The notes under the pieces: model-generated
Told to the model about the DNA's origin: nothing
The model's input: the letters and a program-made list of their open reading frames with translations, nothing else
Database searches by the model: none
Origin: an uncultured Eggerthella sp.
GTDB lineage: Bacteria; Actinomycetota; Coriobacteriia; Coriobacteriales; Eggerthellaceae
NCBI GenBank assembly: GCA_900542265.1
Contig: UQML01000005.1
Location: 29,810-93,809, forward strand
DNA: 64,000 nucleotides
Direction of reading: 5' to 3'
Program-made: the position numbers and the translations under genes
Part shown: one piece after another, positions 1 through 64,000 of the stretch
Layout of the letters: the number at the start of each line of letters is the position of its first letter
Numbering within the stretch: position 1 is the stretch's first letter

Positions 1-521
1 TATGTAATATCTGCTTCATAAGCAGGCTTTTTCTCATCAGGCATCATGCCATTTTGAATAAGACCTACTGTCATACCCAAAAACTTATACACCTGACCCA
101 TCCACGCACTGTCGCGTGCTGCCAAGTAATCATTAACTGTTACAACATGAACATTATTACCAGGAAGCGCGTTTAAGTAACCGGCCAAAGTAGAAACAAG
201 CGTCTTACCTTCACCAGTTTTCATTTCAGCGATACGCCCGTCATGAAGTGCCATGCCGCCAATGAGCTGTACGTCATGGTGGCGCAACCCCAAGGTTCGC
301 TTTGACGCCTCTCGGACTGCAGCAAACGCTTCAGGCAGGAGATCATCAAGCTGAGCGCCCTGTTCAAGGCGAGCACGCAACTCAACGGTTACATGAGCTA
401 GCTCATCATCAGTTTTTGCTTCATACGTTGATTCGAGAGCATTAATTTTTTCTACTAGTTGTTCGTATTTTTTGAGCGCCTTACCTTCACCAGCGCTTAA
501 GAGTTTAGAGAGAAATCCCAT
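1..521 (-). CDS. secA: Preprotein translocase ATPase SecA, N-terminal ~173 aa. The gene continues beyond the window start; the ATG is at 519-521.
   Basis: The minus-strand translation begins [30 protein letters not shown]...[33 protein letters not shown], the canonical SecA N-terminus and Walker A region. It is missing from the ORF track because it runs off the window edge. Confidence 0.85.
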
Positions 522-654
522 AGTATAATTCCTAGCAAGTATTTCTTTGTTAGACTTATCGCAACTACCTTACCACATTGACAATTTTGTCGGCTATCAC
601 ACACTCTACTCTACCCCTGTAAGACACGATAATTACAAAGTTTGACGCTTATCT

Positions 655-1566
655 TTATTGCGCTTCCGCAAGAATTTCTTCATACAAATTCGTCAGTCGC
701 GCTGATCCTTCCAACGCGTATTTGGACACCGCGCGTTTGCGAAATAAAGAAATACATTCCATTGCCCTAAAATGCAAATGAATTTTACGAAGCACTTGTG
801 CCTGCAAATAACAAACTTGTTCATTAAACGGATCAACAGACTCAGCAAATTCTAAAAAGCGCAAAGCAAAATGATAGTCCCTGTCCTTTACCAAATTTTG
901 CGCGCAAACTAGAGCAACTGTTGTCACCTTGTTTTTCCACATAGAACGCGCTGCTACTATCTCTTGATTGTTAAACCCGGGCAAGAGTTCTCCCCGATAC
1001 AAATCCTTCAACGCATCCAAGACCACCACATAATCTGAAAGTCTACCGCACATTATCTCATCGCAAAGATACTCTAGCGCCACCAGATCAATGAAGGAGT
1101 TATTTGAATTGATTTTTAACGAAGTTCTACTTTTTGAAATCCATGAAATTTCTCCTGAATCATTAGCAAACAGACGACTCATATAACTCCAAAGCGTATA
1201 GAGCGACTGGCGAGGTTTCTTTGCGTTTGACGATGGCCACAACACTTGGGAAATCCATTCACGCGAAATCTCGCGATCATGCTGGATAGAGATCAAAGCA
1301 AGCAGCTCTTTTGCCTGATCACGCAATTCGTGTGCTTGAACAACACCATTATGGTTTGTAACACAAGAAAACCCACCAAAGAAGCGAAGTTCTTGCAAAT
1401 CATGAGCAGAAGTAACATCAGGAGAAAATGAGCAAGACGGCTCTTTTGCCTCATGCATATTCATAGCACAACACGATTGACTCTTTAATGATTCAACTTT
1501 TGACGATGGATTTTTTGCTTGAATGAATGAATTTACGGTATTGGACATATCCAATCCTTTCTGCAC
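655..1566 (-). CDS. SARP-family (AfsR/DnrI/RedD-like) transcriptional regulator: OmpR-type winged-helix DNA-binding region plus BTAD domain. The true start may lie at an internal Met, so about 55 aa of N-terminal extension is uncertain.
   Basis: 303-aa ORF. ELRFFGGFS...LLALISIQHDREISREWISQVLWP...SLYTLWSYMSRL matches the SARP DNA-binding pattern. The C-terminal 150 aa (LYRGELLPGF...RAVSKYALEGSARLTNLYEEIL) aligns with the BTAD region of DnrI/ActII-ORF4. The gene is noticeably AT-rich relative to its neighbours. Confidence 0.6.
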   Translation of the reverse strand: MQKGLDMSNTVNSFIQAKNPSSKVESLKSQSCCAMNMHEAKEPSCSFSPDVTSAHDLQELRFFGGFSCVTNHNGVVQAHELRDQAKELLALISIQHDREISREWISQVLWPSSNAKKPRQSLYTLWSYMSRLFANDSGEISWISKSRTSLKINSNNSFIDLVALEYLCDEIMCGRLSDYVVVLDALKDLYRGELLPGFNNQEIVAARSMWKNKVTTVALVCAQNLVKDRDYHFALRFLEFAESVDPFNEQVCYLQAQVLRKIHLHFRAMECISLFRKRAVSKYALEGSARLTNLYEEILAEAQ

Positions 1567-1938
1567 TTACAGTGCCGGGCTTAGAGAGAAATTTGACTGT
1601 TCTTCATTTCTCTGATCGAGTTATTTTTATGCCAGAATCGTTTAAAAGAAGCTGGCAAAAAACTCATTACAATTCGTACACTTAGACTTCAAAACACATA
1701 AATCAACGCCCTTAATCCGTTCACCTGATAGTGAGCGCCATTTATCGGCTGAAGCCTCCAGGAGTATTTGAGAATTATCAAGTCACCCGTATTGTATTTG
1801 TGCTTCGATTGGATGCGATGCAAATCTACTTGCTCTCGGAGGACACGTACTTTAGCAAAATTTTTTGTGGAGTGCGAGTCAAAATTTTGAGTTGACCTCG
1901 TATTTTGCTTCAAATCCAAAAAAGGTGGAAATTGGTGC

Positions 1939-1967
1939 TTGACACAGCTGCTGAGAATTACTAATAT
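1939..1967 (+). promoter_or_regulatory. Sigma70-like promoter for the tRNA-Gln/tRNA-Glu operon: -35 TTGACA, 17-nt spacer, -10 TAATAT.
   Basis: TTGACA at 1939-1944 and TAATAT at 1962-1967 with a 17-nt spacer, about 27 nt upstream of the tRNA-Gln 5' end. Confidence 0.6.
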
Positions 1968-1993
1968 ATTCAGTCGCGTCATGGTTAACCCAT

Positions 1994-2067
1994 TGGGGTG
2001 TCGTCTAATGGTAGGACAGCGGTTTCTGGTACCGTATGTGAGGGTTCGACTCCTTCCACCCCAGCCA
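1994..2067 (+). tRNA. tRNA-Gln (anticodon CTG), CCA encoded.
   Basis: The acceptor stem TGGGGTG/CACCCCA closes, a T-arm GAGGGTTCGACTCCTTC is present, and the anticodon loop is TTCTGGT. The ends UGGGG...ACCCCAGCCA are typical of bacterial tRNA-Gln. Confidence 0.85.
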
Positions 2068-2071
2068 ACAT

Positions 2072-2148
2072 GGCCCCGTCGTCTAGCGGTTTAGGACGCC
2101 GCCCTCTCAAGGCGGAGATCGCCGGTTCGAATCCGGTCGGGACTACCA
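2072..2148 (+). tRNA. tRNA-Glu (anticodon CTC), CCA encoded.
   Basis: GGCCCCGTCGTCTAGCGG...CCGCCCTCTCAAGGCGG...GGTTCGAATCC parallels E. coli tRNA-Glu, with anticodon stem CCGCC/GGCGG and loop CTCTCAA. There is one mismatch in the acceptor stem, so the exact ends are +/-1 nt. Confidence 0.8.
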
Positions 2149-2157
2149 GAGAATTTC

Positions 2158-2188
2158 AAAGGTCAGACATAATGTCTGACCTTTTTTC
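2158..2188 (+). terminator. Rho-independent terminator after the tRNA operon.
   Basis: Perfect hairpin GGTCAGACAT-a-ATGTCTGACC (2161-2181) followed by TTTTTTCTT. Confidence 0.8.
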
Positions 2189-2593
2189 TTGTCTGTTGCT
2201 ACTTAAATTTTCTTAGTTGAAGCAATATTACATTGCATCTGTCGTTTACAATCCCCTGCCTTAAGCGCCTTCCTATCGTCTTATTGCCTTTTCCATTACG
2301 CTATTCAGCTCATCCGATAACGCCCTACAACATAAGTCCCTTTTAAAATCAGAAATTAACTCGTCCTTTAATTAAGCCTTAAACTTAGCCTTTTTCGTCT
2401 CAAAATAAACCGATATTTTAACTCAACTCGTCTTCATAATCTCTTCGCATTTAGATACGTTTTTCCACAAGTGAGGCATGTTTCATTCCTAAATTTGCAG
2501 AATATATGAAATCCGTCACTCTTCATAAAAACCCCTCATCAGAGGTGATTTTCATCTATTTTTAAGACATTTTTGAGACACTTTTAAGACAAA

Positions 2594-2636
2594 GAAAAAA
2601 CCTGAACTTGAAAGCAAATCCAAGTTCAGGTTTTTC
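2594..2636. terminator. Bidirectional intrinsic terminator, 3' of aroE on the minus strand.
   Basis: AAAAAACCTGAACTTG-aaagcaaatc-CAAGTTCAGGTTTTT: an 11-bp stem flanked by an A-tract and a T-tract, about 70 nt downstream of the aroE stop. Confidence 0.7.
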
Positions 2637-2707
2637 ATTACTACAATGGGTGATTGTTTTCTCTTATGAGCACCTAATTACACCTAATAAGATGATAGAG
2701 TTTAGCG

Positions 2708-3574
2708 TTATGAAAACACTTTTTCTTCAATCAAATCGACCGGCATCTGAGCACCAAACCAGATTTCTTCTGAAACAGCAGCTTGATAGAGCAACATACC
2801 CAAACCATTGATAGCAAGGTTGCCTTTAGCACGAGCATCTGCCAAGAATTGCGTCTCGCGGGGGAAATAAATTGCGTCTGCCACAACAATACCTGGACGA
2901 ATGAGATCAGTTGGGATAGGTGTATCAGTATTACCCTCACCCATGCCAACATTAGTTGCATTGATCAAAATTGATGAATCCTCAATTGCGGTTTTGAGAG
3001 CTTCTTCATCTTCAAGATCATGAAGAATAACCTCACAACCAGTCTTAGCAACAACGCGTGGAATCATTTCTTCAGCAGTTTTATGAGACTTACCCTGAGC
3101 ACGAGCAAATAGATGAATCTTTGCAACCCCATCAAGTGCAGCTTGGGCGAAAATTGCCGATCCAGCACCACCAGGACCCAGCAGCGTAATGGTTGCGCCT
3201 TCAACTTCAACCCCATGAGCACGTAAGTTAGTCATAAAACCAATGCCATCAGAATTGTGACCATATGCCTTACCATCTTTAAACTCAACGACGTTAACTG
3301 AATCAATTAACTCAACTGAATCTGAAATCTCATCAAGTAAGGGAATAATAGCACGCTTATGTGGCATGGTGACATTGCATCCTACCAGCCCGTCCATACC
3401 CTTAAAACCCTCTACAACTGCCGCTAAATTCTCAGGCTCAACATCAAAGCAAGTATATACTGCATCAATTCCTAAGTGCTGGTACGACAAATTGTGCATC
3501 GTCGGTGAAAGTGAATGCTCTGTTGGCTTTCCGATCAAGCACGTCGTTTTGGTATGCCCCGTAATTTCAGCCAT
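2708..3574 (-). CDS. aroE: Shikimate dehydrogenase.
   Basis: Motifs LIGKPTEHSLSPTMHN, NVTMPHK, GHNSDG, LLGPGGAG. The start is moved to the internal ATG at 3572-3574 (MAEITGH), which has AAGGAG 7 nt upstream; the longer ORF to 3634 has no SD. Confidence 0.9.
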   Translation of the reverse strand: MAEITGHTKTTCLIGKPTEHSLSPTMHNLSYQHLGIDAVYTCFDVEPENLAAVVEGFKGMDGLVGCNVTMPHKRAIIPLLDEISDSVELIDSVNVVEFKDGKAYGHNSDGIGFMTNLRAHGVEVEGATITLLGPGGAGSAIFAQAALDGVAKIHLFARAQGKSHKTAEEMIPRVVAKTGCEVILHDLEDEEALKTAIEDSSILINATNVGMGEGNTDTPIPTDLIRPGIVVADAIYFPRETQFLADARAKGNLAINGLGMLLYQAAVSEEIWFGAQMPVDLIEEKVFS

Positions 3575-3783
3575 ACGTTTTCTCCTTACGTATTCCCCAA
3601 GTGATTTTATTTTTAGCGATGGGGCAAACAACATACCGCATCGTTAAAAAGTGCTTGTATTCATTATGGCGCAACACCCCCGAAGTTACGTGCACAAATA
3701 GAATGTTAATAGGAGAAAAATGAAACCGTACAGGAAATGAATAATTCCTGTACGATCAATATCATTATCAAGTCATTATCAAG

Positions 3784-5904
3784 TTATCGTGCTCGTCTAC
3801 CAAACTTTGAACCTTTACGAGCCGTTTTTTTAAGTTCGCCTAAAATATCCTCTTCGCTTTTTCCCTCAAGTTGCATGCGTAGTTTTACTACCTGATCACG
3901 TAGACTTGCAGCCGATTCAAAATCCATCGCCGTGGAAGCTGAACGCATCTCTTCTTCAAGCGAAGCAATTACGCGCAAAACTTCAGAACGCGACATTTCA
4001 GCAAGCGCCGCATTAACCTGCTCAGCACTCTCGAATCCTTCTTCGTTCATGTGATCAGTAATGTCAGAAATTGACTTTTGGATGGTTTGTGGCGTAATGC
4101 CATGTTCTTCGTTAAAAGCAATCTGCAGTTCACGACGGCGCGCTGTTTCATCAATTGCACGGCGCATAGAATCAGTGATTTTGTCTGCATACATAATCAC
4201 TTGACCATCCGCATTACGCGCAGCGCGCCCTATTGTCTGGATAAGCGAACGATGGTTACGCAAGAATCCTTCTTTATCAGTATCAAGAATGGCTACTAGA
4301 CTTACCTCGGGAAGATCAAGACCCTCGCGCAATAAGTTAATACCAACTAATACATCAAACTCACCACGACGAAGATCGCTCAAAATCTCAACACGCTCAA
4401 GGGTGCCAATATCAGAATGCATATAACGAGCACGCACCCCTTGATCAAGCAAATGTTCCGTCAGATCTTCAGCCATTCGTTTGGTAAGCGTAGTAATCAA
4501 TACGCGCTCATTACGCGCTGCTCTAATCTTTGACTCATCAATGATGTCATCAATCTGCGACAAAATAGGTCTTACTGAAATTTCTGGATCAAGAAGTCCG
4601 GTTGGACGAATAATCTGCTCGATTACATCTTCACTGACGCGCTCTTCATAATCTCCTGGCGTAGCTGAAACATAAACAAATTGCGGTACCCGTGCTTCAA
4701 ACTCATCAAAACGCAAAGGGCGATTATCCAAACAGCTTGGAAGCCTAAAGCCATGCTCAGCAAGAGTGATTTTGCGGGAGCGATCGCCTTCATGCATGCC
4801 GCGAATCTGTGGTACCGTGACATGCGACTCATCAATAAAGCAAACAAAATCATCCGGGAAATAATCAATGAGCGTATAGGGTGGTTCGCCTGGTTTACGA
4901 CCATCAATATGACGCGAATAATTCTCAATACCTGAACAAAAACCCATCGTTTCAATCATCTCAAGGTCATAACTCGTACGCATTTCAAGACGCTGTGCTT
5001 CAAGCAGCTTGCCCTCTTCCCTAAATTCTGCCAATCGCTGTTGCAGTTCAGTTTGAATGGTATCCAAAGCACGCTCCACCGCTGGACGCGCAGCAACATA
5101 ATGAGAAGCCGGCCAGATGGGAAGCGCTTCAAATGAGTTCAGTTCCTCTCCCGTTACTTTGTCAATTTCTGTGATCGAATCAATCTCATCGCCCCAAAAT
5201 TCAACACGAATAGGGTTATCAGCATAAGGTGGGAAAATATCGATGGCATCACCACGTACACGAAATGTTCCACGCGCAAAGTCATAATCATTGCGGTCAT
5301 ATTGGATATCAATAAGGCTCGCAATAACCTCATCGCGATCTTTTTCAATTTCTTTATCTAAAAAGATGGCCATACCAGCATATTCGGCAGGTGAACCAAT
5401 GCCGTATATGCAAGAGACAGAAGCCACCACAATAACATCACGACGCGAAAGAAGTGCCGCTGTCGCTGCATGGCGCAACTTTTCCACTTCCTCATTGATA
5501 GAGGCATCTTTCTCAATAAAGGTGTCAGTCGTAGGAACATAAGCTTCAGGCTGATAATAATCGTAGTAAGAAACAAAATAGACAACCGCATTATGGGGAA
5601 AGAATTCACGTAACTCAGCTGCAAGCTGAGCAGCAAGCGTCTTGTTAGGAGCAAGAATCAAGGTAGGACGCTGGATCTTTTCAATAGTCTTTGCCATTGT
5701 ATAAGTTTTTCCCGACCCGGTAACACCCATGAGTGTTTGATAGCGCATCCCTGCTTCAACGTTATGAGCGATAGCGTTAATGGCTTCCGGTTGATCACCT
5801 GCTGGCTCATAATCGGAAGCAACCTCAAGAGGCAATTCAGCAAGGCGGGCAACAGGAAGCTTCCCTTCCATGGTCTTACCTTCAATATTAGATAAATGAC
5901 TCAT
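3784..5904 (-). CDS. uvrB: Excinuclease ABC subunit B.
   Basis: 706 aa with GSGKTYTMA, the helicase motifs and a C-terminal UvrB/C interaction region. ATG with GGAGGAG SD. Confidence 0.95.
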
Positions 5905-5973
5905 GCGTCTCCTCCTTGAATATGACCCTATAAGCAGGTATTAGAGCATACGTGCTCCACGTTCGCTGTTCTC

Positions 5974-6573
5974 TTACAATAACTCTGCGATGCCTGATTC
6001 TTTTAGCCAGGTATAAATAGTGTGTTGAAATGTCTCAACTGTCGTATCGTTAACAAACACTACATCAGATATCGCAATCCGCTGCTCTTCAGGAACCTGA
6101 CGCGCAATACGGTTTCTTGCATCTCCTTCAGGAATCCCTCGATACTTCACTAATCGCTTGATGCGAACTTCGGGCGATGCGGTAACACACACTACAAGAT
6201 CAGCATGATCGGCAAAATCATCACGTCCATCCAAAATTGCCATTTCTAACACGACAACTGCATGCGTTTTTTGTGCTTCATCAAGACGATAAAGACATTC
6301 TTTATACAGATATGATTGAGTTATTGAATCAAGTTTTTTAGTATTCTCAGGGCTAGAAAATGCACATGCCGCAAGTTTAGATCGAATGATAGTACCTTCG
6401 GCATCAAGAATGTGTTCCCCAAATGCTTCAACGAGTTCTTGCTTCATAACAGGATTAGCCAAATTGTCATGGCCAACTAAATCAGCATAAACAACCGCTG
6501 CTCCGAGCGATGCCATATATTCAGTAAACGTGGATTTCCCACTACCCATACCACCAGTTACGAAGATCTTCAT
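5974..6573 (-). CDS. coaE: Dephospho-CoA kinase.
   Basis: 199 aa beginning MKIFVTGGMGSGKST. The rpsA...coaE-uvrB order is typical of Actinobacteria. Confidence 0.9.
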   Translation of the reverse strand: MKIFVTGGMGSGKSTFTEYMASLGAAVVYADLVGHDNLANPVMKQELVEAFGEHILDAEGTIIRSKLAACAFSSPENTKKLDSITQSYLYKECLYRLDEAQKTHAVVVLEMAILDGRDDFADHADLVVCVTASPEVRIKRLVKYRGIPEGDARNRIARQVPEEQRIAISDVVFVNDTTVETFQHTIYTWLKESGIAELL

Positions 6574-6662
6574 TGTGCTTGTCCTCTCGATTGCTTAAAC
6601 CACAATCAAGTATAGTGGCTCATCACATCTCATCATATCTTTGAAAGAAAAGAATGACTGCC

Positions 6663-7727
6663 CTATCTGCTCTCTACAAACACTACGCTTTTTATAGGGG
6701 CAGATCCCAAAACGACATCATCTTGATAAAAGACGGCATATTGCCCAGGCGCTGTGGGAGTTTGCGCCACATCAAATACTGCGGTGACACAACCGTCAGA
6801 TTCGGTAAAAATTCGTGCGCTAATCGCGTTCGACCGATAACGAATCTTGACACTACATATAATTCCATCGCCCTGCCCATAATCATACTGCTCGATACCT
6901 GCTTGCCACGTCAAAGGCCAGGTCGTCAATCCTGAAATAAGTGCATCATTTTTATACGCGAGCACAAGCACGTTGCGCGAAACATCCTTTTCAACAACAA
7001 ACACCGGCTCGCCAAGCGCAATACCAATTCCTTTACGCTGACCAATGGTGTAGCGATGAAGCCCTTGATGTTCTCCTACTACGCTTCCGTCACGCAGTTC
7101 CACCTTACCAGGCGTATCAGCAATCCCGCGCTCAAGCAAAAAATCACGGTAATCAGTAGGAACAAAACAAAGATCCTGACTTTCAGCTCGATGCGCTACA
7201 GGAAGTTCATGCTCATCTGCAAAGATACGCACGTCAGTTTTTTGCCACTCCCCTAACGGCAAAACAAGACGCGCTAGCTGGTCTTGGGTAAGTTGTGCAA
7301 GCATGTAGCTTTGATCTTTTGTCGTATCATTTGCTTTTGCTATAGCGTATCGTCCTGTTACTGGATCAAACACGCGTCGTGCATAGTGACCCGTTGCCAC
7401 AAAAGCAGCATCATAAGCATCTGCTACCTCAAGCAAAACAGGAATCTTGCAAAAGCGATTACAAAACACGCAAGGCGATGGGGTTTGACCTTGCGCACAT
7501 TGATCGCAAAAAGGAACAATAACCGTACGCTCAAAAACCTCAGTCGCATCGCAAACAATATGTTCAATACCAAGAAAAGCAGCTACTTCTGAAGCCGCCT
7601 GAATAGATGCGTTTGTTGCAGCATCATCAACAAAACGAGCAGTAACACCAATAACCTGGTATCCCTGCTCAATAAGGAGAGCGGCGGAAGTTGCGCTATC
7701 GACTCCGCCGCTTAAACCTAAAACTAT
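6663..7727 (-). CDS. mnmA: tRNA-specific 2-thiouridylase MnmA, full length, but with no canonical start codon. The annotated start is the ATA codon at 7725-7727 that sits where ATG is expected.
   Basis: The in-frame minus-strand translation from 7727 reads IVLGLSGGVDSATSAALLIEQGYQVIGVTARFVDD... (PP-loop SGGVDS) and continues without a stop into the track ORF 6663-7469, which itself begins at a GTG inside CVFCNRFC. There is no ATG, GTG or TTG between the upstream in-frame TAG (7770-7772) and the PP-loop. Confidence 0.7.
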   Translation of the reverse strand: MVLGLSGGVDSATSAALLIEQGYQVIGVTARFVDDAATNASIQAASEVAAFLGIEHIVCDATEVFERTVIVPFCDQCAQGQTPSPCVFCNRFCKIPVLLEVADAYDAAFVATGHYARRVFDPVTGRYAIAKANDTTKDQSYMLAQLTQDQLARLVLPLGEWQKTDVRIFADEHELPVAHRAESQDLCFVPTDYRDFLLERGIADTPGKVELRDGSVVGEHQGLHRYTIGQRKGIGIALGEPVFVVEKDVSRNVLVLAYKNDALISGLTTWPLTWQAGIEQYDYGQGDGIICSVKIRYRSNAISARIFTESDGCVTAVFDVAQTPTAPGQYAVFYQDDVVLGSAPIKSVVFVESR

Positions 7728-7749
7728 GCGAGAAGTATTTTCTGGCGTT

Positions 7750-8928
7750 TTACTCAGCCTCAGTCTCTTCTACTTCGACAACTTCAACTTCCTTAGTCTC
7801 AGGCTCCTCAACAGCAATTTCTAAACCAAGGTCAGCTGCAGCAGCTTTCATGGACAAGGAAATGCGACGGCGATCAGCATTAATGTCCATTACCTTAACC
7901 TTTACAGGGTCACCAACATGGACAACCTGTGCAGGTGAATCAATATGCTTTGCAGCCATCTCGGAAATGTGTACTAAGCCTTCAACATTGTCACCGAGCT
8001 CAATAAATGCACCGAAAGGAACAATCTTGGTAACGGTGCCATCAATAATGGTGCCAACAGGATAAGTCTCAACAAGCTTAGTCCAAGGATCCTCAGTAGT
8101 CTGCTTTAAGCCGAGAGAAATACGCTCACGCTGCAAGTCGACATCGAGAACCTCAACCTCAACTTCTTCTCCAACTTTAACAACCTCTGAAGGATGGTTT
8201 ACGTGGCTCCAAGAAAGCTCGGAGATATGAATCAAACCATCAATGCCACCAAGGTCAACAAAAGCACCAAAGTCTACAATTGAAGAAACCGTACCCTTTA
8301 AGCGCATACCCTTAGTAAGCTTCTCGAGGATCTCAGCACGTTCGTTCTTGCGGCCTTCCTCAAGGATGACGCGACGGGAAAGAACAACGTTATTACGGTT
8401 GCGATCCATCTCAATAACGCGAGCCTCAATCTCAGTGCCAAGGTATGCAGAAAGATCTTTAACGCGACGAAGATCAACCAAGGATGCAGGCAAGAAGCCG
8501 CGAAGTCCGATGTCAAGAATCAAACCACCCTTAACAACCTCAATAACTTCACCGGTTACTACTTCTCCAGCCTTGAATTTATCCTCAACCTCAATCCAAG
8601 CACGTTCATATTCAGCACGCTTCTTAGAAAGGATAAGGCGGCCATCTTTGTCCTCCTTTTGAAGAACAAGAGCCTCAAGTTTATCACCAAGATTTACGAC
8701 CTCAGAAGGATCGGCATCTTTACGGATTGAGAGCTCGCGAGCAGGAATAACGCCTTCACTCTTAAATCCAATATCTACCAACACTTCATCGTGCTCGATC
8801 TTAACGACGGTGCCATCGATCAAGTCACCTTCGTCGAAATCGGTCAGAGTGCCATCGATCATCTGGTTCATCTGCTCGTCAGAGATGTCGTCAAACTCGA
8901 TGACAGACGTGTTCTTGATTTCGGTCAA
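7750..8928 (-). CDS. rpsA: 30S ribosomal protein S1, 392 aa with an acidic C-terminal tail.
   Basis: It aligns with actinobacterial RpsA (DGTVVKIEHDEVLVDIGFKSEGVIPARELSI...GRLILSKKRAEYERAW). The start codon is TTG at 8926-8928 with AAAGGGG 7 nt upstream, and there is no in-frame ATG nearby. Confidence 0.9.
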   Translation of the reverse strand: MTEIKNTSVIEFDDISDEQMNQMIDGTLTDFDEGDLIDGTVVKIEHDEVLVDIGFKSEGVIPARELSIRKDADPSEVVNLGDKLEALVLQKEDKDGRLILSKKRAEYERAWIEVEDKFKAGEVVTGEVIEVVKGGLILDIGLRGFLPASLVDLRRVKDLSAYLGTEIEARVIEMDRNRNNVVLSRRVILEEGRKNERAEILEKLTKGMRLKGTVSSIVDFGAFVDLGGIDGLIHISELSWSHVNHPSEVVKVGEEVEVEVLDVDLQRERISLGLKQTTEDPWTKLVETYPVGTIIDGTVTKIVPFGAFIELGDNVEGLVHISEMAAKHIDSPAQVVHVGDPVKVKVMDINADRRRISLSMKAAAADLGLEIAVEEPETKEVEVVEVEETEAE

Positions 8929-9140
8929 AACGGACCCCTTTCAAAAAAATTCGGGGACCCTTCGTACGTGTTTGTAGTTTTGTTACATAAACCATGCATG
9001 CTGCATCACGTTAATGATGACGCCAACAACAAACATGTCTCGGGGGCCAATACATTCTTTGCCTGCATGATTGCAGACTGTCAAAGTATAGCATAGTAAT
9101 ACTTTTTGACTAGCGAAAATGAAGGATTTGTGGTATGCGA

Positions 9141-10223
9141 TTATTTATGGTTACTTTCAAACTCTTTCATGAAAGAAACAAGCGCTTCAACACCTTCTTT
9201 AGGCATTGCATTATAGATAGAAGCGCGCATGCCACCAACACTACGATGACCCTTAATGGACTCAATGCCATGATTTTTCGCCTCAGCAACGAACAAAGCA
9301 TCAAGCTCATCACTTCCTGTGATGAAAGGAACATTCATGATAGAACGATCCTCCTTGCGAGCCGTTGCTTTAAACAGAGATGATTGATCCAAGAAGTCAT
9401 AGAGCAGTGCAGCCTTTTCTTCATTGCGAACTTTCATCGCAGCAAGACCACCTTGAGCCTTGAGCCATTTAAAGACTAAGCCACAAATATAAATGCCATA
9501 TGCAGGAGGCGTATTGTAGAGAGAGCTGTTCTCAACTTGTGTAATGTACTTCAACATGGTTGGAGTATAAGGTAATACCTCTTCACGTACCAAATCATCA
9601 CGAACAATAACAATGACAACACCGGCAGGACCAATGTTTTTCTGTACACCACCATAAATCAGGCCGTAATCACTTACATTAATTGGCTCTGACATAAAAC
9701 AGGACGATACGTCTGCTACCAAAGGAATATTGCCAGTCTGAGGAAGCTTATGGTACAAGGTGCCATAGATGGTTTCATTCTGGCAAATATAAACATAGTC
9801 AGCATCATCAGAGAAATTGAGCGTATCTACATCAGGAACGTAAGAAAAGTTCTCATCCTCAGAAGAAGCAATGCAACGTGCATCACCATAGATTTGAGCT
9901 TCTTTAAATGCCTTTTTTGACCAAGAGCCAGAAACGATATAATCAGCAACTTTATTCTTCATCAAGTTCATAGGAATAGCAGCAAATTGCTGAGAGGCGC
10001 CACCCTGCAAGAACAAGACATGATAGTTATCAGGAATCTGCATCAAATCACGAATGTCAGCTTCAGCAGTTTCAATAATGTTTTTGAACGCTGCTGAGCG
10101 GTGACTCATCTCCATAACTGACATACCCGTATTTTGATAATCGAGCATTTCGGCAGCAGCCTGCTTCAATACCTCTTCGGGCAAAACAGCAGGGCCAGCA
10201 GAGAAGTTATACACTCTCGACAT
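9141..10223 (-). CDS. serC: Phosphoserine aminotransferase.
   Basis: 360 aa beginning MSRVYNFSAGPAVLPEEVLKQA, class-V aminotransferase. ATG with AAAGGAG SD. Confidence 0.9.
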   Translation of the reverse strand: MSRVYNFSAGPAVLPEEVLKQAAAEMLDYQNTGMSVMEMSHRSAAFKNIIETAEADIRDLMQIPDNYHVLFLQGGASQQFAAIPMNLMKNKVADYIVSGSWSKKAFKEAQIYGDARCIASSEDENFSYVPDVDTLNFSDDADYVYICQNETIYGTLYHKLPQTGNIPLVADVSSCFMSEPINVSDYGLIYGGVQKNIGPAGVVIVIVRDDLVREEVLPYTPTMLKYITQVENSSLYNTPPAYGIYICGLVFKWLKAQGGLAAMKVRNEEKAALLYDFLDQSSLFKATARKEDRSIMNVPFITGSDELDALFVAEAKNHGIESIKGHRSVGGMRASIYNAMPKEGVEALVSFMKEFESNHK

Positions 10224-10501
10224 GGTTGTAAGGCTCCTTTTTTCTTATATCGTATACAGCCAAACATTCAAGAACTAAACGCACAAGTATAGTGATAGTG
10301 CAGGCGAAAACCACCTGCACTATTTCCACACGTTTCTTATCCTATCGTGTTTTAAGTAACGATGAGTGTAACACCACAAACCAAAAAAGAGTCCTCTTGT
10401 ATGGTTCTTTAGCGGCCTAAAGCGTCAAAGCTTGTTCCAATGGTAGCCCTGCATGCACTTTTCTTCCTCTTGCATACAAATTTCCACAGAAAAAGCTACT
10501 C

Positions 10502-11734
10502 CTATACGAGCTCTTCAAGAGAAGTTGCGCCTTTGACTGACCCATCATTAAGAGCTTGCTTGATTTCTTCATCGGTATAACCAAGCTCTTTCATAACTTC
10601 AATCGTTGCAGAACCCAACATTCCCGTAGGCGTAAAGACAGGCGTATCTTCGGAATCAAACTGAATAGGCACAGTTGGGATATTACGTTTTGATTTTGGA
10701 TAGGTAATTTTAACAAGATAATCATTATCCCACACGTTTTGATCTTCATAAACATCAAGAGGAGTTTGACAAAGCTCTATAGGAACGCCAGCATCCTTAA
10801 AGAGTTTAAGAGCTTCTTTCGCACTCATCTGGCCAATAGCAGCATCAAGAATGCCAACAACTTCAGGATTAAGTCCTTGTTCATTCATTTCAACACAGTT
10901 AACCAAACGAGGCTCATCAACTAAATCTTCACGTCCAATGAGTTTCATAATTTTGTTGTAATCGCGATCATATTCAGGATCACACATGGCAAGATACTTA
11001 CCATCTTTAGTCATATACACATTGTTGAATGGGCAAATGACTTCAAGACGACTCTTAGGATACGGATTGCCATATTGTGCAGAAATCATGCCCGTCATAA
11101 GCGTATAAACTCCTGCATGCTGGAGCGCGCACGTAACATACTCGCCTTCTCCCGTTTTTTCCCGACCGATGACAGCAGCACAAATTCCCGCAGCCAAAAA
11201 CATTGATGCTTGAAGATCTCCGTATCCATTGGTGGGGATCATGGGAGCATCTCCTCTATTTACGGTGGTTCCAAACACTCCACCGCGCGCCATATAACAC
11301 GTTACATCAAAACCAGGATCATCTTTTTCAGCACCCTTTTTTCCATAGCCTAGACCATGTCCCATAATGAGACGAGGGTATTTTGCATGTAACGTATCCC
11401 AATCCAGTCCTAATTTTTTGAGCGATTTGTTGCGCGTATTAGTAATAAATACATCCGCAGTAGCAAGCAGTTTATCCATGACCTCTGCGCCTGTTTTGCT
11501 CTTTAAATTCAAAGAGATAAACTTCTTATGCAGATTTACCATATCAAAGGCAAGATTTTCTTCATCCGACATAGGCATATTAAACACTGCTGCCTGCGTA
11601 ACACGACATGGATCACCTTTAGCTGCTTCAATCTTAATAACCTCTGCACCCCATTCACCCAAAACACGACCGGTTGCAGGTGTTGCCATATATGTCGTTA
11701 GGTCAATAACGCGCAAACCTTCCAATGGCTTCAT
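10502..11734 (-). CDS. CoA-transferase family III protein (CaiB/BaiF/Frc family).
   Basis: 410 aa with the family N-terminus MKPLEGLRVIDLT...LGEWGAEVIKIE. ATG with GGAGGGGG SD. It is monocistronic, flanked by 280-bp and 190-bp noncoding gaps. Confidence 0.75.
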   Translation of the reverse strand: MKPLEGLRVIDLTTYMATPATGRVLGEWGAEVIKIEAAKGDPCRVTQAAVFNMPMSDEENLAFDMVNLHKKFISLNLKSKTGAEVMDKLLATADVFITNTRNKSLKKLGLDWDTLHAKYPRLIMGHGLGYGKKGAEKDDPGFDVTCYMARGGVFGTTVNRGDAPMIPTNGYGDLQASMFLAAGICAAVIGREKTGEGEYVTCALQHAGVYTLMTGMISAQYGNPYPKSRLEVICPFNNVYMTKDGKYLAMCDPEYDRDYNKIMKLIGREDLVDEPRLVNCVEMNEQGLNPEVVGILDAAIGQMSAKEALKLFKDAGVPIELCQTPLDVYEDQNVWDNDYLVKITYPKSKRNIPTVPIQFDSEDTPVFTPTGMLGSATIEVMKELGYTDEEIKQALNDGSVKGATSLEELV

Positions 11735-11842
11735 GATAAATCCCCCTCCACGGTGAAAGCATTGCTTCTTCTTTTTATCAGTAAGCCTAACAAATTACCT
11801 TCTCTTGTCGCTTCACCTTATAAATTCGCTACGTAATTGAAA

Positions 11843-11895
11843 AAATCCCTCCTTCGCACTCCTTGTTGCTTCCAAGAATGCAAAAGAGGGATTTA
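11843..11895 (-). terminator. Putative intrinsic terminator 3' of ilvC.
   Basis: On the minus strand AATCCCTC...GAGGGATT followed by TTTTTT. The stem encloses a long, partly self-complementary loop, so the structure is only approximate. Confidence 0.35.
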
Positions 11896-11927
11896 TTAAG
11901 ACGATAGGGATTTAACGTACTATCGCA

Positions 11928-12953
<1,026 letters not shown>

Positions 12954-13016
12954 TTAATTATACAAGTCTCTCGAAACGAGGTACTTACATTCTTTTAAAC
13001 GTGGCACAATAAGCCT

Positions 13017-13514
13017 TTAGCTCACCTTTGAACCACGCGACATAGCAATAATACCCGTACGAATAATCTCTTTAAGGCCATACGCACGCAACAAATCTTC
13101 AATACCCTTAAGCTTATGCTGCGTTCCCGTTGCTTCAATTGTCAGTGAAGTTTTACCAACATCAACGATCTTCGCGCGGAAGATGTTAGCAATTTCAATC
13201 ACCTCAGAGCGATGCTCAGGAGTGACATGCACTTTGTAAAGAACCAACTCGCGCTCAATAGCATCCTCAGAAGTAAGGTCGGTAATCTTATGAACACTAA
13301 TAAGCTTATGAAGCTGTTTGGTAATTTGTTCAAACGCGGAATCATCACACGCAAGCACGATAGTCATACGCGCTAACGTGGGGTCTTCGGTAGGACCAAC
13401 TGAGAGTGAATCAATATTAAAACCACGACGAGAGATTAATCCTGCAACACGAGATAAAACGCCTGATTTGTTTTCAACCAGAATAGATAGGATGTGCATT
13501 GATGTTTTTTCCAT
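13017..13514 (-). CDS. ilvN: Acetolactate synthase small (regulatory) subunit.
   Basis: 165 aa with ACT domain ILSILVENKSGVLSRVAGLISRRGFNIDSLSV. Its ATG lies 2 nt after the ilvB stop. Confidence 0.9.
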   Translation of the reverse strand: MEKTSMHILSILVENKSGVLSRVAGLISRRGFNIDSLSVGPTEDPTLARMTIVLACDDSAFEQITKQLHKLISVHKITDLTSEDAIERELVLYKVHVTPEHRSEVIEIANIFRAKIVDVGKTSLTIEATGTQHKLKGIEDLLRAYGLKEIIRTGIIAMSRGSKVS

Positions 13515-13516
13515 GA

Positions 13517-15502
13517 TTACTCCTCTCCATCCTGCTTGGTGGCTTCTTCGGGCGCTTTAGAAGCCATCTTAGTATTAATCTCATCAGCTTCACGCAAAGC
13601 CGCATCGGCTAAATCAAGATCGGCATTAATGCTTGCCGCTTCTTTAGCAGCTTGTACCGCATGAGCCTTTTCTACCGCAATAACCGGAATTCCTTCATCG
13701 TTAACATCTTCGGAAGGATCGATCATTTCAACAATAGAGCCAACATTAATAGCGCCAATAATATCATCAAGAGGCGCTCCTGGCGCAACCATAGGATATA
13801 CATTTTCATCGCGATCAATGCGCATATCGAGCAAAGCAGGGCAATCAGCAGCAAGCAAACGTTTAAAGGCAGCCTCTAATTGATCGGGATCACTTACCCG
13901 CTCAGCCTTCCAGCCATACGCATGAGCAAGCGCCACAAAATCTGGACATTCAGGCAATACCGTATGAGAATAGCGACCACCATAAAACAAGCCCTGCCAT
14001 TGATGCACCATACCTAAGGCAGAGTTGTTCATCAATAAAACTTTTACGTTGATGCGCTCGATAGCAGCAGTGGCCATTTCTTGGATATTCATCTGCAGTG
14101 ACCCATCGCCAGCAATACACACTACTTGCTTGTCAGGACAAGCTACTTTAGCACCAACAGCTGCCGGTAAACCAAAGCCCATAGTACCCAGACCGCCTGA
14201 AGTTAAAAACGTACGAGGCTTATCGCGATCAATATGTTGTGCAGCCCACATTTGATGCTGGCCAACTTCAGTAGTTACAATTGCGTCATCGGGAAGCATG
14301 CTTGAAAGTAAATCGAGCGCTGCTTCAGGAGAGATAGTACCTTTTTGCGTTGCAAGCGCTGGCTTATATAAAGGATGCTGAGCACGCCAGGCATTAACCT
14401 GTTCGAGCCATTCTTGAGTAATAGGAGCAACAGGGCTTTGATGAAGCTGATCTACCATACCTGACAAAATCACCTTCGCATCACCAACAATAGGAATCTG
14501 CGCAACACGATTCTTTCCTATTTCAGCAGGATCAACATCAATATGAATAACTTTTGCATGTGATGCAAAGTCCGACAAACGGCCTGTCACACGGTCAGAG
14601 AAACGAGCTCCTACCGCAATCAGTAAATCAGCATTGGTAAGTGCGTAGTTTGCGTATTGAGAACCATGCATGCCAACATGGCCCAAATTAAGAGGATGAC
14701 TTGCAGGGAATGCACCTTTGCCCATCAGTGTTGTTACAACAGGAATCTGCAACGCTTCCGCAACCTCAAGCAATTCCTGCTCAGACTGAGAAGCAATAAT
14801 GCCACCACCAATATAAAATATGGGTTTTTTGGCTGACTTCATCATCTCAATAGCTTGCTTAATCTGGCGTGTGTTGCCTTTAACAGTAGGTTTATAGGAT
14901 GGAATATTGATATCCTCAGGATATTCAAACACCATCTCTGCGCCTGCTAAGTCAGAAGGAATATCAATAAGCACTGGACCAGGACGACCAGAATTGGCAA
15001 TATAAAATGCTTCCCTAAAGGTACGGGTCATATCGTCTAAAGACTGCAGTAAATAGGAATGTTTTACTACGGGCATCGTAATACCAACAATGTCAGATTC
15101 TTGGAAAGCGTCAGTACCAATAATATGACGGGGAACCTGACCAGTAATAACTACCATGGGAACTGAGTCCATATAAGCCGTAGCAATACCCGTTACCGTA
15201 TTAGTGGCACCAGGTCCTGAAGTAACAATAACAACACCTGTCTTACCTGTAGCGCGTGCATATCCATCAGCCTCATGGGTAGCACCTTGCTCATGGCGTG
15301 CAAGTACGTGATGAATTTTGTCAGAATCATAGAGTGCATCATAGATCTTGATAGCTTGTCCTCCCGGATAGCCAAAAATCGTGTCGACACCCTCAGCTTC
15401 AAGAGAGGCAATAACAGCTTGCGCGCCTGTCATTACCTTCCCTTGTTTTTCAGTATTTGGGCCCAATCCCATTTTTTTTTCGTATTCTTTATCGATGATC
15501 AT
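13517..15502 (-). CDS. ilvB: Acetolactate synthase large subunit, with an extra ~75-aa acidic, Ala-rich C-terminal tail and a short N-terminal extension.
   Basis: 661 aa with TPP-enzyme motifs GYPGG...GPGATN...GDG. The start ATG overlaps the ilvD stop as ATGA at 15499-15502. Confidence 0.9.
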
Positions 15503-17157
15503 CCGAAATATGCCCCCTTATCGGCGCTTGAAACCAAACGCGCATAACGCGCCAAAACTCCCGTTGCGTGCTTAGGTGCTGGTGGTTCCCAAGCTACACG
15601 ACGTGTTTCGAGCTCTTCATCAGAAACTTCTAAGACCAAAGATCCTGCATCAATATCAATGGAAATAATGTCACCTTCATGCACCAAAGCGATAGGACCA
15701 CCTGCTTGCGCTTCTGGGCTTACGTGTCCAATAGCAGGACCTTTGGTTGCACCAGAAAAGCGGCCATCGGTAATAAGGGCAACAGACTTATCGAGTCCCA
15801 TGCCACAAATTGCTGAAGTTGGAGTTAGCATCTCACGCATACCTGGACCACCTGCTGGACCCTCATAGCGGATAACAACAACATCACCAGGATTGATCTT
15901 GCCGCCAAAAATTGCCTCACATGCTTCTTCTTCAGAATTAAAGACGCGCGCAGGACCAGTATGCTTACGCATATCATCTGAAACAGCCGATTGTTTAACC
16001 ACACCACAGTTAGGTGCTAGATTTCCGCGCATAACACGCAATCCACCCACTTCACTGTAAGCGTTTTCAACAGTGCGAACAATCTCACCATCAACAAGCG
16101 GTGCTTGCGCAATCCACTCCCCCATAGTTCCATGGCAAGTAAGAGCATTCTCATCCAAAAGGCCATGACGACCAAGTTCGCCAATGATAGCTGAGATGCC
16201 ACCAACCTTATTAAGGTCTTGAATATGAAGTGGTCCAGCAGGAGCAATACGCGTAATGTTAGGTATCTCCGAACAAATTTCATCCCAATCATCCATAGTG
16301 ATAGGGCATCCTGCTGCATGGGCGATAGCGGTTAAATGCAGCATAGTATTAGTTGAACCACCAAAAGCCATATCAAGCGCCATACCATTATGGATGGATG
16401 CTTTATTGATGATATCGAGTGCAGTAATGCCTTTATCAAAAAGCTCCATTACCTTCATGCCTGCATGTTTAGCAAGACGAATGCGCTCAGAAAATACAGC
16501 AGGGATTGTACCGTTACCAGGAAGAGCAATACCTAATCCTTCAGAGAGGCATGCAATAGAGTTTGCGGTAAACATGCCTGAACAACTACCGCAGGTAGGA
16601 CAAGCAGTGTTTTCAAACCATTTGCACTCTTCTTCAGTCATCGTACCAGCGGTAACTTGCCCAACAGCATCAAAGAGGGTATTGAGATCAGTCTGATTTC
16701 CGCAGGTATCTTCGCCAGCAAGCATAGGGCCGCCAGAAATTAGCACTGTCGGAATATTTAAGCGACAGGCAGCGATAAGCATGCCAGGCACAACTTTATC
16801 ACATGAAGGAATCAACACCATCGCATCAAATTGATGACCCTGAACAGCACATTCGACCGAGTCAGCAATAACCTCTCGACTTGTAAGCGAATAATGCATA
16901 CCATCATGATTCATAGCAATACCGTCACAAACACCAATCGTGGTCATTTGTACGGGCGTACCACCTGCCATGCGGACACCTGCTTTTACTGCATCGGCAA
17001 TAGTCTGAAGATGAATGTGTCCGGGGATGATTTCATTTTGCGATGAGATTACGGCGACTAAGGGACGCTCAAGCTCTTCATCAGTAAATCCATCAGCTTT
17101 AAGCAATGAACGATGGGGTGCACGGGCCAGTCCCTTTTTAATTGCGTCACTACGCAT
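15499..17157 (-). CDS. ilvD: Dihydroxy-acid dehydratase.
   Basis: 552 aa, ILVD/EDD family ([15 protein letters not shown]). It is the first gene of the ilvD-B-N-C operon. Confidence 0.95.
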
Positions 17158-17733
17158 TGTACTTCTACCTACCTCTCTATTCTTTTATGACACCTTATAA
17201 AGGTAATGTCATATTCTCCTTTATGTATTGCGGTTGCGCGAGAAAAGCACTCCATATAAAAAAATCCTCATGCACCATTCATACGCTGCATCAGGACCAT
17301 ATACTCACTAACCAGATAGACATCTATCCAAGTTAAGACTAATCACGGAGTCACCGATTCAACGTACTAGCCTCATGTCTCATTGAAGATCATCCAATAC
17401 TAAGACATCAGACGTTCTGACTGAATAGCTCAAAGGTGCCTTTCAGACCGTCCACCATCGGTTTTCACCAACCACCGACTCTCTATAAATGATGGATTCG
17501 TCCCTACTTTTCCTCATCAACGCTTTTCTATGTTTGACCATCATAGCACGGAATGCTTGCTTGACTAGAGCTTTCTTTTCATACGTATCAGCAAAGTTTG
17601 CCAACGACGTAACCAACAAGCAAAACTACCAAATTACTCTGTTCTTTTTAATACAGTGCATCAAAACATATTATTTGTTACACTCACTCATTGATAATGC
17701 ACCTTTTATATGGAATTCAGGTTATCCCCCGCT

Positions 17734-18621
17734 ATGAATCTTGCTCATTTAACCTATTTCAAAACGCTCGCTGAAACAAAGACGTATCGTGATACTGCCT
17801 ATGAGTGTTCTATTTCTTAATCCACTCTTTCAAATGCCATTAACGGGTTAGAAAAAGAACTTGGTACATCTCTTTTTGTTCGTAATAAAGGCTTAGCTGA
17901 GCTAACCGAGACCGGGCACATCTTTTATACTTACGTTGACACCTCACTCCGTTTTCTCAATAACGGCATTGATATTGTTAAAGAACGCTCGGGCAAACAA
18001 ATCCGCGAGATTACTATTGGAACCATTTTGTCTGCTCAAAGTCACGATTGGTCAGAACTAATTTATGACTACCGCAAACAAGTTCATGGTAATGTGCAAA
18101 TCAATGTTGTTCAATCAACGACTCCAGAAATTCTCAAAGATATTAAAGCGGGGAAAATCGATGTCGCTTTCTGCGGATCCCTTGGTCCTGATCCAGATTT
18201 AATGCAATGCCCTCGCTGGTCACAAGGCGTTGTTCTCGTCGTCAACAAAGATCATCCTTTTGCCAAACGCGATCATATATCACTAACCGAATTAGTTAAT
18301 CACTACCTGATTTCCTATACCTTAGATGGCCCAATTGGCCCACCACTTACAGCACTTATTAAAGGAAGAGATCTCACTGTAGATTGTTTATATAACGATG
18401 AGATTACGCTTGCTTCGATTGTTGCATCCAATCCCGACATTATGGCTATTGCTTGTAATTCATGGCTTTTAAGCTCGTATGGAGATCACATTAAGCTTGT
18501 TTATATTGAAGAAGCTGATGATGATTTTAGACAAATCTTTTTTAGCTATTTAGCCAATTCGGAAAAACCCCGCATTGTCGAAGAGTTTATCAAGCTCGTA
18601 ACTCAAAGTTGCATTTCTTAA
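17734..18621 (+). pseudogene. LysR-family transcriptional regulator interrupted by an in-frame TAA at codon 29 (17818-17820), replacing the invariant Gln of the HTH SQS motif.
   Basis: From ATG 17734: MNLAHLTYFKTLAETKTYRDTAYECSIS*STLSNAINGLEKELGTSLFVRNKGLAELTETGHIFY..., a typical LysR HTH, continuing in the same frame into the track ORF 18028-18621 (the LysR substrate-binding domain). Confidence 0.8.
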
Positions 18622-18635
18622 AAGCCCTGTATAAA

Positions 18636-18670
18636 ACAAATGACCGCCTAAGGCGGTCATTTGTTTTCTT
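18636..18670. terminator. Bidirectional intrinsic terminator after the LysR pseudogene.
   Basis: AAAACAAATGACCGCC-taa-GGCGGTCATTTGTTTT, a perfectly symmetric hairpin with flanking A-tract and T-tract. Confidence 0.75.
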
Positions 18671-19094
18671 GAAATATCAATCTTTTCCCTCTAGACATCT
18701 CTAAAAGACTGATATTTCACTATCTGAAAGAGCATCCCCATACTCACAATCAGATCATTCCCTGCGGTAAGGATTATCACTTACCATATTCCTTGCGGAC
18801 TTCTTCTGTCTTGAATCGACGCTTCCTCTATATCCCCCGGAGGAAGCGTCTCTTTCAAGGCCTTGTTAGTTTATACTCCATAATGAAAATTAAAGATACT
18901 TAATTATTTTAATAATTTCGACTTATTATTCAAATTTCTGAAGATTACCGTGAACATGTTCATTATTTTGGACAAATTCTTTATTTTGGGTATTTTTTAA
19001 AGCTCCCTTTCCCTTGTTATTTCAGTGTTCAACACCCTCATCTCTACTACACTAAGATTGTTTACGCATCATCAGATGAAATAAGGATGAGTTT

Positions 19095-19652
19095 ATGTAT
19101 CTTTGGAATGTTGAAGTTAATCCCGACGCAGCACTAGCACACAATGCTACCGTTATGGGCAATGTCCATCTTGCAGAAAAAGTATCAGTCTATCCAAACA
19201 GCGTTATTCGTGCTGACAACTACGAAATAGCTATTGGTAACGAAACCAACATCCAAGATAACTGCACCGTTCATGTTAGCGTCTCTGGACCGTGCCATAT
19301 TGGCAGCAAAGTCACTGTTGGCCATAATGCCATCATCCATGGATGCATAATTGAAGACGAGTGTCTCATTGGCATGGGCGCTATTGTTATGGATCATGCT
19401 CGCGTTGGAAGGGGAAGCGTTATTGGTGCTGGCGCCCTCGTTCCTGAGGGTATGGAAATACCGCCTTATTCGCTCGTGGTAGGCATTCCAGCAAGAATAA
19501 AACGCTCAATTACTCCAGAAGAACACAAAGAACAGTTACGCCAATGTCAGATGTATGTGGAAGAATCGCAGGCTATGGCGCAAGCCGGAGTGTTTTATTT
19601 TGGAAGTTCAATACCCTTTGATCATGCCACCATCTTACTTAAACAGTCTTAA
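19095..19652 (+). CDS. Gamma-class carbonic anhydrase family / hexapeptide-repeat (YrdA/PaaY-like) protein.
   Basis: 185 aa with left-handed beta-helix repeats and NIQDNCTVH...VGHNAIIHGCIIEDECLIGMGAIVMD. ATG with AAGGATGAG SD. Confidence 0.8.
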   Translation: MYLWNVEVNPDAALAHNATVMGNVHLAEKVSVYPNSVIRADNYEIAIGNETNIQDNCTVHVSVSGPCHIGSKVTVGHNAIIHGCIIEDECLIGMGAIVMDHARVGRGSVIGAGALVPEGMEIPPYSLVVGIPARIKRSITPEEHKEQLRQCQMYVEESQAMAQAGVFYFGSSIPFDHATILLKQS

Positions 19653-19654
19653 GC

Positions 19655-20500
19655 CTATATACATGTCGTAATAAAAGCATTCATCAATGTTTTAAAGTCT
19701 GTTTCTGCTTGCAAGGCAGCATCCATTACTTCATCAGAGTTCGGATCAGCACCTTCAATACCGCAGGCCATGTTTGAAATAAAGGAAAGACCAACAACAC
19801 GCATACCAACATGACGAGCAGCTATTACTTCTTCAACTACACTCATGGCAACAGTATCAGCGCCCCATAAAGAAAACATTTTTATTTCAGCAGGAGTTTC
19901 AAAACTTGGTCCTAGTAAACCAAGATACACACCTTCATGCACTTCAATATTAAGGTGCGACGCAAGTTCAAGCAAGGCAACACGAAGTGCTGAATCATAA
20001 GCATCAAGCATAGGAACAAACCGTTGCGCCATGTGTGATTGCTCAACACCAACAAGAGGATTGCGACCAGTGAAATTAATATGATCTTTCATGCAGCAAA
20101 AAGAGCCAACACTATAGGTTCTATTAATTGCTCCTGCAGCATTAGTGGTAATGAGTGTATCAATACCAGCTGCATGCATTACCCATACAGGAAAAGCAAC
20201 TTCAACAGCACTTGCTCCCTCATAACCATGGATGCGTCCCTGCATGCAAAGCACAGGAATGGTCGCATCCGTATCAAGATATCCGATGACAAACTGACCT
20301 TTATGCCCTTCTGCGGTTGAAACACGCATAAAAGGAACTTCGTTATACGGTAAAATACGTGCATGATGCAATGCGTCCGCATAAAAATTAAGGCCGCTCC
20401 CTAAGATCAGTCCACATACAGGCTGAACCCCATCGAGAAAATCACACAAAACCTGCGCGGCTTGTGCAATATGCTTTTGAAGATCAATATCTTGCGCCAT
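19655..20500 (-). CDS. punA: Purine nucleoside phosphorylase (PNP-I / PunA type).
   Basis: GPSFETPAEIKMF..GADTVAMSVVEEVIAARHVGMRVVGLSFISNMA. The start is placed at the internal ATG 20498-20500 (MAQDIDL), which has AAGGAAG 8 nt upstream; the longer ORF to 20599 would overlap prmC. Confidence 0.8.
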   Translation of the reverse strand: MAQDIDLQKHIAQAAQVLCDFLDGVQPVCGLILGSGLNFYADALHHARILPYNEVPFMRVSTAEGHKGQFVIGYLDTDATIPVLCMQGRIHGYEGASAVEVAFPVWVMHAAGIDTLITTNAAGAINRTYSVGSFCCMKDHINFTGRNPLVGVEQSHMAQRFVPMLDAYDSALRVALLELASHLNIEVHEGVYLGLLGPSFETPAEIKMFSLWGADTVAMSVVEEVIAARHVGMRVVGLSFISNMACGIEGADPNSDEVMDAALQAETDFKTLMNAFITTCI

Positions 20501-20573
20501 GATGTTCTTCCTTTCAAAAACCGAACATTGTTTTACAAGCTCGCCGATGCATGGATTGGTGAAGATACACGGT

Positions 20574-21515
20574 TTAAGAATATAGAGGACGATAAGCAAT
20601 AAGGATGCGATCTACTCCCGTCAAGTCTTTCTTTATCTCGCACCGTTCAAAGCCAGCTTTTTCAGCAAGCGCACGCGCTTCTTCAAGATGTTCTTCAAAA
20701 AGCTCTAATCCCAAAAGACCACCCGGTTTTAAAGCGCATAAGGCATCGGGTAATAAACGCCGCACCACGTTAAGTCCATCTTTTCCACCATCCAGAGCAA
20801 GAGCGGGATCATAGTCCGTCACTTCTTTGTCGAGTGTTACCAGCACTGAGTGAGGGATATAGGGAGGATTAGAAATAATACAATCAAACGTTTCTTTTTT
20901 GCCGGGAAGCAATGCTTCAAAAAGATCAGATTTAAGCACCGTAACCCTATCAGACAGATCAAGTTCATCGACATTTTTTTGGGCTAATGCAAGCGCGTGA
21001 TCGTCAATATCAGTAGCAATTACGGTTGCAGCAGGATACTCATAGGCTATTGAACAGGCAATGCAACCTGATCCTGTACAAAGATCAAGCACCTGCAAGG
21101 GCTTTGCCGATGCGGGTGAAATAACTTCAAATCCTTCTTCGTCATAGGTGACAATATCGGTTGTTTTATCAAGATCGAGCGCTGAAAAGCACTCACTCAC
21201 TAAAATCTCGGTTTCAGGACGAGGAATCAAAACACCTTTTTCCACCGAAAGGTTGAGATATCTAAAAGGCGCTTTACCACTAATAAGCTGAAGAGGCTCA
21301 CCCGTTGCACGGCGGGCAACCCACTCACGCATTATCGCGCGCTCACTAGCTGAGAGTGGTTGATCAAAATGCGTATAGAGCTCGATGCGCGATAAACCAG
21401 TTACTTCAGACAATAGCCACTGGGCTGATACCAGTGGCTGAGGATCTTGGTGGCGCTCAAGATACCCTTGACACCACGCGAGAATGTCTTTAATTGTCCA
21501 GATGGCGTCACTCAC
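20574..21515 (-). CDS. prmC: Release-factor glutamine N5-methyltransferase.
   Basis: 313 aa with the NPPY motif (IISNPPYIP) and a SAM-binding DLCTGSG. GTG start at 21513-21515. Confidence 0.85.
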   Translation of the reverse strand: MSDAIWTIKDILAWCQGYLERHQDPQPLVSAQWLLSEVTGLSRIELYTHFDQPLSASERAIMREWVARRATGEPLQLISGKAPFRYLNLSVEKGVLIPRPETEILVSECFSALDLDKTTDIVTYDEEGFEVISPASAKPLQVLDLCTGSGCIACSIAYEYPAATVIATDIDDHALALAQKNVDELDLSDRVTVLKSDLFEALLPGKKETFDCIISNPPYIPHSVLVTLDKEVTDYDPALALDGGKDGLNVVRRLLPDALCALKPGGLLGLELFEEHLEEARALAEKAGFERCEIKKDLTGVDRILIAYRPLYS

Positions 21516-21530
21516 TACACTACTTCTTAC

Positions 21531-22595
21531 TTATACAGCCTCTTCGAGCTTGGCAGCACGATCAGCGGCTTGGAGTGCAGTAATGACATCCCCCAAAAGA
21601 TCTCCCATCAAAACACCGTTATAGGTTGAGTTAAATCCAATGCGATGATCTGTTACGCGGTCTTGTGGTCCGTTGTAAGTGCGAATTTTTTCTGCACGAT
21701 CTCCCGAACCAATTTGAGCAAGACGCTTTGCGCCTTCAGCAGCTTGCTGCTCAGCAAGCATTTTTTCATACAAACGTGCACGCAAAACCGCCATAGCAGC
21801 AATCTTATTTTGCAACTGAGATTTTTGATCTTGCGATTGGACTACCAAACCTGTAGGCAAATGAGTAATACGAACTGCTGAGTCAGTCGTATTAACACAC
21901 TGACCGCCCGGTCCTCCTGCACGATACACATCAATGCGGAGATCGCCTTCATTGATCTCAACATCGATCTCATCTGCTTCGGGCAATACAGCTACCGTTG
22001 CCGTTGAGGTATGAATACGTCCTTGTGATTCAGTCTTAGGGACACGCTGAACACGATGAACCCCTGATTCAAACTTCATAACTGAATACACTTTATCGCC
22101 CATCACTTTGAACTGGATTTCTTTATACCCACCAGCTTCAGAGGGAGATACGTCCATGGTCTCGGTTTTCCAACCTTGTGCAGCGGCAAAGCGCTCATAC
22201 ATTTTATACAAATCACCTGCGAAAATGGCAGCCTCATCGCCACCTGCAGCAGCACGAATTTCAACAATAATATCTTTTTCATCGGCGGGATCAGAAGGGA
22301 TCAACATGAACTTGATTTCTTCTTCAAGTTCTGGCAACCGTGCTTCAATGGATGCAATCTCTTCTTGAGCGAATTCCTTCATGTCAGCATCAGAAAGCAT
22401 TTCTTTTGCAGCAGCCAAATCATCAAGCGCTTGGATGTATTCTTTTGAGATCTTAACGAGTGGACCTTGATCAGAATACTCTTTAGCAAGCTTGTTATAT
22501 TCTGATTGGTGTGCAACTACCTCAGGATTACCTAATTTAGCTTCAAGTTCCTTGTAGGCATCAATAATCTTTTCAAGCTTTTCGCGCATCGTCAT
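21531..22595 (-). CDS. prfA: Peptide chain release factor 1.
   Basis: 354 aa with the GGQ motif ([23 protein letters not shown]). The true start may be the third codon (MREKLEK), which has a better SD. Confidence 0.9.
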
Positions 22596-22694
22596 CCTTA
22601 CTTAACGTGAATACTTCAGTTAGTTACTAGAGATAGAAAAAGGGACACCAGCACGTTGCGATGTCCCCTGGTGTTTTATCAGTGGTCTATTTTA

Positions 22695-23609
22695 TCACGA
22701 TGCAACAAAGTTGACAGCAGCCTCTGCCGCCAGTGCACCATCTGCGGCGGCTGTCACCACTTGACGAAGCGGCGTCGTACGAACATCGCCTGCTACAAAA
22801 ACGCCAGAAACTGACGTCGCACAGTCAGATTCAGCAATAACATAGCCATGCTCATCGCAGGCAACAAACCCATCGAGCCATTCGGTTTTTGGCTCAGTGC
22901 CAATAGCTACAAATAAAGCTGACGCAGGAATAACCGTTTCCTCTTCGGTGATGACATTGCGAATGGTCACGCTAGACAGCATGTCGTTTGTCTCACCAAA
23001 GCCTGCATAGACATTGTGCCAATGAATATGCACATTATCTTTATGCATAACGCGATCAACATATACCTGGTGAGCACGTAACTCATCGCGACGATGAACG
23101 AGATGAACGGAGTTGCAAATATTGGAAAGATAAATTGCATCAGCACAAGCAGTATCTCCCCCACCTGCGATCACTACATCTTTATCTCTAAAGAAGTTTC
23201 CATCACACGTTGCGCAATATGATACTCCGCGTCCCTCAAGATGAAGAAGACCGGGATCGTCGATTTTGCGTGGCTGAGCACCGGTTGCAATAATGACCGA
23301 TCGCGTATCATGATTTCCTGAAGCAGTGACAACGGAAAACCCAGAAGAAGCATTTCCTTCAAGCTTCATAACAGCCTCTTGTACTATATGAACACCAAAG
23401 CGCTCTGCTTGAGAGCGGAGCGCCATGGCAATCTCGAATCCATTGATTCCTTGAGGAAATCCAGGATAGTTTTCTAAATCATCGATAGAAGTAAGCTGAC
23501 CACCAACAGTTAATGATTCAAAGAGCGTTGTATTCATGCCAGCACGTGCTGCATAAATTCCTGCAGTCAGTCCCGCTGGACCTCCACCCACAATTGCAAC
23601 ATCTAACAT
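22695..23609 (-). CDS. trxB: Thioredoxin reductase.
   Basis: 304 aa with FAD motif GGGPAG, redox CATCDG and an NADPH site. Confidence 0.9.
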   Translation of the reverse strand: MLDVAIVGGGPAGLTAGIYAARAGMNTTLFESLTVGGQLTSIDDLENYPGFPQGINGFEIAMALRSQAERFGVHIVQEAVMKLEGNASSGFSVVTASGNHDTRSVIIATGAQPRKIDDPGLLHLEGRGVSYCATCDGNFFRDKDVVIAGGGDTACADAIYLSNICNSVHLVHRRDELRAHQVYVDRVMHKDNVHIHWHNVYAGFGETNDMLSSVTIRNVITEEETVIPASALFVAIGTEPKTEWLDGFVACDEHGYVIAESDCATSVSGVFVAGDVRTTPLRQVVTAAADGALAAEAAVNFVAS

Positions 23610-23640
23610 TGAGCCTTCTTCTTTCTACACGCTATTTGCT

Positions 23641-23967
23641 TTATGCAGTTTGAACTGCTTTCTGAATAGCGTCAATCATCGTGTCTTTTGATTGAACACC
23701 AATAAATTGCTGATAAGGCTGACCATCTTTAAAAATAATCATAGTTGGAACACTCATAACACGGTACTGAGCTGCAAGATCGCGGCACTGATCAATATCA
23801 ACCTTATAAACATGTGCCGCTGGTTCAACAGCCTCAGAGATCTCATCTAAAACAGGTGCCATCATCTTGCATGGTCCACACCATGTTGCGAAGAAATCGA
23901 CTAATACTGGGTCGCTACTCTCAAGTACCATACCAGCAAATTGCGTTTCGGTAATTTCTGTTGCCAT
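23641..23967 (-). CDS. trxA: Thioredoxin.
   Basis: 108 aa with WCGPCK. AGGAGG SD. Confidence 0.9.
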   Translation of the reverse strand: MATEITETQFAGMVLESSDPVLVDFFATWCGPCKMMAPVLDEISEAVEPAAHVYKVDIDQCRDLAAQYRVMSVPTMIIFKDGQPYQQFIGVQSKDTMIDAIQKAVQTA

Positions 23968-24052
23968 CGTAATAACCTCCTACGTCATATACCTTTTCTG
24001 TAAAGGTATATTGTTTTCATCTCATGCCCTTATTGTAGGAGCCCCTAACACA

Positions 24053-24076
24053 AAGGAGCATCTTTCGATGCTCCTT
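24053..24076 (-). terminator. Intrinsic terminator 3' of thrS.
   Basis: A 10-bp stem AGGAGCATC/GATGCTCCT with a TTTC loop. On the minus strand it is followed by TTGTGTT. Confidence 0.5.
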
Positions 24077-24132
24077 GAAATCGTGTTGTTACTCTCCGTA
24101 AACAATTCCGTTTTCCGGCACGATATCTGGTT

Positions 24133-26046
24133 TTAGAGTGCTGCCTTTTTAATAACATCAAGCAGCTGATCAATGCTCCATTCACCTAAATCGCCTTCGG
24201 AGCGATCACGAATAGAAACCGTGCCATTTTCAACTTCCTTGTCTCCAATAACACCCATGTACGGCACTTTTTCAGCTTGTGCTTTTGCAATTTTTACACG
24301 CATTGGTTCATTCTGGGAATAAATCTCAACACGACCACCAGCTGCTGTAATCTTGCGTGCCAAATCTTTACAAGCATCCAAATGACGATCAGCCAAAGGA
24401 AGCAAAATGACCTGCACGGGAGCCAGCCATAAAGGTAACGCTCCAGCATAGTTTTCAATCAAAATGCCAAAGAAACGCTCAATCGAACCAAAAATGGCGC
24501 GATGAAGCATCCAAGGACGCTCTTCCGTATTGTCAGCAGTGCGATACGTAAGTTCAAAGCGCTCAGGGAAATTAAAATCTACCTGCACTGTTGAACATTG
24601 CCAGGTGCGCCCCAAAGCGTCCTTGACTTTTATGTCAATCTTTGGACCGTAAAAGGCTCCATCGCCCTCATTGATTTCATACTCAAGGCCACGACGCTCA
24701 CACGCTTGCTCGAGAGCATGCTGAGCATGTTCCCACATATCGTCAGAACCAATTGATTTATCAGGACGAGTAGAAATCTCAGCAGTGTATTCAAAGTCAA
24801 ACGTCGACATGATGTGATCAACGAGATCAAGAATAGCAACTACTTCATCAACTACCTGATCACGCGTGCAAAAGACATGAGCATCATCTTGCGTAAAGCC
24901 ACGTGCACGCAAAAGACCATGAACAGCACCCGAGAGCTCATGACGATAGACCGTACCAAACTCAAAGAGACGCAAAGGAAGATCACGATATGAACGAATC
25001 TCATTGCGATAGATAAGTACATGACCAGGACAATTCATAGGCTTAACGCCGTATTCAGAAAGTCGAGGATTTGCTTCTGAACCTTCATTGATATTAAAGA
25101 AGTACATGTTTTCGCCATAAAAATCATAATGGCCTGATGTCTTCCATACATCAGATTTATAAATATGGGGCGTGATAACTTCTTGGTAGCCATTTGCATA
25201 TAAGTCGCGACGAAGCCACTCTTGCAAAAGACGAATAACGCGAGCACCCTTTGGTGGATAGAGAGGAAGACCAACGCCGGCATCCTCATCAAGCATAAAA
25301 AGCCCCAGCTCTTTGCCAATTTTACGATGATCACGCTTTTCAGCCTCAGCAATATTTTCGAGATACTGATTAAGTTCTTTTTTAGAGAAAAATGCCGTAC
25401 CGTAAACACGCTGCAACATTTCACGATCAGAATCTCCACGCCAATAGGCACCAGCCAATTTAGTAAGTTTAAACGTTGGTAATACAGCAGCACTTGGCAA
25501 ATGTGGACCACGACAAAGATCAACAAAATCACCCAAGCGATAAATTGAGATTTCTTCGTCATCAGGAAGTTCGTCAATCAATTCAAGTTTAAGAGGCTGA
25601 TCAGCAAACATCTCTTTTGCCTGCTCTTTGGTTACCACTTGACGAGTGAAAGGCTCTCCATCATGTACGATCTCGTTCATCCGCTCTTCAATTTTTTCAA
25701 GATCCTCAGGCGTCAACGTATGATCCATACGAATGTCATAGTAAAAACCATTTTCGATTGATGGACCGATACCAAAATCAACGTGTCCATACAAATCTTG
25801 TAATGCCTTTGCCATAACATGAGCCGCAGAGTGACGCAAAAGATCAAGCGCCTCAGGGCTCTTTTTAGTAATGATGGTAATAGTTTGTCCATCAGAAAGC
25901 GGCGTAGTTAAATCAACCAACTTGCCATCAACAGTGCCTGCTAAAGCTGCTTTAGCAAGACCAGCACCAATAGCCTGTGCTGCATCAGCAAGCGTTGCAC
26001 CTTCTTCTAAATTGAGTGTATTGCCATCAGGAAGAATAACGTTCAT
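24133..26046 (-). CDS. thrS: Threonyl-tRNA synthetase.
   Basis: TGS and class II aaRS motifs. The start is placed at ATG 26044-26046 (MNVILPDG), which has GAAAGG about 9 nt upstream; the track ORF extends 15 aa further to 26091. Confidence 0.9.
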   Translation of the reverse strand: MNVILPDGNTLNLEEGATLADAAQAIGAGLAKAALAGTVDGKLVDLTTPLSDGQTITIITKKSPEALDLLRHSAAHVMAKALQDLYGHVDFGIGPSIENGFYYDIRMDHTLTPEDLEKIEERMNEIVHDGEPFTRQVVTKEQAKEMFADQPLKLELIDELPDDEEISIYRLGDFVDLCRGPHLPSAAVLPTFKLTKLAGAYWRGDSDREMLQRVYGTAFFSKKELNQYLENIAEAEKRDHRKIGKELGLFMLDEDAGVGLPLYPPKGARVIRLLQEWLRRDLYANGYQEVITPHIYKSDVWKTSGHYDFYGENMYFFNINEGSEANPRLSEYGVKPMNCPGHVLIYRNEIRSYRDLPLRLFEFGTVYRHELSGAVHGLLRARGFTQDDAHVFCTRDQVVDEVVAILDLVDHIMSTFDFEYTAEISTRPDKSIGSDDMWEHAQHALEQACERRGLEYEINEGDGAFYGPKIDIKVKDALGRTWQCSTVQVDFNFPERFELTYRTADNTEERPWMLHRAIFGSIERFFGILIENYAGALPLWLAPVQVILLPLADRHLDACKDLARKITAAGGRVEIYSQNEPMRVKIAKAQAEKVPYMGVIGDKEVENGTVSIRDRSEGDLGEWSIDQLLDVIKKAAL

Positions 26047-26166
26047 GTAAGACATCCTTTCTTGTGCCGGGTGCGCACAAAGCACCTGCACCTATCACGT
26101 ATGAACTGTGTATCTTTATACTACAACCTAACACCCTAAATTCGGGCGCCAGAGTATGGTAGGTAG

Positions 26167-26595
26167 TTAAGCACGTGGTGGACGTATCTGAGTTGTACAG
26201 TAAGGGCAGATATCCCACGTTGGATTTAAGGCATGATGACATGTTGGACAAAGATTTTTCAAGCGCTGATGACAGTTGGGGCAAATCACATAATCCGCTT
26301 CAATGGGATATCCACACTGTCCACACTCACCGTACTTGAGAAGTTCACGCCGCTTGAGTGCCACTTCAAGTTCTTGTTCATCCCTATCAATCTCTAACAG
26401 TGGCGGACGCATCAAACAATACGCAATCACACCAGCAATAGGAATAAGTGCCACAACACCCCATAATTGCCATGTAGTTCCTCGACTCATCGCATCCCTT
26501 ATAACCCATACAACTGAGAGCACATACAGCGCAATAACAATAATAAGAAGAATGATGAGAGCTGCTTGCAACTCGGGAGTCCACAATTGAGACAT
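26167..26595 (-). CDS. Small membrane protein with a PLDc_N-like N-terminal transmembrane domain and a C-terminal double zinc ribbon.
   Basis: 142 aa with two predicted TM helices (LIILLIIVIALYVLSVVWVIRDAMSRG...WGVVALIPIAGVIAYCLM), then CGQCGYP...CPNC and CPTC...CPYC (4 x CxxC). Confidence 0.65.
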   Translation of the reverse strand: MSQLWTPELQAALIILLIIVIALYVLSVVWVIRDAMSRGTTWQLWGVVALIPIAGVIAYCLMRPPLLEIDRDEQELEVALKRRELLKYGECGQCGYPIEADYVICPNCHQRLKNLCPTCHHALNPTWDICPYCTTQIRPPRA

Positions 26596-26618
26596 AACTT
26601 GATACCTTTTACTATTCC

Positions 26619-29282
26619 TTAATCATCCATTTCAGCGAGCTGAGCCTTAAGCCTCTCACTTTGTTGCGTAAATTCAGCAAGCTTAACCTTATCCTTTTCA
26701 ATTACTTCAGGCGCAGCTTTTGACAAAAAGCCAGGATTGTTGAGCTTCTTTTCAAACTTAACTCGATCCTTTTCCACCGCCGCAATTTGCTTTTCTAAGC
26801 GAGCGCGTTCCGCTGCAAAATCAACAAGACCTGATAAGAGAATATATACCTCGAGTCCCTCAGCAAGCACCACCGCCGACTCGTTGGGCTTTTCAGCATC
26901 TTGTGCTGCTTTGACAATCTCGACATTAGCCAAAGCACAGATAAGGGTTTGTTGCGCCTCAAAATCAACCAGCGCTGTTTCACTTTCCGCTTTTACCACA
27001 AGCGACAAAGAAACCTTAGGTGATATACCATAGCGCGCACGAGCAGAACGAACACCGCCAACTGATTGGGTAACCATAGTAATAACACGTTCGGCTTCTG
27101 GATTGATATAACAAGCAAGCTCTTCTGCACTCGGCCATGGTGTCATCATAAGCATTTCATGCTTGTCTTCAACAGGAAGTTCATCGTAAATCTGCTCAGT
27201 TACAAATGGCATGATGGGGTGTAAAAGACGTAACGCCTGATCAAGCACGAACACTAAATTACGTTGACAGACAAGTTTGTCTTCTCCCCCTGCATTAAGA
27301 CGTGGTTTAGAAAGTTCAATATACCAATCGCAAAACTCATTCCAAAAGAAAGCATAAAGTTCGCGTGTGATAACACCAAATTCAAATTCTTTAAACGCAA
27401 GATCAAGTTTTTCTACCAAGCGAGCCAAACGTGAAAAAATCCATTGGTCTGCAGGTGTGCGTGGATCAGGAGCACCCGGTGTGTAGTCCCCATCTAAATA
27501 CATCATGACAAAGCGTGCAGCATTGCGAATCTTATTGGCAAAATTGCGCGATGACTCAAGCTTGGCTTCATTAAACTTCAAGTCTTGCGCTCCCGTAACC
27601 TGCATCAAGAGACCAAAGCGCATACCATCAGCGCCATAATCCTCCATGAGCTTTACTGGATCAACACCATTACCACGACTCTTAGACATGGGTTTGCCAT
27701 CAGCAGCCATAACGGTTGGATGAATAATAACATCCGTAAAAGGAATCTTGCCGGTGCAATAGAGCGACGACATCACCATACGCGCTACCCAAAGACCCAT
27801 AATGTCTCGAGCCGTTGAAAGCACCTGCGTAGGATAGGTTTTCATGAGGCTATCATGATCAACTTCGGGCCACCCTTGTGTTGCAAACGGCCAAAGTTGA
27901 GAAGAGAACCAGGTGTCAAGAACATCCTCATCTTGACGCACAGGCTTGCCGCAAACGGGACATACCTCAACATCTTCAAGACAGGCATCTTCCCAACCAC
28001 AGGAATCGCAATAAAACATAGGGATGCGATGACCCCACCAAAGTTGACGAGAAATACACCAGTCCTTGAGATTTTCCATCCAATCTAAATAAACATGCTT
28101 CCAGCGATCAGGATGGAAGGTAATCTCTCCCTCTTCTACCACACGAGCTGCTTCTTTTTTCAAACGATCAACCGCAACAAACCATTGTTCGGAAAGCCAT
28201 GGCTCAAGCTTAGTATGACAGCGATAGCACGTCATAACTGAATGGTCATGCTCTTCAACATGATCTAAAAGTCCTAAGCGTTCAAATTCTTCCACAACGG
28301 CCTCACGCGCTTCATCACGCGTCATACCAGAGAACTTGCCATACCCCTCAACAACTACTGCGTGTTCATCAAAGATATTAATCTGTTCAAGATCATTGCG
28401 TTGACCCATCGCATAGTCATTAGGATCATGCGCAGGCGTAGTTTTTACCGCACCAGTGCCAAATTCTGAATCAACGTAATAATCGGCAAAAATAGGAATT
28501 TCGCGTCCCACAATTGGCAGTGTTACTGTTTTACCAACTAAGTTCTTATAACGCTCGTCTTTAGGACTTACCGCAACACCCGTATCTCCAAGCATGGTCT
28601 CAGGACGCGTCGTTGCAACCACAAGATACTCAATTCCGTCAACAGGCTCAGTAAGTGGATAGCGCAAATACCACAAATGACCTTTTTCATCCACATACTC
28701 TGCCTCATCATCAGCGATAGCAGTCGTACATGAAGGGCACCAGTTAACAATACGGCGCCCCTTATAAATCAGGCCATCATGATACCAATCGCAAAACACC
28801 TTACGTACTGCAAGGGCATATTCAGGCGAAAGCGTAAACTTTTCATCCGAGTAGTCGCACGAGCAGCCCATAGAGGCGATCTGGTTAACAATGGTATTAC
28901 CATACTCTTCACGCCACTCGTAGCATGCTTCCAAAAAAGCCTCACGACCAATTTGAAGACGAGAAATCCCCTCTTCAGCAAGCTTTTTATCCACTTTAGT
29001 CTGCGTTGCAATACCAGCATGATCAGTACCCAAAATCCAACGCGTTTGATAACCCTGCATACGGGCATGACGAATACAGGTATCTTGAATAGTGTCATTA
29101 AGAGCATGCCCCATGTGCAACATACCCGTTACGTTTGGTGGCGGAATAACAATAGTGTATGACTCATCGCCATATTTACCAAAACCATGCGTACGAGCAA
29201 AATTACCCGATGCCTTCCATGCTTCAAAAAGAGGCTTTTCCCATTCAGTATAAGGAATCTGTTCTTTTTTCTTGTCCGCCAT
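26619..29282 (-). CDS. valS: Valyl-tRNA synthetase.
   Basis: 887 aa with HMGHALN, KMSKSRGN and a C-terminal coiled coil. Confidence 0.95.
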   Translation of the reverse strand: MADKKKEQIPYTEWEKPLFEAWKASGNFARTHGFGKYGDESYTIVIPPPNVTGMLHMGHALNDTIQDTCIRHARMQGYQTRWILGTDHAGIATQTKVDKKLAEEGISRLQIGREAFLEACYEWREEYGNTIVNQIASMGCSCDYSDEKFTLSPEYALAVRKVFCDWYHDGLIYKGRRIVNWCPSCTTAIADDEAEYVDEKGHLWYLRYPLTEPVDGIEYLVVATTRPETMLGDTGVAVSPKDERYKNLVGKTVTLPIVGREIPIFADYYVDSEFGTGAVKTTPAHDPNDYAMGQRNDLEQINIFDEHAVVVEGYGKFSGMTRDEAREAVVEEFERLGLLDHVEEHDHSVMTCYRCHTKLEPWLSEQWFVAVDRLKKEAARVVEEGEITFHPDRWKHVYLDWMENLKDWCISRQLWWGHRIPMFYCDSCGWEDACLEDVEVCPVCGKPVRQDEDVLDTWFSSQLWPFATQGWPEVDHDSLMKTYPTQVLSTARDIMGLWVARMVMSSLYCTGKIPFTDVIIHPTVMAADGKPMSKSRGNGVDPVKLMEDYGADGMRFGLLMQVTGAQDLKFNEAKLESSRNFANKIRNAARFVMMYLDGDYTPGAPDPRTPADQWIFSRLARLVEKLDLAFKEFEFGVITRELYAFFWNEFCDWYIELSKPRLNAGGEDKLVCQRNLVFVLDQALRLLHPIMPFVTEQIYDELPVEDKHEMLMMTPWPSAEELACYINPEAERVITMVTQSVGGVRSARARYGISPKVSLSLVVKAESETALVDFEAQQTLICALANVEIVKAAQDAEKPNESAVVLAEGLEVYILLSGLVDFAAERARLEKQIAAVEKDRVKFEKKLNNPGFLSKAAPEVIEKDKVKLAEFTQQSERLKAQLAEMDD

Positions 29283-29367
29283 GAATCTAATCCTTTGTTT
29301 CTCTTACGGTGTAGGCACTTACCAGGTTTTTAAGCGATGAGTCACTTCAAAGGTAACCATAAAACCT

Positions 29368-30702
29368 TTATGAAACCACGCAAATCTCAGGTGTGGTTTC
29401 TCCTTCAATATCACTTTTCCTAATCACAACACGCGTTGGCTCGTGATATTCAGGGAGGTTATACATAATATCTTGTAATGCAGACTCGCAAATACTACGC
29501 AGACCACGAGCACCTGTTTGATGTTCAATAGCAGCTTCCGCGATTGCCTCGAGAGCCTCTTGTTCAAAAATAAGCTCAGAATCCTCGAACGCAAACATGC
29601 GCTTATATTGTTTTACAAGCGCATTTTTTGGCTCGGTTAAAATACGCACCAAATCCTCTTTTGATAATTCTGATAATGAGGTAATGACAGGAATACGCCC
29701 AACAAATTCGGGGATCATGCCAAATTTATGCAAATCCTCAGGAAGAACGTGACGTAGCAATTCTTGATCTGCCTCACGCCTAGATTCTGGCATATCAGAA
29801 TTAAAACCAATATTGGTAGTTCCCACACGCTGCGCAATGATCTCAGGAAGTCCTACAAAAGCACCACCCAAAATAAATAAGATATTGTCGGTATTGATAG
29901 GAATTAATTCTTGCTGAGGATGCTTACGGCCTCCTTGAGGAGGAACAGATGCATCGCATCCTTCAACAATCTTTAAAAGTGCTTGCTGCACTCCTTCACC
30001 CGATACATCGCGAGTAATTGAGAGATTTTCTGCTTTGCGAGCAATCTTGTCAATCTCGTCAATATAGATAATACCTATTTCTGCACGAGAAACATCAAAA
30101 TCTGCAGCGGTAATTAACTTAAGCAAGATGTTTTCAACATCTTCACCTACATATCCCGCTTCCGTAAGTGTTGTTGCATCAGCAATAGCAAACGGAACCT
30201 GCAAGGTACGCGCCAATGTCTGAGCAAGGAGCGTTTTACCAGAACCAGTTGGCCCTAAAAGCAAAATATTACTCTTAGCAAGCTCAACGTCATTTTCATC
30301 AGCAGATTCGCCTAAACTAATGCGCTTGTAATGGTTGTATACAGCCACTGCAAGTGCTTTTTTTGCTTCATCTTGACCAACAACATGCTCTGACAACTGT
30401 GCGTATAGCTCATGAGGTGTCGGAAGATGCTCAATTAAGGGCTCGTTTGGCTTTGCTTGAGCTTCGTGCAGCATATCAAGCTCCTGATGAGTTTTAGAAA
30501 TTGAGTTCAGAGCGTCTGACTCAAGACCTCTGAAGGATAAATCAGTAAGCATTGCTTCTGCGCAAACAGAAACGCACTCATCACAGATATAAATTCCATT
30601 AGGTCCTGAAATCATGGCATTTACTTGATCGGGCGTTTGCCCACAAAAGGCACAGCGAATAGCACCCGTGCTATTCGCTGCATCATGAGAGTTATCTGTC
30701 AT
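29368..30702 (-). CDS. clpX: ATP-dependent Clp protease ATP-binding subunit ClpX.
   Basis: 444 aa with an N-terminal C4 zinc finger (CAFCGQ...CDEC) and AAA+ GPTGSGKT. Confidence 0.95.
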
Positions 30703-30721
30703 TGATTACTCCAAAATCTAA

Positions 30722-31342
30722 TTAGTCATTTGAAAAACGTGAAGACACAACCTTGTCAACAAGTCCATAAGCACATGCTTCTTCAGCGCTCATCCAATTG
30801 TCTCGTTCAGAATCAGCATGAATGCGCTCAATTGGTTGACCAGTATGGTGAGCAATAATACCCTCCAAACGATCACGCGTTTTGCGCATTTCGTTAGCTA
30901 CAATTTCAAAGTCAGTCTGCTGCGTACGCTCCCCTGTAGCACCCATAGGCTGATGGATCATAACCTGAGCATTGGGAAGAATAATGCGCTTACCGTTAGC
31001 GCCACCGCAGAGCAAAACTGATGCCATAGATGCTGCAAGACCCATACAAATAGTAGAAACATCACATTTAATGTATTGCATAGTGTCATAGATTGCCAGG
31101 CCTGCAGAAACAGACCCTCCTGGTGAATTGATATATAAAGCAATATCCTTGTCTGGATCAGCACTCTCAAGATGAAGAAGCTGAGCAACAACAGTGTTTG
31201 CTACCGCATCATCAATAGGCTCACCCAAGAAAACAATACGTTCGTTGAGCAAACGAGAATAGATGTCGTAGCTGCGTTCTCCGCGAGGAGACTGTTCAAT
31301 TACGTAGGGAATCAATGCATCCTTAGTTTTTTGATAAGACAT
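30722..31342 (-). CDS. clpP: ATP-dependent Clp protease proteolytic subunit. Only one copy lies between tig and clpX.
   Basis: 206 aa with the catalytic triad context [11 protein letters not shown]...HQPMG. Confidence 0.95.
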
Positions 31343-31398
31343 AAAGGTAACCTCGCTTTATGCAGTTAATGTTCCTAAAGAGAATGCTTAAATACTAC

Positions 31399-32733
31399 TT
31401 ACTCAGCATCTTTAGGTGCAACTGCAGATTCTTCAATAATAGTTACATTGGCTTTCTCAGCAATATCTTTGAGAGCCTTGCTGCGCTTAATGCCTTCGCG
31501 AATCATAGGAATGCGGCCGGTTTCACGCCATTCAGCTTCAACTTTTGCAGGATCATCAAGATTTGCCTTCTCAAATTCTTGAGTAACCTCTTCTGGCGTT
31601 GCCTCAATATTGAAATGGCGAGCCCAAGCGTCTAATGCCATATCCTGGCGCACAGTATCAGCTGCTTGCTTTTTGATATCTTCTTTCAATTGTTCAGCAG
31701 TAATACCCGCTTGCTGCAAGAAAGCATCATAGCTCTGTCCTGCTTGATTGAGTTGACGGAATAAGTCTTGTAAGAGATTTGCTTCTTCACGCTCAGTGAT
31801 GGTAGAAGGCATCTCGTCGGTTACGCGCTGAGCAAGGGCAAACAAGCATTCGTTTTCCTTACGACGAGGAGCAGCGGATTCCTTTTGAGTTGCAATCTGC
31901 TCACCAACAAGAGCACGAAGTGCAGCCATATCATCAAAACCGAGATTCTTAGCGAACTCATCATTAGCCTCAGGCAAAACGGTCTTTTTAATTGAGTCAA
32001 TCTTGACATCAAAATGATAGACGCCCTTGTCAATACCAAAACTTTGAGACAAAAGTGAAGACTGACCAGCCATGTCGAGGTCGAAGGATTTCTCATCACC
32101 CTTCTTAAGGCCGATCAATTCTGCGTCAAATGATGCAGGATAGAGGTTTTGACCTAATTGATAGAGTCGGGACTCACAAGAAAGTGCTGAGACGATCTCA
32201 CCCTCAGGATCAGTAACATCCATGGAAAGCTCTACAAACTGATCTTTTTTGATCTTGGTGTTTGCATTAGCATCTTTGTATTCCATGTAATAATTACGGA
32301 ACTCATCAACACCTGAGTCGATTTCTTCCTCAGTTGCTTCTGTAGAAGGAACTTCAACGTCAACAGGATCGTAGCTAGTAAGTTCAACTTGAGGCTTTAC
32401 GGTAATAGTTGCGGTAAAGGTCAAATCCTTGCCTTCAACTGCCTCAGCATCAGAAAACTCTGCCTTAAATAAAGGAACGAGATCATTCTCATCCAAAATT
32501 TGAGGATAGGCAGTGTTGACTAAGTCTTCAGCAACCGTTGCCATAACAGAATCTTTGCCCAGCATGTTATCAATCACAGGACGAGGTGCTTTACCGGGAC
32601 GAAAACCAGGAAACTTATAACGCTTAGCAAAGTCTTTATATGTACGCTTGATTTGCGCATCAACATCAGCTGCAGGAATAGTGCAAGTGATTTTAAGTTG
32701 ATTATCCTCGAGTGCCTCTACTGTGCTGTTCAC
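31399..32733 (-). CDS. tig: Trigger factor.
   Basis: It aligns with Tig from (M)NSTVEALEDNQLKITCTIPAADVD...FPGFRPGKAP. The start is reassigned to GTG at 32731-32733, which has AAGGAG 8 nt upstream. The track ORF's extra 28 aa would overlap tRNA-Leu. Confidence 0.9.
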   Translation of the reverse strand: MNSTVEALEDNQLKITCTIPAADVDAQIKRTYKDFAKRYKFPGFRPGKAPRPVIDNMLGKDSVMATVAEDLVNTAYPQILDENDLVPLFKAEFSDAEAVEGKDLTFTATITVKPQVELTSYDPVDVEVPSTEATEEEIDSGVDEFRNYYMEYKDANANTKIKKDQFVELSMDVTDPEGEIVSALSCESRLYQLGQNLYPASFDAELIGLKKGDEKSFDLDMAGQSSLLSQSFGIDKGVYHFDVKIDSIKKTVLPEANDEFAKNLGFDDMAALRALVGEQIATQKESAAPRRKENECLFALAQRVTDEMPSTITEREEANLLQDLFRQLNQAGQSYDAFLQQAGITAEQLKEDIKKQAADTVRQDMALDAWARHFNIEATPEEVTQEFEKANLDDPAKVEAEWRETGRIPMIREGIKRSKALKDIAEKANVTIIEESAVAPKDAE

Positions 32734-32774
32734 AAAATTCTCCTTCTTAGGGTGATCATGTTCTGAAATGAAAC

Positions 32775-32860
32775 TGGTGCGGGTGAAAGGACTTGAACCT
32801 TCACGGGGGTTACCCACCAGAACCTAAACCTGGCGCGTCTGCCAATTCCGCCACACCCGC
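32775..32860 (-). tRNA. tRNA-Leu (anticodon TAG), long variable arm, CCA encoded.
   Basis: Minus-strand GCGGGTGTGGCGGAATTGGCAGACGCGCCAGGTTTAGGTTCTGGTGGGTAACCCCCGTGAAGGTTCAAGTCCTTTCACCCGCACCA. The acceptor stem GCGGGTG/CACCCGC pairs and the anticodon loop is TTTAGGT. Confidence 0.85.
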
Positions 32861-32973
32861 ACATCCATTTCATATGTGCCGAACCTTTTAAGTCGACAGC
32901 TTAAAGATGATACCAGTATTTATAGATTTTTTGAACCTATCCATGAAAAGAGTAAAAATCAGGCCGTGCGTTG

Positions 32974-33978
32974 CTAGTCAATGGCAATATCACGGGCTGT
33001 TATCACCTTAGAAGGAGAGATAAGAAGCGTGCCAAGTTCAGTCGTAAGAGCAGCATCATCATAAAAGACCCCATCGACCGTAACACCTCCTGGAAGCAGA
33101 TCTTCATCTTGCGTTGAAATTACGATGGACAAGTCCGTAAGAGAAAAATACTGCTTTTCTGGTATCTCTTGTGAAGCCTGATCACTTTCGGCGGCAGGGT
33201 CGGTTTTCGCATCAGACTCAAGAGCTTGGTTGCCGTTTTGAGATTGTTTGGCTGCCATAGATTGTTTTTCTGCTTGCGCCTGTTTGTCTTTGAGCGTCTC
33301 TTCATGCTGAGCAAGTGTTTCATCAGCTTCACGCTGCTCACGGGCCTGTTCATCAAGAGATTGAATTATGTCAAGCGATGGGGTGATTGCTAAAATAAAA
33401 TCAACCTCGGCTTGCTTATATTCTGCCACACGAGCAAGAACCATCTCAGGCGTATCATCCACATGAAGAGAAATAAGGCCGAAACTAAACTTCCCCACAC
33501 GGACGACGGTATACGTGTCGTATGCATGGGGATTATCAACTGCAAGCTCATAACATGCAGCATCTTTGTCGAGATATGAAGTACGCAACGAAGCAAGGGT
33601 GAGCGGCTCTTTATCAGAAGTCTGCTCTTCTGCATCTTGCTCTTCTTCATCAAATTGAGCTTCTGCCGTTTCATCAGCAGGCGTTACCTCTCCATCGCTC
33701 TGTGCTTTTTGATTGAGCGCTGTTGAGACCGACGAGTCTGTTTGAGAAGACTTAGAATCAGTAGAGGCGCTTGAAGGATCTGCCACAGGTTGTGCTGTTC
33801 CTTTGTATACGAATGCACTATAGCCTTCAAGCTCTCCCGCTGCATCATCAATAGTAGAGGCTGCTACATTTAAATTATGTCCCACACCTGAGATATAAGC
33901 GATGCAAAGCCCCAGACCTCCTAAAAGAAGAAGGATAAAAACCGCTATAGCAATCTTTTCTCGGGCTGATTTGAGCAT
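32974..33978 (-). CDS. Hypothetical membrane-anchored protein: N-terminal TM helix, Ser/Asp/Glu-rich linker, Gln/Ala/Glu-rich segment and a C-terminal globular region.
   Basis: The start is placed at the internal ATG (MLKSAREKIAIAVFILLLLGGLGLCIAYI), 8 nt after the uvrA stop. AT-rich composition. No family could be assigned from the sequence alone. Confidence 0.55.
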   Translation of the reverse strand: MLKSAREKIAIAVFILLLLGGLGLCIAYISGVGHNLNVAASTIDDAAGELEGYSAFVYKGTAQPVADPSSASTDSKSSQTDSSVSTALNQKAQSDGEVTPADETAEAQFDEEEQDAEEQTSDKEPLTLASLRTSYLDKDAACYELAVDNPHAYDTYTVVRVGKFSFGLISLHVDDTPEMVLARVAEYKQAEVDFILAITPSLDIIQSLDEQAREQREADETLAQHEETLKDKQAQAEKQSMAAKQSQNGNQALESDAKTDPAAESDQASQEIPEKQYFSLTDLSIVISTQDEDLLPGGVTVDGVFYDDAALTTELGTLLISPSKVITARDIAID

Positions 33979-33985
33979 AGTTCTA

Positions 33986-36895
33986 TTATAGCGAGTTCTT
34001 TGATGCTTCTGGCATAAGGACACGACGCAAGAATTGACCGGTATAGCTCTCAGGAACACACGCCACTTCTTCAGGCGTACCAGTAGCTACTACAGTACCA
34101 CCTCTTAGTCCCCCTTCAGGACCTAAATCAATAATGTAGTCGGCAGCTTTGATCATATCGAGATTATGCTCGATGACAAGCACCGTATTACCCGCATCAA
34201 CTAAACGCTGTAATACTTCGAGCAACTGACGTACATCGTCAAAATGAAGACCAGTCGTTGGTTCATCCAAAATATAGAATGTCTTACCGGTTTGGCGCTT
34301 TTGAAGCTCGCTTGCAAGCTTTACGCGCTGCGCCTCACCACCTGAAAGCGTGGTTGCTGGTTGACCGAGGCGAATGTAGCCTAAGCCCACATCATGCAGC
34401 GTTTGGAGTTTGCGTTGCAACGACGGGATCTTGCCAAAAAAATCCAACGCCTCATCAACCGTCATCTCGAGAACGTCATACACGTTCTTTCCGCGATAAA
34501 GCACCTGTAATGTCTCACGGTTATAGCGTTTACCCTGACAAACTTCACAATCAACATAGACATCAGGCAAAAAATGCATCTCGATTTTATTCTGCCCATC
34601 GCCTTTACATGCCTCACAGCGACCACCCGCCACATTAAACGAGAATCGCCCTGGATTATAACCGCGTGCCTTTGCCTCAGGAGTGGATGCAAACAACTGG
34701 CGAATATCATCCCAAAGACCAATGTAGGTTGCCGGATTTGATCGCGGCGTTCTACCGATGGGGCTTTGATCAATATTGATAATTTTGTCGATCTGCTCAG
34801 CGCCTATGATTTTTTTATATCGTCCTGCTTTGCGATGGGCACGATTAACTCTATTAGCCAACGCGGGTGCCAACGTGTCCGTAATAAGCGATGATTTACC
34901 ACTCCCCGACACCCCCGTTACCAGCGTAAGCGTACCAAAAGGAATCTTTACCGAGACGTTTTGCAGGTTGTTCTCACGCACCCCTTTGATCTCAAGATAG
35001 CCGCGGTCGTGCGGACGGCGCTCTTCAGGAACGGGAATCTCTTTTGCTCCTGAAAGATACTGGGCAGTAAGCGATTCAGGTACCGCCATAATTTCTTGAG
35101 GAGTGCCCATCGCCACAATTTCTCCGCCGTGCTCGCCTGCACCTGGTCCCATATCAACCACATAATCAGCAGCACGAATGGTATCTTCATCATGCTCAAC
35201 GACCACAACCGTATTACCTAAATCACGCAAGTGCTCAAGGGTGGCAATCAAACGCTCGTTATCACGCTGATGAAGACCAATAGAAGGTTCATCAAGAATA
35301 TAGAGTACACCCATAAGGCCGGCACCAATTTGCGTCGCTAGCCTGATGCGTTGTGCTTCTCCACCTGAAAGAGTTGCCGTTGCACGCTCAAGGGTAAGAT
35401 AATCAAGACCCACATCAACCAAAAACTTCAATCGAGCAATGATCTCTTTAACGATAGGACCTGCAATTTGCTCTTGGGTTGGGGTAAACGTCAGTGACTT
35501 AAAGAACTCAAGCGCCTCAGCTGCCGATAATTCAGTAGCATCATAAATGGATTTACCCTCAATAGTGACCGCCAAAATTGAAGGGTTAAGGCGCTTGCCA
35601 CCGCACGTAGCACAAGGAATGATGGCAAAATACTGCTCGTATTTTTGACGCTGCCTATCTGAGGTAGCTTCCTTGTAGCGGCGCATAACCGCTTCGCAAA
35701 TACCTTCCCACTCGATATACCAGTAGGTCTCTCGCCCATCCACTTTGACATAATCCACGCGAATTCGCTCTGATTTAGGCGCACCATACATCAACACCTT
35801 GCGTACTTTAGAGGGAATATCCTCCCAAGGAGTATCAGATGACACGCCATAATGTGCAGCTACCGCACGCAAAACTTGTGGATAATAATTGCCGCTCTTA
35901 AACGGTGCGACGCATCCTTCATCAAGAGAAAGCGATGGGTCAGGAATCACAAGCGCGGGATCAACTTCTTCACGCGAACCAATTCCCAAGCAATCAGGAC
36001 ATGCTCCATAGGGCGCATTAAAGGAGAAATCACGCGGTTCGAGCTCATCAAGAGAGAACCCATGTTCAGGACAGCCCAACGCCAATGAGAAAATATACTC
36101 ACCTTCATTAAGGCCTCCCGTAGCACCAGAAGAGACTTTAGTTTCTCCAAGAGGGTTTCCTGCTTTATCAAGTATCTGTGCCAAGACACGCCCCTCAGCC
36201 AAGCGCGTTGCAATCTCAACTGCTTCCGCAATGCGCGACCGTGCTGATTGCTTTAGCACCACGCGATCAACAATAACCTCGATAAAATGCTTGATTTGTT
36301 TATTCAGAACAATGGGTTCTCCGGTAAGTTTTGTCACTTCACCATCAATACGAACGCGCGTAAACCCTTCTTTTTGCAAATCAGCAAAAAGCTTGGTGAA
36401 CTCACCTTTCCTGCCCGTTACCACAGGTGCCATAATCTGCGCACGCGTGGTCTGCCCATCGCCTAATAGCATAATCTCATCAGTTACCTGATCAGTCGTA
36501 AGCTTTTTGATTTCGCGTCCACACTCTGGACAATGCGGAATACCAATACGTGCATAGAGCAAACGTAAATAATCATAGATTTCAGTAGTTGTACCCACCG
36601 TTGAACGCGGATTTTTAGACGTGGTTTTTTGATCAATAGACACTGCAGGAGAAAGTCCGTCAATTGAGTCGAGATCAGGTTTGCTCATCTGACCCAAGAA
36701 CATGCGCGCATAACTTGAGAGCGACTCAACGTAGCGGCGCTGACCTTCTGCATAAATGGTATCAAAGGCAAGCGAGCTTTTGCCCGAACCTGAAAGACCA
36801 GTGATAACAACAAGCTTATCGCGTGGGATATCAAGACTAATATCTTTTAAGTTGTGCTCACGAGCACCTCGAATAGCAATATCGGTTTGTGTCAT
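33986..36895 (-). CDS. uvrA: Excinuclease ABC subunit A.
   Basis: 969 aa with two ABC ATPase modules ([23 protein letters not shown]) and zinc-finger cysteines. Confidence 0.95.
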
Positions 36896-37060
36896 GTGCT
36901 ACTTCCGTTCAAAACGCATATGTTTTGTTACAAGATAAATTGACAGAATAAGCATTATAACGCGCAGTTGTGAAAAGCGTATGAGTAAGCTGTGCAATTC
37001 CTTTGCACACATGACGTTCCGTCGCGCATTACGGCAGTGGCAGCTCACCAAGGCAGCACC

Positions 37061-37990
37061 TTATCCACGCGGATGTGCTTGATGATGAATCTCTTTAAGA
37101 CGTCCAGATGAGATATGAGTATAAATCTGTGTTGTTGAAAGACTTGCATGTCCAAGCATTTCTTGAACACTGCGCAAATCAGCCCCACCATTTAAAAGAT
37201 CCGTCGCAAAGGTGTGGCGCATCGCATGAGGGGAAAGGGAAAGATCAAGCCCCGCCTCACGTAAGGCTTGCTTAAAAACGTGGCGCAGCGCGTCCGCTGA
37301 CATAGGATTACCACGACGCGACAAAAAAATATAAGGCGATGGGGTTTTCATGAGGTGGGGACGACCAAAATCGAGATAAGCTTGAAGCTTTTTGCGTACT
37401 AAATCATACAACGGCACAATACGTTCTTTACTCCCCTTACCCATCACACGAATCTGCGTCATTGATGGGTTAAATGAGTCAAGGGTTAACGATGCCGCCT
37501 CAGAAATACGCAAACCAGCTGCGTACAAAAGCTCCAACAATGCTCGATCGCGCAAAGCAAGAGGGTCGTGCTCGTTAGCCTTATCCTCATATATATCCAA
37601 CAGCTTTTGCATATCTGATTCCATCACGATACGAGGAAGCGTTTTTTGTTGCTTTGCACCACCGAGCAACGCACACGGATTTTGATCGATCACCTGCTGG
37701 GAGAGCAAATAAGCGTAATAACCTTTTAGCGCAGAAAGATGCCTGTTTGACGAGCGACGCTCCAGATATGTTTGCATTTCTGCAAGATACGCACGCATAT
37801 GGCGTTTGCTCACCTCGCACGTCGTAATCTGATACCGCACACACCACCGCGCAAAATCCATCAAATCGCGCTGATAAGCACGCAACGTGTGGGCAGAATA
37901 ATTCCGCTCGACTTCAAGCTTTTTGAGATAGGCGCTTATGCGCTCCTCATCTTCTGATGAGGGCTGAAACAATGCATCATTATCTGCCAT
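37061..37990 (-). CDS. xerC: Tyrosine recombinase XerC/XerD.
   Basis: 309 aa with the catalytic R..H..R..Y context RHTFATDLLNGGADLRSVQEMLGHASLSTTQIYTH. Confidence 0.85.
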   Translation of the reverse strand: MADNDALFQPSSEDEERISAYLKKLEVERNYSAHTLRAYQRDLMDFARWCVRYQITTCEVSKRHMRAYLAEMQTYLERRSSNRHLSALKGYYAYLLSQQVIDQNPCALLGGAKQQKTLPRIVMESDMQKLLDIYEDKANEHDPLALRDRALLELLYAAGLRISEAASLTLDSFNPSMTQIRVMGKGSKERIVPLYDLVRKKLQAYLDFGRPHLMKTPSPYIFLSRRGNPMSADALRHVFKQALREAGLDLSLSPHAMRHTFATDLLNGGADLRSVQEMLGHASLSTTQIYTHISSGRLKEIHHQAHPRG

Positions 37991-37999
37991 GGTGCACCC

Positions 38000-39454
38000 C
38001 TACTCGTCTACCCCATCGCCTGGTTTTTTAGATGAAATTACCACGTCATCAAGGAGCAGACCTTGATCACCGAGCGCTTTTTTATACGCTTGAAGAGCAT
38101 CCTTGCCCCGTTCAGCATACGCATGATAGCGTTGCTGCTTGTTTTTAATCTTTTGCGACAGCGGCGGCAAAATACCAAAGTTCACATGCATGGGCTGATA
38201 GTCTTTTGTCTCAGGATTGGTAGCATAGGTCAAAAGCGCACCAAACACCATCTCCTCAGGCATTTGCGGAACAGTTTTGTGCGAGAGGTGTGCCGCAGTT
38301 GAGAGCGCAGCCTGCAAACCTGATCGAATTGCTTCAGCGTATCCTTCCGTTCCCGCAAGCTGGCCAGCAATAAAGATGGGTGTCTCATCCGACCCACGAT
38401 TCTTGAGTGACAAATCAGCATTAAGCACGCGCGGCGCATCAACAAACGTATTGCGATGCATAACGCCATATCGGCTAAACTCCGCCTGCTCAAGTCCTGG
38501 AATAAGCGAAAACACGCGCTTTTGCTCAGGGAACGTGAGGTTTGTTTGAAACCCAACAAGATTAAAGCTTTGGCGATGGGCATTTTCTGCCCGCAACTGC
38601 ACCACCGCCCACGGGCGCCTTCCCGTCCGTGGATCCGTAAGACCAACAGGCTTTAAAGGTCCAAAACGTGGCGCATCAAATCCATTGCGCGCAATCTCTT
38701 CAATGGGTTGGCAAGCCTGAAAGAGCTCTTTAGTCTCAAAATCTTTCTTGATTACCGTTTGCGCCGCGCAGAGCTCTTGAATGAAGTGCTCGTATTCTTC
38801 TTTAGTAAAAGCTGCATTAAGATAATCACCGACACCGGCTTCATCGTAGCGACTTTGGGTAAAAATCTTGTCATAATCAAGTGAGTCAGCCTCAACAATG
38901 GGAGCTGCCGCATCATAGAATGCAAGATAGTCTGCATCAATGAGCTCTTTTAGAGACTCGCTGAGCGCATCCGAGGTAAGCGGGCCAGATGCAATAATAA
39001 GCGCATCTGCAGGAGAAGTCGTATAGGGGTCATCCGGCGCATACGCATCTACCACCGTTAAGCTCGCATCAGGATTGATTGCAATAACCTCTGCATCAAC
39101 CCGCACAATGCGAGGATGGTTTTCAACCGCTTCAGTTACTGCTTGGGCAAATTTTTGCCTATCTACCGCAAGCGCCCCGCCAGCAGGAACAGCTGCATCG
39201 AGAGCAAAGGCATAAAGATAAGAGTCAAGCACGTCAAGTTCAGCTTTGAGCATTCCTGCTGCTGAATCAGGCTTGGTTGATTTTAAAGAATTCGAACAAA
39301 CAAGCTCTGCCAAATCACCCGTGTGATGAACAGGCGTTGTGACCTGTGGACGCATCTCATACAGACGCACCACGTATCCTCTATTTGCAAGTTGTAAGGC
39401 AGCCTCACTTCCCGCAAGACCGCCCCCAATAATATCAACATATAAATGAGCCAT
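38000..39454 (-). CDS. trmFO: Methylenetetrahydrofolate--tRNA-(uracil54-C5)-methyltransferase TrmFO.
   Basis: GGGLAGSEAA FAD motif and HHTGDLAELVCSNSL. The start is placed at ATG 39452-39454 (MAHLYVDIIGGG), which has TAAGGTGA upstream; the track ORF begins 5 codons earlier. Confidence 0.85.
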   Translation of the reverse strand: MAHLYVDIIGGGLAGSEAALQLANRGYVVRLYEMRPQVTTPVHHTGDLAELVCSNSLKSTKPDSAAGMLKAELDVLDSYLYAFALDAAVPAGGALAVDRQKFAQAVTEAVENHPRIVRVDAEVIAINPDASLTVVDAYAPDDPYTTSPADALIIASGPLTSDALSESLKELIDADYLAFYDAAAPIVEADSLDYDKIFTQSRYDEAGVGDYLNAAFTKEEYEHFIQELCAAQTVIKKDFETKELFQACQPIEEIARNGFDAPRFGPLKPVGLTDPRTGRRPWAVVQLRAENAHRQSFNLVGFQTNLTFPEQKRVFSLIPGLEQAEFSRYGVMHRNTFVDAPRVLNADLSLKNRGSDETPIFIAGQLAGTEGYAEAIRSGLQAALSTAAHLSHKTVPQMPEEMVFGALLTYATNPETKDYQPMHVNFGILPPLSQKIKNKQQRYHAYAERGKDALQAYKKALGDQGLLLDDVVISSKKPGDGVDE

Positions 39455-39506
39455 GGTCACCTTACTCATGAATTAAGATTGCTTTTGCAGTGCATAGCCT
39501 ACTATG

Positions 39507-40472
39507 TTAGCGCACCATACGACAAGGTCCATATGTCCCGTCAGGGTAGCGGGCAATAAGGCGCTTTCGTTCATACTGAGCTAAAAGCATCATGACATGG
39601 GTAAGTGCATCTGCTTGCGACATTTGTGCCGTAACATGAGCCTGGTATAGTGCTACGAGCGCATCAAGGCGCATAGGCTGCGCCAATAAAGCGTCCAAAA
39701 GTGGATCTGCTGCCAAGCGGGCTACCCCATCGCCTGATTTATTTTGATGTTCTTGCTCAGCATAATGCTCAATATGAAGCCGATCGTAGAGCTCCACAAC
39801 CATATCGTCAAATAAATCAACGTCGATTACCGGTTGCGCGCCCTGATAAATCAGCTGATTTGCCCCACGTGATGCAGCTGACGTAATAGCACCAGGAACC
39901 ACCCACACTTCTTTGCCACACTCAAGCGCCTCATCAGCCGTAGAAAAGGTTCCCGAAGGAAGCCCTGCTTCAACGATAAGTGTTGCTCGTGCCAGGCCCG
40001 CTATGATACGGTTCCGCTCACGAAACGTGTAGGCAAACGGAGGATGAGACCAGGCGCGCTCAGACAACAACACGCCGCCCTCGTTCACAATCTTTTGGAA
40101 AAGGTAGCGATTTGCCTTTGGATAAATACAATCGCATCCTCCACCAAGCACAACAATAGTCTTTCCGCCCGCATCAAGCGCGCCACGATGGGCAGCACTA
40201 TCGCAACCAAGAGCGCCACCAGAGACAATTACCACATCATACTCGGCAGCCCGCTCGGAAAAATCATGCGCTGCTTGCAATCCGTACGGGGTGGCTTTAC
40301 GCGCGCCAATGACCGCAAGGGATGCCGATGACAAAAGCTTTGGATCCCCTATCCCATATAGCTTCTCCGGTGGCTTTTTTATCTCGGTCAGTGCTTGCGG
40401 ATAATACGCGTCACCACGCTCAAGCTCAAAACGACTACCCACTATCATGTCTTTTGCTGTTGCATCAATCAT
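39507..40472 (-). CDS. dprA: DNA processing protein DprA.
   Basis: Rossmann-like DprA core (VIGARKATPYG...VVIVSGGALGCDSAAHRGAL...GGGCDCIYP). Its ATG overlaps the comM stop as ATGA. Confidence 0.85.
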   Translation of the reverse strand: MIDATAKDMIVGSRFELERGDAYYPQALTEIKKPPEKLYGIGDPKLLSSASLAVIGARKATPYGLQAAHDFSERAAEYDVVIVSGGALGCDSAAHRGALDAGGKTIVVLGGGCDCIYPKANRYLFQKIVNEGGVLLSERAWSHPPFAYTFRERNRIIAGLARATLIVEAGLPSGTFSTADEALECGKEVWVVPGAITSAASRGANQLIYQGAQPVIDVDLFDDMVVELYDRLHIEHYAEQEHQNKSGDGVARLAADPLLDALLAQPMRLDALVALYQAHVTAQMSQADALTHVMMLLAQYERKRLIARYPDGTYGPCRMVR

Positions 40473-42007
40473 GAGGTACTCCTTTCAAACCCACTTTGAA
40501 AACGAAGCGCGCATGCCGAGGCAATATGGCGCTCTTCAACCTGGAATGCTTGCTCCATATCAGCAATCGTGCGAGCAATCAAGAGTGTTTTAACCATTGA
40601 ACGCGCGCTCATGGCATACACATCGATCATCGTTTTGAAAAAACTCTCGGTTTTCGCTGACATATCTGCTTGCCTGCGTGCATCATCAAGAGTTGGTTGC
40701 TTATGCGATAAATGCTGATTATCACATCGTTTACTACGATAAGCTCGTGCTCGCATCACACCTTCTTTTAATTCAGAGGATGAGAGTGATTTGTTATGCG
40801 CGAGAAGCTCAGCAGTGTCAGGCTTCCATACATCAATACGCATATCAATGCGATCGAGCAATGGTCCACCAATTTTATTTTGATAAGTGCGCACTTGCGT
40901 TTCAGAACAGGTACAAGGATGAGTAGCATCACCGTAGTAGCCGCAAGGGCAAGGGTTGGTTGCCGCTATCATGAGTGATTGCGCCGCAACCGTATAGGTC
41001 CCATCAGCACGCGTAATACTAATCTGCCCCGCTTCAAGAACTTGGCGCAAAAGCTGTAAAGTTTGCGGCTTAAATTCTGAGAGCTCATCGAGAAACAGAA
41101 TACCTCTATGCGCTAGCGATACTTCACCGGGTTTAAAAGGAACTCCCCCTCCTATCAAACCTGCTGCTGTCACTGAATGGTGAGGACTTCTAAAGGGTGG
41201 GATTTTTTTATGAAGCGATTGAACCGATAAGCCTGCCACCGAATGAATGAGGGCAACATCAAGCATTTCTTGGTTTGAGAGCGCCGGCATAATTGAAGGA
41301 AGCGCCCGTGCGAGCATTGATTTTCCGGACCCAGGAGGCCCTATCATAACCACATTGTGCAGACCAGCAACAGCAATTTGCAAGGCGTATTTAGCTGCTT
41401 CATGTCCTTTAACAGCAGCAAAATCAAGTATCTCTTCATCATGCGTTTCTCGCGATAGGTCATCGTGATGTGGGTCAAATTCATAAGGTGCTAAGCTTCG
41501 CAGATTCTCTCCCACACAATCACCTAAACGTGCGAGCTCGTAACAAACAAGACCGGGCAGAGGAACATAGCCTTCATGCATAGTGCCCGTAAGCAATGAG
41601 CGTTCCAATTTGCGAGCGCACAGTTGATATGCAAAAAGCCCTTGAGGAGCGCGAATATCACCTTCAAGAGATAACTCCCCCACGACCACCAAGTGCTCAA
41701 GAGCATCGGTTGGTATTTGTCCGCTTGCAGCCAAGAGACCCATCGCGATGGGTAGATCAAAGCCAGAGCCATGTTTGCGCAGTGAACCCGGTGCAAGATT
41801 TACCACAATTTTGTCGGTCGGCATTCTAAAACCGCTTGCTTTTATAGCTGATCTTACGCGCTCACGTGATTCTTGAATACTGGTATCAGGCATTCCCACA
41901 ATAGAAAATGAGGGGATACCGGTGGTTATAATCACTTCAACTTCAACGACACAAGGATCAACCCCTTGTAGGGTGGCACTCAGTACTCGAGCAGAATGGA
42001 AAGGCAT
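40469..42007 (-). CDS. comM: Mg-chelatase-like AAA+ ATPase ComM/YifB.
   Basis: 512 aa with Walker A GPPGSGKS and a Lon-protease-like N-domain. Strong SD GAGGGGGG. Confidence 0.9.
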   Translation of the reverse strand: MPFHSARVLSATLQGVDPCVVEVEVIITTGIPSFSIVGMPDTSIQESRERVRSAIKASGFRMPTDKIVVNLAPGSLRKHGSGFDLPIAMGLLAASGQIPTDALEHLVVVGELSLEGDIRAPQGLFAYQLCARKLERSLLTGTMHEGYVPLPGLVCYELARLGDCVGENLRSLAPYEFDPHHDDLSRETHDEEILDFAAVKGHEAAKYALQIAVAGLHNVVMIGPPGSGKSMLARALPSIMPALSNQEMLDVALIHSVAGLSVQSLHKKIPPFRSPHHSVTAAGLIGGGVPFKPGEVSLAHRGILFLDELSEFKPQTLQLLRQVLEAGQISITRADGTYTVAAQSLMIAATNPCPCGYYGDATHPCTCSETQVRTYQNKIGGPLLDRIDMRIDVWKPDTAELLAHNKSLSSSELKEGVMRARAYRSKRCDNQHLSHKQPTLDDARRQADMSAKTESFFKTMIDVYAMSARSMVKTLLIARTIADMEQAFQVEERHIASACALRFQSGFERSTS

Positions 42008-42021
42008 TACAAACCCCCCCT

Positions 42022-42420
42022 CTACTCTCCTGCGCTAAACGCATTGGTGTGAAGGCGTAAAAACGCACGATGGTCATCAAGCACCACAAGCGAGATAATA
42101 TCGAAACGCACTGCTATATCACAGTAGTGGTGGTCACGAAGATAACATGCTGCAATGCTTTCATATCGAGTTCGTTTAGCACGCGTCACTGCTTCAGCGG
42201 GAAACCCTTTATCAAGTCCACGACGCGTTTTTACCTCAATAAAGCACAACGTGTCACCATCAAAGGCAATAATGTCTGCTTCACCCGCAAAACAGCTCCA
42301 ATTACGCTCAAGAATTTCATATCCGCGGTATTCCAAATAGCGTGCCGCAGCTCGCTCACCGCGCAAGCCCAATTCATGAGCAGTTAAGTTTGACGCGGGT
42401 TCATCTGTTTGATTAGTCAT
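42022..42420 (-). CDS. yraN: YraN-family (UPF0102) endonuclease.
   Basis: 132 aa with GEADIIAFDGDTLCFIEVKTRR. Confidence 0.85.
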   Translation of the reverse strand: MTNQTDEPASNLTAHELGLRGERAAARYLEYRGYEILERNWSCFAGEADIIAFDGDTLCFIEVKTRRGLDKGFPAEAVTRAKRTRYESIAACYLRDHHYCDIAVRFDIISLVVLDDHRAFLRLHTNAFSAGE

Positions 42421-42537
42421 AGGTACTCCTTTCGTTGTACCTATGTAGCCTACAGAACTATTCTTAACCGGCCTTGAAGGTATCTTGAACGCAATCCAAC
42501 ACCAGTCTGATCAAAGGCTCATACCAGTCTTATCTTG

Positions 42538-43329
42538 CTAAAACAAACGCTCCTGCAAAATACCTTGACAAAACGTTTTACGGTGAATAGGACTTAAGCC
42601 TTTCTCTACCAACGCCTCGCAATGTTTTTTTGACCCATATCCTTTGGAATGCTTAAAATCATAACCGGGATAGCGCTTATCGTATAACACCATTAGTTCA
42701 TCACGCGCGACCTTAGCAATCAAAGAGGCCGCAGCAATAGAAGCCGAATGGCTATCCCCTTTTACCACCGAAACCTCACGTTCATCAAGATGCAGCGGAT
42801 TACCATCAAGCAAAATTGTCGTAATAGAAATACCTTTTTCTGCAGCTTGGATGTCAATCTCTTTAATAGCTTGCGTAAACGCTTTACGTAGACAGGCGCT
42901 CATTCCAAGCGCATCGATATCAGCTGGCTCAATAAATATAAGCGTGTGACAAAGAGCCGTCTCAGTAATGGCATGCGCAAGTTCTGGCCGCTTTGTTTCA
43001 GACACTTGCTTAGAGTCGTTCAGGCCTTCAAGCGGTACAGCATTCTTTTCCCATACCACGGCACCAATCGTAAGAGGACCAGCAAGTGGACCGCGCCCCA
43101 CTTCATCAAGCCCAACAACATAGCCGCCATTAGCATAAGCAGCATCAAAGGCATAGAGCGATGCAAGGCGTTTTTTCTCTTGCGTTTGTGCTTCAAGTTT
43201 GCGATGGGTCGCAGCCAACAGCTGCTGGACTCCTTTGCGCTCATCATCTTGTAATGAACGTTCAAAGACAGCAAAACTCTCCGAATCAATTCCTTCAAGT
43301 CGCTTTTTTATTTCAGCTATCGTGAGCAC
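42538..43329 (-). CDS. rnhB: Ribonuclease HII.
   Basis: 263 aa with GLDEVGRGPLAGPLTIGAV. GTG start at 43327-43329. Confidence 0.9.
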   Translation of the reverse strand: MLTIAEIKKRLEGIDSESFAVFERSLQDDERKGVQQLLAATHRKLEAQTQEKKRLASLYAFDAAYANGGYVVGLDEVGRGPLAGPLTIGAVVWEKNAVPLEGLNDSKQVSETKRPELAHAITETALCHTLIFIEPADIDALGMSACLRKAFTQAIKEIDIQAAEKGISITTILLDGNPLHLDEREVSVVKGDSHSASIAAASLIAKVARDELMVLYDKRYPGYDFKHSKGYGSKKHCEALVEKGLSPIHRKTFCQGILQERLF

Positions 43330-43429
43330 TAACGTTACCCCACTACCCTATCGCCTTAATGAACCGTATAAAAAAACACGACTCCCGCTAAGAGAGCCGT
43401 GCTCGAAAACAGATACCGAAGGATAAGGT

Positions 43430-43774
43430 TTAGTATGCCTTCTCCTTGATCTTTGCTGCCTTACCAACCTTGTCACGGAGGTAATAGAGCTTAGCACGAT
43501 TAACGTCACCACGACGAGTAACTTCAATCTTCTCAATCTTAGGAGAATGAACAGGGAACGTACGCTCAACGCCAACAGAAAAGCTAATCTTGCGAACGGT
43601 AAAGGTCTCACGATTAGAGGCACCATGACGACGAATTACGTCACCTTGGAACACCTGAATACGTTCACGGTTACCTTCTTTAATACGATAGTGAACCTTA
43701 ACGGTATCACCTACGTTGAAGTCAGCTACGTCAGGATTGATTTGCTGTTGCTCAATTGCGCGAATAATATCCAT
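43430..43774 (-). CDS. rplS: 50S ribosomal protein L19.
   Basis: 114 aa with [29 protein letters not shown]. Confidence 0.95.
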
Positions 43775-43902
43775 TGTTCTTATCCTTCTATATACTCTAC
43801 GATTGCAGTTGTTAGCAAAGTTGTCTTAAAGACACGGCTAGTTATTATACGTTTTACTTATGCGTTGTGCAAGAAGTAAGTTCAACCAATCTTGAACGGC
43901 TT

Positions 43903-44238
43903 TTAAATCAGGAGCAAAAGGCCAAAACTTCCGACACCGACCACAATACACCATACTAATGATTTAGTTTTGATCGCTACTGGTATGACCAGAACCGCTG
44001 CGATAAGCGGAATTAATGCCGGCCAGAGACCCCCCTCAAACATAGTGGGAGAAAACAAATCGTTAGCAATGAGAGCCGCAAAAGCGGCAGGCGGAATAAA
44101 GGCAAGTGCATGAGCAAGCCAACCTGGTAATTCTCTTCCACGTAGCAAAAACAAAGGCAACGTACGACAAAGCAGGATAGTTAGCGCGCAGAGCAGCAAA
44201 ATAATCCAGAAATCACTCCATGACATCATAGAGTTCAT
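43903..44238 (-). CDS. azlD: Branched-chain amino acid exporter small subunit AzlD.
   Basis: About 111 aa, hydrophobic. The start is set at ATG 44236-44238 (MNSMMSW), overlapping the azlC 3' end; alternative ATGs lie 3-4 codons downstream. Confidence 0.7.
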   Translation of the reverse strand: MNSMMSWSDFWIILLLCALTILLCRTLPLFLLRGRELPGWLAHALAFIPPAAFAALIANDLFSPTMFEGGLWPALIPLIAAVLVIPVAIKTKSLVWCIVVGVGSFGLLLLI

Positions 44239-44917
44239 CACCCCACTTTCGTGAAGCGATAATTCCCGCCGCAACACCCAAGAGAGCGCCAATCAAAATT
44301 GCAGGACCGGTTAACCCGATTGTTTTACATAGCACAACACCTAGGGCAGCAACAAGACCAGCCGCAATGTTGGCATGAGTTTTACGCTGCGAGAAAAGCA
44401 AACATAAAAAGATGCTCGTCATAGCAAACGAAGCAAGAGCAGTGGGAACAGAAAGCAAGCTTCCTACCAACACGCCAATAACATTAGCAAGCGCCCACGA
44501 AGACTGCGAAAACAGATTAACGAGCGTCGCACCCTTGATCGACCAATTTCCGAGTTCAAGCTTGATAACATTGACCGCAAACGATTCATCAGTCACGGTA
44601 GCGCCAAACAGGAAAGCAAGTGACTTTTTCACGTCATCACAAAAGCGTGAAAGAGAGGCACCGTAGAGTAATTGACGTGAGTTAACGAGCGTAACACTTG
44701 CAACGATAGCTGAAATAGGTGACCCCGTAAGCCACATATTAGGAATCATATATTGACCCGCACCAGAGTAGAACAGTGCTGACATTAAAAATACCTGCAA
44801 AGCATCCATGCCAACTTGATGACAGAGAATACCACAAGGAATTCCTAAAAAAAGATAGCCCACCATAATGGGGGCAGCGGTTTTGAATGCTTGTAAAATT
44901 AGTGTACGGTTCATCAT
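44213..44917 (-). CDS. azlC: Branched-chain amino acid exporter AzlC.
   Basis: 234 aa polytopic membrane protein, AzlC family (GIPCGILCHQVG...YSGAGQYM). Confidence 0.8.
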   Translation of the reverse strand: MMNRTLILQAFKTAAPIMVGYLFLGIPCGILCHQVGMDALQVFLMSALFYSGAGQYMIPNMWLTGSPISAIVASVTLVNSRQLLYGASLSRFCDDVKKSLAFLFGATVTDESFAVNVIKLELGNWSIKGATLVNLFSQSSWALANVIGVLVGSLLSVPTALASFAMTSIFLCLLFSQRKTHANIAAGLVAALGVVLCKTIGLTGPAILIGALLGVAAGIIASRKWGDELYDVME

Positions 44918-44956
44918 AACAACTAGTGATCATAACAAAATGACCACTCGTTACAA

Positions 44957-46000
44957 CTAGAGATTCCACGAGTGTGGAATAAACATGTCTCTAAAGAAAT
45001 TTTTAGCATACCGATCGGTCATACCGGCAACATAATCAGTTACAGCACGTAACGGATCCCCGCCCGAAATTGCCTGATACTCTTGCGGAACTTGATCATA
45101 GTGACGCACAAAATAATCAAAAAGATCTTCAACAAGATGCTTTGCTTTATACACTTCGCGCATTACCGGTTCTGACGTGTAGACATGGTCAAACAAAAAG
45201 GCACGAAGTTCCATCATGGCATCCCAGATAGGCTCACTCATAGCAATGTCGTCTTTTTCAACTGAAGTTTCAATCATGTCATGCACGAGCGTTTCAATAC
45301 GCGTCGAATGATTAGGTCCTAAGAGTTTGTGTGTTGACTCAGGAAGCTCAGTTTCGCGCAAAGCGCGTGCACGAATAGCGTCATCAATATCATGATTGAC
45401 ATACGCAATACGATCCGCTGTTGCAACAATACGCCCCTCTAAAGTTTCTGCCCGCTGAGATCCCGTATGACAAATAATCCCATCGCGTACTTCATAGGTC
45501 AGATTTAGTCCCTTACCATTGTTTTCAATAACATCAACAACGCGCAAGCTCTGTACGTTGTGCTTGTAAAGCGTTTTATTAGCAGGATCTTCGGGATCAA
45601 GACCACGGTGACGTGCAAGTGAGGTCGAAATGGCTTCTTCACCAACATGACCAAACGGTGTGTGTCCTAAATCATGCCCAAGCGCAATAGCTTCAGTTAA
45701 ATCTTCATTAAGAGAAAGAGCACGCGCAATGGTGCGGGCGATTTGAGCTACTTCTAACGTGTGAGTAAGGCGTGTTCGGTAATGATCCCCTACTGGCGCT
45801 ACAAACACCTGTGTTTTGTGCGATAAGCGCCTAAACGCCTTGGTATGAAGGATCTTATCACGATCTCGTTGATACTCATTGCGGTAGATATCCGTATCCG
45901 TGGGACTAATACGCCCTTCCATCTCATCGCAAAAAGCAGCGTCTGACGCAAGAATAAGATGTTCTTGATCATCCTGCATATCACGTGTACGTAATTTCAT
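44957..46000 (-). CDS. dgt: dGTPase-like HD-domain phosphohydrolase.
   Basis: 347 aa with HTLEVAQIARTIA...GHDLGHTPFGH. Confidence 0.85.
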   Translation of the reverse strand: MKLRTRDMQDDQEHLILASDAAFCDEMEGRISPTDTDIYRNEYQRDRDKILHTKAFRRLSHKTQVFVAPVGDHYRTRLTHTLEVAQIARTIARALSLNEDLTEAIALGHDLGHTPFGHVGEEAISTSLARHRGLDPEDPANKTLYKHNVQSLRVVDVIENNGKGLNLTYEVRDGIICHTGSQRAETLEGRIVATADRIAYVNHDIDDAIRARALRETELPESTHKLLGPNHSTRIETLVHDMIETSVEKDDIAMSEPIWDAMMELRAFLFDHVYTSEPVMREVYKAKHLVEDLFDYFVRHYDQVPQEYQAISGGDPLRAVTDYVAGMTDRYAKNFFRDMFIPHSWNL

Positions 46001-46059
46001 ATCTACCCCTCTTCTTCCAGCCTATGGATCCCCTTTTTCAAAACTTGAAGGCACTCACC

Positions 46060-46785
46060 TTAATCGTTAGCAATAACGAGTAGGCGACGACAATGAGGAC
46101 ACGTCGCAAGCGGTGCCTCAGCTAAAAGAGTACTCAACCTACCTTGGTCAAACACAGTGCGGCAGCAATCACAGCTATTACCCTGTAAGTGAGCGAGCCC
46201 AACACCACCACAGCGACCTTGAGCAAGTTCATAAGCAGAGTAAAGCGCCGGATCAAGCTCGGAAGAAAGTGATGCATGGTGGCTCTCACTTTCAGCAATC
46301 ACACGGCGCAACGTTCCTCCTTGCTGCTGGTAGGACTCAATAAGAGCAGATTCTTTTTTATCAAGGGTAACGAGTGCCTCTAAAATCTGTTCGAGCACCG
46401 GTTTAATCTTATTGATCTGTTTCTCGCAACGTTCAAGTTCATCAGATAAGACACGACGGCGTTTTACAATACCGTTAAGCTCTTTGCTGCGCGCCTCAAC
46501 ACGTCTGAAATCACCTTCTGCCTCATGGATGCCCTGCTCAGATTCCTTTTGACGCGCCTCAAGCTTTTCATCTTCTTGGAAGAATTTCATGAATTCATCT
46601 TCAGCAGCATCAAGCATATCTTGGACTTGTACCTTTTTCGTAAGTATTTGAGCCTTTTGTTCTCGCACTGCAATAATTTCATCACGCTGCGGAAGCGCAT
46701 TTAAATCACGCTGAGCAAGCATACCTTCTCGATCAACGTTTTGAAGAGCTTCTAAAATTGTAATATCGTGTTCTGATGCCTGCAT
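46060..46785 (-). CDS. Coiled-coil protein with a C-terminal C4 zinc ribbon (COG1579-like).
   Basis: 241 aa, heptad-rich, ending CDCC...CPHC. It is the conserved partner of the downstream Nif3 gene in Actinobacteria. Confidence 0.75.
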   Translation of the reverse strand: MQASEHDITILEALQNVDREGMLAQRDLNALPQRDEIIAVREQKAQILTKKVQVQDMLDAAEDEFMKFFQEDEKLEARQKESEQGIHEAEGDFRRVEARSKELNGIVKRRRVLSDELERCEKQINKIKPVLEQILEALVTLDKKESALIESYQQQGGTLRRVIAESESHHASLSSELDPALYSAYELAQGRCGGVGLAHLQGNSCDCCRTVFDQGRLSTLLAEAPLATCPHCRRLLVIAND

Positions 46786-46922
46786 ACGCCTTGCCTTTCA
46801 ACCATGATGCGCGCTCGCAGAATTGTATGTACGCTGCACAATCGTACCTATCATAACGCAACAAAGACAAGAGTTGCGTATGACGATGCACTAACTCACC
46901 TATTCAAAAACGGTGAAACGCT

Positions 46923-47801
46923 TTATCGGCGCGTCGTTTCAGGGGTATACCAATTTTTTGATTGATTGATGACCGTCAAGGAAGATTCCGTAATACCAGC
47001 CGCTCTTGCCTCAGAAGCAAGCAAAGCACAAAGAGGCAACTCTGACACATCATGCCCAAGCTCAATAATACACAAACCCGACTCAGCAGCATCAAGAGCA
47101 TCATGGTATTTAACTTCACCACAAATCAAGCAATCAATTGCTTCTTCGTCACAGGCGCGCAGAGCTTCCGTCGCTGATCCACCAAAGGTAGCAATACGCT
47201 CAATACGTGTATCAGGAGCACCCCATACACGAGGAAATGCGTTAAAGACACTCACGCAGCGAGCAGCCAAGTACGTCAACGTAAGCACTTCTCCATCAGC
47301 AGGTCTACATACCATACCAAATCCTTTGGTGCTTCCTGGAGCAAGACGCTCCAGTGGGTGAAGCGACTCAAGACGCAACATAGCAGGCAATACATCAAGC
47401 GCTTCTGTTGATACATCACAAGCAGTATGAAAGCTCATGCAGTTGAGATGATGAGACAGCGCAAATGCGACCCGTGATCCCGCGTTTTCCCCTTGAGCAC
47501 GTGCGGGAACAAAAAGATCAGGCGCATCAATAAAGAGAGGATGATGAGTGATTAAGACATTAGCCCCCACAGCACACGCTGTTTCCATGGCACGAATTGT
47601 GGGATCAAGGGCAACAGCAACACCGGTGATTAACTCATCAGGATCTCCTACGAGCAATCCAGTACGATCCCAATCACACGCATCTTGTGCAGGAAAAACG
47701 CACAACAATGCATCTTCGAGTTGTCTGACAGAAAATTCCTTTTTTAAAGAAACAAGTTGCGCCGGAGGAACAACTTGTAATGAATGCTCATGTGAATCCA
47801 T
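46923..47801 (-). CDS. Nif3-family dinuclear-metal-centre protein.
   Basis: 292 aa with the Nif3 His-rich motif LITHHPLF and a C-terminal ELGHDVSE. Confidence 0.8.
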   Translation of the reverse strand: MDSHEHSLQVVPPAQLVSLKKEFSVRQLEDALLCVFPAQDACDWDRTGLLVGDPDELITGVAVALDPTIRAMETACAVGANVLITHHPLFIDAPDLFVPARAQGENAGSRVAFALSHHLNCMSFHTACDVSTEALDVLPAMLRLESLHPLERLAPGSTKGFGMVCRPADGEVLTLTYLAARCVSVFNAFPRVWGAPDTRIERIATFGGSATEALRACDEEAIDCLICGEVKYHDALDAAESGLCIIELGHDVSELPLCALLASEARAAGITESSLTVINQSKNWYTPETTRR

Positions 47802-47910
47802 ACGTAACGCTCCTTTTATTTATGTTGTATACGCTCTAGCCTACAACGCTCGCATACAGATTGAACTCTACGGTATGAATTTACTAACGATTTGTAAACC
47901 GAATGTGAAG

Positions 47911-48717
47911 TTATAACACAAGCATTCTACGATCTCCGCCCGGCACTACAAGCGTTAATTCACGATACCCAGCCTCATAGGCATACTTGTATCCTTCTAG
48001 AATGCCACGATCCACGTGTTCGACTTTATGCGCATCAGACCCAATAGTACAAGGCACACCCGCACGCCTAAACTCTGTCAACAAAGCGGGAGCAGGAAAC
48101 ATTTCTTTGCAAGCATACGTAGCACCTGAAGTATTAATCTCAATCATACGATCCGTACTTGCCAGCGCTTCAGCTGCTTCTTTATAAAGCGGCAAGGGAT
48201 TAAAACTAGGCCAATAACCAAATTTCTTTACCAAATCAGGGTGAGCCATCGCAGTAAAAGGCATATCGGAAGTCGCTGCCTCAATCCACACCTCAAAATA
48301 ACGGCGCCATATCTCATCTGGCCCAACTTCGCCCCAATGCCCTGCTTGCTCTGGATCATCAAAGGGCCATAAATCCAAGAAATGAACTGATCCCAAGATG
48401 TGTTCAAACTCATCAAACTCGTACGGTTTAAACACGCGGTCTTCATCATCACCAAGCCAGTCAAGTTCACACCCTATCACGATTTCCATATCAGAATACT
48501 GTTCACGAACAGCATGAAGAGCAGATAGATACTCGGGCAAACGCTCTTCACTAAGCGAGACAAAATTAGTCGGGTCAATTGCCTTGGATAGCGGATAATG
48601 CTCGGTTATTGCAAGATTAGTCATCCCCAACTCATGTGCGTGAGCGACAAGCTCATCAATTGGTGCATACCCATGTCCGGTCATGTTGGTGTGATTATGT
48701 TGACTTACTAATTCCAT
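47911..48717 (-). CDS. PHP-domain histidinol-phosphatase-like protein (HisK/HisJ family).
   Basis: 268 aa with an N-terminal HNHT..H metal motif and EH at the ends of the PHP beta-strands. Confidence 0.75.
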   Translation of the reverse strand: MELVSQHNHTNMTGHGYAPIDELVAHAHELGMTNLAITEHYPLSKAIDPTNFVSLSEERLPEYLSALHAVREQYSDMEIVIGCELDWLGDDEDRVFKPYEFDEFEHILGSVHFLDLWPFDDPEQAGHWGEVGPDEIWRRYFEVWIEAATSDMPFTAMAHPDLVKKFGYWPSFNPLPLYKEAAEALASTDRMIEINTSGATYACKEMFPAPALLTEFRRAGVPCTIGSDAHKVEHVDRGILEGYKYAYEAGYRELTLVVPGGDRRMLVL

Positions 48718-48738
48718 AACGTGCTTACTCGGCTTTCT

Positions 48739-49941
48739 TTATTTCTTTGTAGCGATGAGTTTTTTGACCGCTTCAACCAATATATCAATATCATCTTTAG
48801 TGGTCAGCCAACCCAATGAAACACGAAGAGAATCAAGAGCACGATCGCGTGAAATACCGAGCGCACGTAAAACGTGGGAAGGATCTAAATCATCGCTTGA
48901 GCAGGCTGACCCTCCTGATACCGCAATACCACTTCTATCAAGTTGCATGATAAGTGTTTGGCTCTCAAACCCCTCAACGGTAACGTTAACGATATGGGGC
49001 GCATAGGACTCATCGCCTGGTAAAACATTCACCACCGCTTTCACGCCTGGTAACTCTGTCAAAGCGGCATAGCAATAATCGCGCAAATCTTGAAGACGAC
49101 GATATTCCAATTCTTGGTCAGTGCAGCTTGCTTCAAGCGCGCATCCCATACCTACTACTGATGCAACGTTTTGGGTACCCGAGCGCTTATGAAGCTCTTG
49201 ACCACCACCTACAATCTGGGGAGAAAACGGCGTATGAGCCTTGAGATACAAAACACCGCATCCTTTAGGCCCACCAAATTTATGAGCCGATAAGGACAGT
49301 GCATCAACACCTAATTCAACAACGTTGACAGGCATTTTTCCTGCGGCTTGCGTAGCGTCAGTATGAAAAAATGCACCAACTGAATGCGCCACACCTGCAA
49401 GCTCTGCAATATTCATCACTGAACCAATTTCATTGTTGACCATCATGATAGAAACTAAAATAGTATGATCATTGCAAACACGTGCTAAAGCCTCAGGAGT
49501 AATATGCCCTGAGCTATCAGGATTGACAGCTACAATTTCAGCTCCCCACATACCCAATTGAGCAGCAGCTTCCAAAACAGAGTCATGCTCGATAGAAGAT
49601 ACAACAATACGCGGAACACAATCATGGTCATCATGGTCTGCGTGCTCTTCGCGTTCGAGCATGAGCGCATCAGTCATACCATAAAGCGCGGTATTGTTAG
49701 CTTCTGTGGATCCTGATGTAAAAATGATCTCATCAGGACGGGCATGTAAGGTAGCTGCAATCATCCGTCGTGTTTGTTCGAGCAGTTTAAACGCATCACG
49801 TCCTGCAGTGTATAGAGCATTAGCGTTAGCACCCCCTGCACGCAAGCCTTCAAGTCCTGGCTGCAAAATTTCCATCATGGCCTGCGAAGCTTCAGGACGC
49901 AAAGGTGTTGTTGCTGCCCAATCCAAATACGTGGTAAGCAT
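48739..49941 (-). CDS. Cysteine desulfurase (IscS/NifS class-V aminotransferase).
   Basis: SAHKFGGPKGCGVLY PLP-lysine motif. The start is placed at ATG 49939-49941 (MLTTYLDWAATTP), which has GAAAGAAGGA SD; the 44-aa N-terminal extension of the track ORF is unsupported. Confidence 0.85.
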   Translation of the reverse strand: MLTTYLDWAATTPLRPEASQAMMEILQPGLEGLRAGGANANALYTAGRDAFKLLEQTRRMIAATLHARPDEIIFTSGSTEANNTALYGMTDALMLEREEHADHDDHDCVPRIVVSSIEHDSVLEAAAQLGMWGAEIVAVNPDSSGHITPEALARVCNDHTILVSIMMVNNEIGSVMNIAELAGVAHSVGAFFHTDATQAAGKMPVNVVELGVDALSLSAHKFGGPKGCGVLYLKAHTPFSPQIVGGGQELHKRSGTQNVASVVGMGCALEASCTDQELEYRRLQDLRDYCYAALTELPGVKAVVNVLPGDESYAPHIVNVTVEGFESQTLIMQLDRSGIAVSGGSACSSDDLDPSHVLRALGISRDRALDSLRVSLGWLTTKDDIDILVEAVKKLIATKK

Positions 49942-49981
49942 GGTCCTTCTTTCTGTAGAAAGTTTTAATAAAACGTGTGCA

Positions 49982-50674
49982 CTATAGTATTGTTTGGGCT
50001 TTGGTTGCAGCGATCCGTATATCCTGAATTGCTTGCGCACGATCACTTGCTTTAAAGACACCTGACCCCGCAACTAATACATCAGCACCATACCGAGCAA
50101 CCAGACCAGCCGTACGTGAAGCACTAACGCCCCCATCGACTTGGATCAAAACATGGGGGTTATATTGCTGAGCCATCGCAGCAACTTCAGCTACGCGATG
50201 TTCACTTCCTTCAATGTAGGCTTGCCCTGAAAAACCAGGAAATACACTCATAACAAGCACCATATCAAGTTCAGCAATAAAGGGACGCAAACGCTCGATA
50301 GGGCAATCAGGCTTGAGGGCAAGTGCAACGCTCACGCCAGCATCACGAATCATCTGCAATACCTGACCAACTTCTTCAGGAGTATCAAATGCTTCAATAT
50401 GAACGGTGATACTATCGGCACCCGCTTCGATATACCACGGTACCTGAATAAGCGGATTAGAAATCATCAAATGAACATCAAGCGGGAGCGAAGTAGCACG
50501 TTTTGCTTGCGCCACAAACGGAACACCAAAAGTAAGGTTAGGTACAAAGTGGCCATCCATAACATCAACGTGAAGCCAGTCAGCACCACCTTGCTCAAGC
50601 TCAGCAATATCGCGCCCAAAGTTCATGAAATCAGCCGATAAGATCGAAGGAGCAATTTTGACGGACGTAAACAT
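49982..50674 (-). CDS. rpe: Ribulose-phosphate 3-epimerase.
   Basis: 230 aa with IAPSILSADF...HVDVMDGHFVPN. Confidence 0.9.
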   Translation of the reverse strand: MFTSVKIAPSILSADFMNFGRDIAELEQGGADWLHVDVMDGHFVPNLTFGVPFVAQAKRATSLPLDVHLMISNPLIQVPWYIEAGADSITVHIEAFDTPEEVGQVLQMIRDAGVSVALALKPDCPIERLRPFIAELDMVLVMSVFPGFSGQAYIEGSEHRVAEVAAMAQQYNPHVLIQVDGGVSASRTAGLVARYGADVLVAGSGVFKASDRAQAIQDIRIAATKAQTIL

Positions 50675-50745
50675 GCCTCTTCCCTTTCGTTTGTTTGCTC
50701 GTTTTTATTTTTGGCGTGCAACATCTTTTGCAAAACGCGCATCTC

Positions 50746-51222
50746 CTATGCTTGATTATTAGAAGTATTGCTCTCTAAATCAAGAAGAAATTTTTTGATA
50801 GGAAGACCATAAGCATAGCCAACGAGATTCCCATGAGCTCCCACCACCCGATGACAAGGAATAAAAATGGGTAAGGGATTCTTATTATTGGCACCTCCTA
50901 CCGCACGCGCAGCCGTTGGCTTTTCAATGGCCTGGGCAAGCTCAGCATATGTTCTTGTTTGACCATATGGAATATCTCGAAGCGCACCCCATACTAATTT
51001 CTGGAAATCGGTTCCAGCGGGCGCAAGGGGTATGTCAAATGCTTGGCGTTTGCCAGCTAAATATTGCACGAGTTCAGTTGCAGCCTGATTGGTCACCGCT
51101 ACCGCTTTTTCTTCACCAGAAAACCGCTCAATACCAAAAGCCATATGTGTTAATGCGCCATCAGATTGCGCAAGGGTAATCCGTCCCAAGGGTGTGTTGT
51201 AGACAAAATACGTTTGTTCCAT
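50746..51222 (-). CDS. ogt: Methylated-DNA--protein-cysteine methyltransferase.
   Basis: IPCHRVV active site. The start is placed at ATG 51220-51222, 2 nt after the gpsA stop; the track ORF begins at an upstream TTG that overlaps gpsA. Confidence 0.85.
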   Translation of the reverse strand: MEQTYFVYNTPLGRITLAQSDGALTHMAFGIERFSGEEKAVAVTNQAATELVQYLAGKRQAFDIPLAPAGTDFQKLVWGALRDIPYGQTRTYAELAQAIEKPTAARAVGGANNKNPLPIFIPCHRVVGAHGNLVGYAYGLPIKKFLLDLESNTSNNQA

Positions 51223-51224
51223 AC

Positions 51225-52229
51225 CTATTGCAAACCCCAAAACTCAGATTTTAAAGGACGATTAAATAAATCATGATAGAGCTTTTCTACTGGAGCGCTC
51301 TCCCATACTAGTTCACGCACCCCCTCAGCGATAGGCAACTCTACACCATATTTCTCTGCTAAAGGCAAGATAGTTTTGCACGCAATAGCACCCTCTACTA
51401 CCATGTGTGTTTTTTCTTCATACTGTACAAGAGTTGTCCCTTGAGCAAGCAGGTAGCCAAAAGTTCTATTGCGCGAATGTTCTGAAGTGCAGGTGACGAT
51501 AAGGTCTCCTGCTCCAGCAAGTCCCATCACAGTCATAATACTTCCGCCACACGCATCAACCAAACGCGACATTTCAGCCATGCCACGCGTCATCAGCATA
51601 GCGGCCGTGTTGTCACCAAAACCAGTGCCATATGATGCTCCAACCGCAATAGCAATAACATTCTTAAACGCTGCACACAACTCAACCCCCACACAATCAT
51701 AGGAGGCATAACAGCGTAAATAGTCCGTCGTAAACAGATCCTGGAAAAATCTTTGTGTTTGCTCAGATGCTGAAGCAATCACCGTACCACTTGGTATACC
51801 CAAAATGATTTCCTCTGCATGATTTGGACCAGACAAAACAGCAAGTCTTCCCCGATGACTGCATTCTTGCTCAACAATTTCTAGCGAGAGATCTCCCGTT
51901 CCCTCTTCAACACCTTTTGAACACACAATAATAGGAGTAGTAGCTGAAACAAAAGGAGCAATACGACGAGCAGTCTGTCGAATCAATTTGGATGGAGTAA
52001 CCATAACAACGGCACTTGCTCCAAGTAAGCATGCCTCAATATCAGAAGAGGCACTCACTGAGGGAAGTAAAGCAACATCACTTAAATACCGTGGGTTGTA
52101 GTGATCGTGCGTGATGGTGCACGCGACATCTGATTTGCGTGCATACATCATAGGTTCATGTCCCGCAACAGCCAAGGTTTGTGCAAGTGCAGTTCCCCAT
52201 GAACCAGCACCAATAACGGCAACTTTCAT
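51225..52229 (-). CDS. gpsA: Glycerol-3-phosphate dehydrogenase [NAD(P)+].
   Basis: 334 aa beginning MKVAVIGAGSWGTALA. Confidence 0.9.
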   Translation of the reverse strand: MKVAVIGAGSWGTALAQTLAVAGHEPMMYARKSDVACTITHDHYNPRYLSDVALLPSVSASSDIEACLLGASAVVMVTPSKLIRQTARRIAPFVSATTPIIVCSKGVEEGTGDLSLEIVEQECSHRGRLAVLSGPNHAEEIILGIPSGTVIASASEQTQRFFQDLFTTDYLRCYASYDCVGVELCAAFKNVIAIAVGASYGTGFGDNTAAMLMTRGMAEMSRLVDACGGSIMTVMGLAGAGDLIVTCTSEHSRNRTFGYLLAQGTTLVQYEEKTHMVVEGAIACKTILPLAEKYGVELPIAEGVRELVWESAPVEKLYHDLFNRPLKSEFWGLQ

Positions 52230-52252
52230 GATTACTCTCCCTTACCCTCTCC

Positions 52253-52987
52253 CTAGTTTTCTTGCGCCTCTTTTTTAGATCCGATTGCGTTTTCGCAGTG
52301 ATGGTATAGCCGATTAATATTTGCGCGATGAGCAATGATAACCAATATTGCAGCAAGAGCAATGCAAGCAAAAGCAAGCCAATTACCCCAATATAATAAA
52401 AGCGCTATACAAGGACAAAGAACAGCAGCAGCAAGAGAACCCACTGAAACATAACGAGTCGCAATGACCAAAATAGCAAAGATCAATATTTCTGCGAGGG
52501 TACCCCATACACCAAAGACAAAGAAGAGTGCACCCACTGCAACAGCAATTCCCTTTCCTCCTTTAAATTTAAGCCAAGGAGAATAAATATGTCCAGAAAC
52601 ACAGCCTAAAAAGCCGACCGCCAATGAAAGCTGCATCGAAAGAAACCCAGCATCAAAAACACTTGCACTCGGAGAATAGCCGAGTCCCAAGAGAAGGGGT
52701 GCTGCAATACTCATACCCGTTGAAGGATTAAAGGCAACAAGCCACCCTGCAAATAAGGTAGCAATAAAGCCTGCTAGAAGACCTTTACCAAAGTCAAGAA
52801 GAAAAACAGCAGCGCCACCTTTCTTTCCTAACGTACGCATAGCATTTGTTGTGCCAATATTGCCTGATCCTTCAGAACGAATATCTTTTTTGAAAAAGAA
52901 GCGCGAAATGATAACGCCCCAAGGAATTGATCCCAGTAAAAAACAAACAACAAAACAAAGAAATAAAATACCAAGTGCTTCTAACAT
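52253..52987 (-). CDS. plsY: Glycerol-3-phosphate acyltransferase PlsY.
   Basis: 244 aa polytopic with GSGNIGTTNAMR. Confidence 0.85.
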   Translation of the reverse strand: MLEALGILFLCFVVCFLLGSIPWGVIISRFFFKKDIRSEGSGNIGTTNAMRTLGKKGGAAVFLLDFGKGLLAGFIATLFAGWLVAFNPSTGMSIAAPLLLGLGYSPSASVFDAGFLSMQLSLAVGFLGCVSGHIYSPWLKFKGGKGIAVAVGALFFVFGVWGTLAEILIFAILVIATRYVSVGSLAAAVLCPCIALLLYWGNWLAFACIALAAILVIIAHRANINRLYHHCENAIGSKKEAQEN

Positions 52988-53052
52988 ATCTTCCTTATCA
53001 ACTAAAAACTCTATTGTTGCGCTCTATACCAACGCAGCTTTTCTCTTTTAGA

Positions 53053-54366
53053 TTAATCCTTTTTCTTAAAACGGAACCGCACGGGTGTGCCCTCCAAATC
53101 AAACTGTTTACGCAAACGATTTTCCAAATAACGTTCAAATGAAGGTTCCACTAATTCGGGATGATTACAGAAGAAGGTAAATTGAGGAGGCTCAGTGCCA
53201 GTCTGTGTAACGTATTTGAGCTTTAATATTTTCTTACCCTTAGTAACCGTATGACCAAAATCTCTTATATCTTGCAACCAGTTATTAAGCTTGCTTGTTG
53301 AGATAGTAGACGAATAAGCGCGATACGCTTTTTCAATCGCATCCCAAATGCGATGTACGTTTTTGCCGGATAAAGCCGAAATTGCAATCACGGGTGCATA
53401 TCCTACAAAAGTTAACCTATCTTCAATACGCTCACGCACATCAGCTTTCGCCTCTGGGCCTTCCACCAAGTCCCATTTATTTAAAACAACCACCATAGCG
53501 CATCCACGCTCGGCAGCCATTCCCGCAACACGCTGATCTTGATCAGTGAGCCCAATCGTTCCATCGATAACCAATAAAACAACATTGGCCCGATCCATTG
53601 CACGCATTGCGCGAACAAAACCGTAATACTCAACATCTTCATCAATTGCTGATTTTTTGCGCAAACCTGCCGTATCGATAATAGTAAATAACTGACCATC
53701 ATGCTCAACGGTGGTATCAATAGCATCACGCGTCGTGCCTGCAACATCAGAAACAATAGAGCGCTCGTCATTCGTAAGTTTATTAGTAAGTGATGATTTG
53801 CCTGCGTTAGGGCGTCCCACAATAGCCACTTCAATAGAATCAAAGAACTCTTCTTCTACCCCATCGTCTTCAGGAAAAAGCGCCACAACCTCGTCGAGCA
53901 AATCACCCGTTCCCGTTCCATGGAGCGCCGAAACAGGCCAAGGATCACCAAGACCCAAGCTCATAAATTCCCACATAGCTGATTCGTCATTGGGGTTATC
54001 CATCTTGTTTACGGCCAGCAAAATAGGCTTGTTTGAACGATGAAGAATACGTGCTACCGCCTCATCATCTGCATTAATCCCCGCAGGCCCATCAACCAAA
54101 AAAACAATTACATCCGCTTCTTCAGTTGCTAAAAGCGCCTGATTGCGAATAGAGGTCTGGAAACGATCAGAGTTCTCCATCTCAATACCGCCGGTATCAA
54201 TGAGAGTAAAATCTCGTCCGTTCCAGTCTGCTTCATGATACGAACGATCACGGGTCACGCCACGCATCTCGTGTACGATAGCTTCATTATTTTGAGCGAT
54301 GCGGTTTACGAGCGTAGATTTGCCTACGTTGGGTCGACCGACAATAGCGAGTATAGGTTTAGCCAT
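53053..54366 (-). CDS. der: GTPase Der (EngA) with two tandem GTP-binding domains.
   Basis: 437 aa with two G1 motifs (GRPNVGKST, GRPNAGKSS) and a KH-like C-terminus. Confidence 0.9.
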   Translation of the reverse strand: MAKPILAIVGRPNVGKSTLVNRIAQNNEAIVHEMRGVTRDRSYHEADWNGRDFTLIDTGGIEMENSDRFQTSIRNQALLATEEADVIVFLVDGPAGINADDEAVARILHRSNKPILLAVNKMDNPNDESAMWEFMSLGLGDPWPVSALHGTGTGDLLDEVVALFPEDDGVEEEFFDSIEVAIVGRPNAGKSSLTNKLTNDERSIVSDVAGTTRDAIDTTVEHDGQLFTIIDTAGLRKKSAIDEDVEYYGFVRAMRAMDRANVVLLVIDGTIGLTDQDQRVAGMAAERGCAMVVVLNKWDLVEGPEAKADVRERIEDRLTFVGYAPVIAISALSGKNVHRIWDAIEKAYRAYSSTISTSKLNNWLQDIRDFGHTVTKGKKILKLKYVTQTGTEPPQFTFFCNHPELVEPSFERYLENRLRKQFDLEGTPVRFRFKKKD

Positions 54367-54459
54367 GATGAATCAACCTTTTTTCCTATAGTGGTATTGA
54401 AATAGCTTTCATAGAATACCACAGCCATCCTCTTTGCTAAGAGTATGCTGGTTCAAGCG

Positions 54460-55320
54460 TTAACTAAGGGTATCGGCAAGTTCATAAAGGTGAGCAAGAC
54501 ATGCCCTAATTTGATTTTCTGGCGTTGATGCACCCGCCGTAACACCCACCTTGGAAATCCCAGTAAACCATTCAGGTTGGATTTCTTGCGCATCTTCAAT
54601 ATGGTAGGCATGATCGCAGTACTCATGACAAAGCTCATACAAGCGCGTCGTATTAGAGGAGTTACGTCCACCGAGCACCAACATCACATCAACTTCTTTA
54701 GCAAGATCAATAGCTGCTTGCTGCCGTTGCTGTGTTGCAAAACAGATAGTGTCTTTCACTTCAGGATCAATACCGCGCGCACGCAAGGCCTCAACGACAG
54801 CTAGAAGCTTTTCGCGTGGCTGCGTAGTCTGGACAACTATGCCTACTGGTTCAACAAGTTCATCAGGAATATCGGCAACAGAACCAACAATAGTACACGC
54901 GCCACCCTGAACAAGTGCGTTTTGCGAAATGCTCTCTACTTCAGGATGACCTGCTTCACCTACCACTAAAACAGTAGAGCCTTTTTGAGCAAGTGATGCA
55001 GCTGCATTTTGAGCACGCATAACATAAGGACACGTTGCATTAATAACTACAAGATCTCGCGATTCAAGATCAGCAAGCACTTGCGGAATAACACCATGAG
55101 AACGAATAACTACCGCATCTTGCGTGATAGCTTCAGGTGTATCAACAACCTCAATCCCCTGATTAGCAAGCTCGTTTACTACGCGAGGATTGTGAATAAG
55201 AGGGCCGAGCGTACAAACGGTTTTATTTGAGCGCGCTGCTTCTTGGGTTAAATCAAGCGCACGCTGTACCCCATAGCAAGCGCCTGCATATTCTGCGGTT
55301 AAAACTTCAAAAGCCGCCAT
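54460..55320 (-). CDS. ispH: 4-hydroxy-3-methylbut-2-enyl diphosphate reductase.
   Basis: 286 aa with conserved Cys (ACYGVQRA...) and the LytB fold pattern. Confidence 0.8.
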   Translation of the reverse strand: MAAFEVLTAEYAGACYGVQRALDLTQEAARSNKTVCTLGPLIHNPRVVNELANQGIEVVDTPEAITQDAVVIRSHGVIPQVLADLESRDLVVINATCPYVMRAQNAAASLAQKGSTVLVVGEAGHPEVESISQNALVQGGACTIVGSVADIPDELVEPVGIVVQTTQPREKLLAVVEALRARGIDPEVKDTICFATQQRQQAAIDLAKEVDVMLVLGGRNSSNTTRLYELCHEYCDHAYHIEDAQEIQPEWFTGISKVGVTAGASTPENQIRACLAHLYELADTLS

Positions 55321-55336
55321 GGGTATGCCTCCTTAT

Positions 55337-56257
55337 TTAAGAATTATCAACAGCATTGGGAAGTGCAGCAACATCCACCCTTGGTATTGTGTGCTCAGCA
55401 AAAAGGGGAGCAAAATCTTTGCTCGCCGGGAAAAATTCTTTCATGTTCACGTCTTCAGGCCTACATTGACGCGATAGAGCAAACGCTTCGCGCAAAACAT
55501 ACCAAGTACAACCGTCTAAACGATCTTCTTTAGGCAAAAAATCAAACGAGGATACCGCAACAGGTTCACCAAAGATAATCGTAATTTTGGGAAAATGAGT
55601 ACGTTGCCCCTTTTCTTTAACTTTATCGATATTAGTAAAGCCCACCGGAATAAGTGGCGCTTTACCCAAACGCGCAATCATAACGGCACCACCATGAAGA
55701 GCAGGATCAACATTGCCTTTGCCACGTCTTGTGCCTTCAGGAAAAATTCCCACTAACTCGCCCCCCTTAAGAAAGCGCGTTGCTCGTTTGATGGCAAGCC
55801 TGTCTGAAGTATTGCGCCGAATAGGAATTGCTCCCACTCGTGCAATAAAAAAGCCCAAAATTCCTCCCGCAACCGTAAACAACGAATCACGAGCAATAAG
55901 GCGACAAAATTGCTGTGGGCGCACTGATTCCCACATCATCACCACGTCCAAATATGAAACATGCGGAGCAACCAACACAGCTCCTGACTGCTTACCCTTA
56001 AACCCATTGACAATGTCTTGGTTTTTGATGGTATAGCGAAAAAGAATCTTGCAAAATGCCCCTACAACGGTTCCCAAAAACCTTGCCCAAAACAAAGGCA
56101 TCTGGGGTTCTTTAGCATGGCCTTGCATTTTCATGTCAAAAAAACGCTCAAACCGATGTTTTTTGAGCATCGAGTTTTGAGGTGCTTTTTTATTGGTCTT
56201 ATCGGACGCAGCTGGGCGTTCAGACGGAGTTTGAGTAGATAAAGATGTTTCAGTCAT
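55337..56257 (-). CDS. plsC: 1-acyl-sn-glycerol-3-phosphate acyltransferase.
   Basis: HxxxxD motif (PHVSYLD) and FPEGTRR. The start is set at ATG 56255-56257 (MTETS); the track ORF starts at an upstream TTG that overlaps cmk by 16 nt. Confidence 0.75.
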   Translation of the reverse strand: MTETSLSTQTPSERPAASDKTNKKAPQNSMLKKHRFERFFDMKMQGHAKEPQMPLFWARFLGTVVGAFCKILFRYTIKNQDIVNGFKGKQSGAVLVAPHVSYLDVVMMWESVRPQQFCRLIARDSLFTVAGGILGFFIARVGAIPIRRNTSDRLAIKRATRFLKGGELVGIFPEGTRRGKGNVDPALHGGAVMIARLGKAPLIPVGFTNIDKVKEKGQRTHFPKITIIFGEPVAVSSFDFLPKEDRLDGCTWYVLREAFALSRQCRPEDVNMKEFFPASKDFAPLFAEHTIPRVDVAALPNAVDNS

Positions 56258-56262
56258 AATGA

Positions 56263-56922
56263 TCAAGCCATTGCGCAAATACGCGCAATAATATCTTCAA
56301 TATAGTGGTTAGTAGAATCAATAACGATAGCATCATCGGGAATAACAAGTGGAGAAGTACTCCGTTTTGAATCAGCCTCATCGCGCCTAATGATATCTTT
56401 AAGCACTTCATCAAAGTCGATTGAGCCAACACCCCTATCGACATTTTGACGAACGCGTCTATGAGCCCGTTCCTCGCTCGATGCGGTCAAAAACACCTTA
56501 AGCTCGGCATCAGGAAATACAACTGAGCCAATATCACGACCCTCAATCACATAATCACCCGATCTACCAATGCGACGCTGTTGATCTGTAAGCGCCTCAC
56601 GTACCGATGGCGTTGCAGACACAGGAGAAACCGCTTTATCAATCTCAGCAGTTCTGATAGCTTGCGTAATATCTACCCCATCCAATAGCACACGCTTTGG
56701 GATAGGATCTCCTGCTTCATGTTCAAAGGTGATCTGATGTGTGCGGGCAAGTTCGCCAAGCGCAGCTTCATCATCAAGTGCTACCCCATCAGTCACAGCA
56801 CGCCAAGCAATAGCGCGATACATGGCACCGGTATCTAAACAAGAAAAATCTAAATTGCGCGCAACCGCCTTTGCAACGGTTGATTTTCCTGCCCCCGAAG
56901 GACCATCAATAGCAATAATCAT
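56263..56922 (-). CDS. cmk: Cytidylate kinase.
   Basis: 219 aa beginning MIIAIDGPSGAGKSTVAK. Confidence 0.9.
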   Translation of the reverse strand: MIIAIDGPSGAGKSTVAKAVARNLDFSCLDTGAMYRAIAWRAVTDGVALDDEAALGELARTHQITFEHEAGDPIPKRVLLDGVDITQAIRTAEIDKAVSPVSATPSVREALTDQQRRIGRSGDYVIEGRDIGSVVFPDAELKVFLTASSEERAHRRVRQNVDRGVGSIDFDEVLKDIIRRDEADSKRSTSPLVIPDDAIVIDSTNHYIEDIIARICAMA

Positions 56923-56983
56923 GCGTATATTACTTTCTTTGTTGTTTGCTGCATTACCCCAATTAATATCAAAGCGATTTACG

Positions 56984-58312
56984 CTAGTCTTGTGCCAACG
57001 CCTGAATACTTTGCAAAAAATCAGGGAAGCTTACTTTAACTGAATCAAAATCATCAATCTCGACCGCAGAGGATCCGCAAAGTCCCACTAGCGCCCATGT
57101 CATAGCAAGACGGTGATCTTTGCGTGAATCAAACACAAGCCCTGTTGGCATTACCAAATCTGGCTGCCCTTCAATATAGAGATCATCATTTTCTGCCCAA
57201 GCGCTCACGCCAAGTTTGGTCAACCCCTCGATAATAGCATCAAGACGGTTAGATTCCTTTTTGGTAAGCTCACTCACGCCTCTAAATACGGTGATTCCAC
57301 GCGCATGCGCTGCAACAAGCGACAATACCGGAATCTCATCAATTTCACTTGCAATATGCTGATGTGGAATCTCACAACCTGTTAGCCCTTGCGTATACGC
57401 AACATGAATTGAACCACTTGACTCACGCCCTTCACTACCGCCATAAGAAAGCGTGATATTGGCACCCATGCGCTCAAGTGTACGCACAAATCCAATACGT
57501 CCAGCGTTAAGGCTAACATTCTCAATGGTGATATCACTACCTGGTTTAAGAAGCGCCGCACATGCAAAGAAAGCAGCAGACGATGGGTCACCGGGAACAA
57601 TAACATCAGAGGCATGCAAGGTAACTGGTCCTGTTACTGAAGCGCGACGGTGAGCAGCTTCTGCATCCACCCCAAACTCAGGAAGCATCAACTCGGTGTG
57701 ATTGCGGCTTGCGGCGGGCTCATCAACCTTCGTTTTTCCTTGAGCGCGAAGCCCTGCAAGCAAAACTGCAGTTTTGAGCTGAGCTGATGCCATAGGAGCT
57801 TCGTAGGTAATAGCTTTAAGCTGGGGATTGCCAGTCTCCGTAACAGGCAGGTTTTCTTGATAATCAGGTTGAAACTTGACGCCCATCTTCATAAGAGGTG
57901 CAATGATGCGCCGCATAGGACGCTTCTTGAGGGAATCGTCACCAGTAATTTCAACAGTGATAGGCCAGGGCGCCAATACACCCATAAGAAGACGTGCTGT
58001 CGTACCAGAGTTACCACAATCGATAGGAGTATCAGGCTGTTTGGGACCCTTATCTCCCCACCCTGTAACAGTTCCAGCTAAAGAGCCGTCAGATTGTACG
58101 GTAAGTTCAACTGTTGCACCGAGTGCCTCAACCGCATCAATTGTGGAGCGCACATCGGCAGAATCTAAAACACCTGATAAGTGCGAAGTGCCTTCTGCCA
58201 TCGCGGCGAACAATACCGCACGATGAGAAATTGATTTATCTCCAGGTACGTGAGCTACGCCCCGCAATGGTGAGGTCAAAGGAGCAATCAGGGTTGCATC
58301 GCTAGTTGTCAT
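56984..58312 (-). CDS. aroA: 3-phosphoshikimate 1-carboxyvinyltransferase (EPSP synthase).
   Basis: EPSPS fold motifs. The start is placed at ATG 58310-58312 (MTTSDATL), which has GGAGGAAGG SD and overlaps the tyrA stop by 11 nt; the track's 30-aa extension is unsupported. Confidence 0.85.
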   Translation of the reverse strand: MTTSDATLIAPLTSPLRGVAHVPGDKSISHRAVLFAAMAEGTSHLSGVLDSADVRSTIDAVEALGATVELTVQSDGSLAGTVTGWGDKGPKQPDTPIDCGNSGTTARLLMGVLAPWPITVEITGDDSLKKRPMRRIIAPLMKMGVKFQPDYQENLPVTETGNPQLKAITYEAPMASAQLKTAVLLAGLRAQGKTKVDEPAASRNHTELMLPEFGVDAEAAHRRASVTGPVTLHASDVIVPGDPSSAAFFACAALLKPGSDITIENVSLNAGRIGFVRTLERMGANITLSYGGSEGRESSGSIHVAYTQGLTGCEIPHQHIASEIDEIPVLSLVAAHARGITVFRGVSELTKKESNRLDAIIEGLTKLGVSAWAENDDLYIEGQPDLVMPTGLVFDSRKDHRLAMTWALVGLCGSSAVEIDDFDSVKVSFPDFLQSIQALAQD

Positions 58313-59474
58313 GACCTTCCTCCTCTGCAAACAAGGGATTAAATGAAATACGATAACCAGCTTTAATGAGAGCTGTTGAGAGCTTTCCAATATCACCTTC
58401 ATCGGTTAACAATAATACTAATTCAGCACTTGATGAGGTGATATGGTCAATTTCGATTGATTGAATATTGCAACCTGCTTGAGACGCAATAGTAGCAACT
58501 TCGGCAACTACACCAGGTTTATCACGCAAAGGTACCCGTACTTCAAGCAAGTCTTCTGTTTTAGGAACCCACTTAGCAGGAAGAGCGCGGCGAGCCACGG
58601 CGGCTTTGTCAAGGAGTGCTGTAAATTCTTGTTTATCTGCACGTTCAAGCGTGTCAGAAAACTCAGCTAAGATAGTTTGCATTTCTTTAAGTCCAGCAAT
58701 AATAGCATCTGCATTATCAAAGGCAATGCCTGTCCACAATGCAGGAGAACCTGCTGCAATGCGAGTCGAATCTTTAAAACCACCCGCTGCTAATCTAAAG
58801 AGTGCTTCTTGTTCATCAGCATGGCGAACCGCCAGCTGCACCAATGAGGAAGCCACAAAATGCGGTACATGGCTTACGATTGCAACAATATCATCGTGAT
58901 TTTCCCGAGGAAGAGAGACCACACGAGCACCCAAAGAAGTCAGTATGTCATGAAGCGTGGCATATATTGCAGCAGGAGTTGACTCATCAGGACATAATAC
59001 CCAGTGAGCCCCCTCAAACAAATCTATGCGCGAGCCCTCAATGCCACTCTTTTCCGATCCCGCCATCGGATGTCCAGGAACATAATGATCGGGATTGGGC
59101 AGCACTGAAACCGCTTGAGCCGACACAATCTTTTTAGTTGAACAAGTATCCGTGATGATTCCAGGATAATTAAGCGCTGCCAAACGTTCAAACCAGATAT
59201 GAGCAACCGGAACAGGTGTTGCAATCATAATGATGGAGCATTTCATCAAAGCTTCATCAAGGCCTGATTGTTCAGGCGTAAAACCCTCTGTAATCCAACC
59301 TTTTTCGAGCGCAGTGTTCACTGCCGCTTGGTCAATATCAACACCAACGATATATACATCCGGATAAGCGCGACGATAAGCACCAGCAAACGAGGCCCCA
59401 ATCATGCCAAGCCCAATAATTGCTACTGACTCATGCTGCTTACCCATAGTTACAAACGTCTCCCTTACTCTCAT
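58302..59474 (-). CDS. tyrA: Prephenate dehydrogenase with a C-terminal ACT domain.
   Basis: 390 aa with a Rossmann IIGLGMIGASFA and an ACT-like C-terminus. Confidence 0.85.
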   Translation of the reverse strand: MRVRETFVTMGKQHESVAIIGLGMIGASFAGAYRRAYPDVYIVGVDIDQAAVNTALEKGWITEGFTPEQSGLDEALMKCSIIMIATPVPVAHIWFERLAALNYPGIITDTCSTKKIVSAQAVSVLPNPDHYVPGHPMAGSEKSGIEGSRIDLFEGAHWVLCPDESTPAAIYATLHDILTSLGARVVSLPRENHDDIVAIVSHVPHFVASSLVQLAVRHADEQEALFRLAAGGFKDSTRIAAGSPALWTGIAFDNADAIIAGLKEMQTILAEFSDTLERADKQEFTALLDKAAVARRALPAKWVPKTEDLLEVRVPLRDKPGVVAEVATIASQAGCNIQSIEIDHITSSSAELVLLLTDEGDIGKLSTALIKAGYRISFNPLFAEEEGHDN

Positions 59475-59513
59475 TATAGTGTGTATTTGATTCTAACACG
59501 GTTGCCCGTGTGC

Positions 59514-60260
59514 TTATCTATCAGACAAGACAGAAGTAGTGAGCTTCTTTATCTCATCGTATTGAAGTTCACGCCATCGTCCTTCTTCAAGCGCTTCAAG
59601 CGCGAGCGGTCCAAATGACACTCGTTTAAGCTCCTTTACGGGATGTCCAATCGCCTGCATCATGCGCTTTACCTGCCGTTTGCGCCCCTCATGAATGGTA
59701 AGCTCCACCCAAGATGTCTGCGTCTTAGGATCATACGAGACAAAGCGTGCAACCGCAGGTGCAGTTAACCCATCGTCAAGCTCAATCCCTGTTTCTAACC
59801 GGTACAGCTTATGCTTTGAAACGCGTCCTGCTACCCGAGCATGGTAGGTTTTATCAACGTGATATGAAGGATGAAGAAGGGTATTGCCAAGCGTTCCGTC
59901 GGTTGTAAAAAGCAAAAGTCCCCGCGTATCCTGATCAAGTCTCCCGATAGGAAAAAGCCCTGGGTAGCGCTCAAGTGGTAGTAAATCTGCCACCGTCTTG
60001 CGTCCGTGCGGATCTGACATAGTAGTCACATAACCCGAAGGCTTGTTAAGCATCAGCACAACGTGATTGTCTTTGGGCAAGGCGATAGGGCTGCCATTCA
60101 CCATAACTTCATCGTGATCAGGATCAATCTGGCAGGCAAGATCAGTTACCACTTCCCCGTTGACCATCACTGCGCCTGACGTAATAAACGTTTCACTTGC
60201 TCTGCGGCTCGCCACTCCTGAGCGCGCTAAAAACTTATTAATACGCATTAGTTCTGCCAT
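59514..60260 (-). CDS. rluB: Pseudouridine synthase (RsuA/RluB family) with an N-terminal S4 domain.
   Basis: 248 aa with S4 (INKFLARSGVASRRASE) and catalytic GRLDQDTRGLLLFTTDG. Confidence 0.8.
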   Translation of the reverse strand: MAELMRINKFLARSGVASRRASETFITSGAVMVNGEVVTDLACQIDPDHDEVMVNGSPIALPKDNHVVLMLNKPSGYVTTMSDPHGRKTVADLLPLERYPGLFPIGRLDQDTRGLLLFTTDGTLGNTLLHPSYHVDKTYHARVAGRVSKHKLYRLETGIELDDGLTAPAVARFVSYDPKTQTSWVELTIHEGRKRQVKRMMQAIGHPVKELKRVSFGPLALEALEEGRWRELQYDEIKKLTTSVLSDR

Positions 60261-60263
60261 AGC

Positions 60264-61061
60264 TTAGTCATCTTCATCAAACTCAAGCTGCGAAAAATCA
60301 ATTTTATCGACAACGCTAGCTGCTTGACCAAGCGCCTCATCTAAAAGCATCTGCATAGCATCAGCAACCTGGACATCCCCTTCGTCAATGATTTCAAAGG
60401 TTGCTTCGCCTTCATTATCCTCAAGCGCTGCGATAGTCGCTGCGTCTGCTGTGACTACATTGAGGCGTTCCGCAATAAAAGCACGTGTCTCATCATCGGG
60501 CGCAAATGATTCCAAATCAGGCAAGTCCGCCAATGAGCGTAAGCCAAAACGCTCTAAGAAAGTTTTAGTGGTGGCATACACCGTCGGATTACCGGGGCTA
60601 TCTTGCACGCCTGCTTCACGCAACAATCCCTTCTCCACCAAAGAATTGATAGAACTATCAGAGTTAACACCACGCACCGATGCCACCCCATTGCGCGTAA
60701 TAGGCTGACAATACGCCACAACCGCAAGGGTTTCTAAAGCGGCTTGGGAAAGTTTGCGAGTATCCCACGAGACGACGTAACGCTCGATTAGATCATGGTA
60801 TTGGGGGTGGGTAGTCAAACGCCATCCACCTGCAACTTCACGCAATTGTATGCCGCTATTAGTATGCAAAAGCGTTTCAGAAAGGCACTCAAGGGCTGCT
60901 TGCACCGAAACTACATCAACGCCCAACATATCAGCAAGCGTCACCACGCTAACCGGCTCATCGGTCACAAACAAAAGCGCCTCAGCGGCATGTGCGATAT
61001 CATCCCGTGTTGGTTCAGTTCCACCCGTCCAATCAAGGGCATTGATAGATTCATCCATCAC
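60264..61061 (-). CDS. scpB: Segregation and condensation protein B, with an acidic C-terminal tail.
   Basis: 265 aa with the ScpB winged-helix pattern (AALEALLF..DEPVS...LAVVAYCQPITR). Confidence 0.85.
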   Translation of the reverse strand: MMDESINALDWTGGTEPTRDDIAHAAEALLFVTDEPVSVVTLADMLGVDVVSVQAALECLSETLLHTNSGIQLREVAGGWRLTTHPQYHDLIERYVVSWDTRKLSQAALETLAVVAYCQPITRNGVASVRGVNSDSSINSLVEKGLLREAGVQDSPGNPTVYATTKTFLERFGLRSLADLPDLESFAPDDETRAFIAERLNVVTADAATIAALEDNEGEATFEIIDEGDVQVADAMQMLLDEALGQAASVVDKIDFSQLEFDEDD

Positions 61062-61072
61062 AACTACTCTCC

Positions 61073-61852
61073 CTAATCTTTCTGAGCACCAACCGGTGAA
61101 ATTACGATATCACCAAACAAATGATCTTGTTCCACATCAACTTCTGAACGCTTAAAAAGCTCCAAAATAGCCAGAAACGTTACTACAATTAATCGCGGAT
61201 CATCTTCCGTTGAAATCAGGTCAGAAAACCGTACCGTCACACCACGCTTTATGAGATCATCAATCTCTTGGATGCGCGTCTCAAGTGGAATTATCTTTGC
61301 CGCAATATGCTCTGACTCAAGCAAGAACACATCGCGGCGCGCAAGACAATTGGCCAGCAATTGTCCTAACTTATCAAGGCTTACTCCTCGTAAATAATCA
61401 GGCATAAGAGAAAGCATTGAGCGATCAGGTCCAAAGGGTCGCACGTGTATTTTTTGTTCCGCAATGAGACGATTCTCTAAAGCGCGTGCGGCATTCTTAA
61501 ACTTCTTGTATTCAAGCAATTGCTCAACAAGGACATCACGCATTTCATACGGAGAAAGTTCATCCTCATCATGCTCATCAACTGTTGCATCCTGAGGAAT
61601 CAAGCTGGCTGCCTTAAGCTCAAGAAGCGTTGCTGCAACCACAAGAAAATCACTCGCAACGTCTAAATCAACTTCATGCATACGCTCGACTTCAGCTAAA
61701 TATTGATCCGTTATCTCAGTAATAGCAATCTTGCCGATATCTACCTTTTGTTTACTAACCAAATAGAGCAAAAGGTCAAAAGGGCCTTCAAAACTCTCTA
61801 TACGAACTCGATATGCCATATACGCGCCAGCTGCTCTCTTTCTGGAGGACAA
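61073..61852 (-). CDS. scpA: Segregation and condensation protein A.
   Basis: 259 aa beginning FEGPFDLLLYLV. Confidence 0.85.
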   Translation of the reverse strand: MSSRKRAAGAYMAYRVRIESFEGPFDLLLYLVSKQKVDIGKIAITEITDQYLAEVERMHEVDLDVASDFLVVAATLLELKAASLIPQDATVDEHDEDELSPYEMRDVLVEQLLEYKKFKNAARALENRLIAEQKIHVRPFGPDRSMLSLMPDYLRGVSLDKLGQLLANCLARRDVFLLESEHIAAKIIPLETRIQEIDDLIKRGVTVRFSDLISTEDDPRLIVVTFLAILELFKRSEVDVEQDHLFGDIVISPVGAQKD

Positions 61853-61865
61853 GTATGTGTAAGCA

Positions 61866-62531
61866 TTATGGAATCAACAACGTCGCCAGATTACCTGCCG
61901 TAACGTTTAAATACATACTAATCAAGTTTACGTGAATCAAATAAGGCAATACAAATATCACGATCAAGAAAACAGGTAAAGCGTATTGCTGGATGCGATA
62001 GTATTGCGGCAGATATTTCTCAGGCAAAAGAAAAGCAAAAATAGATGAGCCATCAAGCGGTGGAATGGGCAGTAAGTTAAAGAACATGAGATAGAGATTT
62101 ACCATGATAAAAATGGGTAAAAAGACACCATAAAAATAAATGAAAATCTCTGGCGCAGTATTAGTATACATACTCTGCAAACCATACATCAATGCCGATC
62201 CCACGAGAGCTAAAACAAGGTTTCCGCTCGGACCTGCTAAACCGACAAGTAAATCATCTCGCCGTGGATTTTTAAAATTGGCAGGATTATAAGGCACAGG
62301 TTTTGCATAACCAAAAACCGGTCCACCCATAATAATAAGCAACAAAGGCAAAACTACCGTACCAAACGGATCAATATGTTTAAGAGGATTAAACGAAAGC
62401 CGTCCTTGAGCTTTTGCGGTATTATCCCCTAGTTTCCAGGCAGCCCAGCCATGCATAAACTCATGAAAGACAATGGCTGGAATAAAAGCCAACACATTGC
62501 ATATCATTATGATAATTTGAATTTCACTCAT
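61866..62531 (-). CDS. M50-family (site-2 protease-like) membrane zinc metalloprotease.
   Basis: 221 aa with HEFMHGWAA (HExxH), and polytopic. Its ATG overlaps the trmL stop as ATGA. Confidence 0.75.
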   Translation of the reverse strand: MSEIQIIIMICNVLAFIPAIVFHEFMHGWAAWKLGDNTAKAQGRLSFNPLKHIDPFGTVVLPLLLIIMGGPVFGYAKPVPYNPANFKNPRRDDLLVGLAGPSGNLVLALVGSALMYGLQSMYTNTAPEIFIYFYGVFLPIFIMVNLYLMFFNLLPIPPLDGSSIFAFLLPEKYLPQYYRIQQYALPVFLIVIFVLPYLIHVNLISMYLNVTAGNLATLLIP

Positions 62532-63058
62532 AGTTGATCAGTATAGCAAGAACAGAGATCGTAAAAACCATTTGCTCGCAATACCTCATAAACTCCAATA
62601 GCAACGGAATTGGAAAGGTTTAATGAGCGTTTATTGGTCTTCATTGGAATACGAACACAGTGATCTGCGTACTGGTCAAGTATTTCTTGATCTATCCCCC
62701 GCGATTCCCGACCAAAGATTAAATACACTTCTCCAGTTAAAGGTTTGTCATAAAGACTATGATCCGTTTGACCGGTAAAAAATACAAGGTGATCATTTTG
62801 ATGAGCATCAAGAAATTCCTTTGTTGAACCCCAGCGGTGCAGCACCACATCATCCCAATAATCCATTCCCGATCTACGAATATTACGCTGCGTCAGATGA
62901 AATCCCATCGGCTCCACTAAATGCAGTTCCGCTCCCGTACAAGCGCACGTGCGCGCAATATTGCCCGTATTTTGAGGAATCTCTGGCTCAAAGAGTACAA
63001 CGTGTATAGGAGGAAAATCACTCGTTTTATTGTGCATATTTTTTAGTCTCATTCTCAA
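62528..63058 (-). CDS. trmL: tRNA (cytidine/uridine-2'-O-)-methyltransferase TrmL (SpoU/TrmH family).
   Basis: 176 aa with [15 protein letters not shown] and a SpoU knot. The start may be one of several near-N-terminal Met codons, all of which overlap the ABC-F 3' end. Confidence 0.8.
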
Positions 63059-64000
63059 TTAGTTCAGAAAGCTCGATCCACTCTTCTTCATGAGCCGATA
63101 GACTCTTTTTTAGTTGTGCATGTTCTGCAATCACATCACTTGAGGCTTCTTCGTTGGTATAAAACGATGGGTCAGCAAGCAATGCCATGACTTCTTCCAT
63201 ACGTGCTGTTTCTTGTGCGATGAGTTTATCGAGTTCCTGCACACGTTTACGCTGCGTTTTTAATGCAGCGTATGCTTTGTTACGTGCTTGCGCCTCACGA
63301 CGCTTTTGTTCTTTGGTTTTAGGTGCTGAGCCTTTTGTTTCTCCTTTTTGTTGTTCTCTCTGCACCGATGATGTACTTATATGATCTGCCTCATTTTGCT
63401 TTACTTGTTTGAGAGTTCGTGACGTTTGCGCTTTGTCACGCGCCTGGGCTTCCTCATCAGTCTGACCACTCTTGTAAAGATAATAGTCATAATCCCCCTC
63501 ATAAGCCGTAACAGAACCAGGCTTAATTTCAATAATTTTGTTAGCAACCGAGCGAATCAAATGACGATCATGCGAGATCAATACGATAGTACCCTCGAAT
63601 TGTTTAAGTGCTTGCTCCAAAATATCAGCGCTCGCAATATCAAGATGATTAGTTGGCTCATCAAGACAGAGCAAAGGACTTGGAGCAACAAGCATTTTTG
63701 CAAGCGCTAAGCGGCATTTCTCCCCACCTGATAAAACGCTAACTTTTTTGTCAACATCATCGGCTGTAAATAAAAATGACCCCAACAGCGTTCTTACTTG
63801 AGAAATTGACCAGCCAGGCGCCACCCTATCAAGCTCTTCAAAGACGGTATTGCCAGGGTGAAGTTCTTCAAGTTGATGCTGAGCAAAATAGGTTTTACTC
63901 ACATGCACACCATACTTAATCTCTCCTGCATCCGGCGCCAACACACCAGCAATCATTTTCATGAGCGTTGATTTACCCGCGCCATTAGGACCAACCAAAG
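63027..64000 (-). CDS. ABC-F family ATPase (Uup/EttA/YheS-like), C-terminal half only. The gene continues past the window end.
   Basis: Second ABC cassette ([12 protein letters not shown]...[12 protein letters not shown]...[12 protein letters not shown]) and a C-terminal coiled-coil/basic tail. The reading frame is open at position 64000. Confidence 0.85.

Follow-up and report, generated by a model that had tools for sequence, protein, structure and literature searches.

A conserved mnmA gene without canonical start codons follows rpsA in a clade of gut Coriobacteriia

In a 64,000-nucleotide stretch of DNA from an uncultured Eggerthella sp. (the window), the gene for the tRNA thiolase MnmA follows the ribosomal protein gene rpsA and offers no ATG, GTG, or TTG codon from which its full-length product could start. 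Patterns of substitution showed that full-length MnmA, including the PP-loop, is under purifying selection, and, as read from the sequence, the start of translation must be one of the near-cognates among the 13 codons from 7763 to 7725. We consider it probable that mnmA is functional, that its canonical starts were lost in the ancestor of the clade, and that it uses a near-cognate start coupled to rpsA, at ACG or CTG (Table 1).

Gene layout and product of mnmA

The mnmA gene lies in the +1 frame relative to rpsA. According to the original prediction, its frame is open from an upstream in-frame TAG to the mnmA stop and lacks ATG, GTG, and TTG before the first GTG, and direct re-reading of the sequence confirmed both points. 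The start-less stretch measures 100 codons, however, and not 101 as claimed, and 22 nt, instead of 20, separate ATA from the end of the rpsA stop. Two CTG codons had been named as the sole other candidates, but an in-frame near-cognate ACG had been overlooked. The frame thus contains four near-cognates: CTG 7763-7761, CTG 7757-7755, ACG 7748-7746, and ATA 7727-7725. From ATA, which is followed by GTT TTA GGT TTA AGC GGC GGA GTC GAT AGC (VLGLSGGVDS), mnmA comprises 354 codons to the stop. In 40 genes of the window, ATG, GTG, and TTG together account for 6.25% of the in-frame codons, and just 0.6% of the 86-codon segments inside the same genes are free of all three. Among approximately 55 gene-like minus-strand ORFs in the window, mnmA alone has a gap of such size between the upstream stop and the first canonical start. 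GTG is also depleted among the Val codons of the first 100 codons (e.g., 1/12 versus 9/27 in the window), which is suggestive only, as the depletion recurs in one outgroup and the lineages are non-independent.

Table 1. Features of the rpsA-mnmA junction, in window positions
Feature	Position	Strand	Remarks
rpsA (ribosomal protein S1)	7750..8928	(-)	stop TAA 7752-7750
mnmA coding region	6663..7757	(-)	drawn from the furthest conserved near-cognate (CTG 7757-7755) to the TAG stop 6665-6663
Upstream in-frame TAG closing the mnmA frame	7770..7772	(-)	arises from rpsA codons GTA-G
SD-like GAGG	7758..7761	(-)	9 nt before ACG; 0 nt before CTG 7757-7755; 30 nt before ATA
CTG, candidate initiator	7755..7757	(-)	8-nt overlap with the final rpsA codons and stop (CTGAGTAA)
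ACG, candidate initiator	7746..7748	(-)	1 nt past the rpsA stop; invariant in all clade lineages
rpsA-stop-to-ATA stretch, 22 nt	7728..7749	(-)	A ACG CCA GAA AAT ACT TCT CGC; first MnmA codons or leader
ATA, Ile codon of beta-strand 1, less likely initiator	7725..7727	(-)	invariant in the clade
PP-loop SGGVDS, ATP-binding signature	7695..7712	(-)	codons 6-11 counted from ATA
Hairpin B	7680..7712	(-)	inside codons 6-16 (SGGVDSATSAA)
Hairpin C	7637..7670	(-)	inside codons 20-31; followed by GUUUUGUUGAU (7636-7626)
GTG, first canonical start	7467..7469	(-)	Val inside the catalytic Cys-Val-Phe-Cys motif

Judged by its profile matches and motifs, the mnmA product is a C-type (CxxC...C) tRNA 2-thiouridine(34) synthase. 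It scored 338.3 bits against NCBIfam NF001138 (cut-off 284), with residues 1-345 of the protein counted from ATA on profile positions 2-345, and 286.9 bits against TIGR00420 (cut-off 236.95). Pfam matches to PF03054, PF20259, and PF20258 correspond to the three-domain arrangement of HUP, PRC-barrel, and C-terminal beta-barrel, and the MnmA structure 2DER was matched with an E value of 3e-58 in an alignment spanning residues 15-372. The C-type enzymes, which are typical for Actinobacteria, are recognized by the PP-loop SGGxDS together with the CxxC...C cysteines (PMC7025502). In the predicted protein, PCVFC starts at residue 85 and SQDLCF at residue 183; both motifs are retained, with SGGVDS, in every clade lineage. 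MnmA activity requires the PP-loop, which must therefore be translated.

Conservation and selection on the full-length frame

The same ATA and start-less layout recurs in seven or more independent assemblies of the window species (L081-L085, L108, L114), five of which were compared with the window and showed 98-99.5% nucleotide identity. The upstream TAG, the lack of a canonical start, and the ATA recur in the divergent lineages L001, L086, L087, and L088, whose MnmA proteins are 70-80% identical. These four and the window species constitute the five start-less lineages. The contig scan of species-representative genomes yielded one clade genome (L001), the species of the window being absent from the representatives. 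Two further related lineages, L093 and L094, likewise have no canonical start upstream of beta-strand 1 and keep ACG-CTG at the rpsA stop.

Within codons 36-86, which precede the first canonical start and are not part of any RNA structure, dN/dS was 0.09-0.26 at dS values of 0.8-1.8, equal to that of codons 87 to the end. Purifying selection on this segment indicates that the full-length protein is made. Automatic gene callers place the start at GTG 7469-7467 and obtain a product of 268 amino acids without the PP-loop and the first cluster cysteine; this form represents a cluster of 85 member sequences (P0001). All automatic calls for the clade are truncated and lack the PP-loop, with lengths of 253-333 amino acids (P0001-P0004, P0007).

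These data bear on several alternative explanations. A sequencing or assembly error concealing an ATG has practically no probability left: nothing speaks for it except the oddity itself, and ATA occurs in every contig recovered, from at least 11 assemblies or samples and five lineages. The base-call error offered in the original prediction is refuted by the identical layout in independent same-species assemblies and in four divergent lineages, and its suggestion of a very recent start-codon loss fails because the start-less lineages have diverged to dS values of about 1-2 with the gene under purifying selection. It is extremely unlikely that mnmA is a decaying pseudogene from which at most the 268-residue C-terminal fragment is produced. 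The truncation of all automatic calls is what such a pseudogene would lead one to expect; against it stand the dN/dS of 0.09-0.26 at dS of about 1 upstream of GTG, the 351-354 codons that are free of frameshifts and stops in all five lineages, and the position of GTG within CxxC, which would leave the fragment without the PP-loop and one cluster cysteine. Hardly any more credible is readthrough or reassignment of the upstream TAG, with translation starting at a TTG further up inside rpsA. In-frame TTG codons are present there, and outgroup starts fall in that region, but TAG is an ordinary stop that terminates 13 of the 49 ORFs of at least 200 codons in the window, mnmA included, and a tandem TAG TAG occupies the upstream stop position in L001, L086, and L087.

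Candidate initiation codons at the rpsA-mnmA junction

The long-conserved start-less layout and the selection on the full-length protein support, in general terms, the earlier proposal of a rare non-AUG initiator possibly fed by termination on rpsA. CTG 7757-7755, ACG, and ATA are three conserved candidate start codons and are not separable by sequence alone. ACG and CTG 7757-7755 appear better placed than ATA, and by sequence ACG has the best ribosome-binding geometry among the candidates. Relative to the rpsA stop, CTG lies at -8 nt, ACG at +1 nt, and ATA at +22 nt, the last being borderline for termination-reinitiation, which declines steeply with distance (PMC10666635). The spacing of GAGG and ACG is identical to that of the neighboring coaE gene (GAGG, 9 nt, ATG), and SD cores precede 22 of 46 genes versus a background of 13%. 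With ACG as the start, 12 residues would precede the Ser of SGGVDS, where the mode of the family is 11-12 (104 homologues). Counting against ACG, this codon initiates less efficiently than CUG or AUA in E. coli, where AUA, AUC, AUU, and CUG reach 1-2% and other codons 0.1-1% of AUG initiation; ACG-started GFP carried an N-terminal Met (bioRxiv 10.1101/063800).

CTG 7757-7755 is kept in the five start-less lineages and in L093 and L094, and GAGG is invariant across the five, but the conservation of both is uninformative because it is forced by the rpsA coding sequence (Glu-Ala-Glu-stop). The GCT codon from which the overlapping CTG arises was also discarded as evidence, since it represents 38% of the Ala codons and occurs in relatives with canonical starts as well. 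CTG 7763-7761 is not conserved and reads CCG in L088. A likeness between ACG, seven codons before Ile, and the TTG start of outgroup L089 was dropped, the nucleotide match being approximately 14/26 and a second TTG lying further upstream in L089.

The 22-nt stretch that separates ATA from the rpsA stop is fixed in length, with zero indels in the five lineages, in contrast to the mnmA-coaE spacer, which varies between 78 and 106 nt and has 28 gap columns out of 45 in its most variable alignment window. By eye, we counted seven substitutions in the stretch, three of them synonymous at third positions and four conservative non-synonymous, and none creates a stop. This pattern in seven spacer codons is too sparse to serve as proof of coding. 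Because the nucleotides of the block TCTCGCATAGTTTTAGGTTTA are themselves frozen, retention of the Arg codon CGC could reflect a constraint on the RNA and not on the protein.

The original prediction had treated ATA as standing where ATG is expected, at a textbook MnmA N-terminus, a claim that found no support. The alignment of 5' ends that it proposed revealed no ATG at this site; what is conserved is an Ile codon (ATA, ATT, or ATC), also in relatives having canonical starts further upstream. None of the 104 full-length homologues begins later than two residues before Ile, and the residue preceding Ile is Arg, Lys, or His in 98 of them; the clade keeps this basic residue as CGC. A start at ATA would leave five residues before the Ser of SGGVDS, versus a minimum of seven among the 104 homologues. 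HMMER alignments to the solved MnmA structures 2DER, 2HMA, 9HLN, and 9HLV reach 4-5 residues upstream of the ATA codon. On these comparisons, ATA most likely does no more than encode Ile in beta-strand 1. The predicted tryptic peptide IVLGLSGGVDSATSAALLIEQGYQVIGVTAR, with Ile first and Arg before it, would be expected of an upstream start and not of an ATA start.

Initiation at ATA is possible but, on balance, unlikely. Post-rpsA ribosomes would drift 22 nt, or 30S subunits would land on the A/U-rich, unstructured leader, and in both cases hairpin B would position them on AUA. ATA is invariant in the clade although it represents only 6.9% of the Ile codons in the window, and its context (ATA GTT TTA GGT TTA) is A/U-rich with rare codons, as is typical just past start sites. 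The base of hairpin B, at +16 from the A of ATA, coincides with the downstream edge of an initiating ribosome, and AUA is among the better near-cognates in the E. coli measurements cited above. The distance of 22 nt is below the range of approximately 25 nt deemed advantageous for reinitiation (PMC7518266), and early-coding stem-loops are able to activate initiation, as far as such elements (TASL) are covered in PMC11979758. However, the Ile codon and hairpin B occur equally in relatives with canonical upstream starts, which argues that neither evolved for initiation at ATA. Missing the conserved basic residue, the product would be two residues shorter than the shortest of the 104 homologues, no SD-like motif is present in the 25 nt upstream, and reinitiation efficiency declines with distance (PMC10666635). 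A literature search for natural bacterial ATA/AUA start codons returned essentially mitochondrial, chloroplast, and eukaryotic cases only, and a promoter scan near 7730-7800 detected no sigma-70-like promoter for a leaderless mnmA transcript.

A programmed +1 frameshift at the rpsA stop, yielding an S1-MnmA fusion, is very improbable. The +1 frame of mnmA, the invariant block GAGGCTGAGTAAAACG, and the SD-like GAGG located 2 nt before the last sense codon and the ensuing stop give the junction a superficially prfB-like appearance. The tRNAs reading GAG and AAA are MnmA substrates, which would make feedback possible. But there is no slippery codon, tRNA-Glu on GAG would be unable to re-pair on AGU according to a base-pairing check, and no stimulatory structure lies 3-8 nt downstream, the nearest strong hairpin being 37 nt past the stop. 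Relatives with their own ATG or TTG starts possess the same junction.

According to the reading that we favor, a near-cognate restart at ACG or CTG, all canonical starts would have been lost in the ancestor from which a small, low-GC clade of Eggerthellaceae-like gut Coriobacteriia descends. Ribosomes reaching or terminating at the rpsA stop would then restart with initiator tRNA on a near-cognate at this stop, either ACG, 1 nt past the stop and 9 nt after GAGG, or CTG, which overlaps the stop by 8 nt. MnmA would thus be produced at a small, fixed proportion of the S1 output. We infer the coupling of mnmA initiation to rpsA from position only.

Hairpins in the coding region and comparison with known systems

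The synonymous sites of the first 35 mnmA codons are almost frozen, because this segment harbors two strong, conserved hairpins. Hairpin B, the base of which lies 37 nt beyond the end of the rpsA stop, has folding energies of -18 to -30 kcal/mol. Its z-score is -2.4 in the window and ranges from -4.3 to -6.2 in the seven other lineages that were folded. Over 14 distinct lineages, the share of paired cells is 96.9%, versus 40-61% in slid controls, and in two pairs, synonymous third positions carry compensatory changes. Hairpin C reaches -20 to -21.5 kcal/mol in the clade (z -5.1 to -5.9); it is absent in L089 (z +0.2) and L002 (z -1.5), and another outgroup sequence has a weaker form (z -2.5). 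A role of both hairpins as rho-independent terminators was rejected: the resemblance is by eye, both stems contain bulges or internal loops, and the tails (CUCCUUAUUG and GUUUUGUUGAU) are only moderately U-rich. A simple intrinsic-terminator scan flagged neither hairpin in the window or in L002. No Rfam covariance-model match was obtained at E <= 1 for window positions 6400-9400. A weak helix between the rpsA stop region (CUGAGGCUGAG) and GCAUAGUUUUAG, together with a 5-bp spacer mini-hairpin, was no better than shuffled sequence (z -0.2 to -1.0) and was dismissed.

The hairpins may attenuate or insulate expression downstream of rpsA. Somewhat speculatively, GAGG, the rpsA stop, the near-cognate restart, and the two hairpins could jointly form an expression divider, a notion that we regard as doubtful. 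Most rpsA ribosomes and transcripts would end at the junction, and expression would continue into mnmA only through the approximately 1% of ribosomes that restart and unfold the hairpins. A variant, equally doubtful, has hairpin B at +16 park post-termination ribosomes on AUA, as a bacterial counterpart of the effect of downstream hairpins on weak start codons. If true, either version would represent natural near-cognate reinitiation conserved over several related lineages.

Because automatic calls truncate MnmA throughout the clade, inventories of tRNA modification or metabolism would wrongly score s2U34 synthesis as missing or as a pseudogene. The five lineages with a presumed common loss, together with the two related start-less ones, provide a comparative case at dS >1. 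They show that the lack of an ATG, GTG, or TTG start need not prevent a conserved housekeeping gene from persisting over long periods when it adjoins a very highly translated gene. The rpsA-mnmA pair may serve as a simple natural system for near-cognate reinitiation and for the roles of hairpins in coding regions.

With SGGVDS, CxxC (Cys86, Cys89) plus Cys187, and three domains, the predicted protein resembles the [4Fe-4S]-dependent C-type MnmA of Thermus thermophilus (Shigi et al., 2020; PMC7025502). It differs in having CDQC in place of the upstream CC motif, and its Fe-S cluster is a prediction from sequence alone. The stable, conserved hairpins, which follow the stop of a highly expressed gene and fall in the first 45 codons of the gene after it, are reminiscent of the ribosome termination structure (PMC7518266) and of translation-activating stem-loops (Jagodnik, 2017, cited in PMC11979758). 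Hairpin B, however, is located 37 nt past the stop and not immediately after it, and is embedded in the PP-loop coding sequence; such a role is putative here.

A further likeness is to known termination-reinitiation pairs, whose starts lie a few nucleotides from the upstream stop (here CTG at -8 and ACG at +1) with little or no independent ribosome-binding site (Huber et al., 2023; PMC10666635). Those pairs use ATG or GTG, typically as ATGA or TAATG, whereas rpsA-mnmA has no canonical codon, and S1 and a tRNA thiolase, unlike the known partners, are not subunits of one complex.

Known housekeeping genes with a conserved weak near-cognate start include infC and pcnB of E. coli. Both start with AUU, their weak non-NUG start is kept across related species, and expression is low or regulated; initiator tRNA inserts Met at near-cognate starts. 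The two E. coli genes have a known start codon, their own SD sequence, and no tie to an upstream stop. For mnmA, in contrast, the sequence points to ACG, CTG, or ATA as the candidate codon, at or just past the stop of a very highly translated gene.

The mnmA reading frame and its product

Translated from the upstream in-frame TAG, the frame of mnmA, the tRNA 2-thiouridine(34) synthase gene downstream of rpsA (ribosomal protein S1), reads KRLRLSKTPENTSR-IVLGLSGGVDS... after the stop. ATG, GTG and TTG were absent from the 100 codons 3' of this TAG, the earliest being the GTG listed in the table. The original prediction of a frame lacking a canonical start before this GTG was thus borne out, with 100 instead of 101 codons. 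It had correctly placed an ATA codon just past the rpsA stop, at a distance of 22 nt instead of 20 nt, and its list of near-cognate codons (ATA and two CTG) had missed an ACG. In 40 genes of the window, canonical starts made up 6.25% of the in-frame codons, and only 0.6% of 86-codon windows lacked one. Among the gene-like minus-strand ORFs of the window, such a gap was unique to mnmA.

Features at the rpsA-mnmA junction and elsewhere in the window
Feature	Position	Strand	Description
mnmA ORF	7772-7770 (upstream stop TAG) to 6665-6663 (stop TAG)	minus	+1 frame relative to rpsA
rpsA stop	7752-7750	minus	TAA, read from the sequence
GAGG	7761-7758	minus	SD-like
CTG	7763-7761	minus	near-cognate before the PP-loop, mnmA frame
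CTG	7757-7755	minus	as above; overlaps rpsA stop by 8 nt; 15 residues before Ser of SGGVDS; 0 nt after GAGG
ACG	7748-7746	minus	as above; 1 nt after rpsA stop; 12 residues before Ser; 9 nt after GAGG
ATA	7727-7725	minus	as above; 22 nt after rpsA stop; 5 residues before Ser; 30 nt after GAGG
GTG	7469-7467	minus	first canonical start; Val of Cys-Val-Phe-Cys
Spacer mini-hairpin	7731-7743	minus	5 bp, GAGAA-UAC-UUCUC
Hairpin B	7712-7680	minus	inside PP-loop coding sequence, codons SGGVDSATSAA
Hairpin C	7670-7637 (with tail, 7626-7670)	minus	codons 20-31
LysR-type regulator gene	17734-18621	plus	in-frame TAA at 17818-17820

The product from the ATA codon on was a complete MnmA (NCBIfam NF001138, 338 bits, cut-off 284), with residue 1 aligned to profile position 2. 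It matched all three Pfam families (PF03054, PF20259 and PF20258), and its best solved relative was E. coli MnmA (2DER, E 3e-58). With a CxxC (Cys86, Cys89) and Cys187, it shares the CxxC plus further Cys motif of the C-type, iron-sulfur-type MnmA described for Actinobacteria (PMC7025502). As the first GTG lies inside Cys-Val-Phe-Cys, the 268-aa product that a gene caller begins there (P0001, 85 member sequences) is missing the PP-loop as well as one cluster cysteine. All public mnmA predictions of the clade (P0001-P0004 and P0007, 253-333 aa) were N-terminally truncated; they begin at differing internal codons and none contains the PP-loop.

Conservation of the start-less gene

The rpsA-mnmA junction including ATA was identical in seven same-species contigs (L081-L085, L108, L114); the five of these that were compared with the window showed 98-99.5% nucleotide identity. 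Four divergent lineages, represented by contigs L001, L086, L087 and L088 (MnmA identity to the window 77%, 79%, 80% and 70%, respectively), each had the in-frame TAG, no canonical start, GAGGCTGAGTAAAACG, the 22-nt spacer and ATA. The upstream TAG was doubled (TAG TAG) in three of the four. These observations rule out both a base-call error at ATA and a very recent start loss, which had originally been offered as explanations.

An ORF of 351-354 codons was intact in all lineages of this start-less clade. Pairwise Nei-Gojobori estimates within the clade gave dN/dS values of 0.09-0.17 for codons 87 to the end (dS 0.95-2.0) and of 0.09-0.26 for codons 36-86, which precede the first canonical start (dS 0.8-1.8); for codons 1-35 (dS 0.04-0.17), the ratio was not informative owing to too few substitutions. 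The low dN/dS in codons 36-86 points to protein-level purifying selection accumulated after the start was lost and, together with the intact ORFs, led us to reject a pseudogene. By these substitution patterns, full-length MnmA is made, and since the PP-loop is required, translation has to start before codon 6.

Of the 28 amino-acid-invariant columns in the first 30 codons, 4 varied synonymously, compared with 122 of 160 from codon 87 to the end (Fisher p = 5e-10). This scarcity indicates an RNA-level constraint on codons 1-35. With only five lineages in the clade, codon-level tests on the 7-codon spacer had no power.

The window's group is uncultured, and at least part of it stems from human gut metagenomes; its closest named relatives are Eggerthellaceae with ~50-55% identity, e.g., Anaerotardibacter. 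Among distant relatives (52-56% identity), most starts lie upstream, within the rpsA 3' end. An ATG ~23 codons before Ile was found in L002 and in a set of gut-metagenome contigs that closely resemble one another (L095-L097 and others); L089 and L092 start at TTG. In L093 (~1944-2010) and L094 (~307-375), with 52% identical MnmA, no ATG, GTG or TTG occurred upstream of beta-strand 1; the only canonical codon there was TTG for the Leu directly preceding SGG, and ACG-CTG was kept at the rpsA stop. The wide variation of the start position in the family (ATG ~50 nt inside rpsA, TTG, or none in three lineages) suggests that the family can do without any specific canonical start codon.

In most relatives, the ATG lies ~46-50 nt inside the rpsA 3' end (L002 2945-3015; L095-L097, L099, L101, L103 and similar loci). 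From this ATG, the first ~16 codons encode a predicted K/R-rich peptide, being read +1 relative to the codons of the acidic S1 tail, and the predicted out-of-frame overlap is unusually long.

Elsewhere in the window, the TAA in the LysR-type gene replaces a conserved helix-turn-helix Gln (I-S-Q-x-x-L-S), and directly behind this stop the HTH profile match picks up again at position 28. By its sequence, this gene is likely a pseudogene or carries a C-to-T error.

Candidate initiation codons

Among 104 full-length homologues, the residue preceding Ile/Val was Arg (78), His (12) or Lys (8) in 98, and the latest start lay two residues before Ile. The CGC (Arg) before the Ile codon was kept throughout the start-less clade. 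In HMMER alignments, the match to each of four solved MnmA sequences extended 4-5 residues ahead of the ATA codon, pairing NTSR-IVLG with SKTR-VVVG (9HLN, 2HMA) and ENTSR-IVLG with ETAKK-VIVG (2DER). The stop-to-ATA distance was constant and indel-free in the five lineages; in the mnmA-coaE spacer, 28 of 45 columns in the most variable alignment window were gaps and the length ranged from 78 to 106 nt. No SD-like motif was found near ATA. Taken together, these features favor a start upstream of ATA over the original prediction that ATA stands in place of ATG, and relatives with upstream starts carried an Ile codon (ATA, ATT or ATC) at this position.

The ACG has the geometry of the neighboring coaE start (GAGG, 9 nt, ATG), and a start 12 residues before Ser is the family mode. 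The CTG overlapping the rpsA stop (CTGAGTAA) adjoins GAGG, and rpsA coding forces this CTG to be conserved. The CTG at 7763-7761 is lost in L088. In E. coli, near-cognate initiation reaches 1-2% of AUG for the CTG class and 0.1-1% for most other codons (bioRxiv 10.1101/063800). We consider it rather probable that translation starts at the rpsA stop, at ACG or CTG or possibly both. Initiation at ATA seems unlikely to us. In its favor, the codon is rare (6.9% of Ile codons) and kept in a frozen A/U-rich block, and hairpin B begins exactly at +16 from it; both features, however, recur in relatives with canonical upstream starts and were thus not built for ATA initiation.

The remaining probability is shared by other readings. 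A +1 frameshift at the rpsA stop, producing an S1-MnmA fusion, would fit the frame relation and the GAGG-N2-GAG-UAA layout, yet the site has neither a slippery codon nor a stimulator nearby. Read-through of the upstream TAG is contradicted by the tandem TAGs and by normal TAG usage, as TAG terminates 13 of 49 ORFs of at least 200 codons in the window. Returning to a start at the rpsA stop, we infer that mnmA is coupled to rpsA translation. Termination-reinitiation is most efficient where genes overlap or lie a few nt apart, and its efficiency has dropped sharply at a distance of 38 nt (PMC10666635). S1 presumably ranks with the most heavily translated proteins, and small amounts of MnmA would suffice; through a near-cognate restart, mnmA could receive of the order of 1% of the S1 flux and would require no dedicated strong ribosome-binding site.

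Predicted hairpins in the 5' coding region

Most of the constraint on codons 1-35 is accounted for by two predicted RNA hairpins. Hairpin B folded with -18 to -30 kcal/mol (z -2.4 in the window, -4.3 to -6.2 in seven other lineages folded). In 14 distinct lineages (window, L001, L002, L086-L089, L092-L094, L096, L097, L106, L112), 96.9% of its cells were paired, compared with 40-61% in slid controls. Two compensatory pairs involved synonymous third positions (Gly GGA/Thr ACT vs GGG/ACC; Val GTC/Ala GCG vs GTT/GCA). A C-A mismatch occurred in the window alone, from GCA at 7694-7692. This GCA for GCG weakens the window's hairpin B to -18 kcal/mol, and other same-species contigs checked differ. 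Codon 59 (7551-7553) is TGC (Cys) in the window and TGG (Trp, IVWDAT) in the rest of the clade.

Hairpin C had folding energies from -20 to -21.5 kcal/mol and z from -5.1 to -5.9, and was directly followed 3' by GUUUUGUUGAU. Its strong form was confined to the start-less clade: L089 and L002 lacked the hairpin, and another outgroup sequence had a weaker one. Neither hairpin matched Rfam (window 6400-9400, E <= 1) or was flagged by a simple terminator scan. The spacer mini-hairpin could form in four of five lineages, with lineage substitutions in the loop or preserving pairing; the window weakens it by GAA in place of GAG, and it folds no better than shuffled sequence.

Hairpins B and C might serve as an attenuator or 3' stabilizer for rpsA. 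By analogy, they might also insulate against reinitiation, for which we compared them with RTS (PMC7518266), or aid initiation, for which the comparison was with TASL as cited in PMC11979758. Near-cognate starts have been described before, as has translational coupling. New here are a conserved housekeeping gene that is start-less across five lineages and abuts rpsA, and covarying hairpins inside the PP-loop coding region of such a gene.

Follow-up and report, generated by a model that had tools for sequence, protein, structure and literature searches.

Recurrent truncating alleles of a LysR-type regulator gene divergent from the ilv operon in an uncultured gut Eggerthella

The LysR-type regulator gene that lies divergent from ilvD in an uncultured human-gut Eggerthella sp. 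is interrupted by a TAA at codon 29, and this stop very probably represents a genuine and recent loss of function in one strain, in a constrained regulator that is repeatedly knocked out and is probably conditionally dispensable or costly. We analyzed a stretch of 64,000 nucleotides (here referred to as the window), whose allele, Q29*, is by sequence comparison one among many independent truncating alleles of this gene. Among the contigs compared, truncations recur at different sites both in the window's species and in a second species, represented by L020, and intact alleles predominate. In fact, a single nonsense allele in a metagenome-derived genome is routine, and the recurrence around it matters more. 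The features of the locus and the alleles found in the window's species are collected in Table 1.

Table 1. Features of the locus in window coordinates, and truncating alleles of the LysR gene in the window's species
Feature	Position	Strand	Remarks
ilvC	11928-12923	-	fourth gene of the operon
ilvN	13017-13514	-	
ilvB	13517-15502	-	
ilvD	15499-17157	-	dihydroxy-acid dehydratase; first gene of the divergent operon
Leader terminator	17258-17296	-	UCCUGAUGCA ... UGCAUGAGGA then U7; conserved in five lineages whose stems differ in some bases
T-box leader of the ilvDBNC operon	17309-17529	-	RF00230, 75.6 bits, E 1.6e-16, model 1-219
Sigma-70-like promoter	17540-17567	-	TAGTCA-16-TATGAT with TG; just upstream of the T-box; conserved with L001
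Block upstream of the LysR start	17651-17707		inverted repeat GTGCAT (17656-17661)/ATGCAC (17697-17702); conserved with L001
LysR-type transcriptional regulator gene, null allele	17734-18621	+	ORF, Pfam and protein-database comparison
Synonymous C to T (TCC to TCT)	17817	+	this strain only; with 17818 a CC to TT tandem change
Premature TAA, Q29* (CAA to TAA)	17818-17820	+	window strain; codon 29, Gln (CAA) in the other strains compared; within the HTH recognition helix
Residual ORF from TTG, codon 99	18028-18621	+	197 aa; effector-binding domain only, no HTH
-1 frameshift in a T6 run, about codon 269	18538-18543	+	P0094, 272 aa, 7 contigs
-1 frameshift in an A5 run, about codon 278	18563-18567	+	P0095 and P0098, 4 and 2 contigs
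Perfect palindrome then T-run	18633-18667		aaacaaatgaccgcc taa ggcggtcatttgttt; just past the LysR stop; 35-nt reverse self-match
10-bp deletion, codon 40			L025
1-bp deletion, codon 47			L023
1-bp insertion, codon 98			L027
Q122* (CAA to TAA), two haplotypes			L028 and L029 (mutually identical); L031, a strain 1.2% different
1-bp deletion, codon 122			L030
1-bp deletion, codon 146			L032

The gene has 295 codons. The frame from ATG 17734 reads MNLAHLTYFKTLAETKTYRDTAYECSIS*STLSNAINGLEKELG..., with the TAA at codon 29 as its sole internal stop and a natural stop, also TAA, at 18619-18621; an upstream ATG at 17710 is an alternative start, which gives the 303-aa form called in some assemblies. 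With Gln restored, the protein contains the Pfam domains HTH_1 (PF00126, 53.9 bits against a cut-off of 26.6, residues 3-62) and LysR_substrate (PF03466, 59.1 bits against a cut-off of 28, residues 91-292), and thus has the N-terminal helix-turn-helix, the C-terminal substrate domain and the length of about 300 aa that define a LysR-type regulator. The ORF reading and these Pfam results bear out the original prediction, made from the letters of the window alone, that a single in-frame TAA inactivates a LysR-type gene within its recognition helix. The same prediction described the affected Gln as near-invariant and as part of an S-Q-S motif. It is strongly conserved, with Q in 68 of 81 full-length family members (84%), but it is not universal (P in 11 of the 81), and S-Q-S is not the usual motif: most members read [T/A/S]-Q-[P/S]-T-L-S, with T-L-S nearly or fully invariant, and S-Q-S is the version of [T/A/S]-Q-[P/S] in the window's lineage.

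On the sequence, translation of Q29* ends after 28 residues, inside the recognition helix. The first in-frame start beyond the TAA is the TTG at 18028, so that no DNA-binding product is possible and the allele is null. The residual ORF from this TTG is the gene-caller product P0091, which is itself a database entry. The palindrome just past the LysR stop is a likely bidirectional terminator, and the gene would therefore be monocistronic.

We then searched 5.8 billion proteins and obtained a cluster of 166 sequences with at least 90% identity. The window protein with Gln29 is present on 51 contigs as a 295-aa call and on 31 contigs as a 303-aa call, and one of the 51 intact records is titled 'MAG: LysR family transcriptional regulator [Eggerthellaceae bacterium]'. 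The window protein is identical to these intact alleles apart from Q29, which agrees with the earlier view of a recent lesion in an otherwise intact gene. At the nucleotide level, L004, with 97.7% identity to the window, reads TCC CAA in place of TCT TAA, and the remaining six differences between the two LysR genes are five synonymous changes and one Leu/Pro change. CAA is also found at codon 29 of L022, a 331-kb metagenome contig, and when this codon was checked in related genomes, TCC CAA was present in all nine of the other species-level sequences compared. The change from CAA to TAA had been taken for one transition; the C to T at 17818 stands, but it is accompanied by a second, adjacent C to T, and the CC to TT change at 17817-17818 is probably a single tandem event. 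A scan of JGI metagenomes for either allele returned one match, with CAA, which is too sparse for an allele frequency.

The TAA allele itself occurs on two more contigs, L024 (197-aa call) and L026 (139-aa call), from ENA (ERZ28622808/SAMN06110423) and Logan (SRR5127726), both of which match the window at 100% identity across 6.4-6.6 kb. For other strains the divergence from it is 0.7-3.4%, and the ilvD protein of the window is found on just three contigs, those that carry Q29*. The three Q29* assemblies are therefore one strain and probably one sample processed via three pipelines, and Q29* is counted as a single origin.

As a result of the comparison with the intact reference, at least nine distinct truncating alleles of the LysR gene were found to segregate in the window's species. 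The contigs behind the truncated database entries (197 aa and 139 aa) carry differing LysR lesions, and L023 and L027 are 99.84% identical, yet their LysR frameshifts are different. Truncated forms make up roughly 20 of 123 contig records, or 13 of 116 when two forms that had been retrieved deliberately are left out, both counts being based on the 15 of 166 cluster members listed and one sample possibly appearing under several sources. Several of the frameshifts are situated in homopolymers of modest length (T4-T6, A5, A7), at which errors can arise in metagenome assembly; a general artefact is disfavoured by the nonsense alleles, by the 10-bp deletion and by flanking genes that are clean. The contigs with a broken LysR gene contain five frameshifting indels in 8 kb of LysR sequence; their coding sequence for ilvD, ilvB, hexapep (hexapeptide-transferase) and PNP, about 16 kb in all, contains no indels. 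Moreover, LysR is far more diverse in its 90% cluster (166 distinct proteins) than hexapep (54), ilvN (20) or ilvC (33), and in these last three clusters every listed member is full length unless its contig is shorter than 2.4 kb. We also considered a phase-variable locus and rejected it, given that the window lesion is a base substitution and the others lie at at least nine scattered sites and include the 10-bp deletion. In L031, which carries Q122*, the ilv promoter and T-box seemed to have lost 80 bp, but this was a scaffold gap of ten Ns.

If the stop were a sequencing or assembly error, as the original prediction allowed, the true codon would be CAA and the gene would be intact in this strain. 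Such an error would agree with the TCC CAA of all other strains compared, with a window source that is probably a metagenome-assembled genome and with three Q29* assemblies that may come from one read set. We hold it to be very unlikely, because TCT TAA is also found in the ENA and Logan assemblies, which come from different pipelines, and an assembler error is thereby ruled out. Moreover, two adjacent bases are changed and not one, the coding sequence that flanks the lesions on such contigs is without indel noise, and the gene is broken differently in other strains. Programmed readthrough or codon reassignment, by which TAA would be decoded as Gln and a full-length regulator produced, draws on the position of the stop, exactly at a conserved Gln codon and one transition from CAA. 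It had been rated as far less likely from the beginning, and we agree and give it hardly any credence: TAA terminates 31 of 49 long ORFs in the window as well as the LysR gene itself, and as the main terminator it excludes recoding, so both mechanisms were rejected on stop-codon usage. No other interrupted genes were seen in the window, and its three tRNAs are ordinary, none having a TTA anticodon. In close strains codon 29 is CAA, and the frameshifts and the 10-bp deletion of other strains are beyond rescue by readthrough. A genuine stop is thus the reading that we retain.

Truncation is also found in other lineages. The LysR protein of the L020 species shares 49% amino acid identity with that of the window and is likewise encoded divergently from ilvD. 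In L033, which belongs to this species, 1 bp of LysR is deleted after an A7 run, at about codon 52, and the protein cluster of L033 contains at least six distinct truncated LysR forms on contigs of 18-75 kb. Three different N-terminal junctions are among them, as are restarts at codons 75 and 143 and, at the C-terminal end, two distinct frameshifts close to codon 178. In a 70%-identical ortholog, L012, present on a single Logan contig, TGA occupies codon 25, four codons upstream of the window's stop. The CAG:1427-type homolog carries a G9-G12 tract, and this is a different locus from that of the window.

Long-term constraint on the gene is strong. Between the window and L001 (82% identical in nucleotides, 94% in amino acids), dN of LysR is 0.038 and synonymous sites are saturated, with dN/dS of about 0.009; the corresponding values are 0.013 for ilvD, 0.007 for RF1, 0.05 for hexapep, 0.10 for PrmC and 0.12 for PNP. 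Within the species, LysR is polymorphic at 13 synonymous sites and 4 missense sites, three of the latter being changed in a single copy that is already frameshifted. On these values LysR ranks among the most constrained proteins at the locus and is not a relic, and its lesions appear as recent tip events. RF1-like constraint between species, many knock-outs within species and intact neighbours together form a signature by which conditionally selected genes are sought in host-associated bacteria. Here the signature points to an uncharacterised regulator in uncultured gut Eggerthellaceae, for which public metagenomes suffice for follow-up.

The regulator had been placed divergent from ilvD across about 577 bp, and the distance that we measured from the ilvD start to the LysR ATG is 576 bp. 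The same direct adjacency is kept in L001, L013, L019, L020/L021 and L033, with LysR amino acid identities of 94% (L001), 72% (L013), 56% (L019) and 49% (L020/L021). In the ilvD-adjacent genomes the whole neighbourhood, ilvCNBD ... PNP-PrmC-RF1-TrxB-Trx-ThrRS, is syntenic, so that the adjacency of LysR and ilvD alone is weak evidence for ilv control. In L014-L016 (61% amino acid identity) an enoyl-CoA hydratase (ECH) and a family-III CoA-transferase gene lie between ilvD and the regulator, the enoyl-CoA hydratase being only about 95 bp from the latter. In Eggerthella sp. YY7918 (55%) and in the CAG:1427 type (55-58%), ECH and/or CoA-transferase genes are the divergent neighbours of the regulator, MFS and aminotransferase genes come next, and ilv genes are absent nearby; linkage to ilv genes in relatives, which the original prediction had made a touchstone, therefore holds in several lineages but not in these two. 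By tblastn, with E values up to 10, no ECH or CoA-transferase remnants were found in 17158-17733 of the window. The only tblastn match was a paralogous CoA-transferase of 36% identity on the downstream side of ilvC, at 10556-11734.

The window protein passes none of the named NCBIfam LysR equivalogs. The IlvY model (NF008722) gives 60.3 bits against a cut-off of 246 and covers residues 1-158 only, and the best named model, AlsR, gives 101.6 bits against a cut-off of 430 over residues 1-194 only. The earlier comparison to IlvY thus keeps the ilvD adjacency in several lineages on its side, but the protein falls far below the IlvY model and its gene faces ilvD instead of ilvC. These data do not support a relationship to IlvY in the specific sense.

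The spacer between the two divergent genes contains a putative T-box leader, which together with its terminator fills about 270 bp (17258-17529). At the Rfam gathering thresholds (93 bits for RF00230) the search returned only tRNAs, and the T-box was obtained only by E-value threshold; in five lineages it scores 73.7-79.8 bits over the full model (E 1e-14 to 1e-16), which is below the gathering score. This element is also found immediately upstream of ilvD in L001, L014, L019 and L020; in L014 the CoA-transferase gene lies on its other side, and two genes and 2.2 kb separate it from the regulator. The alignment of the five leaders (A1) contains compensatory changes in distal Stem I, in Stem III and in the terminator. 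Stem I with the specifier-loop AGUA/GAA, the AG bulge and the distal loop are present, and a terminator follows. The window spacer has 1 difference from L004 in 438 bp, so the leader is intact in the window. The suggestion that ilv regulation was recently lost is accordingly not borne out, since the operon has its own intact T-box and such a loss does not follow from the stop; for an operon with a cis-acting T-box leader, position alone does not justify annotating the regulator as IlvY-like. Under the specifier-position rule of TBDB (PMC7778990), the specifier would be GGC (Gly), or GCC (Ala) in L014, and the next frame gives GCA or GCC (Ala). No Leu, Ile or Val specifier codon occurs in any allowed frame of the five leaders (GGC, GCC, GCA, AGG), nor was a canonical UGGN bulge identified in them, the UGG-equivalent position varying among UGG, AGG and AAG. 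A literature search gave nothing specific on an ilv T-box in Actinobacteria or on recurrent LysR loss in Eggerthellaceae.

Across the spacer, the window and L001 share the leader and promoter (to 17582) and the 57-bp block at 17651-17707, and the stretch between is not conserved. This block, whose 6-nt inverted repeat has arms 35 nt apart, is a candidate LysR promoter/operator. LysR-type regulators have operators with a T-N11-A type dyad in the divergent promoter region; a search of that region for such dyads, with 5 or more of the 6 positions symmetric, gave none here. Comparison of 10-mers, with one mismatch allowed, revealed no operator shared across lineages beyond TTGTTACACT, a 10-mer upstream of LysR that is common to the window and L014.

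We consider it most likely that the regulator is needed in the long term and is dispensable or costly in some hosts or conditions, so that null alleles would keep arising, persist briefly and never fix. In the window strain, ilvDBNC keeps its intact promoter and T-box, so that tRNA-dependent control would persist, and the input of the LysR protein is lost. This input could act on the ilv promoter, on that of the regulator itself or at a remote target, for example CoA-transferase genes. A different account of the many truncating alleles is that the regulator was orphaned by loss of an ancestral ECH/CoA-transferase target operon and is in neutral decay, as ECH and/or CoA_transf_3 is the immediate divergent partner in L014-L016, L017/L018 and L005/L009 and in the window no such genes lie between ilvD and LysR. 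We regard it as improbable and rejected it on the between-species dN/dS of about 0.01, which is low like that of ilvD and RF1. Furthermore, the ilvD-adjacent arrangement without ECH or CoA-transferase genes reaches lineages with 49% amino acid identity, so any loss would be ancient and has left no detectable remnants in the spacer, and polymorphism within the species is mostly synonymous.

A more specific proposal is that the gene encodes an ilv-specific activator of ilvDBNC, whose loss is adaptive and selected where branched-chain amino acids are plentiful. This we find doubtful. It accords with the ilvD adjacency kept from the window to L033, with recurrent nulls in two ilvD-adjacent species and with a LysR start that is about 170-190 bp from the ilv leader promoter. 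Against it, the synteny of the entire neighbourhood leaves the adjacency little weight, the operon has its own T-box, the regulator of L014 is remote from the ilv leader, the protein fails the IlvY model, and the window and L001 show no conservation from about -50 to -120 of the ilv promoter. Returning to conditional dispensability or cost, a stronger form of it, which we put forward only tentatively, is that LysR loss has been repeatedly positively selected in gut Eggerthellaceae, in at least two species and with a poly-G version in a third lineage, and that the ilvDBNC T-box may be an atypical one that reads Ala/Gly tRNA. If true, parallel and short-lived adaptive knock-outs would mark a conditionally costly circuit through which the ilv locus, CoA-transferase pathways or both are tied to the host environment. 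The nulls may be positively selected or may be a tolerated, mildly deleterious loss.

Recurrent loss of function of regulators is known in host-associated bacteria, for example in rpoS of Escherichia coli, lasR and mexT of Pseudomonas aeruginosa and agr of Staphylococcus aureus. Like these, the window LysR gene is long conserved and has many independent nonsense and frameshift alleles confined to strains, and the recurrent, replicated knock-out of a constrained regulator appears to be a new example of a known evolutionary pattern. Unlike them, it belongs to an uncultured gut commensal represented by metagenome assemblies alone, and its nulls may be either selected or tolerated.

IlvY is a LysR-type activator of ilvC in Escherichia coli; its gene is divergent from ilvC with overlapping promoters, and activation depends on acetolactate or acetohydroxybutyrate. 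The window regulator resembles it as a LysR-family gene divergent from a branched-chain amino-acid biosynthesis gene. However, it faces ilvD, the first gene of ilvDBNC, in which ilvC is fourth, the 576-bp spacer holds a T-box, and its homologs elsewhere pair with CoA-transferase/ECH genes. To our knowledge, E. coli ilvC has no T-box leader, unlike the window's ilv operon. AlsR is the LysR-type regulator of the acetolactate synthase/decarboxylase operon alsSD in Bacillus, and it shares with the window gene the position divergent from an operon that starts pyruvate-to-acetolactate chemistry; the window protein is far under the AlsR cut-off, and the similarity is generic for LysR proteins and not one of orthology. 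The Bacillus subtilis ilv-leu T-box leader has a Leu specifier, CUC (Marta et al. 1996, as cited in PMC2494555). The window leader differs in that it is below the gathering score and its specifier is Gly/Ala, never Leu/Ile/Val, and it is alike in its Stem I features, intrinsic terminator and U-run and in its position directly upstream of a branched-chain operon.

The premature TAA that interrupts the LysR gene of the window lies in a 9-mer, ATTTCTTAA (17812-17820), which occurs again at the natural 3' end of the same gene (18613-18621), where it reads C-I-S-stop. Two adjacent C-to-T changes account for this identity, and the match is probably a coincidence, although a templated or tandem mutational event is conceivable. 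In other strains codon 122 of the gene (CAA; 18097-18099) carries three lesions: two distinct haplotypes have Q122*, and a third strain has lost 1 bp there. This codon may be a local mutational hotspot.

In the homolog of the Eggerthella sp. CAG:1427 type, Pro replaces the conserved Gln of the recognition helix (ITPSTLS). Its hinge contains a poly-G tract of G10, G12 or G9, and the frame is broken there in all seven assemblies, each time by exactly one additional G. Two of these strains differ by three Gs in tract length, so their frame state is unchanged. Despite the out-of-frame tract, the half encoding the helix-turn-helix has a between-strain dN/dS of 0.017 at a dS of 0.93, and conservation extends to the C-terminal half. 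These sequence comparisons suggest either a functional gene that would need slippage, frameshifting or phase variation at the poly-G, or systematic miscalling of the homopolymer.

Along positions 17296-20688, the divergence of the window from L004, a contig from another strain of the same species, is strongly uneven. The ilvD-LysR spacer differs by 0.23%, LysR by 0.9% and the next spacer by 1.7%; for the genes of the hexapeptide-transferase, PNP and PrmC the figures rise to 3.8-4.5%. Constraint acting on the leader would fit this profile, as would a recombination boundary close to LysR.

Coordinates of the features described in the window and in contigs of related strains and species
Feature	Location	Strand	Remark
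Poly-G tract, LysR homolog of Eggerthella sp. CAG:1427 type	L005 6081-6090; L006-L008; L009 5958-5969; L010 2067-2075; L011 219-227		
T-box leader region of ilvDBNC operon	window 17258-17567	minus	conserved across lineages
T-box leader counterparts	L001 3500-3729; L014 5430-5641; L019 6587-6788; L020 6407-6695		
Family-III CoA-transferase genes	window 10502-11734	minus	
Family-III CoA-transferase genes	L014 5796-7906; L015 5796-7073		
MnmA-like tRNA 2-thiouridylase gene	window 6663 to ~7745	minus	frame open through SGGVDS P-loop

The T-box leaders of the ilvDBNC operon score 74-80 bits in Rfam, below the gathering threshold of 93, and no canonical UGGN bulge was found in them. On the 3' side of the specifier loop, the window shares GAAAGGCA with L001 and L020; L019 has GAAAGGCC and L014 has GAAAGCCA. 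By the TBDB rule L014 has GCC (Ala) as its specifier and the other leaders have GGC (Gly); the +1 frame gives GCA or GCC (Ala); in neither frame is a codon for Leu, Ile or Val present in the window or these four contigs. The leader may be an atypical T-box, or may have a tRNA specificity unexpected for an ilv operon.

The position of family-III CoA-transferase genes at the ilv locus shifts between genomes. The copy in the window is a paralog, 36% identical to that of L014, inserted downstream of ilvC, and in L014-L016 an enoyl-CoA hydratase gene and a CoA-transferase gene are placed between ilvD and the LysR regulator. In L015 this CoA-transferase is itself broken into two pieces, 229 and 167 aa long.

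In the MnmA-like frame no ATG, GTG or TTG lies 5' of the P-loop, and the earliest canonical start is at about codon 98, so that positions 1-98 of the HUP domain are missing from the resulting 268-aa call. A non-canonical start and a lost start codon are both possible; candidates for the former are a CTG at ~7749-7751, directly after the stop codon of the S1 gene, and alternatively an ATA at ~7725-7727.
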